Shown here piece after piece: positions 1-64,000 of a DNA stretch of 64,000 nt. Numbering within the stretch: the stretch's first letter is position 1; the number at the start of each line of letters is the position of its first letter. The notes under the pieces were generated by a model. It was not told where the DNA came from and did not search any database. It saw nothing but the letters and a program-made list of their open reading frames with translations. Where the stretch lies: positions 1,984,001 to 2,048,000 of the forward strand of contig OY970223.1 of NCBI GenBank assembly GCA_963714015.1, read 5' to 3'. This stretch comes from Vulcanimicrobiota bacterium (GTDB taxonomy: Bacteria; Vulcanimicrobiota; Vulcanimicrobiia; Vulcanimicrobiales; Vulcanimicrobiaceae). The translations under genes were made by a program, and so were the position numbers.

Positions 1-1118
1 CAGCGCATCTGAACGGCCACGCCAAAGACTTCATTCCTCTGGCGAAGGAACTAGCCGACAGTTCCGCATTGCTTGCGCGCACCACGAACGAAATCCAAGA
101 GTCGATCATGAAGGTGCGGATGGTGCCGATCGGCCAGGTGTTCGATCGGTTTCCTCGTCTGGTGCGCGACGTCGCCAAAGCCCGCGGCAAAGAAGTGCAG
201 CTGATGATCTCCGGCGCCGAAACGGATCTGGACAAGACGATCGTCGACGAGGTCGGCGAGCCGCTCATGCACTTGCTGCGCAACTGCGTTGACCACGGCA
301 TCGAAACTCCGGATGAGCGCGAAAAACGGGGCAAGCCGCGACACGGTACGATTTCGCTCAATGCGTACCACGAAGGCAACCAGATCATCATCGAGGTCAG
401 CGACGACGGCAACGGCATCGATTTGGAGAAGGTGCGCGCGCGCGGCGTCAAGCAGGGGCTCATCGGAGCCGAAGACCGCCTCTCCGACCGCGAGATCGTC
501 GAATTGATCTTCACGCCAGGCTTCTCGACGGCCGAGGTAGTCAGCGACGTCAGCGGACGCGGCGTCGGCATGGACGTCGTCAAAAAGAACATCACCCGCC
601 TCAAAGGCGTCTTCGACGTCAACACGGTCCCGGGCGCCGGCACGGCATTCACGATTAAACTCCCGCTGACGCTCGCGATCATTCAAGCGCTGCTGGTCCG
701 CGTCGTGAACGAACTCTACGCGATTCCGCTGGACTCCGTCATCGAGTCGCAGCGCATCGAGATGCCCGACGTGCGGACCGTCCACGGAAATGAAGTGATC
801 ACCCTGCGCGGGCAAGTGGTCCCGCTGGTGCGCGTTGCCGACTTTTTCGGTTTGGGCGGCCGGCGCGATCCGGAGAAGGTGATGATCGTCATCGTCGGTC
901 TTCAAGGCCGTCAGGTGGGCCTGGTCGTCGACTCTTTTCAGGGCGAACAGGAGATCGTCATCAAGCCGCTCTCCGACGTCGTAGGCCGCATTGCCGGCAT
1001 CTCCGGCGCGACGATTCTGGGCAATGGGTCCATTTCGCTGATCATCGACGTTCACTCACTCGTTTCCGAAGCGTACAATAGCGGGCGCGTCGCGCGCGCC
1101 GAGTTTTCGGGGGTTTAG
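1..1118 (+). CDS. cheA: Chemotaxis histidine kinase CheA, C-terminal part (5' truncated by window edge)
   Basis: Frame is open from position 3. HATPase_c motifs HLLRNCVDHGIE, DDGNGID and FTPGFST..SGRGVGMDVV, followed by a C-terminal CheW-like P5 domain. Confidence 0.97.
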   Translation, partial: AHLNGHAKDFIPLAKELADSSALLARTTNEIQESIMKVRMVPIGQVFDRFPRLVRDVAKARGKEVQLMISGAETDLDKTIVDEVGEPLMHLLRNCVDHGIETPDEREKRGKPRHGTISLNAYHEGNQIIIEVSDDGNGIDLEKVRARGVKQGLIGAEDRLSDREIVELIFTPGFSTAEVVSDVSGRGVGMDVVKKNITRLKGVFDVNTVPGAGTAFTIKLPLTLAIIQALLVRVVNELYAIPLDSVIESQRIEMPDVRTVHGNEVITLRGQVVPLVRVADFFGLGGRRDPEKVMIVIVGLQGRQVGLVVDSFQGEQEIVIKPLSDVVGRIAGISGATILGNGSISLIIDVHSLVSEAYNSGRVARAEFSGV

Positions 1119-1121
1119 GCC

Positions 1122-1625
1122 ATGCAGACAATGGAACACAGGGACAAGACGCAGCTCTCCGGCGAGGTTGTGCAAGTCGTCTCTTTCCGGCTTGGGAATG
1201 AAGAGTACGGCGTCGACATCTCGCAGGTCCAAGAGATCATTCGCATGGTCGAGATCACGCACGTGCCGCGGGCGCCCCGCTTTATGGAAGGCGTCATCAA
1301 TCTGCGCGGCCAGCTGATTCCGATCATCGACTTGCGCACGCGCTTCGGCATGGCGCGCACGGAGCACACCAAGAGCACGCGCATCGTGGTCACGGAGATC
1401 GGGAGCAAGCGCGTGGGCATGGTCGTCGACAGCGTTTCGGAAGTGCTTAACATCCCCATGGAGCACGTCGAGGATGCCCCGGACATGATCGCCAGCGTGG
1501 GGACTGAGTATATTCAAGGCGTCGGCAAAGTGAACGACCGCCTCATCATCCTCCTCGACCTGACGATGGTCATCAACGGCGAGGAGAAGGCCCAGCTGGA
1601 GTCGGTCGAAACCTCAGCGGCTTAG
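1122..1625 (+). CDS. cheW: Chemotaxis coupling protein CheW
   Basis: VVSFRLGNEEYGVDI..VQEII, GVINLRGQLIPIIDLR; starts 3 nt after cheA. Confidence 0.96.
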   Translation: MQTMEHRDKTQLSGEVVQVVSFRLGNEEYGVDISQVQEIIRMVEITHVPRAPRFMEGVINLRGQLIPIIDLRTRFGMARTEHTKSTRIVVTEIGSKRVGMVVDSVSEVLNIPMEHVEDAPDMIASVGTEYIQGVGKVNDRLIILLDLTMVINGEEKAQLESVETSAA

Positions 1626-1648
1626 CTTCGCCGCTCCCGGGGGACCCT

Positions 1649-1712
1649 TAATTCCTTAGTTGACAGAGTGCCTCCCAGGAGGTATAGTCTACTAAGGAAT
1701 TAGTTTAGGAGG
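1649..1712 (+). promoter_or_regulatory. Sigma70-type promoter flanked by inverted operator sites for the BlaI-family repressor, plus SD
   Basis: TTGACA (1660-1665), 17 nt, TATAGT (1683-1688). Perfect 12-bp inverted repeat TAATTCCTTAGT (1649-1660) / ACTAAGGAATTA (1691-1702). AGGAGG at 1707-1712. Confidence 0.85.
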
Positions 1713-1718
1713 ACACCT

Positions 1719-2102
1719 GTGGCCCGGAAGAAGTCGTCTACTCTAACAGAGGCGGAGTTGCGCTTGATGGAGGTGCTTTGGAACAAAGGACGGGCAACCG
1801 TCGCCGAAGTGACCGAAGCGCTGCCCCCGCCGCCGCTTGCCTACAACACCGTTCTCACCACCATGCGCATATTAGAGCAGAAGGGCTACGTCAGCCATAA
1901 GGAAGACGGGCGGGCGTACGTTTACCAGCCGCTCATCCAGCGTGACGATGCCGCCAATTCGGCCGTCGGCAATATTTTGCAACGGTTTTTCGGAAACAAA
2001 TCCGGAGCTTTGGCGCTACGATTAGTCGAAGAGAACCGCCCCAGCGACGAAGAGCTGGCGCGGCTGAAACGCCTTATCGAACAATACGAGGACGAACGGT
2101 AA
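1719..2102 (+). CDS. BlaI/MecI/CopY family transcriptional repressor
   Basis: LTEAELRLMEVLW..ATVAEV..LAYNTVLTTMRILEQKGYV..GRAYVY winged-helix signature; stop overlaps the next start (TAATG). Confidence 0.95.
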   Translation: MARKKSSTLTEAELRLMEVLWNKGRATVAEVTEALPPPPLAYNTVLTTMRILEQKGYVSHKEDGRAYVYQPLIQRDDAANSAVGNILQRFFGNKSGALALRLVEENRPSDEELARLKRLIEQYEDER

Positions 2103-4292
2103 TGTTTTCCATGCTGAGCGCGCTCGAGCCCATTGCGGGAATCACTGTGGCAACGCTGTTCAACAGCTTGTGGGAAGCGGCGTTGCTGGCATTGATCGTT
2201 TGGACGATCTTGCGCATTGCGCCGAACGTCAGTGCGACGACGCGTTATGCGGCGTGGGCTTTCGCGCTGGCCGCCTCAATGCTGCTTCCGCTCGCGACCG
2301 CGATTCCGCAAATACAGATGCGGCATGCGGCCGCGCAGACGCCTGCGCGAACGACGGTGCAGCAACCGGCGCAGCCTGCGCATGTCGCGCGCCCGGCAGC
2401 GGCCGAGACGCAGTCGCGTCAAAGCGCAGCCTGCGCCCGTTCAGAACGTCGCGCCGGACTCCGCGGCGCGTTCGGTAAGCCTGCCGCTGCGCTTCCACTT
2501 CTCGGTTCCCGGATACGTGGCGCTCGGACTCTTTGCCGCATGGGCGCTTGCCGCCCTGGCGCTGCTCGTGCGCTTGGGAATCAGTCTTTACCGCTTGGAG
2601 CGTTTGAAGACGGACGCGCTGCCCTTGCCCATCGACTATCGCGAGCGTTTAGCGAAATGGGCTGCCGCCGACAAGGGCGGACGCGAGGTGCGTCTATGCA
2701 TCTGCGATCAGATCGAAGTTCCGGTTGCCGTGGGATTGTTCGATTCGATGATCCTGATACCGCAGCATCTGCTCGACACGCTCTCGCAAGACGAGATCGA
2801 TCAGATCATGCTGCACGAACTGGCACACTTGCGCCGCGCCGACGATTGGACGAACGGCGTACAGCGACTGATTCAAGCCTTATTTTTCTTCAACCCCGCT
2901 ATGTTGTTCATCGCGCAGCAACTCGATCTCGAGCGTGAAGTCGCTTGCGATGATTGGGTCGTGCGTCAGACGTCCAGCGTGCGTCCGTACGCGTCGTGCT
3001 TGACCAAAATGGCCGAGGTTACCGCGTGGCCGCATCGCGCAATGGCCGCACCAGGCGTCTTCGTAACGCGCCGCGGCCTTTCCGTTCGCGTCGAGCGTCT
3101 GCTTCGGGCAGGCCGCGACATCCGCACGAGCATTTCCTTTGGACCGGCCGGGACGGTCGTGGCGGCATTCGTCGTGCTGTTCTTCGTGCTGCAGACCGTT
3201 GCGCCGAGCTTCGCCTTCACGCAAGAAGACGTCGTGATTCCGGCCCAGCACGTGCAGGTTCCCGCGGAGACGATCAAACTGCCCGCGCGCGACGTCACGA
3301 CGGCCAAAGGCCGGCGCGTGCACGTTGCCGCCCAGACGATTCACGTGGGCGGGAGCACGCTCGACATTCCGCCGCAGCACCTTCACGTCGCGCGCCAGGT
3401 CTCTCAAGTCTCGCCGCCGGAGGTCACGATTCCGGGCCGTCGCTACAGCTCGCATAGTTCTTCGCGCACCACGTACGTTGAAGTTCCGAATCCCAACGTG
3501 CGCGTCAACGTACCCGCGGATCTGGGCGTGAACGCGGCAAACGTCGGAATGGAAGCCGCTAGTCAAGGTCTGCGCCAAGCGGCGCAGGCGCTCCAACATC
3601 GTGGCGATTCGCCCGCTGCGTGGCGATCGTACTCACAGGCGTATTCGCGCGCATTCTCGCACGCCTTCTCAAACGCATACGCGCATAGTGAAGCACAGGG
3701 CTTTAACTGCGTCGGCTGCGATTACACCAACCAGAACTTGGCCGGCAAGAGTTTCCGGGGTCAACGCTTCAACGGCGCCGATTTCAGCCACGACGATCTG
3801 CATGGTGCGGATTTCACGGGCGCGGTGCTGACCGGAGTCGATTTCAGCGACACCAACTTGCGCGGTGTGAGCTTCCGCGGTGCGAAGATGACGGGCTGCG
3901 ATCTTTCGCACGCGGACATCACCAATGCGTCGTTCGACGGCGCGGACGTGACCGGATGCGACGTCGACGCACGGTCGCTCGCTCCCGATCAAGCCGGACA
4001 ATGGCTGCGGACGTGCCGTAACGGGTGCGATTTCAAAGGAGCGAATCTGCGCGGGCAAGATCTGCACGGGCTCGATCTGACGGGCGTCGATCTTTCGAGC
4101 GCGGATCTGACGGGCGCGAATCTGGAGAATGCAAAACTCAGCGGCGTCGATTTCAGCGATGCGAAACTGGATGACGCAAAGCTTAGCGGCGCGGAGTTCG
4201 TCGGGTGTGACTTCAGCCGCGTTAATCTCGGTAACGTCGATATGAGCAACGCCCGCTTCACCGGAGACAAATTCGACGACAGCAGCCGGTGA
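2102..4292 (+). CDS. BlaR1/MecR1-like M56 metallopeptidase with C-terminal pentapeptide-repeat domain (one +1 frame break near 2410)
   Basis: N-terminal TMs in frame 2102. Frame 2217 continues with P.AVGLF..ILIP, HELAHLRRAD (HEXXH), FFFNP, EREVACDD and a TM, then ~190 aa of G[AVC]D[FL]Sxx[DN]L repeats (about 3700-4280). Confidence 0.88.
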
Positions 4293-4322
4293 CGGGCGCT
4301 AATACAAACTAACACCATTTAA

Positions 4323-4365
4323 AAACCAAGCCCGATTCACTGCTCGCGGAGCGCGGGCTTGGTTT
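4323..4365 (+). promoter_or_regulatory. Intergenic stem-loop (possible attenuator or mRNA stabiliser)
   Basis: 12-bp stem AAACCAAGCCCG / CGGGCTTGGTTT enclosing a GCTC-gcg-GAGC hairpin; only a short T run follows. Confidence 0.45.
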
Positions 4366-4393
4366 CCCGCGGCCTGGGACTGGGAGAAACGAT

Positions 4394-5059
4394 ATGACGG
4401 AAAGACTGAAAACTCTCGTATACTTGTTCTGCGCGCTGCTTGCAGCGCCGGCCCTGGCGCCGGTTGCGGTCCTTGCCTCGACCGGCGGCGTCCCGGCGAA
4501 CTGCACCGGTTGCGATCTCTCGCACATGGACTTTCAGGGGCGCGACCTGCGCAGCGTGACGTGGACGGGTGTCGACCTGCAAAACGCGGACTTGCGCGGT
4601 GCGGATCTGCGCGGCGCGCATCTCGTCGGCGCCGACATGGAACACGTTCGTATGGCCGGCGCGAAGGTCAACGGAGCCAAACTGGTCGGAGCCGACATGG
4701 AAGACTCGGATCTACGATCGCTCGATTTTACCGGCGCCGATTTGATCGGTACGGACTTCGAACGCAGCAATCTCTCCGGAACCACGTTCGCCGGGGACAA
4801 GATCGTCGGCGCTTCTTTTCGCGACAGTCTCTCGCAAAACGTAAATTTTAGCAATACGACGCTCTGCTTCCGGAATCGCGACGGCCGCGTTGCGTGCAGC
4901 GATTTCCGCGGCGCGGATCTGCGCGGCGCGAACTTCCAAGGCGCCCAAATCTGCGATTCGCACGACGACGAAGACGATCCGGCGCATTGCTGGGCGCTCG
5001 ACGCGGCAACGCTGCGCAGCGAAGGCCACGCCAATCTGGCAGGGGCCCGCGGGATCTAG
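4394..5059 (+). CDS. Secreted pentapeptide-repeat protein
   Basis: Signal peptide (MTERLKTLVYLFCALLAAP..VLA), NCTGCD cap, ADLRG/ADMEH/ADLIG repeats; SD GGGAGA. Confidence 0.92.
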   Translation: MTERLKTLVYLFCALLAAPALAPVAVLASTGGVPANCTGCDLSHMDFQGRDLRSVTWTGVDLQNADLRGADLRGAHLVGADMEHVRMAGAKVNGAKLVGADMEDSDLRSLDFTGADLIGTDFERSNLSGTTFAGDKIVGASFRDSLSQNVNFSNTTLCFRNRDGRVACSDFRGADLRGANFQGAQICDSHDDEDDPAHCWALDAATLRSEGHANLAGARGI

Positions 5060-5101
5060 AATTCCCAGGGACCGGGGCGCTCGCAAGGTAACGTTGGCGG
5101 C

Positions 5102-5855
5102 ATGGTTTCTCGCCCTGCCGCCGCGTTGCTGATCGCCTTAGCCGTCCCCTCGCCCTCGCCCACGCCGCTAAAGACGATAACGCACGTGCGCGCGCAGCGA
5201 TTGTGCATCGGGCTCAAACGTGCGGTCTATCCGGCAGTTGGGCGCGTGCTCCAAGACGACCAGCTGATCGCTCAAAGCCGCCCGTTCTTCCGCGATTACG
5301 TCAAGCAGTCCGCGTCCGGCAATCATAGCGGAGTCGACCTCGACGTTGCACGCCTGGAACGTTACATCACCCCGCTCGTTCAAAATACCAAAGACGCCGA
5401 ATCCTATTTGAACGATTCGGTCTTTCCGCGCGTGCCCGCATCGAGCGGCGATCGCGATCTACTGGCAATTCGGCATGAGTTGCAAGAAGCGATCGCGCAG
5501 CAGAAGCTGGCTTTGAACCTCATCGGCGGCTTTACGGATACGCAGCAACTCGGTGAGTTGCAGCAGGAAGGCGAAGAATACCCCTCCGCTCCCGAAGGAG
5601 AAAGAGGGAGCTTCGCCGCCGCCGCAGCCCGCACCCAGCGAATCACCGAACGAGCTGCTGAACGCGGGCATTCCCAATCCGCAACGCTCGTCCGATCCGC
5701 GCTTCTCCACGACGAATTCCCTGGAAGGCTACAATCCGTTAAACGGCTTCGATCGGCAGATGGATACCTATCAGCAGAAAATCTCCGCAACCGAAGACGG
5801 CATATCGAAGGCGATTTTCAAAGCCGTCACCGAGTGCGGGGGAAAGGCACCGTAG
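5102..5855 (+). CDS. Hypothetical secreted protein (+1 frame break near 5585)
   Basis: Short signal peptide, PSPSPTPLKTI.HV motif and helical body. Frame 5553 supplies a Pro-rich linker and the C-terminus. Confidence 0.6.
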
Positions 5856-5914
5856 CGCCGTGGCATGGCCGTAAAGTTCAGCTTCCGCGTCTTGAAAACG
5901 CTGCAGTTTGACCG

Positions 5915-6364
5915 TCAATCTGCGGGGATTTTCCAAGTAAAGCCGGCGTAGTTTGCCAGTTCGCCGAGCGCGCCGTTCTTTTTGAACGCGCGCCGCCAAA
6001 CCCGCCGGGCATGGGCAACGTAGCGATCCCGATCGCGCCGCGCGCGCAGGGCAACGATATCGGCTTGGCATTTAACGGCCTGTTCTGCGAGCACGATGCA
6101 GTCGTGCGCGCAGCCGAGCTCGTCGGTCATTTGCGAGAGGAACTCCGCGACCGGCTGCAACTGCGGCAACTGTTTCTGAACCGCTCGATTGCAAAGCGAA
6201 GACGCTTGCACGCCAAACGAAAGGCGTGCATGGCTTCGCCGTCTTCGGCGAAAAGTGCGGGCTGAAGCTCCAAACACTCGGCAAACCGGACGCTCAGCAG
6301 CAGTGAAATCGCCTCATCGATACTCTGCGCGCCGTCGAAGCGCAGCGCTCCGTCCCTGCTTCAC
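5915..6364 (-). CDS. CHAD-domain (half) protein, frame-broken; not captured intact in the ORF track
   Basis: Manual translation gives EAMHAFRLACKRLRFAIE, then after a shift near 6175 MTDELGCAHDCIVL. These match the CHAD HxxRxxxKRLRY and LGxxHD motifs. Confidence 0.7.
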
Positions 6365-6790
6365 GGCCGCAGATCCTGCGAAGTGCTCGGCTGATCGGGT
6401 CGCCGGAAGTTTGCGCCGCGCTTTTTTCCGGCGTTTGAGCAGGCGCCGTCGACGGCCTGCAGTTGTTCGCATTCCCGACCGAACGACATCTTCGCGAATA
6501 CGTGCTCCACGCGCTCGCGCAGGACGTCGGCGTCGCGAACTTTGCCCGCCCGCTCGTGCAATTCGTGAACGCGCTCCCGAAACTCGGGAGCAATGCCGGC
6601 GAGAGGCCCGAGATCGTCGAGCGCGGCGCGCAGACGCGCGAGTTGCTTGCGCGCGCTATGCAGCCGTTTCGCCGACCGCGGCTTTTTGCAATAGGCGGCA
6701 AGGGCCTCGACCCGCTTGCTTGACCTGGAAGCGGATGACTTCTTGAGCCCAAATTTCCAGTGCCCGGACTAGGGTTGCGCGGCGTCCACA
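6361..6790 (-). CDS. CHAD-domain (half) protein, frame-broken
   Basis: Manual translation gives KRLHSARKQLARLRAALDDL..ELHERAGKVRDADVL (CHAD HxxR..RLR and G..RD.DV motifs). The start is approximate. Confidence 0.65.
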
Positions 6791-6835
6791 CGGCGATGCT
6801 TCACCGCCCCGGTCCAGGACCCCGCGAAAAGGCTA

Positions 6836-6864
6836 TTGACATCGAACATACGTTCGATTAGGAT
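6836..6864 (+). promoter_or_regulatory. SOS promoter with LexA box (Cheo-type CGAAC-N4-GTTCG) in the -35/-10 spacer
   Basis: TTGACA (6836-6841), 17 nt, TAGGAT (6859-6864). Palindrome ATCGAAC-ATAC-GTTCGAT at 6841-6858 lies directly upstream of imuA. Confidence 0.92.
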
Positions 6865-6873
6865 CGTGGTCCC

Positions 6874-7626
6874 ATGGATGTGCAAACCGATTCCCGACCC
6901 ACCTTCGCGACCCTCAAGGCGGGGCTGGACGTGCGCGCCGCCGGGCGCATCGTGGCGGCTCGAACGGAGGCGTTTTCGACCGGTTTTCCGCAATTGGACC
7001 AGGCGCTGGGAGGCGGGTTTCCGAGAGGCGCCTTGGCTACGCTCGAAGGCGGTCCCAGCTCCGGACGAACGGCGATTCTGGCCGGCGTGCTGGCGCGGGC
7101 GACTCACTGCGGGCTGGCGGCAATCGTCGACGACGGTACGCTCTATCCGCCCGATCTCGAGCGCTCCGGCGTCTGTCTGGATCGCGTGCTCGTCGTGCAG
7201 GCTCAGGGACCCTGCGCAATTGCGCGCTGTACCGACATTTTGCTTCGTTCTCGCGTCTTTGCCGCGGTTGCGATGCCGGCGGTCTTACTGCGCGCAACGG
7301 TCTGGTCGCGGTTGTGCGGGCTCGCGCAAAAAGCCGGAACCGTGCTCGTTGCACTGGGGGCGCATGCTGCGATGGAGCTGGCCTACTTTGCCTCGACGCG
7401 CGTGCGGTGCGCCATCGAACGGGTTTCCTGGTCGCCCGCGTCGGGCGTGCTCCGTGAACTGTCCGGTTATGACGTCTGCGCGCATGTGCTCAAGCATCGG
7501 CGCGCTGCACCGGGCGCCGTTGCCCACATCCGGATCTCGGCAGAAGAAAGCGGCGCGCCTCTAAGGGGTGGACGCGCCGCAGTCCCTGCCGCCCGTCCGC
7601 TTCGCCTGGCGGGGGCAGGAGGGTGA
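6874..7626 (+). CDS. imuA: ImuA-like RecA-fold mutasome accessory protein
   Basis: STGFPQLDQALGGGFPRG..GGPSSGRT degenerate Walker A; first gene of an imuA-imuB-dnaE2 cassette. Confidence 0.85.
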   Translation: MDVQTDSRPTFATLKAGLDVRAAGRIVAARTEAFSTGFPQLDQALGGGFPRGALATLEGGPSSGRTAILAGVLARATHCGLAAIVDDGTLYPPDLERSGVCLDRVLVVQAQGPCAIARCTDILLRSRVFAAVAMPAVLLRATVWSRLCGLAQKAGTVLVALGAHAAMELAYFASTRVRCAIERVSWSPASGVLRELSGYDVCAHVLKHRRAAPGAVAHIRISAEESGAPLRGGRAAVPAARPLRLAGAGG

Positions 7627-9104
7627 GATGGATCAAGTTTACGCCGGAGCGTTTGCGCCGACATGGAGTTTTGATTAAAATGCTGCTCTGCGTGCACGTG
7701 CCGGCATTCCGTTTGGCCGTGGCGCGGCGCGAACGCCCCGACGTTCCTGCAGACGAACCCGCGGTGCTCGCCGACAAAGCCGATCGCGGCCGCGTGATCG
7801 AACTCGATCCGCGCGCCCGGGCGCTTGGCGCGCGTATCGGGCAGACGGTACTGCAGGCGCGGGCCGCGTCGGGCGGGGTGCACGTGCTGGTGCACGATGC
7901 CGGACGTTCCCAGCGCGTGTGGAGCGATATGCTCGACGCGCTCGACGCGGTCTCACCCTTAATCGACGACAGCGGCGAGGGAACGGCGTATCTCGAAATG
8001 CGCGGCGCCTCCGGCGATGCAAACGTCTGGAAGAGCGGTGTGCAGTGCGCCCTGGAGCGTTTCGATCTGCCGGTGCGCACGGCGACCGGATCCAACAAGT
8101 TCCTGGCGCGCGCGCTCACGTACGCACCGGACGGCTGCATCGAACGTTTGCCGATCGACATCCTGCAGATAGAGCCGCGCATCGTCGAACGGTTGCGCTT
8201 GCTGGGCGTGCGCACGCTGGAAGATCTGGCGAAGCTGCCGCACGGACCGTTCGTCCGGCGTTTCGGCAAGGCCGCAGCAGAGTGGCACGAACGAGCGCGC
8301 GGCATCGATCCCACGCCGCTTCGTCCGCGCGCCCACGAACTGCAGATCGATGCGGCCGTCTTTGGTGAAGGGACCGCCGAACAAGAGGAGCAGGTGTACT
8401 TCGCAGTGCGCGTGCTGGCCGAGCGCATCTGCGCCGATCTGACCCGCGCAGGTAAGGCTGCAAGTTTGGTTCGCCTGACGTTCGAATGTGAAAACGGCGA
8501 CGTACGCGAGATCGACACCGGTTTTGCGCAGGCGACGGCCGATCCGCGCATGATGCTCGACGTCATGCGCGCGAAGCTGGAAGGCGCCGCGTTCGATGCA
8601 CCGATCACCGGTTTGCGCATGCAGGCGATGCGGCTCGAAGAGGGCGGCGCGCCGGCGGCACTCTTCGGGCAAAACGAGGTCGACCGCCAAGCCTTGGCGG
8701 TTGCGCTCGCGCGATTGCACGCCGCAACGGGAAGTGTGCCGCTGCGCCCTCACGTGCGCGCAGCAGCGAATTTCGAAGAGCGCTTCCGGTACGAGGGTTT
8801 CGATCCGTCGTTCGATCGGCTCTGCCCTTCGAGGCCGGTCGCCATGACCGGGGGGGCGAAAAACGTGGTGCCGCAACTGCGGCTTCTGACGGTACGAGAA
8901 GTTGCCGTGACGATGCGCGGCAACGCTCCGGAAAAAGTCGGCACTCGCGCAGTGCTCGACTGCGCGGGACCCTGGCGCGTCGACGACGGCTGGTTCGAGT
9001 CGCCGGTCGTGCGCGACGAGTTCGACGTGCTGCTCGACGACGGAATGCTTTGCCGCATCTATCGTCAAGGAGAGCATTGGTATCTGCGAGGTGCATATGA
9101 TTGA
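7623..9104 (+). CDS. imuB: ImuB, catalytically inactive Y-family polymerase (true start may be ATG near 7680)
   Basis: Y-family fold features (LRLLGVRTLEDLA, RRFG) and the C-terminal GPWRVDDGW..RDEFDV..LRGAYD motif typical of ImuB. Confidence 0.88.
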   Translation: MRWIKFTPERLRRHGVLIKMLLCVHVPAFRLAVARRERPDVPADEPAVLADKADRGRVIELDPRARALGARIGQTVLQARAASGGVHVLVHDAGRSQRVWSDMLDALDAVSPLIDDSGEGTAYLEMRGASGDANVWKSGVQCALERFDLPVRTATGSNKFLARALTYAPDGCIERLPIDILQIEPRIVERLRLLGVRTLEDLAKLPHGPFVRRFGKAAAEWHERARGIDPTPLRPRAHELQIDAAVFGEGTAEQEEQVYFAVRVLAERICADLTRAGKAASLVRLTFECENGDVREIDTGFAQATADPRMMLDVMRAKLEGAAFDAPITGLRMQAMRLEEGGAPAALFGQNEVDRQALAVALARLHAATGSVPLRPHVRAAANFEERFRYEGFDPSFDRLCPSRPVAMTGGAKNVVPQLRLLTVREVAVTMRGNAPEKVGTRAVLDCAGPWRVDDGWFESPVVRDEFDVLLDDGMLCRIYRQGEHWYLRGAYD

Positions 9105-12100
9105 GCGGCTATGCCGAACTCCATTGCCGGTCGAATTTCACGTTTCTCGAGGGCGGCTCGCATCCGGAAGAACTCGTCGAGAATGCTGCGAGGCTTCGTC
9201 TTGACGCCCTAGCGATTGCCGACCGCGACGGCCTGTATGGCGCGGTACGCTTTGCCAAAGCCGCGGCGGAGCGCGGCATTGCCGGCATCATCGGCGCCGA
9301 TCTGCGGTTCGAAGACGGACGAACCATAACGGCGCTGGTCGAGAACGAAACCGGATACGCGAACCTGTGCGAGATTCTTTCCGCGGGACAACTGCGCGGC
9401 AGCAAGACTGGAGCCGCGTCTGCAATATGCAGACTTGGACGGCCGGACCGGCGGCCTTATCGCGCTCTGCAACGAGCCGGATACGGCGTTCGTCGAAATG
9501 CTGCGCGAGCGGCTCACCGGAGCGCTTTACGTCGAATTGCAGCATCATTTACACGCGGCCGACGCGCGCCGCTGCCGGGAGCTGCTTGCAATCGCGGAAC
9601 GCAGCGGCTTACCGTACGTGGCTACCAACGGCGTGATGTACGCGCTCAAAGAGCATGCGCGGCTTGCCGACGTTCTGCTTTGCGTCAAGAACAAAACGAC
9701 GCTGACTCAAGCGCGCGAAGATGCCCTGCTGCGTCCCAATGCCGAGTACCATCTCAAACCGGCGCGCATGATGGCGCAGATTTTCTCCGGTTATCCGCAG
9801 GCAATTCGCAATACGCTCGTCATCGCGGAGCGTTGCGCGTTCCGCCTGGATAAGCTGGCCGGACAATTTCCGCTCTTTCCGGTGCCGGAAGGGTATACGC
9901 GCCAAAGCTATCTGCGCGAACTGGTGTACCGAGGCGCGGCCGGGCGTTACGGCAATCCGCTGGACTCCAAAGTGGAACGCCAATTGGAGTACGAGCTCGG
10001 CATGGTCGCGCGCATGGACTTGGCGGGCTATTTTTTGATCGTTTGGGATATCGTTCGCGAGGCGGGCGCGCAGGGCGTCCTCTGTCAAGGCCGCGGATCG
10101 GCGGCGAACTCTGCGGTCTGCTACGCACTAGGCATAACGGCAGTCGATCCGATAGGCATGAACCTGCTGTTCGAGCGTTTCATGTCGGAGGGGCGCGTGG
10201 AGATTCCGGATATCGACGTCGACTTCGCGCATCAAGACCGAGAGAAGATCATTCAATACGTGTACGACCGCTACGGGCGCACGCACGCCGCCATGGCGGC
10301 CGAAGTCGTGACGTATCACACGCGATCGGCGATTCGCGACATCGGCAAAGCCATCGGTCTGACGCTCGCGCAAGTGGACACCGTGGCAAAGGAATACGAC
10401 GCGCGCGAGTCGTTGGCGGGCGCGGCCGGCGTTGCAGGTGAGGCAGAGCAGCCCGATCCCGACATGCCGCCGCGGGGGGAAGCGCGCAAGCCGCGTTTAG
10501 GTCACGCCCATGACTATCACGGTTTTTACGATCGCGACTATGGCGACGATCCCGATCCGAACATCAAAGCGCCGCTGGAAGGAGAGATCGGCCGGCGGTT
10601 GTTCGCACTTTGCCGGCGCGTCGAAGGCTTTCCGCGCCATATGGGAATTCATTCGGGCGGCATGGTGATCACGCGAGATCCGCTCGTGCGCGTTGCCCCG
10701 GTCGAATGGGCGACGATGCGCGATCGCACGATCGTGCAGTGGGACAAGGACGATCTCCAGGACCTCGGCCTGATCAAAATCGATTTGCTGGGCCTGGGCA
10801 TGCTCTCGCTTTTGCGCGAGGCTTTTTCACTGCACAAACGCTGCCTCGAACGCGCCGATACGGGGGTTGAAGGCAACGCTCCGCTTGCGCTCCATACGAT
10901 ACCTCAAGACGACAAGCCGACGTACGAGATGATTCAGAAGGCGGACACGATCGGCGTATTTCAGATCGAGTCGCGGGCGCAGCAGTCGATGCTTCCGCGC
11001 ATGAAGCCGGCGTGTTTTTACGACATCGTCATGCAGGTCGCTATCATTCGTCCGGGACCGATTCAAGGCCAGATGATCCATCCGTTTCTGCGCCGGAGAT
11101 CCGGGATGGAGCCCGTAACCTTTCCGCATCCCAAACTCAAGCCGGTGCTCGAGCGAACGCTGGGCGTGCCGCTGTTTCAAGAGCAGGGTATGCGCATGGC
11201 GATCGAGGCGGCCGGATTCTCGCCGGCCGAAGCCGATAAGCTGCGCCGCGCGATGGGACACAAACGTTCGCACGAGCGGATGCAGCAGATCTATCCGAAG
11301 CTGGTTCAGGGTATGGTCGACAACGGCATCGAACGGGGAGCGGCCGAGCAGCTCTTTCACATGCTCGAAGGTTTTGCGGACTACGGATTTCCCGAATCGC
11401 ACGCCGCAAGCTTTGCGCTGCTCGCGTACGAGTCGGCGTACATGAAGTGTCGTTTCCCCGCGATTTTCGCCGCGGCGATTCTCAACGTGCAGCCGATGGG
11501 CTTTTACTCCACTGAAGTGCTCGTCAATGACGCTCGCCGGCACGGGGTGAAGGTGCTGCCGGTGACGGTGAACGCGAGCGAGTACTGGAGCTTCGTCGAG
11601 CCGGACGGTGCGCTGCGCTTGGGATTTCACTTGATTCGCGGCCTGGGCGAGGCGCAGCGCGAGCAGCTGCAAAACGCAGTAGCGCAGGGAACGTTTGCGG
11701 ATCTGCGGGATTTTGCGCGGCGCACGCAACTCGAAAAGGAAGCGATGGAGAACCTAGCGGCAGCGGCCGCGTTTACCCCGTGGTTCTCATCGCGGCGGGA
11801 GGCGATGTGGGCGCTGCGCGGTTTGGACGAGCGTGAAACGCGCGGCGAACTGGGCCGCATGATGGACGTCGACGAACCGCAGGCGGAGTTCGCGGCAATC
11901 TCGGCGCGGCAAGAAACGGCGTTCGATCTGTGGTCGACGGGCGTTTCGCCGAACGTTCAGCCGATGGCGTATCTGCGCGAAGAACTCGATCGCCGCGGCG
12001 TGATCCCGGCGGAAAAACTCAGCCGGACCCGGCATAACGCGATCTGTAAGGTCGGCGGGATGGTCATTACCCGCCAGCGGCCGGGAACGGCCAAGGGTTT

Positions 12101-12320
12101 CGTCTTCCTAACGCTCGAGGACGAAACGGGCCTCGTGAACGTGATCGTCCGGCCGGACGTCTACGAGAAATATCGCCGCACCGTCCGGCAGGCGATGTCG
12201 GTCATCGTCGAGGGACAGCTGCAAAAGGAGAGCGGCTGCATCGACGTGCTCGCGCGGCGCATTTGGCAGTTCGATGCGAGCGACGTCACCGGCGGCGTGC
12301 GTTCCCGCAATTTCCAGTGA
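9101..12320 (+). CDS. dnaE2: Error-prone DNA polymerase DnaE2 (+1 frame break near 9410)
   Basis: YAELHCRSNFTFLEGGSHPEEL, GRGSAANS, PDIDVDF, GFPESHAASFA, RQRPGTAKG and C-terminal SRNFQ. Confidence 0.95.
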
Positions 12321-12330
12321 AGTAATCGAA

Positions 12331-13368
12331 CTAGTGTGTCAGCGCGAGCGCAGCGGCGTCGTTCAGCGGCGTCGTGCCGTACGTCGTCAGCGTGAAAGTG
12401 TTCGAATCCGCTCGCACTGCACCCCTACCGTCGACGAACCACAGATCGTGCGTGACGGGATCGATGGTTAACGAATTCGCGGTGTTCTTGAGCAAAATCG
12501 TATGAATGAGTTGATTCGTCATCGTGTCGATCACGAAGATCTCATCCGCACCGGCCGCGACGTAGAGACGGTGCGCTTGCGCGTCTCCAACCATGTCGCT
12601 GGGAAAGTTTCCCCCCAGGCCGATCGTGCTTACCACGGCGTGACTGAGCGTATCGACGACGCTCACTGTCGTCAGGTTTGAGGGTTTATACCCGAGCACG
12701 TAGAGGCGGCGGCCGTCCGCGGATACCGATACGCTGTATGGTTGCGATCCCGCCGGATATTCGCCCACTTCAGCCAAAGTCGACGTATCGAGAACTCTGA
12801 CGCCCGAACCGTCGGCATTATACAGAAACTTTCCGTCGGGAGAAACGGCGGCGGCATGACAGAAAGAAGTGGTAACCAGCCCGGTGGACCCGCGCGCCAC
12901 GATTCGGCGGCTGTTCGGATCGATCTTGTACGTGAAGTCTGCACCGCCGGCGTAGAGGAAATGACCGTACGGAGAGATCGTAAGAACGTCCATGTCTGCC
13001 CGCGGCGGCAACTGTATCTGCACGACCGACTGCGTGCCGGCGTTGATGACGGCGATCTGCTTGACGTAGCCGCCTTCATTTAGCGGAACGTAGACGCGCT
13101 GGAAGTACGGCCCCGCGATCGGCGGTGGGCCGCCGAAATTCAAATCAAACGTGTGCAAAACGCTGTGCGTAGCCGGATCGAATTCCGCCACTTGATTCTG
13201 CGACTGCGGAATGCCGTAGTTTATTTCAGCCCAGATCAACGGTTGACCGGCCGCGCGAACGGATTCGGAGAACGAATCGCTTGCCCCCGGGACGAGTCCG
13301 CCGGCGTTCGAGCAACCCGCAAGCACGGCGCAGAAAATAAGAATAGCCGAAGCGGCAATAGAGCGCAT
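12331..13368 (-). CDS. YncE/YVTN-like beta-propeller lipoprotein
   Basis: Lipobox LAGC; repeated SPDG..LY and V.VIDT.T blades. Confidence 0.8.
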   Translation of the reverse strand: MRSIAASAILIFCAVLAGCSNAGGLVPGASDSFSESVRAAGQPLIWAEINYGIPQSQNQVAEFDPATHSVLHTFDLNFGGPPPIAGPYFQRVYVPLNEGGYVKQIAVINAGTQSVVQIQLPPRADMDVLTISPYGHFLYAGGADFTYKIDPNSRRIVARGSTGLVTTSFCHAAAVSPDGKFLYNADGSGVRVLDTSTLAEVGEYPAGSQPYSVSVSADGRRLYVLGYKPSNLTTVSVVDTLSHAVVSTIGLGGNFPSDMVGDAQAHRLYVAAGADEIFVIDTMTNQLIHTILLKNTANSLTIDPVTHDLWFVDGRGAVRADSNTFTLTTYGTTPLNDAAALALTH

Positions 13369-13374
13369 TGGCTA

Positions 13375-13403
13375 AGTATGTCGCCGCGTTCGACGGCTTT
13401 CAA
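13375..13403 (-). promoter_or_regulatory. Sigma70-type promoter giving a probable leaderless transcript
   Basis: Minus strand TTGAAA, 17 nt, CATACT, then 6 nt to the ATG at 13368; no SD. Confidence 0.6.
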
Positions 13404-13484
13404 TGGTACTTTGGGGAACCGCTTGCTTAAATGGTAATCAGCATTGTCTTCGATGGGGCGCCCGTGACGACGACACGGTTCCGT

Positions 13485-14298
13485 TCAGTCGCGGGCAATA
13501 GGGCAGGTCAGCAACTGCGCCAAGTGCCGCAAGCAAAAGGCGATCAGCGGATGAACGTTCGTTCCCGGCGTCAATTCAAAATCGGGCATCGGCGTGGGCA
13601 GTGGGATGTGCTCGATGTGCAGCAAGAACGGATCTTGCGAGGGCAGGTACCGCAGCGGCCAAGGGACCAGTCCCGTTTCCGTGGTTCCGTCGGCGTACTC
13701 GACCCAGTAGCGGACGTAATAGTAATCGTAGCCGGCGCTGCGCCACGATTTGCCCGGAACCGGTTCCAGCAATCCTTCTTGCACTGGTCCGGTTGTGACG
13801 CTGCCGAAAGCATTGAAGTGGTAGCGCTTGATCGCCTCGGGCGCCGCGTTGGCCCGAGCGACGCTCAGCACGAGGTTGTTTTCCATTCGCAGCTTCGCGA
13901 TGGTTTTTTCGAACTGCCGCTGCTGCGCTTGAGTGTCGATCTGCGGAAGATCGATCGGCTCTCGCCGGGTGGGCAGCTTCACCGAAGCGCGGGGATTGAT
14001 GCGAGCTGAATTCGCGCGGGGGCGCTGCCGGCGGTTTTGGACGCGCAATGGGGTGCGGCGCAGGCCGCGGCTGCAGTTGCCGGCGCACGACCGGCGGGGT
14101 TTGAGGGTGAGGCGGCGCCGGACGCACGCGCCGAGTGAGCCGCAAAGCCGACGACCGCGCGACATAGACGACTTCCTGAGGCCCCGGCACTTTGCTGCGG
14201 CCGCCGAAAAGCCAGACGAACAGCGGTCCGAGCGTGAAGTGAAGCAGAAGCGAAAGGACGATACACCCGAGCAGCAGCCGCGAGACTCGATGATGCAC
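13485..14298 (-). CDS. Hypothetical membrane-anchored protein with Pro-rich (TonB-like) linker (+1 frame break near 14015)
   Basis: N-terminal TM with SLLLH motif and a Pro-rich stretch; globular C-terminus (YYYVRYWVEYADG..VPWPLRY) in frame 13485. Confidence 0.6.
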
Positions 14299-15092
14299 TA
14301 CCTGCTTATACGACGCGGGTGCGTGAAGTATCTCACGCCGGCTTGCTCCAAGATCGGGCGCCCCGGACCGTTCAGCACGAATTCGATGAATTTTGCGGCG
14401 GCGGCAGGGTGCGGGGCGTCCGGAAGTTGTGCTATTGCGTAGGCGATCTTGCCCGAGAGGTTGGCGTCGGCGGGCAGTTCAAGGAGACTGAGACCTCGCC
14501 GGGGCGTCTCCGTAGAATAGAAGAAGCCCGCATCGGTCTCGCCGCTCTCTACGCGCACGGCCAAATCTTCCTCGGGAAACATCTCCGACTTTTGCAGCAC
14601 TTCCTGCGCAAGTTGCGGCTGGTGAAAATGTTTCCCCAGCAAGCGCAGTGAGACGATCGTCCGTTCGCCCTTTGGATCGAGTGCCGGATCGGTGCGGCCG
14701 ACGCGTACCCGAGGATCGGCTAAGGCCGAGAGAAGCGAACCTTTGCCGCTGCGGACGGCATCGAAGAGAGCATGCTCCGGCGACTCGGGCGAGTATGCGA
14801 CGAGCATCCGGGCCGATCCGAAAATGACGCCCGGCGCAATCCCGCGCAGCAGCCCCGGATCCGCGGTAATGAAGACGTCCGCCGTGCGAAGACCGGCGGC
14901 GACCAGATGCGCCAGCGCTTTACTGCCCTTCCCCTCACCCGAAAAATCCAGGCCCGTATGACGGCGGAGCGAGACGGCCAGCGGCCCTTCCATCACGCGC
15001 ACCAGGCTCCCCGCGTAAAGCACCGAGACGGTCGCCGCTGAATTGGGTACGAGGCCCACCGTTAGTGCGAGGACCAATGCGAGCGGCTTCAT
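14298..15092 (-). CDS. Molybdate/tungstate ABC substrate-binding protein (ModA/WtpA-like)
   Basis: Signal peptide MKPLALV.., VLYAGSL, GSKALA, ADVFITAD, GRTDPALDPKG, DAGFFYSTE. Confidence 0.85.
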   Translation of the reverse strand: MKPLALVLALTVGLVPNSAATVSVLYAGSLVRVMEGPLAVSLRRHTGLDFSGEGKGSKALAHLVAAGLRTADVFITADPGLLRGIAPGVIFGSARMLVAYSPESPEHALFDAVRSGKGSLLSALADPRVRVGRTDPALDPKGERTIVSLRLLGKHFHQPQLAQEVLQKSEMFPEEDLAVRVESGETDAGFFYSTETPRRGLSLLELPADANLSGKIAYAIAQLPDAPHPAAAAKFIEFVLNGPGRPILEQAGVRYFTHPRRISR

Positions 15093-15166
15093 GGCGTTTG
15101 CGTTGCGCCATGTATGGGAGCGATCCCTAGCGAAGATGTGTGCGTCCCCGCAGGAGTAGGAGAGCT

Positions 15167-15421
15167 TTGACGCAGGTGCAGCAGACGAACGAGACACCCG
15201 GAACGAACGGTCAGCCGCCGAGCGGCGATCGCGACGGAAACATTACGCGCGCGCTCGTATGGATCGGCGTCGCAGGGCTTTCCGCGGCGCTGGCATTCAC
15301 CGTCGTTCGTGCAATGCTGGCGCGCCAACCCGCCGATCCGACCAGCCGGCGCATCCAGCAACTGATCGACGAGGCGAATCAACTCCTCAAGACGCTTGAC
15401 GACCAAAGACACACGGGATAA
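15167..15421 (+). CDS. Small single-TM hypothetical protein
   Basis: TTG start after AGGAG; one TM followed by an amphipathic helix (RIQQLIDEANQLLKTL). Confidence 0.65.
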   Translation: MTQVQQTNETPGTNGQPPSGDRDGNITRALVWIGVAGLSAALAFTVVRAMLARQPADPTSRRIQQLIDEANQLLKTLDDQRHTG

Positions 15422-16893
15422 CTCCGCCACACCGCCGCTGAAAGCCGGCGCCGAAGTCGAAATGGGCTTCAGCGACCTCTTAGCCAACGGCCAAGCAGTC
15501 GGAAGAACCGGCGGAATGGTGGTGTTCTGCTTCGGGCCGCTTCCGCACGAGCGGGCGCGTGTCCGCATCACGACGGTAAAGCAGAAGTACGCCGTTGCCG
15601 ACTTGCTTTCGCTAACGAAACGATCGCCGTACCGGGCACAGCCGTTTTGTCCGGTGTTCGGCGTCTGCGGCGGCTGCCAGGTGCAGCATCTGAGCTATCC
15701 GGCGCAGCTCGGTTGGAAACGTGACGTGGTCAAGAACGCGCTCGAGCGCATCGGCGGCTTTAGCGACGTGGACGTCCGCGATCCCGTCGGTATGATCAAC
15801 CCGCGCAATTACCGCAACAAGATGTCGCTCGTGGTCTCTTCCGGTCCGCGCGCCGCGCGAGCGTTAGGATTTTACAAGCAGCGATCGCACGACGTGGTGC
15901 CGTATCGACGGCTGCCCAATCGTGCTGCCGCAGCTCAACGCGCACATCGCAAAGCTGAACGAGAGCCTGGGGAGGCCCGCGCTCGCGCCGGCTTTCGAGG
16001 ATGCCCTGCACATCGTGGAGCGCACGGCAAAGGCTACCGATCAAACCGTGGTGACCTTTACGACGACGCACCCTTCGGCGCCGCTCGCAGAGCGCGCTCA
16101 GCAGCTGGTCAACACGCTGCCCGGGGCGGTCGGCTTGACCAATTCGTTCGATCTCTCCAGCCAAAACGCAATCGTCGGACGTAAGCATCGCGTGCTTGCC
16201 GGAGAGCCGCAGATCGAGGAGCAACTGGGCGGCGTGCGCTACCGCGTATCCGCCGGATCGTTTTTTCAAGTGAACGTCGAAATCGTCGGCCGGATCTTCG
16301 ATTTCATGCGCCCGGGCCTGGACGTTCCGCGCAAGATCGTGGATCTGTATTGCGGAGCCGGAACTTTTTCGCTGTTCTTCGCGAAGCTCGGAAGCGAAGT
16401 GCTCGGAGTCGAAGAGAGTCCGCACGCAATCGATGAGGCAAAGGAGAACGCGGCGCTCAACGAGCTGACGGGGATGGCGCGGTTTCTTTCGGGGAAGGTC
16501 GAAGATCTGGTTCGCCGCCCGGACGTCGCGAGCGCGCTGAGCGAGGCCCAGATCGTCTTCCTCGATCCGCCGCGCAAGGGCAGCGACGAGGTAACGCTGG
16601 CAGCCGTGGCGCGCAGCGGGGTGCCGAACATTTGGTACCTGTCGTGCGACCCCGCCACGTTGGCCCGGGATTTAAAGTTTCTGGCATCCAAAGGGTATGG
16701 TTTGGGCGTCGTGCAGCCGTTCGACATGTTTCCGCAGACCGGTCACATCGAGACGCTGGTCACGGTGCATCTCAAGACGGCGATGCACCAGCAGATTATC
16801 CAGCAGGCGTTCAAAGATGCCCCCGTGCCGGCGTGGCCGACCGGCGAATTTTCCGAAGATCCGCAGGAGTATCCCGAGTTTGTCATCCGATAA
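15396..16893 (+). CDS. rlmD: 23S rRNA m5U1939 methyltransferase RlmD/TrmA family (+1 frame break near 15904)
   Basis: TRAM domain, CPVFGVCGGCQ Fe-S motif, SFFQVN, DLYCGAG, DPPRKG, YLSCDPATLARD, DMFPQTGHIE. Confidence 0.92.
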
Positions 16894-17176
16894 AATCGAC
16901 GTCCGCTACGTGGCTAAACTGGCCCGTATCGCACTGACCGACGAAGAGGTCGAGCGGTTCGGCGTGCAGCTGGGCAATTTGCTCGAGCACGTAAACGTGC
17001 TTTCCGAGCTCGATACTGCATCGGTGGCGGCGACCGCCCAAGTCGTCGAATCGCGTAACATCGAACGCGAAGACACCCCGCAGCCGTGCCTCGACCGCGA
17101 GGCGGTACTTGCGATGGCCCCGCAGCGGCAAGGCCCGTTCTTCCGCGTTCCCCGCATCATTGCGGAGGCTGAGTGA
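16880..17176 (+). CDS. gatC: Asp/Glu-tRNA amidotransferase subunit C
   Basis: TTG start with SD AGGAG; VRYVAKLARIAL..FFRVPRII. Confidence 0.93.
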   Translation: MSSDKIDVRYVAKLARIALTDEEVERFGVQLGNLLEHVNVLSELDTASVAATAQVVESRNIEREDTPQPCLDREAVLAMAPQRQGPFFRVPRIIAEAE

Positions 17177-18663
17177 TGCACGAACGCATTTCCCGGAGCG
17201 CGGCGGAAACGGCGCGCGCGGTGAACGGCCGTGAATTCTCGGCGAGAGAGATGACGGACGTGGTGCTCGAGCACGTGGACGCGATCGACGGTGCGGTGGG
17301 TTCTTACCTTACGCCGCTGCATCAGCTCGCGCGCGAATACGCTGATAAAGTGGACACGCGTGTGCGCGCGGGTGAAGAACTGCCGCTTGCCGGGGTTCCG
17401 CTGGCCGTCAAGGACAACATGTGTCTTGCGGGGACGCGCACGACGTGCGGTTCGAAGATCCTCGAGCATTGGATCGCGCCGTACACCGCGACCGCCGTTG
17501 CGCGGCTGATCGAGGCGGGCGCGATTCCGATCGGCAAGACCAACATGGACGAATTCGCAATGGGCAGCTCGTGCGAGAACAGCGCCTTGGGTGTAACGCG
17601 CAATCCGTACGGCTTGAACCGCGTGCCCGGCGGCAGTTCGGGCGGATCGGCGTCAGCCGTTGCAGCGCACGAAGCTGCAATCGGCATGGGGAGCGATACC
17701 GGCGGATCGATCCGCGAGCCCGGCGCGTTCTGCAATTTGATTGGATTCAAACCCACCTACGGTCGCGTTTCGCGGTACGGGCTCGTCGCATTTGCTTCCA
17801 GTCTGGATCAAATCGGGCCGCTGACGCGGACGGTCGAAGACGCGGCGCTTGCCTATGACGCCATGGCCGGTCACGATCCGATGGATTCGACGAGCATCGA
17901 CCGCGCCGTCGAACCTGCTGCTTCGGCGTTGCGGCGGGATCTCAAAGGGATGCGCATCGGGATCGTCAAGGAATTCGTTACCGGCAAGCTCGGCAGGCAG
18001 ATCGACGAACTGTATCAGCGCGCTTACCGGGAGCTCCGGGACTTGGGCGCGGAGCTGGTCGACGTTTCGCTCCCGACGGCGGATTACGGCCTTGCGACCT
18101 ACTATCTCATCGCGCCGGCGGAGTGCAGCAGCAACCTCGCGCGTTTCGACGGCGTGCGGTACGGGCTGCGCGTCGAGGGCGCGGACGTCGGGCAGATGTA
18201 CGAGAACACGCGCGCTGCGGGCTTTGGTCCGGAGGTCAAGCGGCGCATTCTGATCGGCACGTATGCGCTCTCGAGCGGCTATTACGACGCATATTACGTC
18301 AAGGCCCAGAAAGCGCGAACGCTCTTTTCGCGGGACTTCCGGCAGGCATTCGAGCGATGCGATTTGATTGCGTCGCCCGCAGCGAGCTCGCCCGCATTCG
18401 AATTCAACTCGAAGAGCGATCCGTACAGCATGTATATGATGGACTATTACACGATTCCCATGTCGCTCGCCGGGCTGCCCGCCCTGTCGGTGCCGTGCGG
18501 TTGGATCGACTCGATGCCGATGGGCTTGCAGCTTGCCGCGCCGCTCTTCGAAGAAGCCAAATTGCTCGGAGCCGCACATGCCTACGAGCAGGCTACGAAG
18601 CATGCTGCGGAAGTCGACGTTTGGGCGCGCTTGGAAGGCGCTCGCACCGGTGCCGGAGCTTAG
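17173..18663 (+). CDS. gatA: Asp/Glu-tRNA amidotransferase subunit A
   Basis: Amidase signature GKTNMDEFAMGS, PGGSSGGSA, SDTGGSIR, SNLARFDGVRYG. Confidence 0.97.
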   Translation: MMHERISRSAAETARAVNGREFSAREMTDVVLEHVDAIDGAVGSYLTPLHQLAREYADKVDTRVRAGEELPLAGVPLAVKDNMCLAGTRTTCGSKILEHWIAPYTATAVARLIEAGAIPIGKTNMDEFAMGSSCENSALGVTRNPYGLNRVPGGSSGGSASAVAAHEAAIGMGSDTGGSIREPGAFCNLIGFKPTYGRVSRYGLVAFASSLDQIGPLTRTVEDAALAYDAMAGHDPMDSTSIDRAVEPAASALRRDLKGMRIGIVKEFVTGKLGRQIDELYQRAYRELRDLGAELVDVSLPTADYGLATYYLIAPAECSSNLARFDGVRYGLRVEGADVGQMYENTRAAGFGPEVKRRILIGTYALSSGYYDAYYVKAQKARTLFSRDFRQAFERCDLIASPAASSPAFEFNSKSDPYSMYMMDYYTIPMSLAGLPALSVPCGWIDSMPMGLQLAAPLFEEAKLLGAAHAYEQATKHAAEVDVWARLEGARTGAGA

Positions 18664-18666
18664 ACA

Positions 18667-20143
18667 ATGACCGTTGCACAGGATGTCCGTACCAAATATG
18701 AAGCGGTGATCGGCATCGAGTGTCATGTCGAGCTGAAGACCCGCACGAAGATGTTTTGCGCGTGCCTGAACGAGTTCGGCGGCGAGCCGAACACGAAAGT
18801 CTGCCCGGTGTGTCTGGCGCTCCCGGGTGCGCTTCCGGTAGCGAATAAAGAAGCCGTCCGGCACATGATCGCGGCAGGGCTGGCGTTCGGAGCGCATATA
18901 CCGCCGTTCTCGAAGTTCGACCGCAAGAACTACTTCTATCCCGACATGCCCAAGGATTATCAGATTTCGCAATACGATATGCCGCTCACCCAAGGCGGCG
19001 TCGTGCGCTACTGGCTGGAAGACGGAACCGTTAAAGAATGCCGTTTGACGCGCATTCATTTGGAAGAAGACACCGGCAAGTCGACGCACGCCGGAAGCGG
19101 CGACGGCCGCATTGCCGGCAGCACCTTTTCGCTGATCGACTTCAACCGTGCCGGCGTCCCGCTGATGGAATGCGTCTCGGAGCCGGACATCCGCAACGCC
19201 GATGAAGCGGTCGGGTATTTGGAGGCGCTCAAACGCGCGTTCGTGCAACTCGGCGTAAGCGACGTGAAAATGGAGGAAGGCTCGCTCCGCTGCGATGCCA
19301 ACGTCTCCATCCGTACCGCCGGCTCGAAAGAGTTCGGCACGAAGACGGAGATCAAGAACATGAACTCGTTCCGCTCGGTGCATCGCGCGATCGAGAGCGA
19401 GATCGAACGGCAGATCGAGGTTCTGGAGTCGGGCGGACGCATCGTTCAGGAAACGCGCGGGTGGGACGAAGTGCAAGGCGTTACGCACAGCATGCGCAGC
19501 AAAGAGCAGGCCCACGACTACCGCTACTTTCCGGACCCGGATCTGGTGCCGATGCAGATCGATCCGGCGGATGATCGACCGCATCAAAGCTTCCCTGCCG
19601 CTCCTGCCTATCGCGCGCTTCGACCGGTATCGCAGCGAATACGGATTGGACGTAAAACAGGCGACGCAGCTCATCGACAATGCCCCGCTAGCCGATTACT
19701 TCGACGCGTGCGTTCAGGCGAGCAAGAATCCGCAGCAGTCCATGAATTTCGTTCTCGGCGAACTCTCGCGTTTAGCCAACGAATCCGGCACGGCCGCTTA
19801 CCAGTCGCCGGTTACGCCGGCGCATCTGGCCGAGCTCATCGCACTGGTCGACGCCAAAACGATCAATTCGAAGATCGCAAAAGAACTGCTTACACGCATG
19901 TGGAACGGCGAGGGCTCCCCAAGAGCGATCGTCGAGAACGAAGGCCTCGCGCAAACCAGCGACGCCGGCGCGATTGAGAAATTCGTCGACGAAGTGCTGG
20001 CCGCAAACCCGAAAGCGGTTGCGGATTATAAAGCCGGCAAAACGAACATTCTGGGATTCCTTACCGGCCAGGTGATGAAGGCTTCGCGCGGCAAGGCCAA
20101 TCCCGCGCTGGTTGGGGAGTTGTTGACCAAGAAACTTGGCTGA
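18667..20143 (+). CDS. gatB: Asp/Glu-tRNA amidotransferase subunit B (+1 frame break near 19570)
   Basis: [38 protein letters not shown]; the Yqey C-domain ([13 protein letters not shown]) is in frame 19571. Confidence 0.96.
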
Positions 20144-22478
20144 GTTAGCCGACGCCCGGACCCTCGAGACGCTGGACTTTGCGGGCGTCCGCGATCGCGT
20201 TGTTGCGAACACGCGCACCGAGCGCGGGCGCCGTCTTGCGGAAGACTTGGTTCCGTTCGTCGACTTCGAACGCGTGCGGCGCGAGCAAACGGCTACGGCG
20301 CACGTTCGCGACCTCATCGCTTCGGCCGATATGCACGTGCTCCCGGCCATCGACACGGCTGAACTAACGCAGCGCGCGGGCGCCGGAACGGCGCTCGGGT
20401 CGAGCGAGATCCGTGCTGTGGGCGAAGCTATCGCTGCCGCCGCGGCAGCGTACAATAAGACGCGCGAACAGCCGAGCGAGGTGCTGGACGCAATCACCGC
20501 CGCGTATCGTCCGCTCAAAGACGTCCAGAATGAGATATTCGAGGCAATCGACGAGCGCGGAACGGTTTTGGAGCGTGCGTCGCCGGCGCTTGGGCGTATC
20601 CGCAAGAATCTGCAGCACGCGCAGGCGGAAGCGCGCGATCGGGTCGGCTCACTGCTGCGCAGCGCCAAGTATTCGAAAGCGATTCAAGACTCGGTCGTGA
20701 CGATTCGCGAGGGACGCTTCGTCGTGCCGATCAAGGCGGAGTTCAGCGGCGAAGTGCCCGGCATCGTGCACGACACCAGTTCGAGCGGTCAAACGCTCTT
20801 CGTGGAGCCGCTCGCCGCGCTCGAGGCAAATAACCGCGTGCGAACGCTGCGTTTGGAAGAAGAACGCGAGATCGCGCGGATACTGGCGCAGCTTTCGCGC
20901 CTCATCGGATCGTCGGCGGGGCAGATCGAAGCGAACGTCGAGATGCTCGCGCAGCTCGACCTGCTCGTCGCCAAGGCGCAACTCGCTGCGGCGATGGACG
21001 CGCGCCAACCGGAACACGTCCAGACCTCGACGCTATGCATCACCAATGGCCGCCATCCGCTGCTGGGCGACCGTGCCGTACCGCAGTCGCTGGAGATCGA
21101 CGAGCAGACGCGGCTTATCGTGATCAGCGGTCCGAATATGGGCGGCAAGACCGTCGCGCTCAAAATGGTCGGGCTCTTCGTCTGCATGACGTACTGCGGC
21201 TTGCAGATTCCGGCCACTCAGGGGAGCCGCATCGGACACTTCACGCGGATCTTTACGGACATCGGCGACGAACAATCGATCGCCGAGAACACGTCGACGT
21301 TCTCAGCTCATCTGCGGCGGATGCGGGAGATCATTTCGCAGGCCGGTGAACGATCGCTCGTGCTGGTCGACGAGATTGGGGGCGGCACGGAGCCGACCAG
21401 CGGCGCAGCGCTCGCGATAGCCATGCTCGAGCGGCTGAGTCGAGTGCGGGCCGGCGGCATCGTAACGACGCACGCGACCGAATTGAAACTCTTCGCGCAT
21501 CAGACGCCGGGCGTCGCGAACGCCAGCGTGCGTTTCGATCCGAACACGTTCGCGCCGACGTATCACTTGGACGTCGGCATGCCCGGGCAATCGCTGGCCT
21601 TTCCGCTAGCGCGTGCCTTGGGGATTCCGGGCGAGATCATCGAGCGCGCCGACGCGCTGCTGGGATCGCGCGAACGCGATTATGAGAGCGCGCTTGCGGA
21701 GCTTTCATCGCTGAGCGCGCAGCTTCAGGCTGAGCGCGACGGGGTCCAGCGCGAACGGCAGCACGTCGATCGCTTGCAAGAGAACCTGCGTTCGCGCACC
21801 GAGGCGCTGGAACGCGAACGCCGCGACTTCTCCGACAAAGCTGAGGCGCGTATGCAAGAGGCGCTGCGGGAATTCAGCGCAGAGCTCGCGCGCCGCGCCG
21901 CCGAGAACCAAGCCGCGCGACCGAAAGTGACGACCGCTCAAAGTGCGCTGCTGCAGCGAACGATCGAAGATATGCGCCGCGATTTGGGCGTCAAACCCGA
22001 AGCGCCGAAGACGGCAGACTCCGGAAGATTCGAATCCGGCGATTGGGTGCGCGTGCTTTCTTTCGGACAGGAGGGCAGCGTAATTGCCGACAACGGGGAC
22101 TCGCTGCTAATCGCGATCGGCCCCATGCGAACCGTCGTGGGAAAGAGCGACGTGCAGCGCGCGGGCTCGGGTGAGAAAGTGCGCCGCGGCAGCACCGGCG
22201 GCGGCGGCGCGGCGAAGATGGAGGCCGCCGCACGCACGATGAGCGAGCTCGACGTACGCGGCAAACGCTACATCGAAGCGGAGCCTTTGGTCGATCAATG
22301 GATCGACGAAGCCGTCCTTGCCGGCAACTCGCCGCTGCGCCTAATCCACGGCAAAGGCACCGGTATGCTGGGGCGCGGTCTTCAAGAGTTTCTGCGAAAT
22401 CATTCCAGCGTAAAAAACGTCCGCTACGGTGACGAAAACGAGGGCGGCGGCGGCGTGACGATCTTCGACCTGCGTTAA
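20136..22478 (+). CDS. mutS2: MutS2 family endonuclease/ATPase with Smr domain
   Basis: HDTSSSGQTLFVEP, Walker A GPNMGGKT, DIGDEQSI..STFSAH, C-terminal LDVRG..IHGKGTG. Confidence 0.96.
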   Translation: MAELADARTLETLDFAGVRDRVVANTRTERGRRLAEDLVPFVDFERVRREQTATAHVRDLIASADMHVLPAIDTAELTQRAGAGTALGSSEIRAVGEAIAAAAAAYNKTREQPSEVLDAITAAYRPLKDVQNEIFEAIDERGTVLERASPALGRIRKNLQHAQAEARDRVGSLLRSAKYSKAIQDSVVTIREGRFVVPIKAEFSGEVPGIVHDTSSSGQTLFVEPLAALEANNRVRTLRLEEEREIARILAQLSRLIGSSAGQIEANVEMLAQLDLLVAKAQLAAAMDARQPEHVQTSTLCITNGRHPLLGDRAVPQSLEIDEQTRLIVISGPNMGGKTVALKMVGLFVCMTYCGLQIPATQGSRIGHFTRIFTDIGDEQSIAENTSTFSAHLRRMREIISQAGERSLVLVDEIGGGTEPTSGAALAIAMLERLSRVRAGGIVTTHATELKLFAHQTPGVANASVRFDPNTFAPTYHLDVGMPGQSLAFPLARALGIPGEIIERADALLGSRERDYESALAELSSLSAQLQAERDGVQRERQHVDRLQENLRSRTEALERERRDFSDKAEARMQEALREFSAELARRAAENQAARPKVTTAQSALLQRTIEDMRRDLGVKPEAPKTADSGRFESGDWVRVLSFGQEGSVIADNGDSLLIAIGPMRTVVGKSDVQRAGSGEKVRRGSTGGGGAAKMEAAARTMSELDVRGKRYIEAEPLVDQWIDEAVLAGNSPLRLIHGKGTGMLGRGLQEFLRNHSSVKNVRYGDENEGGGGVTIFDLR

Positions 22479-22502
22479 ACGAGGGCGTCCCGGCCGCGCT
22501 CG

Positions 22503-25248
22503 CTACAGCCGGTATCGCAGCCTAAGCTGAATGCTGCGCCCCATCGGGTAACTCTGCGGCACGTAGCCGGCGCGTCCGTACGTCCACGGAACGGACTGCG
22601 TGCGTCCGTTGTTCGTGGGCACGCCGTTTCCGAGCGTATACGGGACGGAATATCCTCCGGCCGCTTCGTATGCGGCGGCGTAGAATGGATTACCGCCCGC
22701 ATATCCCGGCGGTCCGATCAAGTACGGGTTGCCTTGTAGCGAGGTAGGTGCAAAATTTCCGAGCAGATTCACGACGTCCAAGATCGCAGTCAATTTGGAC
22801 GTCACTTCCTGCTCGGCATGGACGTTAACGTACGTTTCCGGAGCGGCATAAAGCGTGTCGGGCGTCGAACCTTCGTGCGTTCCCAGCGAACCGATATACG
22901 GGTTCCTCAGCGAATCGTACGGCTGCGACGGATTACGAAGGAAGTAATAATTATAGCCGGGATCGACGTAGTTGTCGTTGGGGACCTGCTGCGGTTGGTG
23001 CGTCGCCGGATTGAAGATCCAGACCGCTGTGCCGTTTCCGTAAGGATACCCCGACTCGAAGGATAGCGAAGGTATGACCCGCAGCCGGCGGTTGCGCGAG
23101 TCGAATTCGCGCGAAAGATTCGCCGAAAACTTCGGGAGATAACTCACTGGGAAGAGCTGCCCGGCAGCAGCGGCCGCCGCGTTGAGACCGTTGTAGGCGA
23201 ACTGCGAGGCGCTCGACGAGTACGCCCGGACGTAATTTGCATCGACCGTCAATCCGCCATGGCTCAACCAAAGCTCGAAGCCTCGCGCGCGAAGGTCGCC
23301 GATGTTCGTGGGAACGCCGACGCCGCCCGGGGCAAGTCCGGATTGCAGCGCCGATCGAAAGTTGTACGGCAGCACGTCGATAAGGTTGGCCTCGTTGACG
23401 TTGTAGAGTGTCGCTCGAAATTCAAAAGGCGCCGCTCCCTCGAGGGAATAAGTGACGTCGTTCGCCGTTTGCGGCGCGAGTTGCACGAACGGCGCGGGCC
23501 TTCCATTAGGCACGTTGCCCGAATCGACACGATCTGCCTCGAGCGGCAATGGAGCGACGGTAATGCGATCGTAGCTCGCGCGAAACGCGATGCTGCCGAG
23601 GCGATAGACGCCCGAAAGATGCGGATCGAGTGCGCCGGCGTCGTAAATCGACCCGGAGCTCGGAACGACGTGCGTGTCGGTATAACGGGCGGTTGCCATG
23701 AGGTCGATCCGCGGCGTTGCGTGCCACGTGTCGCCGAAGTAGCCGAGATACGAAATCAGCGTAGGATTGGATGTTACGAATTCGCCGGCGGTCGGCACGA
23801 CCTGGTTGAGGAAAGAAGTGTTCGTGCGGTACTCGGCGCCGAATCGCAGATCGTCGTTTGCCGTAAGGTCCTCACCGTCGTAGCCTAGTCCCGCTTCACG
23901 ACTGCCTTGCGCCTGCGAGAGCGATATCGAGCCGTCGGGCCAGCCGTTCTCGTCCCAAAATGGACCGCCGGCTCGCGAGCCGTATTGCGACTGGTAAATC
24001 TGCACGCGCGAAAGCGAGTGGGGAGCGGAGTGAAGCCATTGCGCTTTCAAAATGTCATACGAACCGCGAACGCCCGACGCGAAAGCGACAGGCGCGTTTG
24101 CATTGACTTCACCCGGATACGTCGTGGAGCGACCGTCGAACTCTCCAATCGTCTCGCCGGCGTACGGCGAGCCGTACTGCTGATACGCAGCCTGACCGGC
24201 CAGGCCGAGGACGGAGACGTCGTCTTGACGGTCGACTCGAAAATGAACGTTGGATTCAAGCGAATACTCGCCGCGATTCTGCAGCGCCAGACCATACGTT
24301 GCAGCCTCGGAAGGATAGAACGTGCGTCCGTCCCCGTAGTCGAAGTACTGGCCGGCGGCCGTGGCGGCGAACGCGTAACGCCAGCGCAGATCCGGCGTAG
24401 CGCCCAAGATTTGCAGCGAGTTCCGTTGGAACTGCCCGCCACCTAGTCCCACTCCCGATTCGAGCGTTGCGCTCCCGGGATACGTGCCGGCAGCCGGAAT
24501 TTCGTCGATGACGCCGCCAAGCGCATTGTCACCCTGCGTCGTGTATCCCGCGAGCGTCGCCGTCGTAGAAGCAACCCCCGTCGTCGGGAGCTGCGCTCCA
24601 ACGATATTGCCGCCGGGCTCTGCGATGAGTCCTTGAGGAATCGGCACGGAGTCGTAGTCGAAGATCGCATCCGCGACCTTACCGCCGCGCAGAATTGCGT
24701 TTGCGAACTGATCCAAAACGACCCCCGGCACCGATGCAATCGCGCCCTGCACGGTTCCGGCGATGTAGCCCGAAAGTCCGGAGGACGATACCGGAGGAGA
24801 GATTGCGCGAGCCCCAGCTCCACTGACGGTGAAAGCGTCTGCGGCGTTTCCGATCGTAAAGGCCTTATTCGTCGCGCGAATGTTTGCGATCGTATGGATT
24901 TGACGAACCAGACGAAACACCAAGTACAGTGATTGTCCGGGCAGAACCGCCACGCCGCTTTGCATTGCGGCTTGGTATCCGTTCGCTTCTACGGAAACCG
25001 CGTAGTCATCCGGAGTTACGCCCAGGATGTTGAAGCGTCCATGGGCGTCTGAGGTCGCAGTATAGACACCGGAAGGGGACGACACCCTGATGCGTGCATT
25101 GGCGACCGGTAACCCGTCGCCGCTCACGCTGCCGACGATCGTCCCGGTCGTCGCTTCAGCCGCTTCGACCGATGCCGCAGCAAGAGTCTGCGATAAGAAC
25201 GACGAGGAGGAGCGCGAAGCTCATTCGCGCCGAAGATGGAAGCTTCAT
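22503..25248 (-). CDS. TonB-dependent receptor-like outer-membrane protein with N-terminal carboxypeptidase-regulatory-like domain (+1 frame break near 25190, in the signal peptide)
   Basis: Signal peptide, GTIVGSV..P.ANARI..SPSG..T.SD..GRF.I.G domain, plug-like region (LRGG..YD..GG.I), amphipathic strands, C-terminal SIQLRLRYRL. Confidence 0.8.
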
Positions 25249-25299
25249 GAACGGTCCTAGAGAACGCGCAGGGCGTCCGGACGCTGAGTGAGGAGATAT

Positions 25300-25955
25300 T
25301 TAAGGAAGCGTCGGGAGAAGCGGAGGTGCGCGTTCACCTAGCTGGTGAACGTGAATAGCGCTACGGCGAAATGAGGCCGGCTCGGCATAATGACCGGCCA
25401 AAATCGGACTGTTTTCATGAGAGAAAGCATCGGACAAGTATTGCAGTGAAGTCGAACGAGCGTAGCGCACCGCTTGACGATCGAGCGCATCGCGCGCGCG
25501 AGCAGAATCGTACAAACCATTCCTAAAGCCGCATGCGCGGGAACGCTGAACCAGACGGGACCGCCAAGCCATACTCCGCCCCCAAGAAGCGTGCCGCCGG
25601 AGAGCAGTTGTTCAGTGCTTTCCATCGCGTAAAGCGCGGCGAACTGCAGCACGAGAACGTACGGCAGGTCTTGCAGCGGCGATCGTGCGCAGACAAGCGC
25701 CGCCGTTTCAACCAGCCGGTCTTTGTGCCGGCCCGGCCCGCGAAGAAGCTGGAGGCAATGCCTGCAAATCAGCAGGAGCGCCAGCACTGCGCCTGCGAGG
25801 AGGGTCGGGATCACGCTCAAGTGATCGTTATCGGCATATCCTCGCGCAATGAGGCCGCTGTTGGAGACCGTTTCGACCAAAGGGTCACCGAGCGCCGCGG
25901 CAATGAGCGCAACGGCGATAAGGAACGGTAGTCGGGTCCCGGCATCTCTATGCAT
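25300..25955 (-). CDS. Polytopic membrane protein with C-terminal RAPP motif (frame break near 25450); candidate regulatory uORF
   Basis: About 4 TMs in frame 25338..26012. The overlapping frame ends HVHQLGERAPPLLPTLP-stop, 51 nt upstream of the receptor start. Confidence 0.65.
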
Positions 25956-26025
25956 CGTCTGCGTCACGGCTCGTAATCGGCAATTGTCGTCCCGCGGGGT
26001 ACCTGCCTGCATGCTTTGCAGGGTC

Positions 26026-26442
26026 CTAGCGTGGTCTACCTGTTTTCGGTATACGACCGGCTAAGGCTTGCGGCGTCGCGGACTTCGCAGGTTTCACTCC
26101 GCCGCAGTTCGGGCAGCGGCGGGACGGCGAGCGATCCAGACGCGCGGCAAAGCGGTAACCTTTCTTGGCAACAGTCACGACGTATGAATGGCTTGCGACG
26201 CCATCTCCCAGCGCGCGGCGTAACGCAAAGATATGCTGTCTGAGGGTTCCGTCGGTCACCGATTCGTCAGGCCACAACCGTTGGAAGAAAACGTGCCGCT
26301 CGACGACCGCGCAGTCGGCCTCCAGCAACAGCCGCAGAATTTGGAAAGTTTTTTCACTGAGCTGTTTGACGGACGTGCCGTGCGTGAGAAGCCGCCGGGA
26401 AAGATCGAGCCGGTACGGCCCAAATCGATACATCTCAACCAT
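26026..26442 (-). CDS. Stand-alone OmpR/CadC-type winged-helix DNA-binding protein with C-terminal CxxC
   Basis: YRFGPYRLD..LW...V.D.TL.QHI..LRRAL..VVTVAKKGYRF, followed by RRCPNCGG. Confidence 0.85.
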   Translation of the reverse strand: MVEMYRFGPYRLDLSRRLLTHGTSVKQLSEKTFQILRLLLEADCAVVERHVFFQRLWPDESVTDGTLRQHIFALRRALGDGVASHSYVVTVAKKGYRFAARLDRSPSRRCPNCGGVKPAKSATPQALAGRIPKTGRPR

Positions 26443-26449
26443 CACGCAT

Positions 26450-27182
26450 TCAATGCATGATTGGTGCCGGCGATCCGTCGGACCAGTGAGAGACTGGGAC
26501 GAAAAAGAGCGTCCACGGCTCGGGATTGACACGATGACCGTTATCGAAGATCACGGGAGAACCGGGCTCGTCGGCTCCCCAACTCGCACCGTCGTTTGCC
26601 GTATCCGCCTTAGGCGAATAGAACATGACGTGCGGCATCCACGCCTTGGCGGCGTCGGTGAGGTGCTGGTCTTTGGACATCATGTAGGCCATGGAGCCGG
26701 GTGCCGCTGCCGGAAGTTCTTTGGCCGCGACGGCAGCCTTGATGCGATCGTAGATTGCCGATTCCGAAAGGCCCGCCAGAACCATGCCCGTGCGTTTCAA
26801 CGTGTAAGGAAGAACCGTGCGGGAAGCCTCAGGGTTGTAGCAAACCGGCGCGCGCATCTTCCAATCCCAAAACTCGGAGTCTGTCGAACGGGTTCATCCA
26901 CGAACGCTCCACCAAGCACGTGAAGCCGTTGCTGCCCGTCTGGACAACGCGGTATCCGCTCGAGGTTAGGACCAGAACCGTCGCGTGGAGCGAAATCGAG
27001 GACGGCGCCGCGCTTCGGGCAAGGGCGATCTCCGCTCGACTTTGCGGCGTTAGATACTGCGCTAGCGGTGCCATCCGCGGATAGAGGGTGTCTTTGGCCT
27101 CGCCCTGAGCGCACGCGGCCGCCACGGCGAGCGATACAGCGGCAATAGCCGCGGCCGCATGAAATCCCGCTCGAGTCATCAT
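26450..27182 (-). CDS. Secreted hypothetical protein (+1 frame break near 26880)
   Basis: Signal peptide, EIALARSAAP, GSNGFTCLVERSW, then APVCYN, GSMAYMMSK, PHVMFY; SD GGAGG. Confidence 0.75.
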
Positions 27183-27265
27183 AAGTGCCTCCGTTCGGGT
27201 TGTTTTAGTACAACGTACTTGCTAAAAACAAGGCAACGGACCGGTTTGTGACCGGCGCGTCCGCG

Positions 27266-27345
27266 TTTGACAAAATTTGACGGGCTCGAGCCGTCACCGG
27301 CGGCCGGTTCGCTTCGTTTACCATGCGGCCCTTGCAAATTGCAAG
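27266..27345. promoter_or_regulatory. Divergent control region with direct repeat and palindrome
   Basis: TTTGAC-aaaa-TTTGAC (27266-27281, 10-bp period); CTTGCAA-a-TTGCAAG (27331-27345). Confidence 0.5.
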
Positions 27346-27375
27346 TTCGGTAGCACTTTTAGATGGAGAGCCGGC

Positions 27376-27684
27376 GTGACGCACGTGAGGCAAATCGTAT
27401 TCGGTGACTTCGTGCTCGACGTGTCCGGACGAATGCTGCGGCATCGTTCGACGCCGGTTTTGCTTCGTCCCAAGGAGTTCGAGCTGTTGCTGCTGCTCGC
27501 GCTCTCCCGCGGTGCGGCCGTCAGCAAGGAGGCAATCATCGACGTGGTTTGGCATAGCGCGGACGTAAGCGACTCCGCAATTACGCAGAGCATCTACCGG
27601 CTGCGTCAAACGCTGAGCCGTCACGACCCGAATACCAATCATATCGCCACCATTCCCGGTCGCGGTTACCGATTCGCGTCATGA
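27376..27684 (+). CDS. Stand-alone OmpR/CadC-type winged-helix DNA-binding protein
   Basis: FGDFVLD..LRPKEFELL..VSKEAII..VW..SDSAITQSIYRLRQTL..IATIPGRGYRF, ending right after the DNA-binding domain. Confidence 0.88.
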   Translation: MTHVRQIVFGDFVLDVSGRMLRHRSTPVLLRPKEFELLLLLALSRGAAVSKEAIIDVVWHSADVSDSAITQSIYRLRQTLSRHDPNTNHIATIPGRGYRFAS

Positions 27685-28413
27685 AAATCGACGAGCGCGC
27701 CCCGGAAGCGCGCCTGCGTGAGGTACTCGGCGACGTCGATTTGAGCAACGCGCGCCCGATCAAAATTACGCGGAATACCGGATTGTTGTGCGCCGGTTCA
27801 AACTTCCTTGGTGCGGCTAAAATTCTGCCGGACATACGATGGTCGCACAGCATCAGCGTCACGCTTGCGTCCTCTCCACAGTCCGATCTTATCGCGGTTC
27901 TGCGCACTAAAGCGTTGGATGCCGATCAGCGGCGCATCTTCGATCGCCCGACGATCCCTGCGGACGGTTTGGCGGCGCTGTTGCGGCTTGCGGCAAACTG
28001 CGCGAGCGACGAGCGGTTTGAGTCGATCATCTTTGAAGCGTTCCAACTAGCCTCGCGCCGTTCGATGGATCACGCCGCGGCGAAGCCGTTCACTGCGTAT
28101 GCAGCGTCTCAAGCGTTTCATCGAACAGGAGTGCCACCGCGATCTGACCTTGGAACGCATGGCGTGCGTAACCGGCCTATCGACGTTTGCTTGTCTGCGG
28201 CAGTTCAAAGAAGCGACCGGGGCGACGCCGCATGCCTATCTCCTGCAATGCCGGATTCAAAAGGCACTGGGGCTGCTGTGCGTTCATGGCGCGAGCGTTG
28301 GTGCCGTCGCAATTGCCGCCGGCTTTACCGATCAAGCACACTTTGCTCGGATGTTCAAGAGATCGACGGGGATGACGCCGATGCAATACCGCGCTGCAAA
28401 CGCGCTTGGATAA
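27681..28413 (+). CDS. AraC family transcriptional regulator (+1 frame break near 28095)
   Basis: C-terminal LTLERMA..LRQFKEATGATPHAYL..AIAAGFTDQAHFARMFKRSTGMTPMQYR; ATGA overlap with the upstream gene. Confidence 0.85.
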
Positions 28414-28590
28414 AATTGCCCACTTTGGCTTTGGAAAGCCCGTAAAGCGTGTGGATGTTAGGACTTTGCCGCCGTTTTTCCGTCACAGTGATTTCACCGG
28501 ACTACGGCCGCGGTAAACTCAGGCGTCGGAAACAAGGAAACAACGCCACCGGCTGCAGCGCGTCGCCCGGCAACGATAGGAGTAACAACT

Positions 28591-31500
28591 ATGCAGTCAA
28601 CCCTTAGCCGTGCGCGGCGACGGGCGGTTGCGGCATGCTCGGCGATTTTGCTTACGCTGAGTTTGTTCTCGACAACCCTCGCGCCCGCAATCGCGGCAGG
28701 CGGCGTGCAAGGAAACTTGACCGGGTCGGTAGTCGACACGAGTACGCAAGCACCCCTTGCCGACGTTCACGTAGCCGCCCAGTCGCCCTCGGGCAGCTTT
28801 TCAGCCAATCACGGACGCCGGCGGCCACTTCACGATGCTTGGTCTTCCGGCGGACACGTATACCGTGTCCTTCACCAGATCCGGGTACGATTCCATCTCC
28901 CAACCCGGCGTGGCGGTGTTCGGCGACGAAACAAACAGCGTCGGGAACGATTCGAATGAGCAAATCGCTCAAGACCATCGTTCACGTCAACGCACGGGCG
29001 CGCAACGGCGCGTTCCAGCCGACGCAAACGCAAGACGTCACCACGATCAGCGGCCAGCGCATCACGCAGGCGCTGGGCAATGCCACTTCGCGAAACGAGC
29101 AAAACCTTATCCTTGCTGCCCCGGGCGCAATGTTGGATTCGCAGGGCAACATCACGGTTCGCGGCTCGCTCAACGTCGAATTGGGCTATCAGTACGACGG
29201 CGTGAACTTCACGATTCCGTTCTTCGACGGCAACGGCGGCGGCGGTGCAAAACGGCACCGGCGGCTACCTGAACAACCTCGCGGGCGGTTCGGGCGGCTC
29301 GCTGCAAGTCGTCTCCGGTTCCGGCGACGCGACCCAGGGCAACATCGGCGCCGGCGTGATCAACATCGTTCCGCCGCGCGGAACCTACCCTGCGTCGGGA
29401 ATGTTCAACACGGAAGTCGATTCGCCGTACTACGGTCACAAATTCGACGTGAACTACGCATGGGCCACGCCGAACAACCGGCATCAGCGACTACTTCTCG
29501 TACGACGGCTCGCGTGACGTTCCGGAGTACGCGCCGTTCGGCATCGACGCGGCGACGATCGGCGAGTACAATGGACCTACTGCATCAGCCGAATAGACCA
29601 CGACGACCTTCAGAACAACTTCGTGTTTCGCTTCGGCCACAACAACAATATGTCCGCTGCAGTGGCTGATGCGTGTCTCGAACCAAAGCGAGTTCGGCAA
29701 CTACGGCGGTTTAGGGCAGGCATCGTACTACCCGTACAATCCCATCGCAAGTGCGCCGTGGAGCCAAACCTATCCAGGCGTAGTCGATCAAAACGGCAAT
29801 GTCATTGAAACACCCGCCCAGGAGTACGCAGCGACGGTGGGGTTGCTTCCCGGCAGTCCCGTCAACGGACGTTCTCCCCACGACGCCGAGCAGCTGTTCG
29901 CGACGCCGCTCACGTTCAACAAAATCGGTTACACGTGGAATATCAATCCCACGACATTCCTGAACCTGAACTGGGCGAATTTCTACAACCAGACGACCCA
30001 GCATTTCAATACCGCCGCGGAATACCAGATGACTGAGGAACAGGTCGGAGGTCAGCGCGTCTTCGGCGAAATGGATCTCACGCATCAATTCGGTGCGAAC
30101 CACACGACGACGCTCGCCGTTCGCTACCAAGACGACCTTCCGCGTTGGAACAATCAGTCGCCATGGTTTGCATCCGACACGCTGGGATATACCGGCGCCG
30201 CCGTCAATCAGGGCAGCCTCGCCAACGGCGGCGCTGCATATCTGCCGGATATTTCCGACTGGTATCTCCCGCCCAACACCACCGCGCCGGTAAGCGCGGC
30301 CAACCCATGCCCCAATTACCCCGGCAGTTCGACTGCGGGATCGTGCTACATCTACAGTTACATGATGGCGCACGGTCTATGGAACGGTATCGGTTCGCTG
30401 CCGCGGATTCCGAACGCAAGGACTCGACTACCACCATGCAATCTTCCACGAGTCGGGCATCGGTCTTCGCGATCAGTGGACTGTCAATTCGCGTCTGCAC
30501 CTGGATTACGGTCTTCGTCTAGACGCCGACAATTTGGACTGGGGACAGAACCCTTACAACTTCACGTCGGAAGCGCTCTCGAATCCGTCGGACGTGGATC
30601 CGTCGACGAAACTCGGGAATGACTTCCTGCGTCCGCGCGATTGGCAGCCGCGTTTGGCGGCGTCGTACCAACTCGGCGCGGACGACGCCCTGCGTTTTTC
30701 GTACGGGCGCTCCGTGAACTTCTTCTTTGCACAAACGGCCGGTACACCGTTTAACCTCTCGAACGTTCCGTCGTTCATGTTCCAAATGCCCGCGAAGGAT
30801 TCGACCGCGCAACCCGGATGCGGCAGCGGCTGGAATTCGTCACTGCCGGGCGGTCCGGCGTATAACGGTCCGGGCAATTTTTACAAGTGCCCGAACTACG
30901 CGGATTCCCTGTACTGGCTCGGCGATCAGAACTTCGATGCACCCGACCTGGGCGGTTACGGTCCGCCGACGTACAATAACTGGGATCTCCAGTGGTCGCA
31001 TCAGTTCGTAGGGGGACCGGTTAACGGCTTCGGGATGAAGCTTACGGCCTTCGATCGCCGCGGCTACAACGTGGAAGAAAACACGCTGCTGGCCAACGGT
31101 CCGCCGAACCCGATCACCGGTCAAACGGCGGCGTCGGTCTTTGCGACCGAAGCGAACGGCGTCGAGAAGACGTCGGGTATCGAGTTCATGCTCACCGCGC
31201 CGGATCGTCCGACGGGCCTGAGCGGATTCCTGACGATGAACTACATCAGCGAGTTCTCGTCGACTCCACCGGTCGATGCCACGAACTATGCGAACGATCA
31301 GCTGCCGATCCTGTTCCAGGACGAATTCAGCACCGGGCAGCTCTATCGCAGCGCATTCTTGCCGCCGCTTCAAGGGCGCTTGGGGCTCTCGTTCAAGACC
31401 GCCGGCGGATGGAAGATCAATCCGATCTTCGCATTCGACGGAGGCTTCCCGACGGGGGTCGGTTCGCAAACTTATGGGGCAGTGAACGGTCAATATCTCT

Positions 31501-31985
31501 GGATTCCGGAGACGAATTTCGGTGCGGCGACGCCGCTTGGCGGTCCGCAAGGTCCGGGTAATCCGTACAACGCCTCGTACTTCGTCGATCCGGCAAATCC
31601 GGGGAACTATCTCTCGCCGAACATCGCCGCTTCACGCGGCTATCCGGAACCCGCGCTCCCCGGTAACGCGTTGACGAAGGCGCACGGAAGTCTGGATCTC
31701 GATCTCGAGTATTCACCGCCCAGCTCGCCCTGGACGATGGGCGCGTATATTTCGAACGTGTTCGACAACCACTACGGACTGTGGTATCCCAACCAGCAGT
31801 ACCAGCCTGTTGCAACCGGCGTGTCCGGTCCGCAAACGGGAACGTTCGCGAGCGCTTATCCAGGCACACCATTCTACCTCAACGGCGCTCGGGATAATTA
31901 TCTGGGAACGTATGCCAACGGTCCTTTCCAAGTGCCGTATAACGCAGGTACGACGTTCCAGTTCTATCTGCAGCGGAAAATCTAA
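28591..31985 (+). CDS. Large TonB-dependent receptor-like protein (about 7 frame breaks)
   Basis: SD AGGAG, signal peptide, carboxypeptidase-regulatory-like domain, plug (ITVRGS..YQYDGV..AGVINIV), barrel motifs (PRLAASYQL..LRFSYGRS), C-terminal FQFYLQRKI. Pieced together from ORFs 28591, 28835, 28635, 29245, 29623, 29669 and 30534. Confidence 0.82.
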
Positions 31986-32030
31986 GCGGCGCTCGTCGCT
32001 TCTGGGAGGGATGCGACACTCCACGCAAGC

Positions 32031-32060
32031 GATCCCGGGCTGGGCCGCCCGGGATCTTTT
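32031..32060 (+). terminator. Intrinsic terminator after the receptor gene
   Basis: GATCCCGGGC-tgggcc-GCCCGGGATC-TTTT. Confidence 0.8.
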
Positions 32061-32116
32061 GCGTCCGATTCAGTTAGAGGCTTAGTCAAGCCGCGTTTGG
32101 AATCTGGGCCGGACCC

Positions 32117-33313
32117 ATGACCGCCGCCATCTCTACCGACGACCTGCTCGACGGATTCGATCACGTTGAAACGCGACCCGAATTCGAAGCACGAGTTCGC
32201 GAAGGCAAACCGCTCACTGTAAAGCTCGGTCTGGATCCCACGAGTGCGGACCTGCACATCGGCCATGCCGTAGTGCTGCACAAGATGCAGCAGTTCGTGC
32301 AGGCCGGACACAACGTCATTCTGCTCATCGGCGACTTCACGGCCCGGATCGGCGATCCGTCGGGCCGAAACGAATTGCGTCCGCCGCTGACCGCCGAACA
32401 GATCGAAGCGAACATGAAAACGTACGCGGAGCAGGCCCACAAAGTGCTCGACATGGATCGCGTCAAGCTCGATTACAACTCCACGTGGCTGGGGCCGCTC
32501 ACCATGGCCGATTTGCTCCGCCTGCTCTCGAAGGTCACGGTGGCGCAGATGCTGGAGCGCGAGGACTTTCGCAAACGTTACTCCGCGGGCACGCCGATAT
32601 CGCTGCACGAGTTTCTGTATCCGGTTGCGCAGGCATACGACAGCGTGGCTCTTCGGGCCGACGTGGAGCTCGGCGGCAACGATCAGCTTTTCAACTTGCT
32701 GATGGGCCGGAATTATCAGCGCGAAGCCGGACAGCGAGAGCAGATCTGCATGACCGTTCCACTGCTGGTGGGACTCGACGGCGTCGACAAAATGTCCAAG
32801 TCGAAAAACAACTACGTCGGCTTGACCGAGCGGCCGGAGGATCAGTTCGGGAAGCTGATGCGCATCACGGACGAGATGATGCCCCTCTACGCGCGCCTCG
32901 CTGCGTTTCGATCGACGGCCCAGGTAAACGAGCTGACGCAAGGCTTGGCTGCCGGAAGCCTGCATCCGATGGACGAGAAGAAGCGAATCGCGCACGACGT
33001 CGTGGCGTTGTATCACGGTCCCGAAGCGGCGAATAAGGCGCGCGAGCATTTCGAGCGAACCGTGCAGCAGCGTCAAATCCCGGAGGAGATGCCGGAACTG
33101 CGTCTGGGTGAGGCTCGCCGCATTGCCGACGTGGTGGTCGCCGCCGGATTTGCCGAAAGCAAGCGCGCGGCCGAGCGACTTATCTCCGGGAACGGGGTAC
33201 GGGTCGATGGTACAATCGTCAGCGATCCGCGGGCGCTTTGGGACGCGGCTGCGCCTGCAGTGCTCTCGGTCGGATCCCGCAAATTCATCAAAGTGCTGCC
33301 AAACGAGAAGTAA
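32117..33313 (+). CDS. tyrS: Tyrosine--tRNA ligase
   Basis: GLDPTSADLHIGH, YPVAQAYD, GGNDQLFN, KMSKS, C-terminal S4 domain. Confidence 0.97.
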   Translation: MTAAISTDDLLDGFDHVETRPEFEARVREGKPLTVKLGLDPTSADLHIGHAVVLHKMQQFVQAGHNVILLIGDFTARIGDPSGRNELRPPLTAEQIEANMKTYAEQAHKVLDMDRVKLDYNSTWLGPLTMADLLRLLSKVTVAQMLEREDFRKRYSAGTPISLHEFLYPVAQAYDSVALRADVELGGNDQLFNLLMGRNYQREAGQREQICMTVPLLVGLDGVDKMSKSKNNYVGLTERPEDQFGKLMRITDEMMPLYARLAAFRSTAQVNELTQGLAAGSLHPMDEKKRIAHDVVALYHGPEAANKAREHFERTVQQRQIPEEMPELRLGEARRIADVVVAAGFAESKRAAERLISGNGVRVDGTIVSDPRALWDAAAPAVLSVGSRKFIKVLPNEK

Positions 33314-33317
33314 CATA

Positions 33318-33548
33318 ATGGCTGATCCAGCGGTAACGTACACGTCCTCGGCAAAACCGGTCGAGGGAAAGAAATTCGTCTGTAAGCGCTGCAAGCGTGT
33401 TTACAACTGGCCCGTCGATGCAGGGCCGCCGATTCGCTGCGAATGCGGATGGTGGTACGAAAACGATCACGGCACGATCAAAGAGCGCTATTGGCAGCGC
33501 ATCGAGCCGTATCGCGAGCCGCCTTCTACGCTTTTTTCAAACGACTAG
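33318..33548 (+). CDS. Small putative zinc-ribbon protein (76 aa)
   Basis: ATG 4 nt after the tyrS stop; CKRC..(15)..CECG. Confidence 0.65.
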   Translation: MADPAVTYTSSAKPVEGKKFVCKRCKRVYNWPVDAGPPIRCECGWWYENDHGTIKERYWQRIEPYREPPSTLFSND

Positions 33549-34416
33549 CGAGATCGGTCACCTCGTCCGAGGTGAACACGTACAACTTCTTGCAGAATTC
33601 GCACGTCGCCTCGGTTTCGGGGCGTTCGCGCGCCATCTTCTGAAGCTCGTCGCCGCCCAATCCTAGGAGTGCAGCTTCGACTTTCTCCCGCGTGCATCGG
33701 CATGCAAACCGCACGTCGATCGTGCGGTGCGAACGAAGTTCGACGCGGCCGGCCAGCGCGTGCAGGAGCGAATGCGCATCTGCGCCTTCGGCAATGAGTT
33801 TCGTGATGGGCGGCATTGCAAGCGCCCGTTTTTCCAGCCCCGCAACGGCGCGCTCGTCGGCCCCCGGCAGCACCTGCGCGATAACTCCGCCCGCCGCCTT
33901 AATTCCCTTCCGATCGGCGAGAACGCCCAGCGCCACGACGCTGGGAATTTGTTCGGAGTTGACGAGATAAGACGCGATGTCTTCGGCGATCTCGCCGCTC
34001 TGCAGCGGAACTACGCCGACGTAGGGCTGTCCGACTTCAAACGACTTCGTGACCTGCATCGAGCCCTCACCCACTGCCCCCGCTACGTCGAATTTGCCGC
34101 GCTTGTTCAGCGGGAGATCGACCTCGGAGACTTTGGCATAACCGCGCGCGCCGATCCGTTCGCCGTCGATCAGCCAGGCGTCGGCAACAACGCCGCGCAG
34201 CGGACCGTTGCCGGAGATCTGCAGCGAGATCCGCTCCTTGCCTTTCAAGCTCGCGCCCAGAAGTGCGGTACCGGTCAGCAAACGCCCCACAGCGGCCGCG
34301 GCAGTAGGGGCGAGCTCGTGCCGGCGCTGTGCCTCCGTGACCAACTCCGTCGTGACGCCGGCAACGAGTGCGAAGCCCGCGTCCGGTGCGGAGGCGCTGA
34401 TAATCAGGTCGGGCAT
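33526..34416 (-). CDS. hslO: Redox-regulated chaperone Hsp33
   Basis: YLVNSEQIPS and the zinc motif CRC..CEFC. Confidence 0.95.
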   Translation of the reverse strand: MPDLIISASAPDAGFALVAGVTTELVTEAQRRHELAPTAAAAVGRLLTGTALLGASLKGKERISLQISGNGPLRGVVADAWLIDGERIGARGYAKVSEVDLPLNKRGKFDVAGAVGEGSMQVTKSFEVGQPYVGVVPLQSGEIAEDIASYLVNSEQIPSVVALGVLADRKGIKAAGGVIAQVLPGADERAVAGLEKRALAMPPITKLIAEGADAHSLLHALAGRVELRSHRTIDVRFACRCTREKVEAALLGLGGDELQKMARERPETEATCEFCKKLYVFTSDEVTDLASRLKKA

Positions 34417-34466
34417 ACGCCGGTGTTACCCCAGGGGCCCCGGTTTCCCCCTGCGAACCGCAAGGC

Positions 34467-34919
34467 ATGCGAGTGCTCGTCATTCACGGTCCGAATTTGA
34501 ATTTGCTCGGCGAACGCGAACCGGAGATCTACGGAACTCAAACGCTCGCGCAGATCGACGAGCTGTTGCGGAAATCCGCGCAAGAACTCGAGGTCGAGGT
34601 GCGCTGCGTTCAGCACAACGGCGAAGGGGCGATCGTCGACGAACTTCATGCGGCCGGAAGTACGTTTGACGCCGTCGTGATCAATCCGGGCGCGTACGCG
34701 CATTACTCTTATGCGATTGCCGATGCCGTCAAGGCGATCGGAATACCGGTGATCGAAGCGCATCTGAGCAACATTGCGGCGCGCGAAGAGTTTCGGCGCA
34801 CGAGCGTCGTGGCGCCGGCGTGCGCCGGGACAGTCGCGGGCTTCGGCGCGAATTCGTACTTGCTGGCGTTGCGAGGAGCGTGTGAGGCTGCGCGAACGCA
34901 AAAACAAAAACGCCAATAA
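34467..34919 (+). CDS. aroQ: Type II 3-dehydroquinate dehydratase
   Basis: HGPNLNLLGEREPEIYG, INPGAYAH, EAHLSNI..REEFR. Confidence 0.96.
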   Translation: MRVLVIHGPNLNLLGEREPEIYGTQTLAQIDELLRKSAQELEVEVRCVQHNGEGAIVDELHAAGSTFDAVVINPGAYAHYSYAIADAVKAIGIPVIEAHLSNIAAREEFRRTSVVAPACAGTVAGFGANSYLLALRGACEAARTQKQKRQ

Positions 34920-35034
34920 CGACAAGGTATTTTCACCCTCAGGCGGGGAGGAGGCACGCGCGCGTTCTCGTATGTTCCCCTGCCTGGCCGCACCACCCCG
35001 CCTGGATTTCGATCGCCGCCAGAGGAGCAGTTCC

Positions 35035-35343
35035 TTGACGAAAGCTGACATCGTCGACACAGTCGCCGTTGAGGCGTCGATCACCAAACGACTAGCGGGA
35101 GTCATCATGGAGCTCATCCTAGAGGAAATTCGCGTCGCGCTGCAGCGCGGCGACCGCGTTGCGCTCACGCCGTTCGGCAGTTTCGTCGTACGTCACCGCA
35201 AAGCACGCGAAGGCCGCAATCCGAAAACGGGCGCGACCATAAAAATTCCGGCACGTAAAGTCCCGGCATTCGTTCCGGGCAGGGGCTTGAAAGAAGCGAT
35301 AAGCGGAAAACGGAACGCAAAAAAAGGCAACGCTTCACGCTAA
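35035..35343 (+). CDS. hup: HU family nucleoid-associated protein
   Basis: TTG start after AGGAG; TKADIV..FGSF..RKAREGRNPKTG..IPARKVPAF. Confidence 0.93.
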   Translation: MTKADIVDTVAVEASITKRLAGVIMELILEEIRVALQRGDRVALTPFGSFVVRHRKAREGRNPKTGATIKIPARKVPAFVPGRGLKEAISGKRNAKKGNASR

Positions 35344-35358
35344 AACAACCCCATTAAA

Positions 35359-35394
35359 AAAAGAATCCGCAGGAAAAGCACTGCGGATTCTTTT
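35359..35394. terminator. Bidirectional intrinsic terminator between hup and tRNA-Pro
   Basis: AAAAGAATCCGCAG-8nt-CTGCGGATTCTTTT with flanking A and T runs. Confidence 0.85.
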
Positions 35395-35398
35395 GCTC

Positions 35399-35476
35399 TG
35401 GTCGGGCTGACAAGATTCGAACTTGCGACCTCTTGACCCCCAGTCAAGCGCGCTAACCAAACTGCGCCACAGCCCG
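35399..35476 (-). tRNA. tRNA-Pro (GGG)
   Basis: CGGGCTG acceptor stem, D-arm GCGCAGTTTGGTTAGCGC, anticodon arm CTTGA-CTGGGGG-TCAAG, T-loop GTTCGAATC, encoded CCA. Confidence 0.97.
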
Positions 35477-35574
35477 GCATTTTCGGGGGCGGCTCACCTT
35501 TGCCGAGGGGGCGGGCTTTCTCCTTTTTGACGGTACGCGCGGCTGCGTTCTCGAAGAAGCGTTTGGAGGTTGAT

Positions 35575-36117
35575 ATGAACGCTGAAATCATTTCGTCTGC
35601 AGCCTCAGTCGGCGTTGCATTGATTGCGCTGGTGTTCACCACGTTGCTGCTGGCAAGGCAAGTGCGGCAAATGGAGCACGAACGCAACGCACTCGCCATC
35701 CTGGAGGCCATCGAGCGACTGACCGACCCGCGCGTGGTGGAGATATTCACGCGGCTGCGCGGGATAGACGAGCGTTATCCGACGGACCAGGATATTTTGG
35801 CGAAGTATCCCGAGTCGCAAGACGATTGGGATTTGAACGCCGTGGCTGCATTCATTGAAACGCTGGCGTGCTTGGCACGGCGCCGCGTACTCGACCCATC
35901 GCTCCTGGTCGATGCGGCCGGCCTGGCAATCCGCCGCCGTTGGGACACGATTCGCGACTTTGTCGAGCGGCGGCGCAAACTCGAGAAGAATGAGTACATC
36001 TTCGAGAATTTCGAATGGCTGGCAATGTACAGCGCTTGGTGGAAAGACACGCCGCGTCCGGCGGGCGCGCGCAATTATCGCCCCAGGCAATTTGCCGGCA
36101 TAGCATTCAGGGTTTAG
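35575..36117 (+). CDS. DUF4760-like membrane-anchored hypothetical protein
   Basis: SD GGAGG; N-terminal TM followed by RQ, FIETLA..V, YIFENFEWLA. Confidence 0.7.
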   Translation: MNAEIISSAASVGVALIALVFTTLLLARQVRQMEHERNALAILEAIERLTDPRVVEIFTRLRGIDERYPTDQDILAKYPESQDDWDLNAVAAFIETLACLARRRVLDPSLLVDAAGLAIRRRWDTIRDFVERRRKLEKNEYIFENFEWLAMYSAWWKDTPRPAGARNYRPRQFAGIAFRV

Positions 36118-36181
36118 GGGCGCTTTCACGGCCGGTAGCGGGACCATGACCTGGGACCGGCCGCACCGAATGGGAGGCGCG

Positions 36182-36610
36182 ATGGAACCGCTCTTTGCCG
36201 CGCCGGTCGCCGAAGCGACGCTCTTTGCCGATGGCGGATCGCGTGGAAATCCCGGCCCTGCCGCTTCCGGAGCGGTGTTGCTGGCGCCTGACGGCACGGT
36301 GATTCGAGAGATCGGCGAATATTTGGGCCGCGCCACCAATAACGTGGCGGAATGGACTGCCCTTGCGCTGGGACTGCAAGCGGCGCTCGACGAGGGCATG
36401 CGCAACTTAGCCGTTCGTCTCGACAGCGAACTCGTCGTCAAGCAACTCAGTGGAGAGTATCGCGTCAAGCATCCGGACTTGCAGCCGCTCTACCAGCGCG
36501 TGCGCGGTCTGATCCGCCGGTTCGATCACGTCGACGTGCGTCACGTGAGGCGAAAAGAGAACGCGCTTGCCGATGCAGTGGTGAACCGGGTGCTGGATGC
36601 GTCGCAATAA
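36182..36610 (+). CDS. rnhA: Ribonuclease HI
   Basis: ADGGSRGNPGPAASG, TNNVAEW, DSELVVKQL, HVRRKENALAD. Confidence 0.92.
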   Translation: MEPLFAAPVAEATLFADGGSRGNPGPAASGAVLLAPDGTVIREIGEYLGRATNNVAEWTALALGLQAALDEGMRNLAVRLDSELVVKQLSGEYRVKHPDLQPLYQRVRGLIRRFDHVDVRHVRRKENALADAVVNRVLDASQ

Positions 36611-37250
36611 CTGGTTCGGGACGGCGATCTTCGTGTTCGCCGTACTGTTCATAATCGGCGGACTGTTTTTGAAGTGGCCGGACTTTGCGCACAAACAGCA
36701 AGTCGAACGCGTGCTGCACGGACAAAGCGTGCTGGACGTCGGCATGACGATCAAGTATTCGAAACCGCCGATTTATCTGGAGCAGTGGACGATGCGGGAC
36801 GACAACGGGGTCTCGACGGCGCAGTATCGCGTGCAGGGCTACTCAGGAAAACTGGTGACGATTACCCTCCCTAAACAGAAGACCTACGACGTGAGCTTCT
36901 TTTTTCAGCAAGTCGTGCTCGAAGGCATTTGGGATTTGACCAATAGGCCCGCCGCCGGCGACACGAATGCGATCTACACGCTGTACATTCATCAAGTGGC
37001 TGACCAGAAGCAGGGTTCGCGGACGATCGTCTTTACCGATCCGCACTACTGGGCGACGACCGCCGGCCGGCAGTACACGATCGAACTCAATCCGCATAGC
37101 CCTACGCCGCAAGACTTGACCAAGTTGAACAGCACGACGCTGGCCGATCCCCGGTACGAGACCATCGTGCAGGAATTCCGCAAGTTCGGCACGCCTTCGT
37201 TCCGCGCGCAGGTCGCGCAGGCGCGAAAGCTGGTCGCGGCCTCGCATTAG
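36597..37250 (+). CDS. Hypothetical membrane-anchored protein
   Basis: N-terminal TM; operonic overlap with rnhA. Confidence 0.75.
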   Translation: MRRNNWFGTAIFVFAVLFIIGGLFLKWPDFAHKQQVERVLHGQSVLDVGMTIKYSKPPIYLEQWTMRDDNGVSTAQYRVQGYSGKLVTITLPKQKTYDVSFFFQQVVLEGIWDLTNRPAAGDTNAIYTLYIHQVADQKQGSRTIVFTDPHYWATTAGRQYTIELNPHSPTPQDLTKLNSTTLADPRYETIVQEFRKFGTPSFRAQVAQARKLVAASH

Positions 37251-37254
37251 AGCG

Positions 37255-38043
37255 GTGCTTCGAGCAGCGCTTCGCTTCTCGGTCTGTTGCGCGGCTCTGG
37301 CGGTTTTCGGCTTTGCCGTCTACGAAGTTGCGGAGCAGCCGACGAATCAGATCTTCGGCCGCACGATTACGGGAGGCCCGAGCAACAAGCGAGTCGTCGC
37401 GCTGACGTTCGACGACGGCCCCAATTCTCCGTACACGGAACGGATCCTGAACGTGTTGGAGCAGGAACACGTGCGCGCGACGTTCTTCGTGGTCGGAAGA
37501 GCGGTGCAGTCTTATCCGTGGGTCGTGCGCAGGGAGGTGCGGGACGGCGACGCGATTGGCAACCACACCTGGTCTCACGGGCATCTCATCGTCATGAGCT
37601 TGGACCAAGTGCGCGGTTCCCTGAAGCGCACGGATGCGGCAATTTACAAGGCTGCGGGAATCCACACCAAGATCATGCGTCCACCCTTTGGATCGCGAGA
37701 CTGGATCGTCATGCAAGCCGCCAAGGACTTGGGTTATAGCGTCGTGATGTGGTCCGTTCCGCTGGCGCGCGACTGGGAGTATCCGCCTGCGTCCGTCATC
37801 GCACAGCGGATATTACCGTACGTTACCGACGGATCGATTATCGTGCTGCACGACGGAAATCGTGGGGAACTCTGCTCGCGCGACCGTCTGAATCCGCGAG
37901 TCTGCGATCGGCGCAGCGACATCGAAGCAACCCGTTTGATCGTTCAAACGCTCAAACTTAAAGGATATCGTTTTGTCACGGTTCCGCAGCTCATTGCGCT
38001 CGGGCGGGCGCCTAACCGTACATCCGCCCCCGAAAGCGAATGA
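37255..38043 (+). CDS. Polysaccharide deacetylase (CE4/NodB)
   Basis: ALTFDDGP, GNHTWSH, RPPFG, IIVLHDG. Confidence 0.93.
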   Translation: MLRAALRFSVCCAALAVFGFAVYEVAEQPTNQIFGRTITGGPSNKRVVALTFDDGPNSPYTERILNVLEQEHVRATFFVVGRAVQSYPWVVRREVRDGDAIGNHTWSHGHLIVMSLDQVRGSLKRTDAAIYKAAGIHTKIMRPPFGSRDWIVMQAAKDLGYSVVMWSVPLARDWEYPPASVIAQRILPYVTDGSIIVLHDGNRGELCSRDRLNPRVCDRRSDIEATRLIVQTLKLKGYRFVTVPQLIALGRAPNRTSAPESE

Positions 38044-38347
38044 ACCCGTCTTGATGACGGCCGCCCGGATCGTGATGCGTCCAGTGCACGATCGGCAGTT
38101 TGCCGGGATCGTGAACCATTTCGCCGCGAATCTGAATCGGTTGTCCCGGTTTGACCGGTATGCGCGGTGCGATGCCGACGTTGTCGATCACGTCGACCGG
38201 TCCGCTGGATGTCTGCACCGAAAATTCTTCGTGCTCGCACTTCGTGCGTTTTCCGTAAAAGAAACGCGGTTCGCTCGTTACCGTTGCATCGAACGTCACC
38301 TCGCACGGCTGCCGCGCGGAATAGGCGCTTTGCAAGTTCATGCGCAT
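38012..38347 (-). CDS. DUF3465-like OB-fold hypothetical protein (start uncertain)
   Basis: HEEF..DNVGIAPRIP..G..IRGE..VHWTHHDP..HQDGFI. Confidence 0.7.
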   Translation of the reverse strand: MRMNLQSAYSARQPCEVTFDATVTSEPRFFYGKRTKCEHEEFSVQTSSGPVDVIDNVGIAPRIPVKPGQPIQIRGEMVHDPGKLPIVHWTHHDPGGRHQDGFIRFRGRMYG

Positions 38348-38382
38348 CGTTCACGACGCTTCGTGGTACCATAAAGCTGTAG

Positions 38383-38952
38383 ATGAGAATGCTGCGAACA
38401 TCCCGGCTTCGGCTGGTTCCCGTCACGGTGCAAAACGCCGGAGCACTGTGGACGGTCTTGCAGCAGCCGGACCTGCGCACGTACCAGGATCTGCCCAGCG
38501 TGGGGTCCGCCGCTTTTGCCGAAATGGTAGCCAAGCGGCCGAGGACGCTTCGGCCCGGCTCGAGCGGGCGGTTTGAATGGCTCGTTTATATGGAGCGGGT
38601 GCGCAAGCCGGCGGGTTGGGTTTCCCTTCGCATCGCTGACCGCGAGCCCGGAGCCGGAGAGATCGGATACAGCATCGTCAAAGAATTTCGCCGTCGCGGT
38701 ATTGCGACTGAAGCGGTGCGCGCTCTCATGGAGGAGGCTTTCGAAAGTGCCGGCCTGGCACGGCTCAACGCCTATTGCGTCCCTGAAAACCTGGCCTCGC
38801 GACGGGTTCTCGAAAGTGCGGGTTTTCTTTACGACGGCATCTTGCCGCACGGCGCCACGGTGAGCGGCCATCCGGTCGACGTCCTCATGCATCGTTTGGA
38901 GCGCGAGCGATGGACTCAGTCCGGAAAAACGATCGTAATGCCGGCGTCCTGA
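38383..38952 (+). CDS. RimJ/RimL-type GNAT N-acetyltransferase
   Basis: LRTSRLRL, EIGYSI..RRRGIATEA, NLASRRVLE..GF. Confidence 0.9.
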   Translation: MRMLRTSRLRLVPVTVQNAGALWTVLQQPDLRTYQDLPSVGSAAFAEMVAKRPRTLRPGSSGRFEWLVYMERVRKPAGWVSLRIADREPGAGEIGYSIVKEFRRRGIATEAVRALMEEAFESAGLARLNAYCVPENLASRRVLESAGFLYDGILPHGATVSGHPVDVLMHRLERERWTQSGKTIVMPAS

Positions 38953-39371
38953 TAGCCCGAATATCGCGGCGACGCGCCGTTCAAAAAGGCGAGCAGCGGC
39001 TCGCGGACGACTGCAACGGTGATGTGATTCGCAAGTGCGTCGACCGAGATCCACGCGGCTTCCGCGACGTGATCGCCTTCGACCTGCGGCGTTTGCGGCT
39101 CGCCGGCCGCGTCGACGGCAAAGGTGAAGTTCGTAAAATGCGTAGAGCCGTCATACGATTCGCTGACGTATGCGAGCTCGCGAACCACTCCCTGCAGTCC
39201 GGTTTCTTCATGAAGTTCGCGCAACGCGGCGGCCGCCAGCAGTTCGCCGTCCTTTTGCCGTCCGCCCGGTAAATTCCAAAGCGGCCGCGGATGATTTGGA
39301 TACCGCGAGGCTACCAGGAGCACGGCGCCGGATCTGCGCACCAGCGCCGTTGCAAGGTGAATGCAGCTCAT
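38916..39371 (-). CDS. NUDIX hydrolase
   Basis: Nudix box PGGRQKDGE..AALRELHEETGL. Confidence 0.9.
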   Translation of the reverse strand: MSCIHLATALVRRSGAVLLVASRYPNHPRPLWNLPGGRQKDGELLAAAALRELHEETGLQGVVRELAYVSESYDGSTHFTNFTFAVDAAGEPQTPQVEGDHVAEAAWISVDALANHITVAVVREPLLAFLNGASPRYSGYQDAGITIVFPD

Positions 39372-40360
39372 TTGCGTGAAACCAAGGATTTGAAAACTTC
39401 CGCGTGACGGCGCGCGCTTTCATCCCAGTTGTATCTGCCGATCCACGCCAACCCTGCGGTGCGCATCTGCGCGCGTAAGTCTTGCTGCGATGCGATTTGC
39501 CGCAGCAAAGCCGCCCACGCTTGCGGGTCGTCAGGCGGCGCATAAAGCGCCGCGTCTCCGCAGACTTCGGGCAGACAACTCGCGCGTGCCGACAATACCG
39601 GCGTTCCGCAAGCCATCGCCTCGATGGCCGGCATGCCGTAGCCCTCGTAATAGGAGGGAACGCACAGCGCGAGCGCTCCGCGATAGAGCTCCCGCAGCTG
39701 GTCGTCGGTGATTGCCGGATTCGGTGGACCGACGATCGTCAATGCCGGTCCGCCGCCGTTGAACGCGCGCTCGTGGGCCGCGCGCAGAACGGAAAAGTTT
39801 TTGCGATGCTCCGCCGGATCGCCCACAAAGAGAAAATACGGCTTGTCGCGGACTTCAAGGTTGCCGCCGGGAATGAAGAACGGATCGACGCCGTGGTGGA
39901 TCACGTCGACCCGCTCTTGCGGGAAACCGAAGATGTCGCAGATCTCGTCACGGCCGAACGCCGAAACCGCAATCACGCGCGACGCGCTCGCGATAGATCG
40001 CAGAAACGGGTCTTGCTGGTGTTTGCGCTTTGCGGAATCCGGATCGGGATAGCGGAACGGGACGGCGTCATGGATGGTGACGGCGGCCGGCAGAGCGCTT
40101 TGGAAGAAGGTTCCGTTTCCCGGATGCCAGACCGCGTCACATCTGCGCGGGGCCGAACTCATGCGAAAGTCCTCGCTGTCGATACTCTGCGCAAGCCGCT
40201 TTCGCTGCAGAAACGGAAACGGTCCGTGGGCGAGCAGCGTCAGATCGACGTCTTCGTCTTGCGCGATGCGCCGCAGGACTGCGCGCGCGTAGCGGCCGAT
40301 ACCACGTACGTCCGTTGCGAGATCCCGCGCATCGACGGCAAGCCGCAAACGACCCTTCAT
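39368..40360 (-). CDS. Glycosyltransferase family 4 (GT-B)
   Basis: GIGRY, TIHD, IAVS, PSYYEGYGMPAIEAMACGTPV. Confidence 0.92.
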   Translation of the reverse strand: MKGRLRLAVDARDLATDVRGIGRYARAVLRRIAQDEDVDLTLLAHGPFPFLQRKRLAQSIDSEDFRMSSAPRRCDAVWHPGNGTFFQSALPAAVTIHDAVPFRYPDPDSAKRKHQQDPFLRSIASASRVIAVSAFGRDEICDIFGFPQERVDVIHHGVDPFFIPGGNLEVRDKPYFLFVGDPAEHRKNFSVLRAAHERAFNGGGPALTIVGPPNPAITDDQLRELYRGALALCVPSYYEGYGMPAIEAMACGTPVLSARASCLPEVCGDAALYAPPDDPQAWAALLRQIASQQDLRAQMRTAGLAWIGRYNWDESARRHAEVFKSLVSRK

Positions 40361-40373
40361 GAGGAACATCACC

Positions 40374-41288
40374 TTGGCCCGGAAGAACGCGAACCCTCTA
40401 CCGCGCATCGCTGCGCACTTGATCGTCGGTCCGCGCGAAGAGCCGTTTCTTCCGGCATTGCTGGAGTCGATCGCGGACGCGTGCGCGACGGCGATCGTCA
40501 ACGACAACTCGCCGGAGCCCTCGCCCCACGCCGATATTTTGCGGCAAAGCCGTTTCGCGCGTGAAGGCCGCATGCTACTGGACCGCACGCCGTTCGTTGA
40601 CTTCGCGACTGCGCGCAACGTTTGTTTGCGGCTCCACGCGCACCATGATGCCGGCGAGTGGGCGGCATTCGTAGACGCAGATGAAGTGCACGGGACGGGC
40701 GTGAACCGCATTGCGCGCAACCTCAATCGAGCCGCCGAGGACGTTGCAGTCGTCGAAGGCTACACTTGGCACTTCTTCGCGTCATTCGATTGGTATATGT
40801 CGATCGAGCGCCGTATGTCGTTCTTTCGCGTCACGCCGCAGCTGCGGTGGGAGGGTGCAGTGCACGAGCAACTGCTCCACATCGGGGGCCGGCGTCTCGT
40901 TCTGCCGTACGTATACGCGCACTATGGATGGGTGATGCCGGTACGGCACCATGCAGAAAAAGGCCGGCAATACCTCAGTTTGGGTGCGCCGGGACGAGTC
41001 TTGGCGCAGAACGAGCTCGACACGGTGGGATTGGAGGATTACTACGAGTTCGCGCACCGCTGGCAGTACGCGCTGCGCTTTCGTGCACGGCATCCGCCCG
41101 CCGCGGCACCGGTCATCGCTCGCATGAAAAGCGGGCGCGCGGCCGAATTCACATTAGCCGATCGCCTCGTCGCCCGCAGTCAAGGTCCGGCGCAGCGCCT
41201 ACGCAACGCCGCGATGAAACTCAACTACGAGCAGCGCTGGCGCACGCGCGCGATCAACCCGAAAGCGTGGCCGTTGCTCGTGCGATAG
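40374..41288 (+). CDS. Glycosyltransferase family 2-like
   Basis: DFATARN, FVDADE (DxD), WEGAVHEQL, HYG. Start uncertain (TTG 40374 after GAGGA). Confidence 0.8.
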   Translation: MARKNANPLPRIAAHLIVGPREEPFLPALLESIADACATAIVNDNSPEPSPHADILRQSRFAREGRMLLDRTPFVDFATARNVCLRLHAHHDAGEWAAFVDADEVHGTGVNRIARNLNRAAEDVAVVEGYTWHFFASFDWYMSIERRMSFFRVTPQLRWEGAVHEQLLHIGGRRLVLPYVYAHYGWVMPVRHHAEKGRQYLSLGAPGRVLAQNELDTVGLEDYYEFAHRWQYALRFRARHPPAAAPVIARMKSGRAAEFTLADRLVARSQGPAQRLRNAAMKLNYEQRWRTRAINPKAWPLLVR

Positions 41289-42291
41289 CATCGGCGAACG
41301 CGTCCACGTCTGCAGCCTGCGTTGCGTGATGCGTCATCCACCGGACTTCCGGCAGCGCGTCGTCGAAGACGTAGAAGAAATGCTCCTGTTGAATTCGAGG
41401 AATTGCGGCGCGGTCGAGCGTTGCAAAGATTGCGTTGCATTCTACGGGCCGGGTGACGCGCACCGCAGGAATGGCGCGCAATCGCCCCTCCAAACGGCGA
41501 GTCATTTCGTTGGCGTGCGAGGCGTACATGCGCCAGCGATCGTCTTGCAGCAGCGCCAAGAACTGGGCCGCGATGAAGCGCATCTTTGAAGCAAGCTGCA
41601 TGCCCTGCTTTCGCGCGAACTTTGCGGCGCCCGCATGCAGCGTCCGATCGAAAAACACGATTGCCTCGCCGAAGACCAGCCCGTTCTTCGTTCCGCCGAA
41701 AGTCAAGACGTCGACGCCGAGATCCCGGGTGCATTCGCGCAGACCCAGTTTGAGCGCCGCCGCCGCATTGGCAATGCGCGCGCCGTCCATATGCACGTAC
41801 CAGCCTTGCGCGTGAGCGAATGCGCAAAGTTCGCGCAGCTCTTCGGGAGTATAGAGCGTTCCGTACTCGGTCGATTGTGAGATGGAAATGACCCGGGGAA
41901 CGACATGGTGTTCGTCGGGCGCTTTATCCGCATAGGGCAGCAAATCGCCCGGGCAAAGTTTTCCGTCAGCCGTGCCGATCGGCAGCACTTTGCAGCCCGT
42001 GAAACGCTCGAAAGCGCCGCATTCGTCGGTCTGCAGATGTGCCGAGGAGGGACAGATCACCGCTTCGTAAGGCTTGAGCAGACAACTCAGCGCTACGACG
42101 TTTGCGCCGGTTCCGTTGAATGCAAAATACGCGTCCGTCGATTCGCCGAAAATCTGGCGGAAGCGTTCGCGTGCTCGGTTCGTGTATTCGTCGTCGCCAT
42201 ACGAGATGACGTCGCCGTCGTTGGCATCGACCAGCGCTTCGAGGACTGCCGGCGCAGCCGGGGCGTTATTGTCGCTGGCAAAGGTACGCAT
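41254..42291 (-). CDS. ltaE: Low-specificity L-threonine aldolase
   Basis: FASDN, NGTGAN, HMDGARIANA, GGTKNG (PLP lysine), SKMRF. Confidence 0.92.
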   Translation of the reverse strand: MRTFASDNNAPAAPAVLEALVDANDGDVISYGDDEYTNRARERFRQIFGESTDAYFAFNGTGANVVALSCLLKPYEAVICPSSAHLQTDECGAFERFTGCKVLPIGTADGKLCPGDLLPYADKAPDEHHVVPRVISISQSTEYGTLYTPEELRELCAFAHAQGWYVHMDGARIANAAAALKLGLRECTRDLGVDVLTFGGTKNGLVFGEAIVFFDRTLHAGAAKFARKQGMQLASKMRFIAAQFLALLQDDRWRMYASHANEMTRRLEGRLRAIPAVRVTRPVECNAIFATLDRAAIPRIQQEHFFYVFDDALPEVRWMTHHATQAADVDAFADAIARATATLSG

Positions 42292-42311
42292 TTCGCGTGA
42301 GGTTGGGTAAA

Positions 42312-43040
42312 ATGCGCCCGCCCCCTATGCAACAAAACCTTCTGCTGGGTGTGTTGCCGGAGATCGAACGCAGGCGCATCGCCGACTACTGCGAGGTCGT
42401 CCAATTGTCGCCGCGCAGCACGCTGTACGAACCGGATGCTCCGATAAACCACGTCTGGTTTCCGCACTCCGGGGTCTGTTCCACACTGGTGCATGTCGAA
42501 AACGGCGAGGCGGTCGAAATTGGATTGGTCGGGCGGGAAGGGCTGGTGGGACTTCCGCTGGTCCTTGGGGGCAGTACCAATTCGTTCCACGTCATCGTCC
42601 AAGTCGGCGGCTCTGCGACGCGCATCGCCAAGCAGCCGTTCGTCGACGTCGTGCTTGCGCCCGGGCACCCGTTCTGCAAGGGATTGCTCCAGTACGCCAA
42701 TCTTTATGTGTCAAACGTGGCACAAACCGCAGCGTGCAATCGTCTGCACCGGATCGAACAGCGCCTCGCGCGATGGCTGCTCGATCTGCAGGAAAGAACG
42801 GGCGGCGACACGCTTCCGCTGACGCACGAATTTCTGGGCTTGATGGTGGGCGCATACCGTCCCTCCGTTACGAATGCGCTCAAGGCTTTCGAGGAACGTG
42901 AGGTGCTGGAATTGGGGCGCGGCTCGCTGCGCATTCGAAGCCGGGAGAAGCTTTGCGCGGAGGCATGCGACTGCCATGAAGCGATGCAGCGCCGAACCCA
43001 TGCAACGCTGGCGCAGATTCAAGCCCTCGCTGCGGCCTAA
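42312..43040 (+). CDS. Crp/Fnr family transcriptional regulator
   Basis: NLLL..LP, GLVGREG, ACNRLHRIEQRLARWLL, LTHEFLG..RPSVT. Confidence 0.92.
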   Translation: MRPPPMQQNLLLGVLPEIERRRIADYCEVVQLSPRSTLYEPDAPINHVWFPHSGVCSTLVHVENGEAVEIGLVGREGLVGLPLVLGGSTNSFHVIVQVGGSATRIAKQPFVDVVLAPGHPFCKGLLQYANLYVSNVAQTAACNRLHRIEQRLARWLLDLQERTGGDTLPLTHEFLGLMVGAYRPSVTNALKAFEEREVLELGRGSLRIRSREKLCAEACDCHEAMQRRTHATLAQIQALAAA

Positions 43041-43131
43041 ATAGGCCAGTTTTGGGCTGCGTTTGGTACGATTCCAGACTGTTGGACGAGCCTCATAGCC
43101 CTTAATATTTCTAAATGGTCCGGAGCATTCT

Positions 43132-43872
43132 TTGAACAGCCCGTTGGCGCCTGATTTTAGAGCCAACGCTCTCCTTCGCGCTATGCCGCAGGGTGAAGCG
43201 GAGCGCCTAAGCCGGTACTTCAAAGTTACCGCACTCGTTCAGGGACGGCGGCTTTCCAGCGCCGAGGATTCGCTGACGCATCTTTATTTCCCGATTTCCG
43301 GCGTCGTTTCGCGCGTGGCTCAGTTGCCGTCGGGAGAGACGATCGAAGCGGGCCTGCAAGGAAATGAAGGCGCCGTCGGTTTTCCGCTTGCGCTCGGCGG
43401 AGTATACGGCATCGGCGTGAATCGCGTGCAATTGGCCGGGGAAGCCCTCTCCATTTCGGCTGCCGATTATGAAGAGCACGTTCGCCAACCCGGGGCACCG
43501 CTTCAAGACGCGATGCTGTTATATGCCGATCTGCAGCTGCAAATTCTCACGCATCTTGCTGCGTGCCACGGGCTGCACCGCATCGAACAGCGCCTGAGCC
43601 GTTGCATTCTCTCGCTCAGCGACTGCGCCGGCGCCAACGGGTCAGTCCGCGTCACGCATGAAATGCTCGCTGATTTTTTGGGCGTACATCGCCCCTCGAT
43701 TACCTACGCGCTCCAAGCCTTGGCAGCCGGCGGTTTGGTGACTCTCGAAAGACGGCGCCTGGTGGTGCGGAGCCGCCAAGGTTTAATGGAGCGCTCGTGC
43801 GAGTGCTATGGCGTGCTGCGCGATCTTCGCGAGCGCAGCTTTCGAAAGATCCGCAGCGTAGGAAACGACTAA
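43132..43872 (+). CDS. Crp/Fnr family transcriptional regulator (tandem paralog)
   Basis: NALL..MP, GNEG, ACHGLHRIEQRLSR, VTHEMLA..RPSIT, SCECY. Confidence 0.92.
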   Translation: MNSPLAPDFRANALLRAMPQGEAERLSRYFKVTALVQGRRLSSAEDSLTHLYFPISGVVSRVAQLPSGETIEAGLQGNEGAVGFPLALGGVYGIGVNRVQLAGEALSISAADYEEHVRQPGAPLQDAMLLYADLQLQILTHLAACHGLHRIEQRLSRCILSLSDCAGANGSVRVTHEMLADFLGVHRPSITYALQALAAGGLVTLERRRLVVRSRQGLMERSCECYGVLRDLRERSFRKIRSVGND

Positions 43873-43875
43873 GCC

Positions 43876-45360
43876 CTATTCCGCGGCCGCTACAGGCACT
43901 GCACCGCTTCGGCGCGACGGCCGCATGAAAATGACGAGCGGCGCCGTCACGAAAAATACGATGGCGGAAACCCGGAATAAATAATCGTAGCTGATCACTT
44001 GCGAAGCCACGCCGACGAGCTGATCCAGAACGGCGATTGAGTAGCCGTGGGTCTGCGTCACCCCGGACGCGAGTGCATTTTGCGCGACCGCCTCTTGCCG
44101 CGCCAGCAGCGTCGTGAGGATGGCGATGCCGAAACTGCCGCCGAGCTGCCGCAGCAAGACGTTCACGCCGGTTGCTCCCGCGAGTTCTTCCTTCGGAACC
44201 GCACCGAGCGTAACCGTGGAGAGCGGCACGAATAAGAACCCGAGAGCCAATCCCTGCACGACGCGCGGCCAGAAGACGTCCCAATAACCTGCGTTTTCGT
44301 TCAAGCCGCCCATCCACCACGTCGAGATGCCGAAAATGACCATCCCCACACCGACGAGCAACCGGGGATCGATTTTTCCGAGGATACGTCCGCAGATCAG
44401 CATGCTTATCGCGGTCGCAATCGCGCCGGGCAGCAGCGCCATTCCGGTGTCGAATGCCGTGAATCCCAGCACCATTTGAAAAAATAGCGGCAAGACCAAG
44501 CTCGTTCCGAACAAACCGAAGCCGCTGATGAAGCCGATGACGTTGCCGATCGTAAACGTTCGGAAGCGGAATACGTTTAAATCGACGAGCGGATGCCGGT
44601 CGCGCAGCGATTTGACGATGAACCAGATGACGCCGATTGCGGCGACGATGCTGAGGATCCAGATCGATGTGGACTGATACCAGTCGTCGTGCTGCCCGCG
44701 CTCCAGCACGTACTGCAGCGATGCAAGGCCCGCAGCGAGCAGCGTGAGTCCCCACCAGTCGATGCCGCCCTTCGGCTTTTGCAAGAAGTGCGGATTGGGA
44801 ATGAACATGAGCGTCATCACGAACGCCGCAATGCCGATGGGAATGTTGATGAAGAAGATCAGCGGCCAGGAATAATTGTCGACGATGTAGCCGCCCAGTG
44901 TCGGTCCGATCGCGGGGCCGACCATCGCGCCTAATCCGAAGATCGCCATTGCGGCGCCGCGCTTTTCGGGCGGATACGTTTCGAACAAGATGGCCTGCGC
45001 CGTCGGCTGCAGCGCGCCGCCGCCGAAGCCCTGCAGCACCCGGTAAAAGACGAGCTGCCAGATGCTGGTCGCGGTTCCGCAAAGCAGAGAGGACACCGTG
45101 AAGATCGTGAGGCACGCGGCATAGAAATTTTTTCTTCCGAAATACGCCGTGAGCCAGCCGTTCAGCGGCATCGTGATCACGCTCGCGAGAATATAGCCGG
45201 TCGCAACCCACGAAACTTCGTCGATCGAAGCACCGAGGTTGCCGGCGATGTCGTCCAAAGCTACGTTGACGATCGTGGCGTCGATGATGGCCATGATGAG
45301 CCCAAGCATGACCGTGATCGTGATAAGGGCTACCGGAGCGTTTTGGCGCGCGCGAAACAT
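43876..45360 (-). CDS. DHA2 (EmrB/QacA) MFS efflux permease
   Basis: IDATIVNVAL, RVLQGFGGG, GPAIGPTLGGYI..W..IFFINIPIG; 14-TM pattern. Confidence 0.94.
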   Translation of the reverse strand: MFRARQNAPVALITITVMLGLIMAIIDATIVNVALDDIAGNLGASIDEVSWVATGYILASVITMPLNGWLTAYFGRKNFYAACLTIFTVSSLLCGTATSIWQLVFYRVLQGFGGGALQPTAQAILFETYPPEKRGAAMAIFGLGAMVGPAIGPTLGGYIVDNYSWPLIFFINIPIGIAAFVMTLMFIPNPHFLQKPKGGIDWWGLTLLAAGLASLQYVLERGQHDDWYQSTSIWILSIVAAIGVIWFIVKSLRDRHPLVDLNVFRFRTFTIGNVIGFISGFGLFGTSLVLPLFFQMVLGFTAFDTGMALLPGAIATAISMLICGRILGKIDPRLLVGVGMVIFGISTWWMGGLNENAGYWDVFWPRVVQGLALGFLFVPLSTVTLGAVPKEELAGATGVNVLLRQLGGSFGIAILTTLLARQEAVAQNALASGVTQTHGYSIAVLDQLVGVASQVISYDYLFRVSAIVFFVTAPLVIFMRPSRRSGAVPVAAAE

Positions 45361-45420
45361 CCCGGGCTAAGTGAGAATTTTGGGTGCGGCGTTCCTTCGC
45401 GTGCTGCCCGCGGACCGTCA

Positions 45421-45503
45421 AAAACAAAAAAAACAGAGGCCGGCGTTACAAATGGGCAGAGCGCTCGCTCTTGCCGGCGAAGCGTCTGTAACGGCAGCCT
45501 CCT
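45421..45503 (-). ncRNA. Candidate structured leader/attenuator or small RNA (~85 nt)
   Basis: Extended -10 TGcTAATAT just upstream. Nested stems GAGGCU/GGCCUC, CGUUACAGA/UUUGUAACG and GGC.AGAGC/GCUCUGCC, then GUUUUUUUUGUUUUU. Confidence 0.5.
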
Positions 45504-45564
45504 GAGCTAATATTAGCATGCGGCGGCTGGGCGGAGAATTAAGGCGATTGCCTAAGCATTAGGC

Positions 45565-47454
45565 GTGCCGAACCGATTTGTTCGCCTCGCCTATTTGCTT
45601 GCCGCCGTGAGCCTGCTTTTCCTTGGAGCAGCGAGCGCCGCGCCGGCCGACACCGATGAAACGACGCAAGGCGTCAACCCCAGTACCGTCGGCATGCAGC
45701 CCATTACCGGTCCGATTCCGGTCGTCACGCCGGCTCCCGGCGAATCGCGTCTGACCCGGCGCGAGGACGGAACGTACGCCGCGGTTCCGCTGGTTCAGGG
45801 CAGGACGCGGACGTTCCATTTGGTCGAACGCGACGCGCCGTGGACACTGCAACCGGGCTTGACGGTGATGGCCAAAACCTACAACGGTGTAGTGCCCGGC
45901 CCGACGCTGGTGGTGCACGAAGGCGATCGCGTCGTCATCGACTACACCAACTCGCAGAATGTTCCCGATACGATTCACCTGCACGGGATTCACGGCATCC
46001 CCATTCAGATGGACGGCGTAGCGGGAATCTCTCAACCGCTGGTTCAGAACGGCGGTGCTTACCGCTACGCGTTTACCGCCGATCGATCCGGAACGTTCAT
46101 TTACCATTCGCACGACAACGAAGAGATGGTCAATAGCGGACTTTACGGAGCGATCGTCGTTTTGCCCACGCATCCTACGCCGCAGGAGCGGGCGGATCGC
46201 GATTATGTGGAGATGCTCTCGTCGTGGACGATTCAGAGCTTAAGTGAGAATCATTTCACGATTAACGGTAAAGAGTATCCGGCGACGGCCCCGATTACCG
46301 TGCGCAAGGGACAGCGCGTGAGAATCCGCTGGATCAACATGTCCGGCGAGAATTTTCATACGATGCATACGCACGGGCATTATCAGACGGTCATCGCGCG
46401 AGACGCCCAGCCGGTGACCTACCGCGACGTCGAAGACACGGTCATGCTCGGGCCGGGACAGCGCGTCGACGTAATCGTCGACGCCAACCAAAGCCCGGGA
46501 AATTGGCTGGTGCATTGTCACGTTCTGGATCACACCGAAGACAACATGGGCATGCCGGACGGCTTGGTAACCGTAATCCACTACGAAGGCACTCCGAACG
46601 ACGCTGCCGCGATGAACAACGTCATGCGCGCGCGTTTGCCGAGCTTCGGCAACACCGCCCGATCGCTTTCGTTCGGATTGACGGTACTGCTTGGAGCGAT
46701 CGCGGGCTTCACGATATTTCTGGGTTTGCCGATCGCCCGGATGCGTAACGTCTCACCCAACACGATCGGCGCTCTAAACGCGATAGCCATCGGAATCCTA
46801 GCCTACCTGGTCGTCGAGATTGCCGGCAATGCCACCGCCACGATCGCCAACGCCGTTCACCAGGTGCATGGAGGCGGGGGATCTTCGGGGACGGTGGCGA
46901 TGCTGTCCGCTGCGTACGTCGCCGGATTCTTCGCGGGCCTCGTCGGACTGGGAAGCCTCGCGGCGAAGATCAGCAAACGCGCCGCATCGGAAACGCACGA
47001 TCCGTACATGCTCGCGGCAGTTATCGCGATAGGCATCGGCGCGCATAACTTTGCGGAAGGGTTGGCGATCGGCGCCTCGGCCGCGTCAGGCGCGACGGCG
47101 ATTGCCGTCGGCTTGATCGTCGGTTTCGGTTTGCACAACGCAACTGAGGGCTTCGGTATTGCGGCGCCGCTGGCGGGCCGGGTCATTCCACGGCGCCGCT
47201 TGCTGCTGCTCGCCGGACTGGTTGCCGGCGGCCCCACCTTTCTTGGAACCGTCATCGGGTACGCGTTCCAATCTCCGCTGCTCTCGGTGCTTTTCTTGGC
47301 CACTGCTACCGGTGCGCTGCTCTTCGTCATCGGCGAGCTCTGGAGTGTCTTGCGCCGCAGCCCCGGCCTGACCGCGGCGATGACGTCGGCGTTAGCTTGC
47401 GGATTTTTCATCGCGCTGGCTACGGAACTGCTCCTGGACGTTTACGGCGGCTAG
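45565..47454 (+). CDS. Two-domain multicopper oxidase fused to a ZIP (ZupT-like) metal transporter
   Basis: Signal peptide; Cu motifs IHLHG, YHSH, HTMHTHGH and HCHVLDH..M; then 8-TM ZIP domain with HNFAEG and HNATEG; one uninterrupted 629-aa ORF. Confidence 0.9.
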   Translation: MPNRFVRLAYLLAAVSLLFLGAASAAPADTDETTQGVNPSTVGMQPITGPIPVVTPAPGESRLTRREDGTYAAVPLVQGRTRTFHLVERDAPWTLQPGLTVMAKTYNGVVPGPTLVVHEGDRVVIDYTNSQNVPDTIHLHGIHGIPIQMDGVAGISQPLVQNGGAYRYAFTADRSGTFIYHSHDNEEMVNSGLYGAIVVLPTHPTPQERADRDYVEMLSSWTIQSLSENHFTINGKEYPATAPITVRKGQRVRIRWINMSGENFHTMHTHGHYQTVIARDAQPVTYRDVEDTVMLGPGQRVDVIVDANQSPGNWLVHCHVLDHTEDNMGMPDGLVTVIHYEGTPNDAAAMNNVMRARLPSFGNTARSLSFGLTVLLGAIAGFTIFLGLPIARMRNVSPNTIGALNAIAIGILAYLVVEIAGNATATIANAVHQVHGGGGSSGTVAMLSAAYVAGFFAGLVGLGSLAAKISKRAASETHDPYMLAAVIAIGIGAHNFAEGLAIGASAASGATAIAVGLIVGFGLHNATEGFGIAAPLAGRVIPRRRLLLLAGLVAGGPTFLGTVIGYAFQSPLLSVLFLATATGALLFVIGELWSVLRRSPGLTAAMTSALACGFFIALATELLLDVYGG

Positions 47455-47564
47455 CGCTTGCGGGAAATCACGTTTCCCGCGCCTCGCGCGCTATGGTCCT
47501 ACGTGGGCGTGGCGGCGAGAAAGTGAGGGCCCTGTTGCGGAAACTTGGGAACAATCGTGGCGCT

Positions 47565-48233
47565 ATGAAAATCGGTATCGTAGGTTCGGGAGACATCGGC
47601 GGAACGCTTGGACGGTTGTGGGCCAAGGCGGGACACCAAGTGTATTACAGCTTTTCGCACGACGAAGGCAAGCTCGAGCGGCTCGCGGCCGATTCGGGCA
47701 ACGGTTCCAAAGCAGTGAGCGCGTATGATGCGGTCCGCTGCGCGGAAGTGGTGCTTTTTTCACCTCCGTGGACGGCGCAAGACGAAGCGATAAAGCAGAT
47801 GGGCCGCTTCGAGGGGCAAATCGTCATCGATACGACCAATCCTTACGACGAGAACATGAACGTGCAGACGTTCTCGGACAAGGACTCCTCAAGCGAACAT
47901 ATCGAGCGCAAGTTGCCCGGAGCGAAGGTGATCAAAGCATTCAACACGCTCAAGGACGAGACGCTGGCATCGCGCACCGGCCAAGGATTGGTGATTTTTC
48001 TTGCGGGTAACCATCCCGCGGTGAAGTCCAATGAGGTCTCGGAACTGATCCGCGACGCGGGTTTCGTTCCGTTCGACGTCGGGCCGCTGCACGAAGGCAA
48101 GAAACAAGAGCCCAACACGGATCGTTACCTGAAAGAGCTGACTGCGGAGCAGGCCGAACGTCTGGTCAACGGAACCACCGCTAAAACCGAGAAGGGCGAG
48201 ATTCGCACCGGGAACAGAGCGGCCGTCTCTTAG
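47565..48233 (+). CDS. NADP oxidoreductase (F420-dependent NADP oxidoreductase family)
   Basis: MKIGIVGSGDIGG Rossmann motif, IDTTNP, VIKAFNT. Confidence 0.88.
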   Translation: MKIGIVGSGDIGGTLGRLWAKAGHQVYYSFSHDEGKLERLAADSGNGSKAVSAYDAVRCAEVVLFSPPWTAQDEAIKQMGRFEGQIVIDTTNPYDENMNVQTFSDKDSSSEHIERKLPGAKVIKAFNTLKDETLASRTGQGLVIFLAGNHPAVKSNEVSELIRDAGFVPFDVGPLHEGKKQEPNTDRYLKELTAEQAERLVNGTTAKTEKGEIRTGNRAAVS

Positions 48234-48301
48234 CGCGAGGAGTATGGGTCGGCGCGAGGCACGCAGCGCAAGGATGAATCGCTGCGTGCGTCGGCCGGTT
48301 T

Positions 48302-49264
48302 ATGAGCCGCATGAGCACGACGCACCCGAAGGGGCAGTTTCCGGCGGAGCAATCGGAGCAGGGCGAATTCGTCCGCCAGGGCGATGCATTCCGCAGATGG
48401 ATACGCGCCGACGGAAGCGGCGATTTTCCCGCCGAAGCGGGCCGCTACCACCTCTACGTTTCATTGGCATGTCCGTGGGCGCACCGGACGGTTATCGTTC
48501 GAAAGATCAAGCGCCTGGAGCAGGCAATTGGGATGACGGTCCTCGACCCCGTGCGCGACGACTTGGGTTGGGCGTTTCGCGAAGTTCCCGGCGCTTCGCG
48601 CGACCCGCTCAACGGCTTTTCTTACCTGAGCGATGCGTACCGCGTCACGGATCCGGATTATCGCGGGCGCGTGACGGTACCGGTGCTTTGGGACAAGCAG
48701 ACCAGGCAAATCGTCAGCAACTCGGACGACGACATCATGCGCATGTTCGAAACGGAGTTCGACGCGTTTGGCGATGCATCGCCGGAGCTTTACCCCGCCC
48801 CATACCGGGCGGAGATCGACGCGATGAACGAATGGATCTACGAGACGTTCAACAACGGCGTGTATCGCGCCGGATTCGCCACGACGCAGCACGTGTACGA
48901 AAAAGCCGCGTATGAAGTATTCCAAACTCTTGACAAACTGGAGCAACGGCTCGGAGATCGCCGTTACTTGATCGACGCGCGGCCCGTCGAAACGGACTGG
49001 CGCGCGTTCGTGACGCTGATTCGCTTTGACGCCGTGTACTTCGGACATTTCAAGTGCAACCTGCGCCGGATCGTCGACTATCCCAGCCTTTGGGGTTATC
49101 TGCGCGACCTCTATCAGTACGACGGCGTAGCGGACACGGTGAATTTCGATCACATCAAACGTCACTACTACTATACGCATGACGACATCAACCCGACTCG
49201 CATCGTGCCGATCGGTCCCGAACTGGATCTAACGTCGCCCCACGGCCGCGAGCGTCTGCTCTAA
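48302..49264 (+). CDS. Glutathionyl-hydroquinone reductase (YqjG-like GST)
   Basis: YHLYVSLACPWAHR, TVPVLWD, NNGVYRAGFA, RFDAVY..HFKCN, HIKRHYY. Confidence 0.93.
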   Translation: MSRMSTTHPKGQFPAEQSEQGEFVRQGDAFRRWIRADGSGDFPAEAGRYHLYVSLACPWAHRTVIVRKIKRLEQAIGMTVLDPVRDDLGWAFREVPGASRDPLNGFSYLSDAYRVTDPDYRGRVTVPVLWDKQTRQIVSNSDDDIMRMFETEFDAFGDASPELYPAPYRAEIDAMNEWIYETFNNGVYRAGFATTQHVYEKAAYEVFQTLDKLEQRLGDRRYLIDARPVETDWRAFVTLIRFDAVYFGHFKCNLRRIVDYPSLWGYLRDLYQYDGVADTVNFDHIKRHYYYTHDDINPTRIVPIGPELDLTSPHGRERLL

Positions 49265-49328
49265 GAACGAGGCGCCTCGGCCCCGCTGCCGCAGCGGCGT
49301 ATTATCAGGCGAAGGCAAACCGGGAACG

Positions 49329-49976
49329 ATGGGCCAATGCTGCCGCGTGGACTGGCATTTCGCGCTGACAGCGTTCGCCGCAGTGTTCACGATCATCGAT
49401 CCCATCGGGATGATTCCGCTCACCTTGGCGGCGACGATTACGTCGGTGCCCGATAAGCGAACGAAGATCGTCGATCAAGCTGTATTCGTTGCGGCGATCG
49501 TGATGGCCGTGATGGGCCTCATCGGACGCGCGTTGCTGAATTATCTGGGCATCACGCTTCCGGCGTTTCAAATCGCCGGAGGCATTCTACTTTTTCTGAT
49601 CGCGATCGATATGCTGTTCGCCCGTCCCACGGGCGCCAAACGAACGCCGGAAGAAGAGCGGGAAGCCGCATTGGCCGAAAATCCCGCGGTCTTTCCGCTG
49701 GCGATCCCGATGATCGCCGGCCCGGGGACGATTGCTACGGTGATGCTGCTTGTAAACTCGGCGCACGGCGACGGACCGCGCCTCACGATCGTTGCGGCGT
49801 CCTGCGCCGCGGCGTTGATAATCACATGGTTTGCCATGCGCGGCGCGACCCGCTTTCAGCACCTTATCGGCAGCACGGGCATTCATGTCGTAACACGGCT
49901 GCTGGGTATCATTCTTGCGGCGCTCGCGGTGCAATTCGTGATGAATGGCCTGCACGAACATAATCCACTGCTGTAG
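49329..49976 (+). CDS. MarC family membrane protein (start may be GTG near 49347)
   Basis: IIDPIG, FQIAGGILL, PLAIPMIAGPGTI, TRLLGIILAA. Confidence 0.93.
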   Translation: MGQCCRVDWHFALTAFAAVFTIIDPIGMIPLTLAATITSVPDKRTKIVDQAVFVAAIVMAVMGLIGRALLNYLGITLPAFQIAGGILLFLIAIDMLFARPTGAKRTPEEEREAALAENPAVFPLAIPMIAGPGTIATVMLLVNSAHGDGPRLTIVAASCAAALIITWFAMRGATRFQHLIGSTGIHVVTRLLGIILAALAVQFVMNGLHEHNPLL

Positions 49977-50103
49977 GCAGCAAGCATGCGCTCAGCGGGC
50001 TCCCCTGCCAGCGCTCGGCCGTTGCTGAATCAGACCGTATCGCGGCTTGGATCCGGCCGGGACGGCTCGGAGGCATGGTATAATCGGTAGTCCAGGAGGA
50101 CTA

Positions 50104-50328
50104 GTGCAAACGCTCTACTTGAATCCGCCTATTACCGGCGTCGTTGCGCTTCCCGCACAGCCGGTGCGATTCTGCCGGGGTTCGGCCTTCTACGCGTACC
50201 CGAAGTTTAAGATCTTGCGTTTTGTGGTCGCCGCCGCCGTGCGGCCGCTGAGGCATGCCGGACTGAGCCGGCGTTTACGGTCGCAGTGGTGCGCGGTGCG
50301 CGCGCATAGTTCATGGAGCCGCATTTAG
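50104..50328 (+). CDS. Small basic hypothetical protein (74 aa)
   Basis: Extended -10 TGgTATAAT (50076-50084) and AGGAGG (50094-50099) precede the GTG start. Confidence 0.5.
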   Translation: MQTLYLNPPITGVVALPAQPVRFCRGSAFYAYPKFKILRFVVAAAVRPLRHAGLSRRLRSQWCAVRAHSSWSRI

Positions 50329-50726
50329 GTCCCGGTCCGAGCGCTCCCGGCTTCGTGTTTGGAGGGAACGCGCAGGCAGACGTGCGTGCCTTGCGGCGTG
50401 ACTTCAATCGACATCGGCAGACGCGTGTTGCGCAAGATCGCCTCTCGCAGTTCGCCGTGCGTTGCACCGACGGTGCGGCCTTGCGTGTAGACGTGAACTG
50501 TAGGCCCGCCCACCGACTGCTCGACCAGAACCGCCAGCGCGATATGCCCGCGGACCATCTCCGCGCCGAGCAGTTCACCCAAAACGGTTTCGACGCTGAA
50601 CAAATCCGCGTCGCCGTTCTGCGTGAGCTTCGCCAGTTCTTCAATAACCGCGTGGCGCACGCTGGCAACAGCATAAGCGTCGGCGCAGTCGATAGACCAC
50701 TTCACCCTTGGAAAAATTCCCCGCAC
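50325..50726 (-). CDS. Hypothetical protein, possibly a degenerate RsbW-like HATPase fold
   Basis: A.AVASVRHAV..L..D.FSVETVLGELL..GT.V.L.V pattern resembles anti-sigma kinases but lacks the N-box Asn and G boxes. Confidence 0.5.
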   Translation of the reverse strand: MRGIFPRVKWSIDCADAYAVASVRHAVIEELAKLTQNGDADLFSVETVLGELLGAEMVRGHIALAVLVEQSVGGPTVHVYTQGRTVGATHGELREAILRNTRLPMSIEVTPQGTHVCLRVPSKHEAGSARTGT

Positions 50727-50945
50727 CTATATTATTAAACCGTCCTAAGCCCAAAGTTTACACGCGCGCTGCCCCCAGCCCGGACGAAATAAAAAGCGCT
50801 CAGTTCATGAAAACCGTGTCGTTCGTGCGCAGCATCAGTAAGATTGAATTTTTCGTAAAGTTGCTCGCAGAGCAGGCGAGCAGGCAGTCGTGCTGCTTCC
50901 TTTGCTGCATCCATCGAGCGCCGCGATGCGTTATAAGGAGCACGT

Positions 50946-51113
50946 ATGCATGCGACCTTAGCGCACCCCTACACGACGCAACTCATCGCCCTCTGGCTTT
51001 CCTTCCTGCCCATTGCCGGCATCGGGGGCTTGATGGCAGGCGCCCTCGTCCGCGGTGATCGCGGTTTCCGCCGAAAAATCAGCATCCGCGTCCCCGTTCC
51101 GGCCTCCAAGTAA
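50946..51113 (+). CDS. Small single-TM protein (55 aa), below the ORF-track cutoff
   Basis: TAAGGAG SD 5 nt before the ATG; MHATLAHPYTTQLIALWLSFLPIAGIGGLMAGALVRGDRGFRRKISIRVPVPASK. Confidence 0.6.
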   Translation: MHATLAHPYTTQLIALWLSFLPIAGIGGLMAGALVRGDRGFRRKISIRVPVPASK

Positions 51114-51137
51114 CCACTTTTTGACGGCTTCCCGCGT

Positions 51138-51226
51138 TTGACCCGAATGAGGCGGGGTGATATACTACTTGCCTATGCCCCGCGCCCGATAAAGGCATTA
51201 TATAGAAGAAGGACGAGTTATCCACA
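51138..51226 (+). promoter_or_regulatory. rpoB promoter and DnaA box
   Basis: TTGACC (51138-51143), 17 nt, TATACT (51161-51166, preceded by TGn); TTATCCACA at 51218-51226. Confidence 0.7.
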
Positions 51227-51312
51227 AGATGTGGAGGTCTCGTTCTTTTTAGCGTGCGCGGAAACCGGGCGGCATAGATTGCGCAAACACCTGGGTGAGA
51301 GAGAAAGAAGTA

Positions 51313-55237
<3,925 letters not shown>

Positions 55238-55261
55238 CCGCGGACAACGCAAACAATAACG

Positions 55262-55293
55262 AAGGCCGGTGCTTACCGCACCGGCCTTTTTTT
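55262..55293 (+). terminator. Intrinsic terminator after rpoB
   Basis: AAGGCCGGTGC-ttacc-GCACCGGCCTT-TTTTT. Confidence 0.9.
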
Positions 55294-55342
55294 GCGTAAA
55301 ACCACACGGTGACTCCGGCGGATCAGCTGGCGGATCGGCCGT

Positions 55343-55441
55343 TCATCTGGTCCGGTGAGACTCGTAAATCCCGCCGACGAAAAACATCGCCATGAAGAGA
55401 ATTCCCAGGCCGCATACGGCAAACAGCGCTGACTCAGTCAT
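55343..55441 (-). CDS. Possible 32-aa membrane peptide
   Basis: MTESALFAVCGLGILFMAMFFVGGIYESHRTR forms a single TM; weak start signals. Confidence 0.35.
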   Translation of the reverse strand: MTESALFAVCGLGILFMAMFFVGGIYESHRTR

Positions 55442-55526
55442 GGGCACATGATACCGCAAAACGACGCGCTTGTCCCTTTCGGCACGCCCGAGGCGTTGGA
55501 TTGCCGGCGCGGAATAAGTCCGGGCT

Positions 55527-56651
55527 ATGAGTAGAATGTATTGGCGTCTTTCCATCGGCGCGTTGTTTGCCGCCGTGATTGCAGGCTGCGGCAGTGGGTC
55601 CGGCCTCTCGTCGATTCCGCCGCAGTCGCGGCTGAGTCAAGCCAAATTTTCGGCACCGGCGTCCGGTCCGATTTTCAATGTGTACACCGCCGGATCGACG
55701 CCCGGCTTTCCGTCGAGCGCGTCTGCGTGGGACATAGCGCCCGCGAACGCCACGACGATGTGGTTTACCGACGGCGGCACGCCCGCGATCGGCACGATCA
55801 CCTCGTCCGGAACGGTCAAGGAATATTCGAACGGCCTGCCCTCCGGCGCGCGGCCCTACTCGATCGTGCGAGATGCCAAAGGCAACGGCTGGTTCACGGA
55901 TCAGGGAAGCGCATCGGTGGGCCGCATTACGCCGGACGGCGAGATTACCGAGTACACGAACTCGAAACTGAACGGAACGTATCCGGCCGACGTGACCGTC
56001 GCGCCTGATGACACTGCGTGGTTCATGTCGGTCGGTCCAACGTCGTACATCGTGCATGCAAGCGTTGCGGGGAAATTGACGCTGTACGCCGTGCCCTCGA
56101 AACTCTCGCCCGACGGTTCGTTGATCGCGGATTCCGCGGGCGATCTGTGGTTTATGGCGCTTTGGCCCAACAGCGATGCAGTGCTCGTCGAACGCAAGGC
56201 TTCGGGAACGCTGGTCCGTTACTCCACCGGTCTGGAGCAAGCCTACGAACCGTGCTGTCCCAATCTAGCGCCCAAACGCATGGTGTTCGGTTCCGACGGA
56301 AACCTGTGGATGACTACGCTGGATTACACGCGGCCGAACGGCAACGGCGCGAACTTGCTCGCGACGCTCACGTCCACGGGCATGAAGTTCGTGCGGATTC
56401 CAACCTTGGGGATAAAGCACACCGCGATCACCAGCGGGTTAACGCGTCTGGGCAACGATCTGTGGATGACGGGGGACGATCCGTTCCAGTTCAACGGTGC
56501 TCTGTGGGACATGACGAGCGGCGAATCGTTCAAGGCCTATAACGTGCAGTTCAATCCGGTTGCAATTGCATCCGGAACGCAGGGCAACTTATGGATCACG
56601 AGCCATTTCGGCGGATCGCCCAGTTCGATCGTCCAAGTGGTCCTGCCCTAG
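55527..56651 (+). CDS. Vgb (virginiamycin B lyase)-like beta-propeller lipoprotein
   Basis: Lipobox IAGC; repeated WFTD, GRITPDG.ITEY and GSDGNLW blades. Confidence 0.82.
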   Translation: MSRMYWRLSIGALFAAVIAGCGSGSGLSSIPPQSRLSQAKFSAPASGPIFNVYTAGSTPGFPSSASAWDIAPANATTMWFTDGGTPAIGTITSSGTVKEYSNGLPSGARPYSIVRDAKGNGWFTDQGSASVGRITPDGEITEYTNSKLNGTYPADVTVAPDDTAWFMSVGPTSYIVHASVAGKLTLYAVPSKLSPDGSLIADSAGDLWFMALWPNSDAVLVERKASGTLVRYSTGLEQAYEPCCPNLAPKRMVFGSDGNLWMTTLDYTRPNGNGANLLATLTSTGMKFVRIPTLGIKHTAITSGLTRLGNDLWMTGDDPFQFNGALWDMTSGESFKAYNVQFNPVAIASGTQGNLWITSHFGGSPSSIVQVVLP

Positions 56652-58471
56652 CGCATGGAGATGAGCAGCCAGGCACCGTAACCCGCGATTCCTATCATCG
56701 TGTACGCTACGTAATCGCAGAAGATGCCGCTGTGCAGATTTCGCAGCGCGCGCAGCGGGGGCCCGAATATCGGCGCGAGATGCTGCGGAATGTGATCGCG
56801 GTATAGACCGGCGAATGCCGCGATCACCGCCGCCAAGCTGACGATGAGATTGAAAGCGATATCGCCCGGCTCGGGGTGTATCGCGGCTACAGCCGGCAGA
56901 GCACGCGGCGAATTCTGCAGGACGGCGGCAACGTACGATTGACGATCCACGAAAGCCGCCGCTGCGCGCTGAATTTCATGCGAAAGCGGTGCGCTCAGTC
57001 CGGCCCAAATTGCGATGCTCAAGAGCACTGCGGCGGGCAACAGCATGGTGAGCGGAGTTCGCTGCAGATTATCGGCGTCGCATTCGCACTCTTCCCAGCG
57101 GGGCGAAGCGCCGGTTTCTTGCCCTTTGCCGATGCCGAACGTCACGTGAATGCCTGCCCGCAGGACCGCGCCCGCATCGAGCGCCGAGGCGAATCCCATG
57201 ACGATCGCCATGAAAAACAGCGCGTGGTCTTTCATTGCCGAGTCATAGAGCACTTTCGCGGCGGAAACGGCAAACGGCGGCAGTCCGGCGAGTGCGATGC
57301 CGCCGATCAGGAACAACACGCTATTGGCGATAGCGGCGCGCCCTCGGCCCCCCAGCATCTGCTCGTCGAGCGATCGAAATCGGTTCAAATAGTTTCCCGC
57401 GCAGATGAACAGCGCACTTTTGATCAGACCGTGCGCGAGGACGAACATAGCGGCCGCCGCAACGCCGGCCGCGCCCGTCAAACCCAGCACAGCCACGAAC
57501 ATGCCGGAGTGACTTACGGTCGAGAATGCGAGCAGCCGTTTCAGATGGCGCTGCGCGAAGGCCATGATCGCTCCGGCGATCGCCGTCACGGCGCCCACGC
57601 CCAGAAACAGCGCTTTGATGCTTTCCGAGTGCGGTGCCAGAACGCCGGCGAAGACGGTCCAGTAGATGCGCGCAACGCCGTACAGCGCGAGCTGCACCAT
57701 GATGCCCGAGAAAAGCACGCAGACGGGCGTGGGTGCGACGGCATGCGCGTCGTCAAGCCAAAAATGGAACGGCGCGACGGCGCCTTTGACGAAATACCCG
57801 GTAAGGATCAGCGCAAAGGCCACGATTACCAGGCTGTCGGCCGGCCTTTGTGAGACGATGACGCCGATTTGGGCGAGGTTCAGCGCGTCGGTTCTAGCGT
57901 AGATGAATCCGATTCCAAGCAGAACCACGAACCCGGCAATCGCATTGGTGATCGCCAGGTTGATTGCGCCCTCGATCGATGCGGCTTCTTCGATCTTATG
58001 CGAGGTCAGAGCAATGGCGGCAGCCGTCATCAGTTCGAACCATACGAACATGTTGAACAGATCGCCGGTGAGCGCGTAGCCGCACATCGCCGCCAAGAAG
58101 GCAAGGAGCAGCGAATGGAACAGCGTGCCCACCAAGTCGAACTTCGTCCAGGTGTAGACGATCGCGGCCAAGACCAGCAGCGCCACGAATGCCGTCAAGC
58201 CCGCGTTCATGGTGTCCACCGAGAAGCTTATGCCGATGGCGAGCATATGTTTCGGGGTCCAGCCGCCCATCCAATGCACGACGATACCGTGCTGCGAGGT
58301 GTAGGCCGTAAGAACGCAGGCCATGCCGAAGACGCAAAGCGTGGTGAGCGTGGCGACGACGCAGCCGAACGACCTCGGCAGCATCTTGGTAAACGGCGCG
58401 ATAAACGCAGCCGCCATGAGCGGAATCGCTACACAAAGCGGCGCCAGCGCCGAGACTTGAGCGGCCGTCAT
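56648..58471 (-). CDS. mrpD: MrpD-like proton-conducting membrane subunit
   Basis: TGDLFNMFVWFELM, KGAVAPFHFWLDDAH, KRLLAFSTVSH, HGLIKSALF, AGLPPF. Confidence 0.88.
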   Translation of the reverse strand: MTAAQVSALAPLCVAIPLMAAAFIAPFTKMLPRSFGCVVATLTTLCVFGMACVLTAYTSQHGIVVHWMGGWTPKHMLAIGISFSVDTMNAGLTAFVALLVLAAIVYTWTKFDLVGTLFHSLLLAFLAAMCGYALTGDLFNMFVWFELMTAAAIALTSHKIEEAASIEGAINLAITNAIAGFVVLLGIGFIYARTDALNLAQIGVIVSQRPADSLVIVAFALILTGYFVKGAVAPFHFWLDDAHAVAPTPVCVLFSGIMVQLALYGVARIYWTVFAGVLAPHSESIKALFLGVGAVTAIAGAIMAFAQRHLKRLLAFSTVSHSGMFVAVLGLTGAAGVAAAAMFVLAHGLIKSALFICAGNYLNRFRSLDEQMLGGRGRAAIANSVLFLIGGIALAGLPPFAVSAAKVLYDSAMKDHALFFMAIVMGFASALDAGAVLRAGIHVTFGIGKGQETGASPRWEECECDADNLQRTPLTMLLPAAVLLSIAIWAGLSAPLSHEIQRAAAAFVDRQSYVAAVLQNSPRALPAVAAIHPEPGDIAFNLIVSLAAVIAAFAGLYRDHIPQHLAPIFGPPLRALRNLHSGIFCDYVAYTMIGIAGYGAWLLISMR

Positions 58472-58827
58472 TTGTTCATTGCGGCCAATGCTTGCGGATC
58501 GATGGAGCCGCGCCGCCGGTAAATCTGCGTCGTCAGAGCGAGAAGCAACGAGGTGACCGTCGCGCCGACGACAATGTCGGTCAATGTGAGCGCATGCAAA
58601 ATCGGATCGACCGAGGCGCTTCCAGGCGGATTAGTCGAGGAGAAAATCGGCGCCCCGGCTTTGGCCTGAAAGTCGATCGAAAGCAGAAACATGTACGTCG
58701 ACGCCTGCACGACGGCCAGGCACAGGATCGAGTGAATGAGGTTGCGGCTTTGCGTCAGGCCGAAACAGCCTACGACGAAAAGCCAGAACGCGACCGCGTA
58801 AGGCAAATACAGTATCCATTCGCTCAT
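58468..58827 (-). CDS. mrpC: MrpC/NuoK-like subunit
   Basis: SRNLIHSIL..DPILHALTLTDIVVG. Confidence 0.88.
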   Translation of the reverse strand: MSEWILYLPYAVAFWLFVVGCFGLTQSRNLIHSILCLAVVQASTYMFLLSIDFQAKAGAPIFSSTNPPGSASVDPILHALTLTDIVVGATVTSLLLALTTQIYRRRGSIDPQALAAMNK

Positions 58828-59580
58828 TCTTCGGCCTCCTGAATCTCTCGCGTCTGTTTGAAGAAGACATAGAGGAGCACGACAAAACCGCACGCCACCT
58901 CGATAAAGACCCCGCAGTTGACGAGGTAGATCATGCCGCCCGACACGGTAGCACCGGTTTGACCGAGCGGCAGAAAATTCTTCAAAAATGCGCCCGTGAT
59001 CCAGAGCGCGGTCACGCCGATTGCACCGAAGGAAAAGGCGCCCAGCGCTTCGAGAAAGTCGAAGACCTCCTTGTTCGCCGTTCGGACGAAGGCGTGGAGC
59101 CCAACGCCCAAATAGATGCACGCAAGCGCGCTGCCGAATACGGCGCCGCCTTGAAAGCCGCCGCCGGGCGTCAGCTGTCCATGCGCGCCGAGATCCATCG
59201 CCATGGCCGCGATGAACGCGGTCAGACTCGTCGGCAGCCAGCGAAGTGCGCCGGTCTGTCTGCCATCGCGTTTCGGCATCCGTGGGTTCGACGTGCTGTT
59301 CGGCCGGGCCGCGCAACTCGCTGAAGATCACCAGCACGCCGGTTATGGAGGTGAAGAAAATGAATTCCTCGCCGAGCGTGTCAAAGCCGCGATAGTCGAA
59401 ATTGATTGCACTGGGCACGTTGAGCGCATGGCGTTCCAGCGTTGCAATCTGCAAGACCATCGCGGTATACGGTCCCGAAAACGTTCCGAATGCCGGAAGT
59501 CCCACGGCGCCGTACGCCAAAATGCCGGCAACGACGACGGCGCTAACGACGTAGACGATCGTTCGAGCGCGAATGCTCAC
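58824..59580 (-). CDS. mrpB: MrpB/MnhB-like subunit (+1 frame break near 59280)
   Basis: NFDYRGFDTLGEE, then HGQLTPGGGFQGG. Confidence 0.85.
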
Positions 59581-59813
59581 GCGCGAAAACTCGTCTTCAT
59601 CAGCGTCACCAGCACGATCGCCGGTATGGCAAGCGTGCCGACTGCCAGTTCGCTCAGCGCGACGTCCGGCGCGTGAAGGACGAAAAAGAGCATCGAAAGC
59701 GTCAATCCGAAAGCTGCATAAACGATGACTTGATTGACCGGCCGCTTGTTGAACACGACGGCCGCGCCGGTGAAGGCGACGAGCAGATAGAGAATTGCCT
59801 GAAGCAGACTCAT
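59577..59813 (-). CDS. DUF4040 (MrpA C-terminal / MbhD-like) small subunit
   Basis: LHAPDVALSELAVG motif; 78 aa. Confidence 0.85.
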   Translation of the reverse strand: MSLLQAILYLLVAFTGAAVVFNKRPVNQVIVYAAFGLTLSMLFFVLHAPDVALSELAVGTLAIPAIVLVTLMKTSFRA

Positions 59814-60097
59814 CGCGCGCGCCGGCGGTATTCGGCTAGCGCTATTGCATGCGAAGTAATCGGTGCGCCAATCAGCAACACGAAAATAAAGCAGAGAGTT
59901 TTTACCGCCGAAACTCCGAAGCCCGTATCTATCAGCACGGCAATGAGCGTAAGCGGCGGAACCGCGACGCTGCAGATACCCAAGGCGTGCAGGGCCGCAA
60001 GGTTGTTCTTGCTGCGCAGAACCCCGAGAGCCGCCAGCAGCGCGAACCCGGCCAGCAATGCAAGGACGATAGCGGTCGCGAGTTGCCGCGCGATCAC
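59810..60097 (-). CDS. mrpG: MrpG-like subunit
   Basis: AALHALG..APITSHAIA. Confidence 0.82.
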   Translation of the reverse strand: MIARQLATAIVLALLAGFALLAALGVLRSKNNLAALHALGICSVAVPPLTLIAVLIDTGFGVSAVKTLCFIFVLLIGAPITSHAIALAEYRRRAR

Positions 60098-60354
60098 AGC
60101 CAGCGCTCCAGGAAGCGCGCGTAGGCAATGGTTCCGCCAATCGAGAGCAAGGCGAGGGTGATGCCGAGGTCGGCGAACTCCTCGGTTGCAAAGACGATGG
60201 AGAGCAGCACCAGTTGCACGGAAGCCAGCAGCGTCATCACCTGCAAAGCGATGAGGCGCCGAACGGTGTCCGCGGAAACCAGAAGATAGAGAGCAACGGC
60301 CATCGGGATAAACAGGAGTTCCGTGCCGAAGAGCAACCCGTTGAACGTGCTCAC
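60094..60354 (-). CDS. mrpF: MrpF-like subunit
   Basis: RLIALQ..DLGITLALLS..GTIAYARFLER. Confidence 0.82.
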   Translation of the reverse strand: MSTFNGLLFGTELLFIPMAVALYLLVSADTVRRLIALQVMTLLASVQLVLLSIVFATEEFADLGITLALLSIGGTIAYARFLERWL

Positions 60355-60818
60355 AGAGGCCACTGCTCGGACCGGTAGTGTTGTTCGCGGGCGATCAGCT
60401 GATGTACGACAAGCTCGCCCCGTAAATCGACTTCGGCAACAACGGTATTAGGCGCGGCGCACACACCGAAAATCACCAACGCCTCGCGGCCCATGTTCAG
60501 ATCGTTCTCGCGGTCGCCGCAGTCATACCGGACGCGCGTAAGCATTCCGGTCAGTTGATTTCCGGTGCGCAGCACCCATAAAACCCGGCCCGAGACCAAG
60601 AACAGGTCCCGCACCATGGCCGCCGGCACGTGAGCGAGATTGCGCAGCCAGCGCCAGCGGACGCGCACGCCGGGAAGCCCTTCGCGCAGCGGGATCGCCA
60701 CCAGCGGTACGCAGAGGGCGGCAATAATCGCGCCGGCCGCGACTTCCGATAGCGTCTGGGTGACGAACTCGATGACGTACGCACAGAGCACCGCAAACCA
60801 CCAAATGGCCCATCGCAT
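60351..60818 (-). CDS. mrpE: MrpE-like subunit
   Basis: Two N-terminal TMs and APNTVVAEVD..LVVHQL (MrpE PGT..H motif variant); first gene of the coupled cluster. Confidence 0.72.
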   Translation of the reverse strand: MRWAIWWFAVLCAYVIEFVTQTLSEVAAGAIIAALCVPLVAIPLREGLPGVRVRWRWLRNLAHVPAAMVRDLFLVSGRVLWVLRTGNQLTGMLTRVRYDCGDRENDLNMGREALVIFGVCAAPNTVVAEVDLRGELVVHQLIAREQHYRSEQWPL

Positions 60819-60965
60819 CGCACGATTTCTATACCTCGCGCAAACCATTCTTACACGGGCCCGGATCAGGGAATAGACGCCCGCCCGGTTGGCGTTTTTT
60901 TACAAAGATATTACGGAACGCGTCGATAGCGGCGAATCGTTCCGGCGCCTTCGGCCGACATTTTA

Positions 60966-61178
60966 ATGATGATGCTTTTGGATTCGAAGTTGGATCCGCG
61001 CTACGTGGGCAAGGCGGTGCGTCTGCTCAATGCGGGCGGTTACGATCGCGCCACGAGTGAACTGTTGGCCGGATCCTCCCTCGGTGCGGTTGCCGGCTTC
61101 TTGGCGGGAGCCTCGCCGCGCCGCCAAAAGACGGTGATCGAGCTCATTGAGTCTGCCATGGACGACAGCCAGCAGTAG
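60966..61178 (+). CDS. Small hypothetical protein
   Basis: 70-aa ORF with natural-looking composition, upstream of the channel gene. Confidence 0.45.
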   Translation: MMMLLDSKLDPRYVGKAVRLLNAGGYDRATSELLAGSSLGAVAGFLAGASPRRQKTVIELIESAMDDSQQ

Positions 61179-61213
61179 AGTGCCGCCCGGCCGGGAGCGG
61201 GTAGATTGCAGTC

Positions 61214-61996
61214 ATGCAGACACCACCGCCGTCCGACCTGCGCCCCGCAATAGCGCACCAGCGGCTCCAACTTCTTGAAACGATCGAAACGGCGCTCGAA
61301 AAGCCCCTGGCCGCATTGGGTTTTGCATGGTTAGGATTGATCGTTGCGGCTTACGCGTGGGGCAGCAACGCCGCAATCAACGTCTTCACCTCGGTTATTT
61401 GGGGCATATTCATCGTTGACTTTGTCTTGCGTTTCCTTCTTGCAACGGACAGAGTAGCGTTCCTGAAGCAAAACATCTTGACGGCGGTTTCGCTGATACT
61501 GCCGGCGCTGGCGTTCTTGCGAGTTCTGCGTCTTTTTTCGGTACTGCCGTCGTGGCAGCTGGTCTTGTTCCGGTTGATTGCCGCAATGAACCGCAGTATG
61601 CACTCGCTGGCGACCACAATGAAGCGTCGCGGCGTCGCCTACGTCATCGCCCTCACCGCGATCGTTACGTTCGCGGGTGCCGCCGGTATGGACACCTTCG
61701 AGCGAGGCACGTTCGCAAACTACGGGTATTCACTCTGGTGGACCGGCATGGTGATGACGACCATGGGGCCGGACCGGTATCCGCAATCGACGCCCGGCCG
61801 TTTGCTGATGTGGGCGCTCGCAGTCTTCGGCTTTTCGGTTTTCGGTTATTTGACTGCGGCCGTAGCCAGCTACTTCGTCAACCGAGATGCCGGCGATTCC
61901 GGGAGCGAGATCGCCGGAGAAGACGACATCAATGCGGTGCTGAGCGAAATCCGAGCGTTGCGCGCCGAGTTGAAAGCCGCAGTCTCACAATCGTAG
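61214..61996 (+). CDS. Voltage-gated K+ channel superfamily ion transporter with non-canonical filter
   Basis: 6-TM layout, S4-like FLRVLRL, pore SLWW..MTTMGPD.YP.S..GRLL. Confidence 0.85.
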   Translation: MQTPPPSDLRPAIAHQRLQLLETIETALEKPLAALGFAWLGLIVAAYAWGSNAAINVFTSVIWGIFIVDFVLRFLLATDRVAFLKQNILTAVSLILPALAFLRVLRLFSVLPSWQLVLFRLIAAMNRSMHSLATTMKRRGVAYVIALTAIVTFAGAAGMDTFERGTFANYGYSLWWTGMVMTTMGPDRYPQSTPGRLLMWALAVFGFSVFGYLTAAVASYFVNRDAGDSGSEIAGEDDINAVLSEIRALRAELKAAVSQS

Positions 61997-62884
61997 CGCG
62001 GTTGACGGTTCGGCCGGCGCCGAATCGCCCTTACGCGTTTGAGCGTCGATCGTGTAACTCGGATCTTTTGCGGAGATGCAGCCTGCACGAAAGACGCTGA
62101 ATCGCTCCGCAAGTCCGCCGGCAAGCAATAAGGCACCCGCAATTTTACCCAAGCCGGCGTTGCGGCGGCTCACCACGGCCGCTGCGAGACCCGCAATATT
62201 CAAAGCGCGGGCCGCCTTGGCGAAGAGTTGCGCCTCACCGGTACGGTACGCTTGGCTTTGGCGCGGGCCCAATTCATGATGCAGCCGTTCCAGCGCCGCA
62301 ATGCCTCCGGCGGCACCGGCAATAGCCAGACGCCGCGTTGTGCCGTTCGAGCCCGACAGCATGCCGATGCCGCCCGCGGTTGCTGCGGAGGTTGCAGCGA
62401 ACAGTATCGGCATGGAGGTTCTTCCATAATGCCACGCCGGCACGACCGTATCGCCGATGAGTACCGCCGTGTAACACGACATCGCAGGACCGATCACCGC
62501 GGCTGCGGCTTCGAAGATTCGTCCGAGCGGGCGCGCAATGCCGGTGAGTTCACTGGCCGCCGCGGCAAACACCGCAGTGCTGAACGCGCTGAAGATATAG
62601 ACGCCGACGCTCATCGGTGAGGTCGGTTTGAAGACTCGGAGCATATTGAGAAAGCGCTCCGGTTTCTTCAGATCGGCGATCAGACAGAATCCGCTGACCG
62701 CGCAGCCGCCCGCAGCCGTCAGCAGCATGATGCGCGCGAGCGCGTGATTTTTTGCCAGACGTTCGCCGAACGCGACCGTTGCCGACGCGCCCGCAAGTCC
62801 GCCCGAAAAGAAGTACACCGGAATGAGATCGGTCCACTCCGGCGGTTTGATCATCGGTTTTCCGTAATATCCGGGCTGATTCAT
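61985..62884 (-). CDS. NrfD/PsrC family membrane anchor
   Basis: YYGKP.IKPP.W, YFFSGGLAG, LIADLKKPERFLNMLRVFKPTSPMSVG, YTAVLI..T.VPAW. Confidence 0.9.
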   Translation of the reverse strand: MNQPGYYGKPMIKPPEWTDLIPVYFFSGGLAGASATVAFGERLAKNHALARIMLLTAAGGCAVSGFCLIADLKKPERFLNMLRVFKPTSPMSVGVYIFSAFSTAVFAAAASELTGIARPLGRIFEAAAAVIGPAMSCYTAVLIGDTVVPAWHYGRTSMPILFAATSAATAGGIGMLSGSNGTTRRLAIAGAAGGIAALERLHHELGPRQSQAYRTGEAQLFAKAARALNIAGLAAAVVSRRNAGLGKIAGALLLAGGLAERFSVFRAGCISAKDPSYTIDAQTRKGDSAPAEPSTALRL

Positions 62885-63720
62885 AATCTGCGAAGTCCGG
62901 CAGAAACGGCTATTACTGCGGTAAGCATCAACATCGCTTGCGCCGCCGATCTCCACATTTGCGGCAGATACTTTGTCGGCACGACGGGATCGGGAGGCAA
63001 ACCGTAGACTTCGGGCTTGTCCAGCAATAAGAACAGCGAACCTCCGCCGCCGATGCCGTCTTGCGGATTCTCCAAATATAATCGGGCCGAATCGAAGCGT
63101 TCGCGCACGCGCTCCAGACGGCTTTCCGCGCGCTCCCGCAACTCCTCGACCGCGCCGAACTGGATGGATTCGGTAGGGCACGCTTTCGCGCAGGCCGGCT
63201 GCTCGCCGGCCTTGAGGCGATCGTAGCAGAGCGTGCACTTGCCCATCGTGCCTTCATGCGTTTTTTCGCTGATGACGCCGAACGGACACGCCACGACGCA
63301 ATACCCGCAGCCGTTGCAGATGTCGTCCTGAATCACGACCGTTCCGAATTCGCTGCGGATGATCGCGCCGGTAGGACAGACGTCGAGGCAGCCGGCGTGC
63401 GTACAGTGCTTGCAGACGTCGGACTCCATTAACCAGCGGTTGCCTTGCGGACGGTCGAACTGCTCGACGAAGGCCACATGCCGCCAGGTGTATCCGCCAA
63501 GCGCCGCGGTATTGTCGTACGACATGCCCGTAAAGTTGTAGCCGTCGTCCGGGAGCTGATTCCACTCTTTGCAAGCGACCTCGCACGCTTTGCAGCCGAT
63601 GCAGAGCGTTGTATCGGTGAAGAAGCCCTTTCGCTGCTCCGCCGCGCTCCCGAATGTCGCGGTTTCGCGCTCTGCGGACGTCATTGCAGTGAGCTTCGTT
63701 AAATCGATGAACGTCGTCAC
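62881..63720 (-). CDS. Formate dehydrogenase iron-sulfur (beta) subunit
   Basis: Four Fe-S motifs: CIGCKACEVAC, CKHC..C..CP, CNGCGYC..CP, KCTLC..PAC..CP. Confidence 0.92.
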   Translation of the reverse strand: MTTFIDLTKLTAMTSAERETATFGSAAEQRKGFFTDTTLCIGCKACEVACKEWNQLPDDGYNFTGMSYDNTAALGGYTWRHVAFVEQFDRPQGNRWLMESDVCKHCTHAGCLDVCPTGAIIRSEFGTVVIQDDICNGCGYCVVACPFGVISEKTHEGTMGKCTLCYDRLKAGEQPACAKACPTESIQFGAVEELRERAESRLERVRERFDSARLYLENPQDGIGGGGSLFLLLDKPEVYGLPPDPVVPTKYLPQMWRSAAQAMLMLTAVIAVSAGLRRL

Positions 63721-64000
63721 ACGCCGCTCCCGAGATGCGCTTGACGGCGTACGCCGTCAAGGAATGTCAGCATGTCGCCGCCGCGAGGGCGGCGCCCTGG
63801 GAGGATGTCGCACGTCAGTCCCTTGGTCTCTTGAATATGGACGTTGGGATCCAACGTGATGTGCAGCAGGTCGTTGGCACTGTCGCCGGTGACCAATCCT
63901 TTGCGCCCGAAGTGATACGGCAATCCGACGCTGTGCAGCACGGTGCCGTTCGATCTGCTCGGCCGCACGCGGCTTGTAACCATTACGCGCGCCTCGATCA
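63717..64000 (-). CDS. Formate dehydrogenase alpha subunit, C-terminal fragment (runs off window)
   Basis: Molybdopterin dinucleotide-binding end VGLPYHFG..GDSANDL..DPNVHIQETK..C. Confidence 0.88.
   Translation of the reverse strand, partial: IEARVMVTSRVRPSRSNGTVLHSVGLPYHFGRKGLVTGDSANDLLHITLDPNVHIQETKGLTCDILPGRRPRGGDMLTFLDGVRRQAHLGSGV

Follow-up and report, generated by a model that had tools for sequence, protein, structure and literature searches.

In the classic systems of the SecM, MifM and VemP type, the stalled ribosome opens an SD-sequestering helix. SecM ends in GIRAGP, and the protein family described here ends in G-x-R-A-P-P. The SecM-secA, MifM-yidC2 and VemP-secDF2 pairs share with this family the placement of the arrest, putative in our case, close to the C-terminal end of a protein that is exported or membrane-bound (as outlined in the Introduction of PMC12992588), and differ from it in that the gene downstream of the present family is not a Sec or YidC component. 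A closer precedent is CruR of Bordetella pertussis, a DUF2946 protein encoded upstream of the TonB-dependent transporter gene bfrG, for which Roy et al. 2022 report RAPP-dependent control (PMC9426467) and Fujiwara et al. 2025 demonstrated arrest in vitro (PMC12992588). The latter work also describes RAPP uORFs that precede TonB receptors, as well as RAPP arrest peptides with 4 TM segments, including four-TM proteins of S. lividans that arrest in vitro and in vivo; the idea pursued here is therefore less new than the first-pass annotation of this DNA had assumed.

Here, we analyze a two-gene cassette found in a 64-kb window (the whole stretch of DNA under study), in which a membrane protein with a C-terminal RAPP motif is encoded directly upstream of an outer-membrane protein (OMP) gene. 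The observation that first drew attention to the cassette is confirmed as a whole, and its interpretation as a RAPP-type sensing leader is supported, with a putative stall and a presumed ligand. As in CruR, RAPP stands a few residues before the stop, a co-directional TonB-dependent-receptor-type gene lies directly downstream, the spacing from the sensor motif to RAPP is tight (45 ± 2 residues in CruR, 75–81 in the present family), and C exceeds G near the end of the uORF. The two differ in the sensor itself. CruR has DUF2946, an invariant CxxC ~45 residues before RAPP and a signal peptide or single N-terminal TM segment, and is proposed to sense Cu in the cytoplasm via Cys, whereas the present family has four TM helices and conserved acidic residues (Glu, Asp) and His predicted to lie on the periplasmic side. 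They differ also in the spacer, which measures 162 bp in CruR, and in the anti-SD complementarity seen in many loci of the present family.

The set described by Fujiwara et al. (PMC12992588) comprises proteins of <300 aa with RAPP/RGPP near the C-terminus, a localization signal and a co-directional downstream gene. The present family has the motif, the size and the TM segments, and the next gene is co-directional in 13/13 genomic loci and the window. 'TonB-dependent receptor' is one of the enriched downstream classes in that set, and its four-TM examples have conserved TM1, TM3, TM4 and post-TM4 regions. In contrast, almost all uORFs before TonB receptors described there carry a signal peptide rather than TM segments, and the four-TM examples come from a Gram-positive organism and precede ECF sigma, thioredoxin or copper genes. 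Set apart from those proteins by their published descriptions rather than by sequence comparison (PMC12992588), the membrane protein represents, on the sequence evidence, a probably new protein family that would use the recently described RAPP arrest.

Results

Organization of the cassette

All cassette features lie on the minus strand, as read from the window ORF list and letters. The ~218-aa, four-TM membrane-protein gene spans 25300..25955, with its ATG at 25955..25953 and TAA at 25302..25300, and occupies two frames in the window copy. Frame A is the ORF 25338..26012 (224 aa), in which alignment to 32 homologues places the gene start at M20; frame B is the ORF 25300..25572, ending in ...IHVHQLGERAPPLLPTLP-stop. 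The tail of the membrane protein reads HVHQLGERAPPLLPTLP-stop, and the 656 nt plus one missing base give 218 aa, the length of homologue P0002. The RAPP codons CGC GCA CCT CCG occupy 25332..25321, within a putative arrest module IHVHQLGERAPP (25321..25356) delimited from the ORF translation and the family logo; six post-RAPP codons (LLPTLP) and the stop complete the gene in a pyrimidine-rich stretch (CTTCTCCCG..., 25300..25320). The spacer of 51 nt (25249..25299) is C-rich and G-poor; CTCCT (25295-25291) lies within it, as do the palindrome GCGTCCGGACGC and the SD, AGGA (25258-25255). The positions first assigned to RAPP and to a stop 51 nt ahead of the receptor ATG were thus reproduced. A winged-helix (Trans_reg_C) protein gene, identified with Pfam and NCBIfam, lies directly upstream of the membrane-protein gene (26026..26532); tblastn found no match to it in any of the 13 loci, so it is context outside the conserved cassette.

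Conservation of the RAPP motif

R[AG]PP is found near the C-terminus of 31/32 close homologues, in 13/13 genomic loci (related MAGs, over which counts are not independent) and in 140/148 distant representatives, far above chance; 137 of those 140 carry it 1–12 residues from the end. The expectation that homologues end in R[AG]PP and sit upstream of transporters holds, with a TonB-receptor-like gene next in 13/13 loci. Over 14 loci (the 13 and the window), all four RAPP codons vary synonymously and the residues stay constant, which points to selection on the peptide. Among the 148 representatives, R is invariant and position 2 is A in 121, G in 19, S in 2 and P in 1. Mutagenesis of ApdA/ApdP, as described in PMC12992588, found Arg irreplaceable and a second position that tolerates G fully and S, P and D partly; judged from the alignment, the natural variation at position 2 matches the spectrum that this source gives as compatible with ApdA/ApdP arrest. 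A family logo of 125 members has G at -2 in 87/125, G/E at -1 in 110/125, and R, P and P in 125/125, with a WxGGP-to-RAPP distance of 75–81 residues throughout (125/125).

A four-helix membrane domain with invariant residues

The AF2 model of P0002 has four TM helices (pLDDT 83), in keeping with the polytopic, ~4-TM protein originally proposed; the TM domain is confident and tail residues 194–218 are disordered (pLDDT ~50). Six residues are 94–100% conserved among 161 family members, and no Cys is found among the conserved columns of that alignment. Their codons fall within 25533..25874 on the minus strand: E28 (25874-25872), D42 (25832-25830), E112 (25622-25620), E115 (25613-25611), W129 (25571-25569) and H141 (25535-25533). 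The DNDH, E..EQ and H residues noticed in the first-pass annotation map here, DNDH being D42–H45 and MESTEQ comprising E112, E115 and Q116, with H141 present. By the positive-inside rule, the modeled protein would be N-in and C-in, and its long helix on the cytoplasmic side would be followed by the disordered tail. The distribution of K/R and the modeled helices would place the acidic/His cluster (E28, D42, E112, E115, H141) at the periplasmic face, and the six invariant residues suggest that the membrane domain may sense a ligand. At the arrest point, the last TM helix ends ~57 residues from the P-site. As we read published force-profile work, release triggered by simple membrane insertion is unlikely at such a distance.

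No family was assigned by Pfam to the window ORFs of the membrane protein or by NCBIfam to three members. Pfam matches, DUF2946 included, were found for 0/34 alignment members even at E ≤ 10, a search in which HMMER filters drop most matches above ~0.1. CxxC, ~140 residues before RAPP, is carried by the window copy (C64-R-H-C67) and by certain of its close relatives, and is found in only 5/62 anchorable members. Both results agree with the earlier description of the protein as non-DUF2946. Foldseek of the AF2 model against the PDB gave no match at E ≤ 0.001 (best E = 0.23), and tblastn of P0002 against plasmids gave none. The family comprises 375 representatives at 50% identity, and of 10 distant members examined, every one is either listed as a hypothetical protein or has no name. 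In the ESM Atlas, the related clusters are 'hypothetical protein' clusters without Pfam, most commonly from Vulcanimicrobiota, Actinomycetota and Ca. Dormiibacterota, and serve as a lead to relatives in other phyla. The strong conservation of the 218-aa membrane domain speaks against a leader-only role and suggests an additional function for the protein itself.

The downstream outer-membrane gene

The OMP gene (22503..25248, minus strand; ATG 25248..25246) encodes a signal peptide, a CarboxypepD_reg domain, a putative, divergent plug-like region and a predicted TonB-receptor-like barrel. The window protein has a Pfam match to CarboxypepD_reg only (E = 2.4e-13), with no TonB_dep_Rec (PF00593) match at E ≤ 0.1; PF00593 exceeds the gathering score in 9/13 orthologues, and the Plug domain PF07715 matched 0/14 OMP genes. 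A profile comparison (hhalign) of the orthologues with a classical CarboxypepD_reg+Plug+barrel receptor gave 92.6% probability (E = 4.7e-7, 565 columns), in an alignment that spans the plug region of the classical receptor. The OMP consensus contains the stretch L-x-T-I-A-[SN]-[VI]-x-A-T, which we read as TonB-box-like. Against PDB sequences, the OMP profile matched no TonB receptor, only cellulosomal scaffoldins at the N-terminal domain, and the AF2 model is too poor for use (pLDDT 41, pTM 0.34).

An OMP orthologue with 60–77% identity to the window OMP is next downstream on the same strand in 13/13 loci, 23–79 nt from the membrane-protein stop. No other neighbor is conserved across the 13 loci; a PCu(A)C gene follows the OMP gene in 1/13 (L010). 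On this sequence evidence, the two-gene cassette is conserved in soil Eremiobacterota (also called Vulcanimicrobiota) and in a small number of other MAGs from soil.

RNA around the RAPP codons and the SD

A hairpin of 8 bp with a 5-nt loop (CGTTCACC/GGTGAACG, 25331..25351, minus strand) lies over the V-H-Q-L-G-E-R codons. It had been reported as the 7-bp GTTCACC/GGTGAAC; the hairpin is real and one pair longer, but mostly a by-product of conserved codons. Perfect 7-bp hairpins number 66 in the 64-kb window versus ~32 in shuffles, and at least 6/7 pairs are retained in 9/14 loci, a retention largely forced because the codons of V-[HR]-Q-x-G-[EG]-R are conserved. We rejected it as a conserved RNA element, being mostly codon-forced and with His codons opposite GGC giving A·C mismatches in 3/5 cases; in the window copy it is present in some folds only. 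A 14-bp long-range helix in the window (CUAGG-U-GAACGCGCA with UGCGCGUUC-UCUAG; z = -3.2) was also set aside, as it is lost with longer context and is not conserved. The window spacer has no detectable intrinsic terminator or promoter-like site, and a search of 22000-28000 for riboswitches or other Rfam families gave only two sub-threshold chance matches.

CTCCT is encoded by 8/11 post-RAPP Leu-Leu pairs versus 9/98 Leu-Leu pairs in gene bodies (Fisher p = 8e-6, over related loci). MFE folds of 11/13 loci pair the SD with the RAPP codons or those after them, and for 10/13 the RAPP/post-RAPP region takes up at least 88% of the SD pairing in the ensemble; shuffle controls of this pairing were passed (at most 3/100) in only 5/13. 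With a ribosome placed at RAPP, the energy needed to open the RBS fell by 3 kcal/mol or more in 7/13 loci, while simulated stalling did not open the RBS in 5/13 (L001, L003, L004, L010, L011) and L013 dropped by only 1.4 kcal/mol. Over 14 sequences, the change in RBS opening was not significant (Wilcoxon p = 0.09), and an own-versus-cross-locus duplex permutation gave p = 0.02. The spacers of L006–L008 are short (23–29 nt), and plain termination–reinitiation coupling could also operate there.

The window copy behaves otherwise. Neither its MFE nor its centroid folds contain the CTCCT:AGGA pairing proposed for it, only 0.01 of SD pairing goes to the RAPP region, and stalling raises the RBS opening energy (6.1 kcal/mol without the stalled ribosome, 8.7 kcal/mol with it). 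At -6.5 kcal/mol, its duplex ranks last in strength among the 14, and 146/173 control windows do as well. In silico, SD unmasking is thus supported in about half of the loci and not in the window copy. From RAPP to the start codon, C exceeds G in 14/14 loci (C/G 1.15–2.25 versus ~1.0 in gene bodies), and the window is the most extreme of the 14, with 43% C and 19% G over 84 nt.

Frameshifts in the window copy

Homology switches frame in the membrane-protein gene at a -1/+2 site (25447..25454, minus strand) where one base is missing relative to homologues. Frame A is homologous up to ...KRCATLVR (R codon 25454-25452) and frame B from LQYLSDAF (L codon 25446-25444), which places the break at ~25447-25454 and agrees with the junction type given in the first-pass annotation. 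Homologues might have ended in the other frame; instead, they run unbroken into the RAPP frame, with the same counts as for the motif. The receptor gene carries a second frameshift (+1), absent from the earlier account, in its signal-peptide region between 25158 and 25220. We attribute the shifts to either assembly error or decay; if they are not errors of the assembly, the window copy, with both genes frameshifted, would be inactive.

That the cassette here is a decaying pseudo-operon, in which real mutations account for both frameshifts (the first parting the TM domain from RAPP), for an SD as weak as AGGA and for the absence of anti-SD pairing, is quite conceivable, though we lean toward the contrary. 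The two shifts fall inside ~270 nt, neither in a long homopolymer, all RNA tests single out the window copy as deviant, and the same truncated 224-aa ORF is in the public protein set (P0001). However, the other 2.6 kb of the OMP gene form one open frame that keeps its identity to the orthologues, and the RAPP frame is undamaged, with a 100% conserved motif. Neighboring genes are split as well, an AraC-like gene at 27681-28445 and a second OMP-like gene at 28.6-32 kb with matches in three frames, which points to indel errors in assembly. (A GC3 frame plot over the whole window is too noisy at 61% GC for frameshift counting.) Programmed ribosomal frameshifting, conditionally joining the TM domain to the RAPP tail, is extremely improbable: the overlap of both frames in the window copy is the one point in its favor, and it is opposed by the single frame of 31/32 close homologues (the exception, P0004, is without the RAPP tail) and 13/13 loci, and by the lack of a slippery heptamer at 25447-25454 in the window letters. 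Judged by its homologues, the public 224-aa ORF is either an artefact of a frameshift or a pseudogene, and a correct gene model would run to the RAPP end.

Discussion

The analysis shows a conserved motif, a conserved gene order, a topology model and complementary RNA segments, and on these we consider it probable that a RAPP arrest-peptide sensor controls the downstream transporter; that the ribosome stalls, what the ligand is, which way regulation runs and how it reaches gene 2 are what we infer from them. In all 13 loci, the RAPP membrane protein is encoded just upstream of the transporter-like gene and therefore probably switches that transporter on and off during its own synthesis. In the mechanism we propose, the tail of gene 1, G-x-R-A-P-P plus 1–12 residues, would act as a RAPP-type ribosome arrest peptide, stalling, by analogy with the arrests described in PMC12992588, with the Pro1 codon (25326-25324) in the P-site and the Pro2 codon (25323-25321) in the A-site. 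The four-helix domain would be complete and already membrane-inserted at that moment, and its state (ligand or metal occupancy, folding or packing) would set the speed of arrest release. The stalled ribosome would cover the C-rich stretch with CUCCU that immediately follows RAPP, and would in this way set the expression of gene 2. In many orthologous loci, the output may be a SecM/MifM-like freeing of the SD paired with post-RAPP codons, as folds suggest for 7–11 of the 13; alternatively or additionally, the stalled ribosome could shield the transcript from Rho, as in CruR. A more specific version, in which the periplasm-facing Glu/Asp/His pocket of the ribosome-tethered protein senses what the adjoining transporter takes up (a metal or another cation) and binding releases the arrest so that the RBS is re-masked, is tentative and somewhat unlikely as a whole.

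Two other readings bear on this proposal. One keeps the same arrest sensor and changes the output step only: the stalled ribosome would block Rho loading on, or its movement along, the C-rich, G-poor inter-gene RNA, and arrest release would lead to Rho-dependent termination before the OMP gene. Such a CruR-type output may coexist with SD unmasking, has the CruR precedent (PMC9426467), and fits the excess of C over G in all loci, most extreme in the window, a spacer without an intrinsic terminator and a window copy without SD masking. The spacers of 23–79 nt nevertheless compare poorly with the 162 bp of cruR-bfrG, in a system for which long intergenic regions are described as typical (PMC9426467); the C excess partly reflects mere Pro, Leu, Ala and Thr codons, and anti-SD pairing is the better account of the CTCCT enrichment. 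We judge the Rho output rather unlikely, and the RNA arrangement suggests SD unmasking over Rho control, the window copy excepted. The other reading, which we find improbable, denies that the tail regulates gene 2: RAPP would be a programmed folding or assembly pause or a docking motif of the mature protein, and the genes would adjoin as joint workers, such as the inner- and outer-membrane parts of one uptake route. A large, highly conserved domain with its invariant residues would suit a transporter or receptor, and SD masking is missing in 5/13 loci and the window. However, the motif stands 1–12 residues from the stop in 137/140 members, within a disordered tail, and anti-SD-like CTCCT is enriched just past it; RAPP/RGPP is described as strongly avoided in bacterial proteomes save near the C-termini of small secretory and membrane proteins, where it is enriched, and the tested C-terminal RAPP/RGPP proteins of S. 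lividans arrested in 7/7 cases (PMC12992588).

RAPP arrest peptides have recently been shown to extend past protein-secretion genes. To these the present family contributes a separate group of considerable size, from a soil phylum that has hardly been studied, in which the putative sensor is a complete four-helix membrane domain with invariant residues predicted to face the periplasm. To our knowledge, metal control of a TonB transporter by a RAPP peptide has been worked out for CruR only. If the arrest-sensor reading is right, a nascent membrane protein would report an extracytoplasmic signal to its own ribosome. Should the periplasmic pocket also prove to be the sensor, this would be a one-protein periplasm sensor, kinase-free and DNA-binding-free, in contrast to the proposed cytoplasmic reading of copper by CruR. 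The cassette would also offer a handle on the imports of the abundant CarboxypepD_reg-type receptors in Eremiobacterota and Acidobacteriota.

Organization of the two genes

The membrane gene, the outer-membrane protein (OMP) gene downstream of it and the spacer between them all lie on the minus strand of the window. A hydrophobic 224-aa ORF in frame A (25338..26012, minus strand) is overlapped by a frame B ORF (25300..25572, minus strand) that ends in IHVHQLGERAPPLLPTLP-stop, with the RAPP codons at 25332..25321 and the stop codon at 25302..25300. A 51-nt spacer separates the membrane gene from the OMP gene, whose ATG at 25248 opens the signal peptide MKLPSSARMSFALLLVVL...; the SD sequence AGGA occupies 25258–25255 and a CTCCT lies at 25295–25291. 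The first-pass annotation had given its coordinates, the 51-nt distance, AGGA and CTCCT correctly, together with a hairpin near the RAPP codons and a −1/+2 junction between frames A and B.

The 224-aa ORF used as a query retrieved 32 homologues of 193–254 aa. Their similarity to frame A ends at ...KRCATLVR; beyond it, without a change of frame, they follow what the window encodes in frame B (...ALEFLLDAF...HVHQLGERAPPLL..). The switch occurs between the codons for R (25454–25452) and L (25446–25444), where the window is one base short relative to the homologues, and the frame-A tail (LHCNTCPMLSL...) has a counterpart in none of the 32 aligned sequences. The ATG at 25955 aligns with the homologue starts and would give a repaired membrane protein of 218 aa; its closest homologue, P0002, is also 218 aa long and 76% identical. 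By this alignment, the junction is a lesion of the window copy and not a feature of the family. No slippery sequence was found at the junction, and programmed ribosomal recoding there is therefore very unlikely.

The OMP gene carries a +1 frameshift inside the signal peptide (25158–25220, minus strand). The ATG frame (MKLPSSARMSFALLLVVLIADSCC...) stops at 25158–25156, and the rest, from ...AAASVEAAEATTGTIVG, lies in the +1 frame (main frame ...FLSQTLAAASVEAAEATTG..., ORF 22503..25127), so the two frames must be joined at ~25180–25200; the remaining 2.6 kb form a single clean frame. An AraC-like regulator (27681–28445, plus strand) is apparently split as well: a 254-aa ORF (27681..28445) covers an HTH_18/HTH_AraC domain that is read in a different frame (ORF 28099..28413), suggesting a further +1 indel. 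A second large OMP-like gene (28591–31985, plus strand) starts with the signal peptide MQSTLSRARRRAVAACSAILLTLSLF... and runs through several frames, with successive tblastn matches to the orthologous OMPs in frames 2, 3, and 1 (28781–29418); Pfam searches of its pieces returned no match. Because these nearby genes (the AraC-like gene and the OMP-like gene at 28.6–32 kb) are also split, assembly indels are favored as the cause of the frameshifts in both window genes, with real decay a less favored but still viable explanation.

The RAPP tail across the family

The homologues might have ended in the other frame without RAPP; instead, they read in one frame into the RAPP frame, and 31 of 32 carry R[AG]PP near the C-terminus (30 RAPP, one RGPP). 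The sole exception, P0004, has an unrelated tail ending in ...AHHSVNARRRSSSRLSNLHRQ that looks like the product of its own frameshift. The motif is present in all 13 related reference-genome loci, followed by 4–11 residues and the stop codon. A profile search of 1.84 billion representatives yielded 375 matches at E ≤ 1e-3, of which 256 reach E ≤ 1e-10. Among the 148 representatives listed beyond the first homologue set, which were scored for the motif, 140 have R[AG]PP near the C-terminus (121 RAPP, 19 RGPP), located 1–12 residues from the protein end in 137 of the 140; the eight others comprise two with RSPP, one with RPPP, and five that are truncated or end otherwise. At the level of sequence, RAPP is a hallmark of this membrane-protein family.

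All RAPP codons vary synonymously across the 14 DNA sequences, the 13 loci and the window (CGC/CGT/CGA/CGG/AGG, GCG/GCA/GCT, and CCN), which places the constraint at the peptide level. The consensus around the motif is H-V-R-Q-I-G-[EG]-R-A-P-P, with Gly at −2 in 87/125 members and Gly or Glu at −1 in 110/125; SecM, by comparison, ends in G-I-R-A-G-P. Among family representatives, the Arg is invariant and position 2 is naturally substituted by Gly, Ser, or Pro, matching the arrest-compatible residues that saturation mutagenesis identified in ApdA/ApdP (Fujiwara et al. 2025, PMC12992588). A six-frame scan of the window for R[AG]PP no more than 15 codons from a stop, in open frames of at least 40 codons, returned one other case (63787–63798, minus strand; ...VRHPPRAPPSRRRHADIP-stop), probably in a non-coding frame.

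Fold and topology of the membrane protein

None of 34 members of the family matches a Pfam family, even at E ≤ 10, in agreement with the first-pass view that the protein is unrelated to DUF2946, and an NCBIfam search with three members was likewise negative. An AlphaFold2 model computed from a 34-row alignment is confident (pLDDT 83, pTM 0.72) and polytopic, with four TM helices; the modelled helices span residues 3–32, 48–72, 77–90, 93–120, and 134–193, and the tail (res. 194–218) is disordered. A Foldseek search of this model against the PDB gave no match at E ≤ 0.001. From K/R counts and the positive-inside rule, we infer that the N-terminus, the TM2–TM3 loop, and the C-terminus are cytoplasmic. 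The best-conserved residues in 161 full-length members are E28 (100%), D42 (100%), P50, Q104, E112 (99%), E115 (100%), W129-L-G-x-P133, and H141 (94%); all except Q104 map to the predicted periplasmic ends of TM1–TM4 or the intervening loops. A CxxC motif is present in the window copy (C64–C67) but in just 5/62 anchorable members. WxGGP and RAPP are separated by 75–81 residues in 125/125 members. A stall at Pro211 would place the end of the last TM helix (~residue 154) ~57 residues from the P-site, and the whole four-helix domain could therefore sit in the membrane with the nascent chain still held.

The downstream outer-membrane protein

In all 13 loci, the next gene on the same strand encodes an orthologue of the 22503..25127 protein (60–77% identity), starting 23–79 nt past the membrane-gene stop and preceded by a strong SD sequence (AGGAGC or GGAGG). 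The homologues thus sit upstream of a TonB-receptor-like gene in 13/13 loci, the context proposed for the window. Pfam CarboxypepD_reg is found in 14/14 OMP proteins and Plug in none of the 14; the TonB-receptor barrel (PF00593) scores above threshold in 9/13 orthologues and not in the window copy. Profile–profile alignment to a classical receptor with CarboxypepD_reg, Plug, and barrel, encoded at locus L010 (1612–4905), has a probability of 92.6% (E = 4.7e-7; 565 columns) and extends through the plug region. The AlphaFold2 model of the OMP is poor (pLDDT 41), and no receptor emerged when an OMP profile was searched against PDB sequences. Given the PF00593 matches and the profile–profile alignment, the label of a divergent TonB-dependent receptor is reasonable.

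Output of the putative arrest

Arrest at RAPP would unmask the SD of the OMP gene if the post-RAPP codons pair with it. These codons usually specify Leu-Leu as CTC-CTN, generating CUCCU in 8/11 LL pairs versus 9/98 elsewhere in the same genes (Fisher p = 8e-6, inflated by relatedness of the loci). Several pairs look compensatory, namely CTCCTTCA/TGAAGGAG in L009, TTCCTCC/GGAGGAA in L012, and CTGCTCCT/AGGAGCAG in L005. RAPP or post-RAPP codons are the pairing partner of the SD in the minimum free energy folds of 11/13 loci; ensemble calculations assign them ≥88% of SD pairing in 10/13; and own-locus duplexes exceed cross-locus duplexes (permutation p = 0.02). Only 5/13 loci outperform 97/100 shuffles. 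With a ribosome placed on RAPP, RBS opening becomes cheaper by ≥3 kcal/mol in seven of the 13 loci and by 1.4 kcal/mol in an eighth; the other five show no decrease (Wilcoxon p = 0.09 over all 14 sequences). The window copy is negative in every such test, and the CTCCT:AGGA pairing suggested at first pass appears in none of its folds. The evidence for SD unmasking is mixed. Alternatively, the stalled ribosome may shield the RNA from Rho, by analogy with CruR. All 14 sequences are C-rich and G-poor between RAPP and the OMP start, the window copy being the most extreme (43% C, 19% G), and the window spacer contains no terminator, promoter, or Rfam element. SD unmasking and Rho shielding may coexist.

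The hairpin exists as an 8-bp stem at 25331–25351 (minus strand), half of which would be covered by a ribosome stalled at RAPP. Perfect 7-bp hairpins number 66 in the window versus ~32 in shuffles, four of seven scored stem pairs follow from coding for V-[HR]-Q-x-G-[EG]-R, and the sole informative position (His/Arg second base versus Gly third base) is mismatched in 3/5 His cases. We treat it as incidental. Folded alone, the stretch 25234–25356 (minus strand) yields a 14-bp long-range helix that joins the L-G-E-R-A codons to sequence immediately 5′ of the SD (z = −3.2; 2/200 shuffles as stable). This helix competes with the local hairpin, is lost when more flanking sequence is included, and has no conserved counterpart in the other loci.

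Genomic neighbors

Neighbors other than the OMP gene are not conserved across loci; convergent F420_oxidored, LacI, and MOFRL genes are common to L003–L008. Two stand-alone winged-helix Trans_reg_C genes (OmpR/CadC-type, no receiver domain) flank the region at 26026–26532 (minus strand) and 27277–27684 (plus strand). The former precedes the membrane gene by 70 nt and is absent from 13/13 related loci; the latter lies with the AraC-like gene upstream of the second OMP-like gene, where no RAPP protein is found. Immediately upstream of the cassette, 5/13 loci carry a classical TonB-dependent receptor gene (Pfam Plug and barrel), divergent in L004 (2084–4069), L006 (2056–4320), L008 (2068–4227), and L011 (1701–4157), all on the minus strand, and co-directional in L010 (1612–4905, plus strand). 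The sole hint of a substrate is copper: in one of 13 loci (L010), a PCu(A)C copper-chaperone gene (8576–9061, plus strand) begins 113 nt past the OMP stop in the same orientation.

Relation to known RAPP regulators

In CruR (DUF2946), RAPP arrest relieved by copper controls bfrG, with Rho as the effector (PMC9426467). Fujiwara et al. 2025 (PMC12992588) report that RAPP/RGPP is avoided in proteomes yet over-represented close to the C-termini of small secretory and membrane proteins, that the gene classes enriched downstream of such uORFs include TonB-dependent receptors, and that almost all uORFs of the TonB class have signal peptides; arrest is described there for CruR in vitro and, as translation arrest, for four-TM RAPP proteins of S. 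lividans. Full-text literature searches on RAPP arrest peptides and uORFs turned up these two papers and earlier work of the same group, with no description of the present family, although the gene list of Fujiwara et al. 2025 may contain members; a search on TonB-dependent systems in Eremiobacterota returned nothing relevant. Compared with known RAPP regulators, the present family is polytopic, carries an acidic/His pocket whose predicted orientation is periplasmic, and has a short spacer with an anti-SD. The first-pass observation is confirmed, and its reading as an arrest leader is supported within the limits of sequence analysis. The RAPP membrane protein represents a new protein family and a new architectural variant of a regulator type established only recently.

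Follow-up and report, generated by a model that had tools for sequence, protein, structure and literature searches.

To our knowledge, oxidase-coupled metal uptake occurs only with permeases of the Ftr1/EfeU type. In Fet3p/Ftr1p of yeast, in EfeUOB and in FetMP, a membrane permease works in physical association with a copper oxidase or cupredoxin outside the cytoplasm, iron shortage induces the systems, and the multicopper oxidase (MCO) is of the three-domain type; the permease of Fet3p/Ftr1p and EfeUOB is an Ftr1/EfeU protein with REXXE motifs. ZIP permeases, a family of central importance for human zinc and iron biology, are generally regarded as working alone and on divalent ions; divalent ions are what the known members transport, and we know of no ZIP that carries Fe(III). 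A split precedent for an oxidase working with a ZIP is already in print: in ammonia-oxidising archaea, the two-domain MCO1 adjoins a ZIP permease and the pair has been proposed to take up copper, a proposal traced to Kerou 2016 as cited in the sections available of three later articles (PMC7785015; PMC5817080; PMC5767755).

The gene described here (Table 1) lies in a window of 64,000 nucleotides, the whole stretch of DNA that was analysed, and encodes oxidase and permease in a single polypeptide. It shares with Fet3p/Ftr1p, EfeUOB and FetMP the coupling of an outside copper oxidase to a permease, and induction by iron shortage would follow from the IdeR-type control discussed below; it differs from them in that the permease is a ZIP and the MCO is a two-domain, putatively trimeric enzyme. 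The archaeal pair is likewise a genetically linked two-domain MCO and ZIP, uncharacterised, for which coupling of oxidation and uptake has been proposed, but there copper is the proposed metal and the genes are separate. The host is a soil bacterium of the Eremiobacterota, a little-known soil phylum.

Table 1. Features of the MCO-ZIP fusion locus (positions in the window).
Feature	Coordinates	Strand	Evidence
Palindrome-like 14-bp site TTAGGCGTGCCGAA, overlapping the GTG start codon	45559..45572	+	Conservation, sister-clade operators
MCO-ZIP fusion gene, complete	45565..47454	+	ORF, Pfam, uninterrupted homologues
Sec-type signal peptide, residues 1-25	45565..45639	+	Sequence, hydropathy, model
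Extended N-terminal segment, residues 26-80, partly disordered	45640..45804	+	pLDDT, conservation
Cupredoxin domain 1, residues 81-205	45805..46179	+	Pfam, 2zwn alignment, conservation
Cupredoxin domain 2, residues 206-343	46180..46593	+	Pfam, 2zwn alignment, conservation
Met-rich linker, residues 344-365 (22 aa)	46594..46659	+	Conservation, model
ZIP domain, residues 366-629, eight membrane helices	46660..47451	+	Pfam, family profile, hydropathy, model

The open reading frame runs unbroken from its GTG start through 629 codons and a stop, with an in-frame TAA 9 nt 5' of the start. The signal peptide has a positive n-region, a hydrophobic core and an ASA motif and no twin-arginine; its hydropathy peak covers residues 8-26 and the AlphaFold model places a helix at residues 4-22. 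In the segment that follows, pLDDT falls below 50 at residues 24-39, and E60 and D68 are conserved (here and below, conservation counts refer to 123 aligned fusions of clade I). Hydropathy and the model agree on a signal helix plus eight membrane helices. Taken together, sequence and model support a Sec-exported protein with its MCO held outside on a flexible Met-rich tether ahead of ZIP helix 1. The full-length AlphaFold model (pTM 0.54, tether pLDDT below 50) gives no confident prediction of how the oxidase is placed relative to the ZIP. The preliminary description of this DNA had read it as one unbroken ORF for a signal peptide, a two-cupredoxin oxidase and a ZIP, and ORF, Pfam, hydropathy and model all bear this out; the linker that it had put at about 25 aa is present.

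In the oxidase part, Pfam recognises Cu-oxidase_3 at residues 94-201 (E 2e-30) and Cu-oxidase_2 at residues 228-330 (E 1e-25). The set of MCO copper ligands (eight trinuclear-cluster His in HxH, HxH, HxxHxH and HCH, with a type-1 Cys and two His) is complete in the sequence, from which the motifs can be read as the trinuclear-cluster ligands HLH 138-140 and HSH 181-183 in domain 1 and as HTMHTH 265-270 and HCH 317-319, with H323, in domain 2, where H265, C318 and H323 form the type-1 site. H138, H140, H181, H183, H265, H268, H270, H317, C318, H319 and H323 are invariant in 122-123 of the 123 fusions, and position 182, at which domain 1 lacks a type-1 Cys, is S or T in every one. All trinuclear His motifs, with a type-1 Cys confined to domain 2, had been noted at the outset and prove near-invariant across the family; of the proposed HCH..H..M signature, HCH and H323 hold, while its Met, M328, is variable (Q in 46, M in 18, S in 16, A in 16 and T in 12 of the 123). 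The axial position is likelier to be M330 (93/123) or the invariant L334. In oxidase-dependent iron transporters the ferroxidase site has carboxylates next to the type-1 His ligands. Here an acidic cluster, D322, E325 and D326, lies beside the exposed type-1 His and is kept in 117-122 of the 123; clade II has MMN there. The surroundings of this His are mixed Asp/Glu/Met in clade I and HMMN in clade II.

The closest solved structures are two-domain laccases, namely mgLAC (2zwn, E 2.9e-51) and the Nitrosomonas blue copper oxidase (3g5w), which are the best matches in both sequence and fold (Foldseek E 1.8e-25 for 2zwn; TM-score 0.76-0.78 on the target for the two). In 2zwn the type-1 Cys is in domain 1 (HCH), with HDH in domain 2; the order in the fusion is reversed, HSH and then HCH, which is the arrangement of Streptomyces SLAC. 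Both laccases are soluble and carry no transporter, unlike the fusion. They form trimers with trinuclear clusters at the subunit interfaces, and the same is predicted here: the MCO is modelled as a homotrimer, the form that a two-domain MCO requires for its trinuclear clusters. The homotrimer scored 0.95 against 0.00 for the best control; among proteins of solved structure, 20 of 30 one-chain pairs and 1 of 23 single chains attain this mark. The high score may rest on likeness with the solved two-domain MCO trimers. Across runs at least 98% of contacts agree, partner pLDDT is at least 93, and H138 and H140 of each copy meet H268 and H270 of its neighbour. Such a homotrimer would place three ZIP domains, hence three pores, in each complex. 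The mismatch raised earlier between trimeric MCOs and dimeric ZIPs presents no obstacle to the MCO trimer itself, as the model score indicates.

The ZIP part is a marginal match in Pfam and a clear one with a family profile. Zip (PF02535) matches residues 475-588 with 31.7 bits in the whole protein, under the cut-off of 35.1, and with 36.6 bits in a scan limited to the C-terminal 279 aa; a profile built from this domain and 18 stand-alone relatives matches BbZIP (5tsa, 8ght) at E 2e-11 over positions 8-251 of 261. The metal motifs HNFAEG (residues 494-499, nt 47044-47061) and HNATEG (524-529, nt 47134-47151) sit in helices 4 and 5, and their His, Asn and Glu residues are each kept in 122 or in all 123 of the fusions, so that the complete ZIP with two HN..EG motifs claimed in the preliminary description stands. 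Its Arg/Lys-rich loops lie on the cytoplasmic side and the N-terminus therefore faces outward; the finding of MCO domains at either end of related ZIPs agrees with both ZIP termini being outside. ZupT/GufA-type ZIPs and BbZIP share its eight helices, its length of about 260 aa and the placing of HNxxEG-type motifs in helices 4 and 5, but helix 5 of BbZIP has QD where the fusion subfamily has HN, and this subfamily differs further in lacking a His-rich cytoplasmic loop and in its repeated fusion to outside redox domains.

Between the two parts, the linker has the consensus AAMNxAMRxM(L/M)P and is modelled as a short helix (349-357) followed by a disordered tether (357-366) of low pLDDT. M350 is present in 122 and M354 in 119 of the 123 sequences; M357 is found in 79, with H at this position in a further 23, and the linker of clade II is also Met-rich. 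Met-rich segments typically point to the handling of Cu(I) rather than of iron, as in CueO and Ctr1, and the linker therefore keeps copper alive as a rival to iron. CueO of E. coli is a periplasmic cuprous oxidase with a Met-rich segment near its type-1 site. The likeness is that of an MCO with a Met-rich segment, which in the fusion is the linker; CueO is otherwise a three-domain, Tat-exported, soluble detoxification enzyme with no link to an importer, unlike the fusion.

The fusion is real and no product of assembly. The genome is a single 3.56-Mb contig (completeness 89.6%). Among the matches listed, the best 120 homologues are all 528-674 aa long; 109 have both MCO and Zip Pfam families and the other 11 lack only the weak Zip match. 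At E<=1e-10, the ZIP domain is matched by 737 clusters of more than 472 aa, and a match is found in 290 of the 401 genomes of the phylum; of the best 150 genome matches listed, 148 are without a stop codon. The search for a Cu-oxidase plus Zip architecture recommended in the preliminary description thus returns hundreds of fused homologues in Eremiobacterota, uninterrupted in many independent assemblies, which is the opposite of the situation it had named as fatal, namely relatives that are all two separate genes. With a single contig, hundreds of unbroken homologues and a conserved linker, we consider it next to impossible that a sequencing or assembly error joined two genes. A few relatives are broken: one is split into 256 and 419 aa (L023), and two have one in-frame stop each (G396 and G122). 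Like the preliminary description, which knew of no characterised example, a full-text search of the published literature found no characterised MCO-ZIP fusion.

The ZIP subfamily is found with other redox partners as well. Reverse-order ZIP-MCO fusions (P0126, P0131 and L067) have MCO domains that fall in two separate well-supported clades; ZIP-cupredoxin fusions (P0243, P0229 and P0248) and a ZIP-cytochrome c fusion (P0190) also occur. P0248 contains a blue-copper site of the form C-x4-H-x4-M and resembles the start of EfeO (E 5.6e-7), and this EfeO-like cupredoxin is a further likeness to EfeUOB. An identity with EfeO M75 for the 240-aa C-terminal module of P0229 and P0269 was considered and found no support in PDB, NCBIfam or the Atlas, the best Atlas score, 0.77, being at chance level. 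Unrelated membrane or surface domains are found in turn on other MCOs of the group, as with DUF4396 in P0170. The ZIP tree parts the MCO-ZIP fusions into two groups and the MCO tree keeps them together; given the latter, and since an AU test did not reject a single clade of MCO-ZIP fusions (p 0.126), one origin of the MCO-ZIP order is possible. Around stand-alone relatives (68 loci with ZIP ORFs of less than 400 aa, which are essentially stand-alone), no separate MCO ORF was found within about 4 kb, and neither cupredoxin nor cytochrome c appeared among the 256 neighbouring ORFs. The conserved MCO-ZIP fusion, together with the reverse-order, cupredoxin and cytochrome c fusions, indicates that the two activities work together.

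New here are two observations made at the sequence level: in the sister clade, the fusion gene always stands in an operon behind a repressor of the DtxR/IdeR type with Fe-type residues, and an operator-like TTAGG-N4-CCTAA palindrome lies over the start codon of the fusion gene and of all its clade relatives examined. Directly next to the fusion, and on its strand, a DtxR-family gene is found at three sister-clade loci (L026, L031 and L041) and in 9/9 genomes from nine genera of the sister family; as L117 has the same sequence as L031, the distinct loci number 11, and in all 11 the repressor is the first gene of the operon. The motif EACRLEH is present in all nine sister-family regulators and the NVEMYLK pattern in eight, L122 being the one not matched, and both occur in the regulators of L026, L031 and L041. 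Their residues align to Met10 and Cys102 of DtxR/IdeR, the Fe-type ligands. According to the portion available of one study, such sulfur ligands raise selectivity for Fe2+, and MntR has Asp/Asn and Glu at these positions (PMC10317159). Operator-like palindromes precede each of the 10 distinct dtxR-fusion operons with sequence, usually with a second copy 22-23 bp upstream. A DtxR-family neighbour was also found at nine of the 68 loci with short ZIP ORFs, mostly with Mn-type residues; from the neighbours of fused and stand-alone forms, the ZIP subfamily therefore sits in Fe/Mn regulons.

At the present locus, TTAGGCGTGCCGAA fits the same palindrome and is a candidate DtxR/IdeR-type operator with two inverted CCTAA-type half-sites. 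It is invariant in 12/12 close relatives, and a palindrome matching 10-12 of 12 positions is at the same place in 8/8 further clade-I loci; only 0.4% of random 420-nt windows of the genome reach a score of 10. Five sites in the 3.56 Mb score at least 11, and one perfect palindrome precedes an ORF for an unknown 100-aa membrane protein. In the whole-genome scan at this threshold, none lies near the three NRAMP genes, the dtxR gene or the znuA gene, and we therefore draw no regulon. No regulator gene adjoins the fusion gene within the window; the only DtxR homologue of the genome lies at a distance of 1.26 Mb and carries Glu in the place of Met10 and a Cys matching Cys102. Neither the classical 19-bp IdeR box TTAGGTTAGSCTAACCTAA nor a Fur box has a match in the window at up to three mismatches, no sigma-70 consensus promoter was found for the fusion gene, and Rfam matches around the start are at chance level. 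The transcript is predicted to be leaderless, with its first nucleotides at the GTG within the palindrome.

We favour, at a probability of roughly 0.45, the reading that this protein is a membrane-tethered extracytoplasmic two-domain MCO covalently joined to a ZIP permease and serves as an iron-regulated, oxidase-coupled metal importer comparable to Fet3p/Ftr1p. Scarcity of the sensed metal, most likely iron, would lift repression of the gene; the oxidase would then use O2 to oxidise metal ions at the acidic cluster next to the type-1 copper and hand them to the attached ZIP for import, and Cu(I) caught by the Met-rich tether may serve to load the apo-oxidase after its export by Sec. Nature would thereby have arrived independently at the ferroxidase-permease principle known from Fet3p/Ftr1p and EfeUOB, a ZIP replacing the Ftr1-type permease. 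The genome, at its completeness of 89.6%, has no match to the FTR1 family (PF03239), and no convincing FeoB match. A redox-coupled metal transport device had already been suggested in the preliminary description; with fusion and anatomy conserved this is still the best reading, but the mechanisms that it had listed on equal terms (copper oxidation, screening for Zn/Mn, and Mn/Fe export) are not equal, since the evidence points to control by a DtxR/IdeR-type repressor of the Fe type, which favours iron as the metal, with copper retained as a rival. Several points weaken the iron reading: no regulator gene adjoins the fusion gene, the distant DtxR homologue has Glu in the place of Met10, classical IdeR and Fur boxes are absent from the window, the palindrome yields no regulon, and the model does not place the oxidase on the ZIP with confidence; besides, a ferroxidase would yield Fe(III) while known ZIPs carry divalent ions, and the Met-rich linker and the HMMN of clade II are of the kind usual for Cu(I) handling.

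The last two points lead to copper uptake, in which the tether and a site near the type-1 copper would bind Cu(I), the MCO would make Cu(II) and the ZIP would import it, a scheme already published as a hypothesis for the archaeal MCO1 and ZIP pair. This would be the only scheme in which the oxidase product is divalent and so fits a ZIP, and both the near-invariant M350 and M354 and the clade II HMMN beside the type-1 His suit it; a stand-alone relative, L042, adjoins genes for the copper chaperones PCuAC and SCO1. In Nitrososphaera viennensis, MCO1 and its neighbouring ZIP (NVIE_000590) rise by log2 0.81 and 1.33 under copper limitation, according to the part available of PMC7785015. The regulators speak otherwise: no CsoR, CueR or CopY type was seen at any locus examined, and the partner in all 11 distinct sister-clade operons is the Fe-type repressor. 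Archaeal ZIPs fall inside the same subfamily in the tree; those examined, from five genomes, adjoin PurP and not an MCO, so that the published adjacency was not reproduced there, and the archaeal MCOs compared are only distant relatives (E 7e-19 to 8e-6). On balance we hold copper uptake, the main rival, to be somewhat unlikely. A guarded importer, whose ZIP takes in Mn(II), Zn(II) or Fe(II) while the oxidase, instead of producing the substrate, keeps the pore entrance clear of competing or toxic Cu(I) or surplus Fe(II), appears quite unlikely. The Mn-type DtxR regulators beside stand-alone relatives would accord with it, as would a Met-rich Cu(I) trap at the pore entrance and the fact that the fusion holds the only ZIP of the genome; however, three NRAMP genes and a ZnuA gene are already present, the regulators tied to the fused forms are Fe-type rather than Mn-type, and repeated fusion to single-electron carriers such as cytochrome c would go unexplained. 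Very unlikely, in our judgement, is a ZIP that serves mainly as membrane anchor or copper supply route for a surface laccase acting on organic substrates. The laccase structures nearest to the oxidase and the fusion of other MCOs of the group to unrelated membrane or surface domains (DUF4396, P0170) could be taken that way, but a mere anchor has no need of ZIP metal-site residues that are invariant in 123 of 123 sequences, the same ZIP subfamily recurs with different redox partners, and the candidate control is by a metal-sensing repressor.

The fusion is probably, then, an unstudied oxidase-assisted metal uptake machine, most likely for iron. More broadly, it is conceivable, at somewhat less than even odds, that this whole subfamily of prokaryotic ZIPs works as 'redox-ZIPs', in which a covalently attached MCO, blue-copper cupredoxin or cytochrome c would couple import to a one-electron redox step on the metal at the pore entrance. 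If true, the oxidase-permease principle would have arisen a second time, independently, in the MCO-ZIP trimer, a ZIP could take Fe(III), or Cu(II) just formed, directly from the oxidase, and the enigmatic MCO1 and ZIP pair of ammonia-oxidising archaea would also be explained. As a single-gene system, the fusion lends itself to testing oxidase-transport coupling and would offer an experimental handle on the archaeal hypothesis; it also bears on the acquisition of iron or copper by Eremiobacterota in acidic, cold soils. Genes for an NADP-oxidoreductase and a GST downstream of the fusion are common only to close relatives, and for this reason they are not counted in the system.

The multicopper oxidase (MCO) and ZIP domains are encoded in a single open frame (table below), with an in-frame TAA ahead of the GTG start. 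All of the best 120 of 951 database matches, drawn from 8000 scored candidates, are 528-674 aa long, and the MCO and Zip Pfam families are both found in 109 of them, the remaining 11 lacking only the weak Zip match; their source names are Candidatus Baltobacteraceae, Eremiobacteraeota, Elarobacter, Rubrimentiphilum, and Aquilonibacter. The ZIP domain is matched by 737 clusters of more than 472 aa at E<=1e-10. Across the phylum, a match at E<=1e-10 was obtained in 290 of 401 sampled genomes, a tally that includes 12 genomes flagged as unpublished; weak matches (E 1e-11 to 1e-27) are probably MCO-only paralogues. The 150 best listed genome matches cover nearly the whole length, and no stop codon interrupts 148 of these. 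Given that the same architecture recurs in many independent assemblies, we accept the junction, as the preliminary description had it, as one unbroken MCO-ZIP frame and not two joined genes, and an assembly artefact is excluded in practice. One relative is broken (locus L023:2848-4816, overlapping frames of 256 and 419 aa), and the matches in G396:C320 and G122:C4 each carry one in-frame stop.

The window's own genome (G000) consists of one 3.56-Mb contig, in which the fusion gene is single-copy and encodes the sole ZIP; no FTR1 gene was found in it. Its only ZnuA-family match (G000:C1:1211778-1212544) is spread over frames of 226 and 149 aa and may reflect a frameshift or a broken gene. The downstream pair of oxidoreductase and glutathione S-transferase genes is present in most close relatives (loci L006, L011, L012, L015, L016, L018) and absent from the more distant loci of clade I, the clade of the window's fusion.

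Features at the fusion locus, in window coordinates
Feature	Positions	Strand	Remarks
Two tandem Crp/Fnr-family regulator genes	42297-43040, 43132-43872		upstream of fusion gene
MFS transporter gene	43876-45360	minus	divergent from fusion gene
Candidate operator TTAGGCGTGCCGAA	45559-45572		conserved palindrome, straddles GTG start of fusion gene
Inverted repeat	45560-45593		14-nt arms (86% complementary) around a 6-nt loop; covers the start codon and codons 6-10
MCO-ZIP fusion gene	45565-47454	+	single open frame, 629 codons, GTG start
F420_oxidored-family NADP oxidoreductase	47397-48233	+	downstream, same strand as fusion
Glutathione S-transferase	48302-49264	+	downstream, same strand as fusion

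Pfam places Cu-oxidase_3 at residues 94-201 (E 2e-30) and Cu-oxidase_2 at residues 228-330 (E 1e-25). Its Zip match, at residues 475-588, is weak: 31.7 bits with the full sequence, below the 35.1-bit cut-off, and 36.6 bits with the C-terminal part alone. Membership of the ZIP family is secure, because the solved BbZIP structures are hit at E 2e-11, over positions 8-251 of 261, by a profile built from this C-terminal domain together with 18 stand-alone relatives. A signal helix and eight membrane helices are seen both in the hydropathy plot and in the AlphaFold model, and the side on which the Arg/Lys-rich loops fall puts the ZIP N-terminus, and with it the oxidase, on the outside of the cell in this model. 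Among solved structures, the two-domain laccases 2zwn (E 2.9e-51) and 3g5w come closest to the oxidase part. In the alignment with 2zwn, that laccase has its type-1 Cys in domain 1 (HCH) and HDH in domain 2; the window protein is the reverse, with HSH in domain 1 and HCH, the only type-1 site, in domain 2, as originally described.

Residues 60-345, modelled as three copies, are predicted to trimerize, with a score of 0.95 vs 0.00 for the best control. Of proteins solved as same-chain pairs, 20 of 30 attain this mark, as does 1 of 23 solved as single chains; the pass may reflect likeness to two-domain MCO trimers that have already been solved. The runs show at least 98% contact agreement and partner pLDDT of at least 93, and the model brings H138 and H140 from one copy up against H268 and H270 of its neighbour, the arrangement known from solved two-domain MCOs. 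Such a trimer would put three ZIP domains in each complex. The full-length model (pTM 0.54) gives no confident docking of oxidase onto ZIP.

We aligned 123 fusions, 119 from clade I and four from clade II, a sister clade. All eight trinuclear His residues, type-1 H265, C318, and H323, and on the ZIP side N405, H494, N495, E498, H524, N525, E528, and E591 are fully or almost fully conserved. M328, initially proposed as the type-1 axial ligand, falls at a variable position; a likelier candidate is M330 (93/123) or the invariant L334, which occupies the PGG[M/L] position in an alignment with related MCOs. An acidic cluster (D322, E325, D326) around the exposed type-1 His is conserved in clade I; at this place clade II has HMMN. 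Both clades share a Met-rich linker (M350 in 122/123, M354 in 119/123, M357 in 79/123 with His in a further 23), for which the model gives a short helix and, after it, a disordered tether.

The clade II fusion has a DtxR-family gene abutting or overlapping its start on the same strand, both at L026, L031, and L041 and in 9/9 genomes from nine genera of the sister family; with L117 identical to L031, there are 11 distinct clade II loci with such a gene. These regulators have NVEMYLK and EACRLEH aligned to Met10 and Cys102 of DtxR/IdeR, positions at which, as stated in a review of IdeR, sulfur ligands raise Fe2+ selectivity and MntR has Asp/Asn and Glu; each IdeR subunit is there said to read one CCTAA repeat (PMC10317159). 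A TTAGG-N4-CCTAA palindrome precedes 10/10 distinct clade II operons with sequence available, often with a second, weaker copy 22-23 bp further upstream. A DtxR-family neighbour is found at 9 of 68 stand-alone ZIP loci, mostly with Asp/Glu-type (Mn-like) residues.

No regulator gene adjoins the window's own fusion gene. Its candidate operator is unchanged in 12/12 close relatives, and at the same position in 8/8 further clade-I loci, other genera included, the palindrome scores 10-12 of 12 (some of these clade-I loci are the same genomes, reached by two routes). Of random 420-nt stretches taken from this genome, just 0.4% reach a score of 10, and five sites in the whole genome score at least 11. 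The 5' arm of the inverted repeat is the invariant palindrome; the 3' arm differs between relatives and nothing compensates for these differences, which makes conservation of an RNA hairpin doubtful. The sole perfect palindrome in the genome, TTAGGCGTGCCTAA (G000:C1:719419-719432; L105:1501-1514), directly precedes an ORF of 100 aa that has a single membrane helix, matches no Pfam family and may be another gene of this regulon.

Because this regulatory evidence points to iron, we rank first, at a probability of roughly 0.45, the reading in which the fusion would be an iron-regulated, oxidase-coupled importer working in the manner of Fet3p/Ftr1p, yet no member of that family, since the permease is a ZIP and FTR1 is absent. 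Oxidase-permease coupling is of a known kind; the DtxR-type regulation is the new evidence. A serious rival, albeit a less likely one, has the MCO turn Cu(I) into Cu(II) for import by the ZIP: this is the sole oxidation that gives a divalent ion, the Met-rich tether resembles a Cu(I) site, and the same idea appears in print for an archaeal MCO1+ZIP pair (PMC7785015, PMC5817080, PMC5767755). Neither that adjacency nor a tie to the fusion family was found in the archaeal genomes compared, and a full-text search on the pair found genome and transcriptome papers only. A guard role for the oxidase at the ZIP, and the ZIP as an anchor, rank below both the iron importer and copper. The archaeal ZIP loci L055 and L069 (genomes flagged unpublished), L073, and L075 share a PurP neighbourhood; at L042, from a Chloroflexia genome and one of the stand-alone loci with no DtxR-family neighbour, the ZIP is followed by PCuAC and SCO1/SenC copper chaperone genes (4928-5392, 5352-7031). 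Full-text search found no account of an MCO-ZIP fusion, and the proteins bear generic database names ("multicopper oxidase domain-containing protein," "zinc transporter ZupT").

The ZIP subfamily was surveyed through 12,535 matches, clustered at 50% and scanned with Pfam. Of the Cu-oxidase + Zip architectures and split neighbours that the preliminary description suggested looking for, the former also turned up in reverse order, ZIP then two-domain MCO (cluster representatives P0126 and P0131; L067, from a Deinococcales genome); split neighbours did not, with no separate MCO gene within ~4 kb of the ZIP in 68 loci with a ZIP ORF of <400 aa, essentially stand-alone relatives. Other representatives have ZIP then cupredoxin (P0243, P0229, P0248) or cytochrome c (P0190), neither of which occurs among the 256 nearest ORFs of stand-alone ZIP loci. 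P0248 carries a blue-copper site of the form C-x4-H-x4-M and matches the start of EfeO at E 5.6e-7. What all these fusions have in common is a one-electron redox centre positioned at the outer mouth of the ZIP, and MCO domains at either ZIP end fit both termini facing outside. The MCO tree unites the window's clade with clade II and P0126 in a supported group (SH-aLRT 98) and places L067 and P0131 in a second one (SH-aLRT 100), which implies at least two independent fusions, and probably three; clades I and II lie apart on the ZIP tree, although the AU test does not reject a single clade (p 0.126). P0229 and P0269 share a conserved ~240-aa module (residues ~350-593) after ZIP and a cupredoxin-like domain, for which Pfam, NCBIfam, PDB, and Atlas gave no matching family, and P0170 (659 aa) carries a related two-domain MCO at its C-terminus and DUF4396 at its N-terminus.
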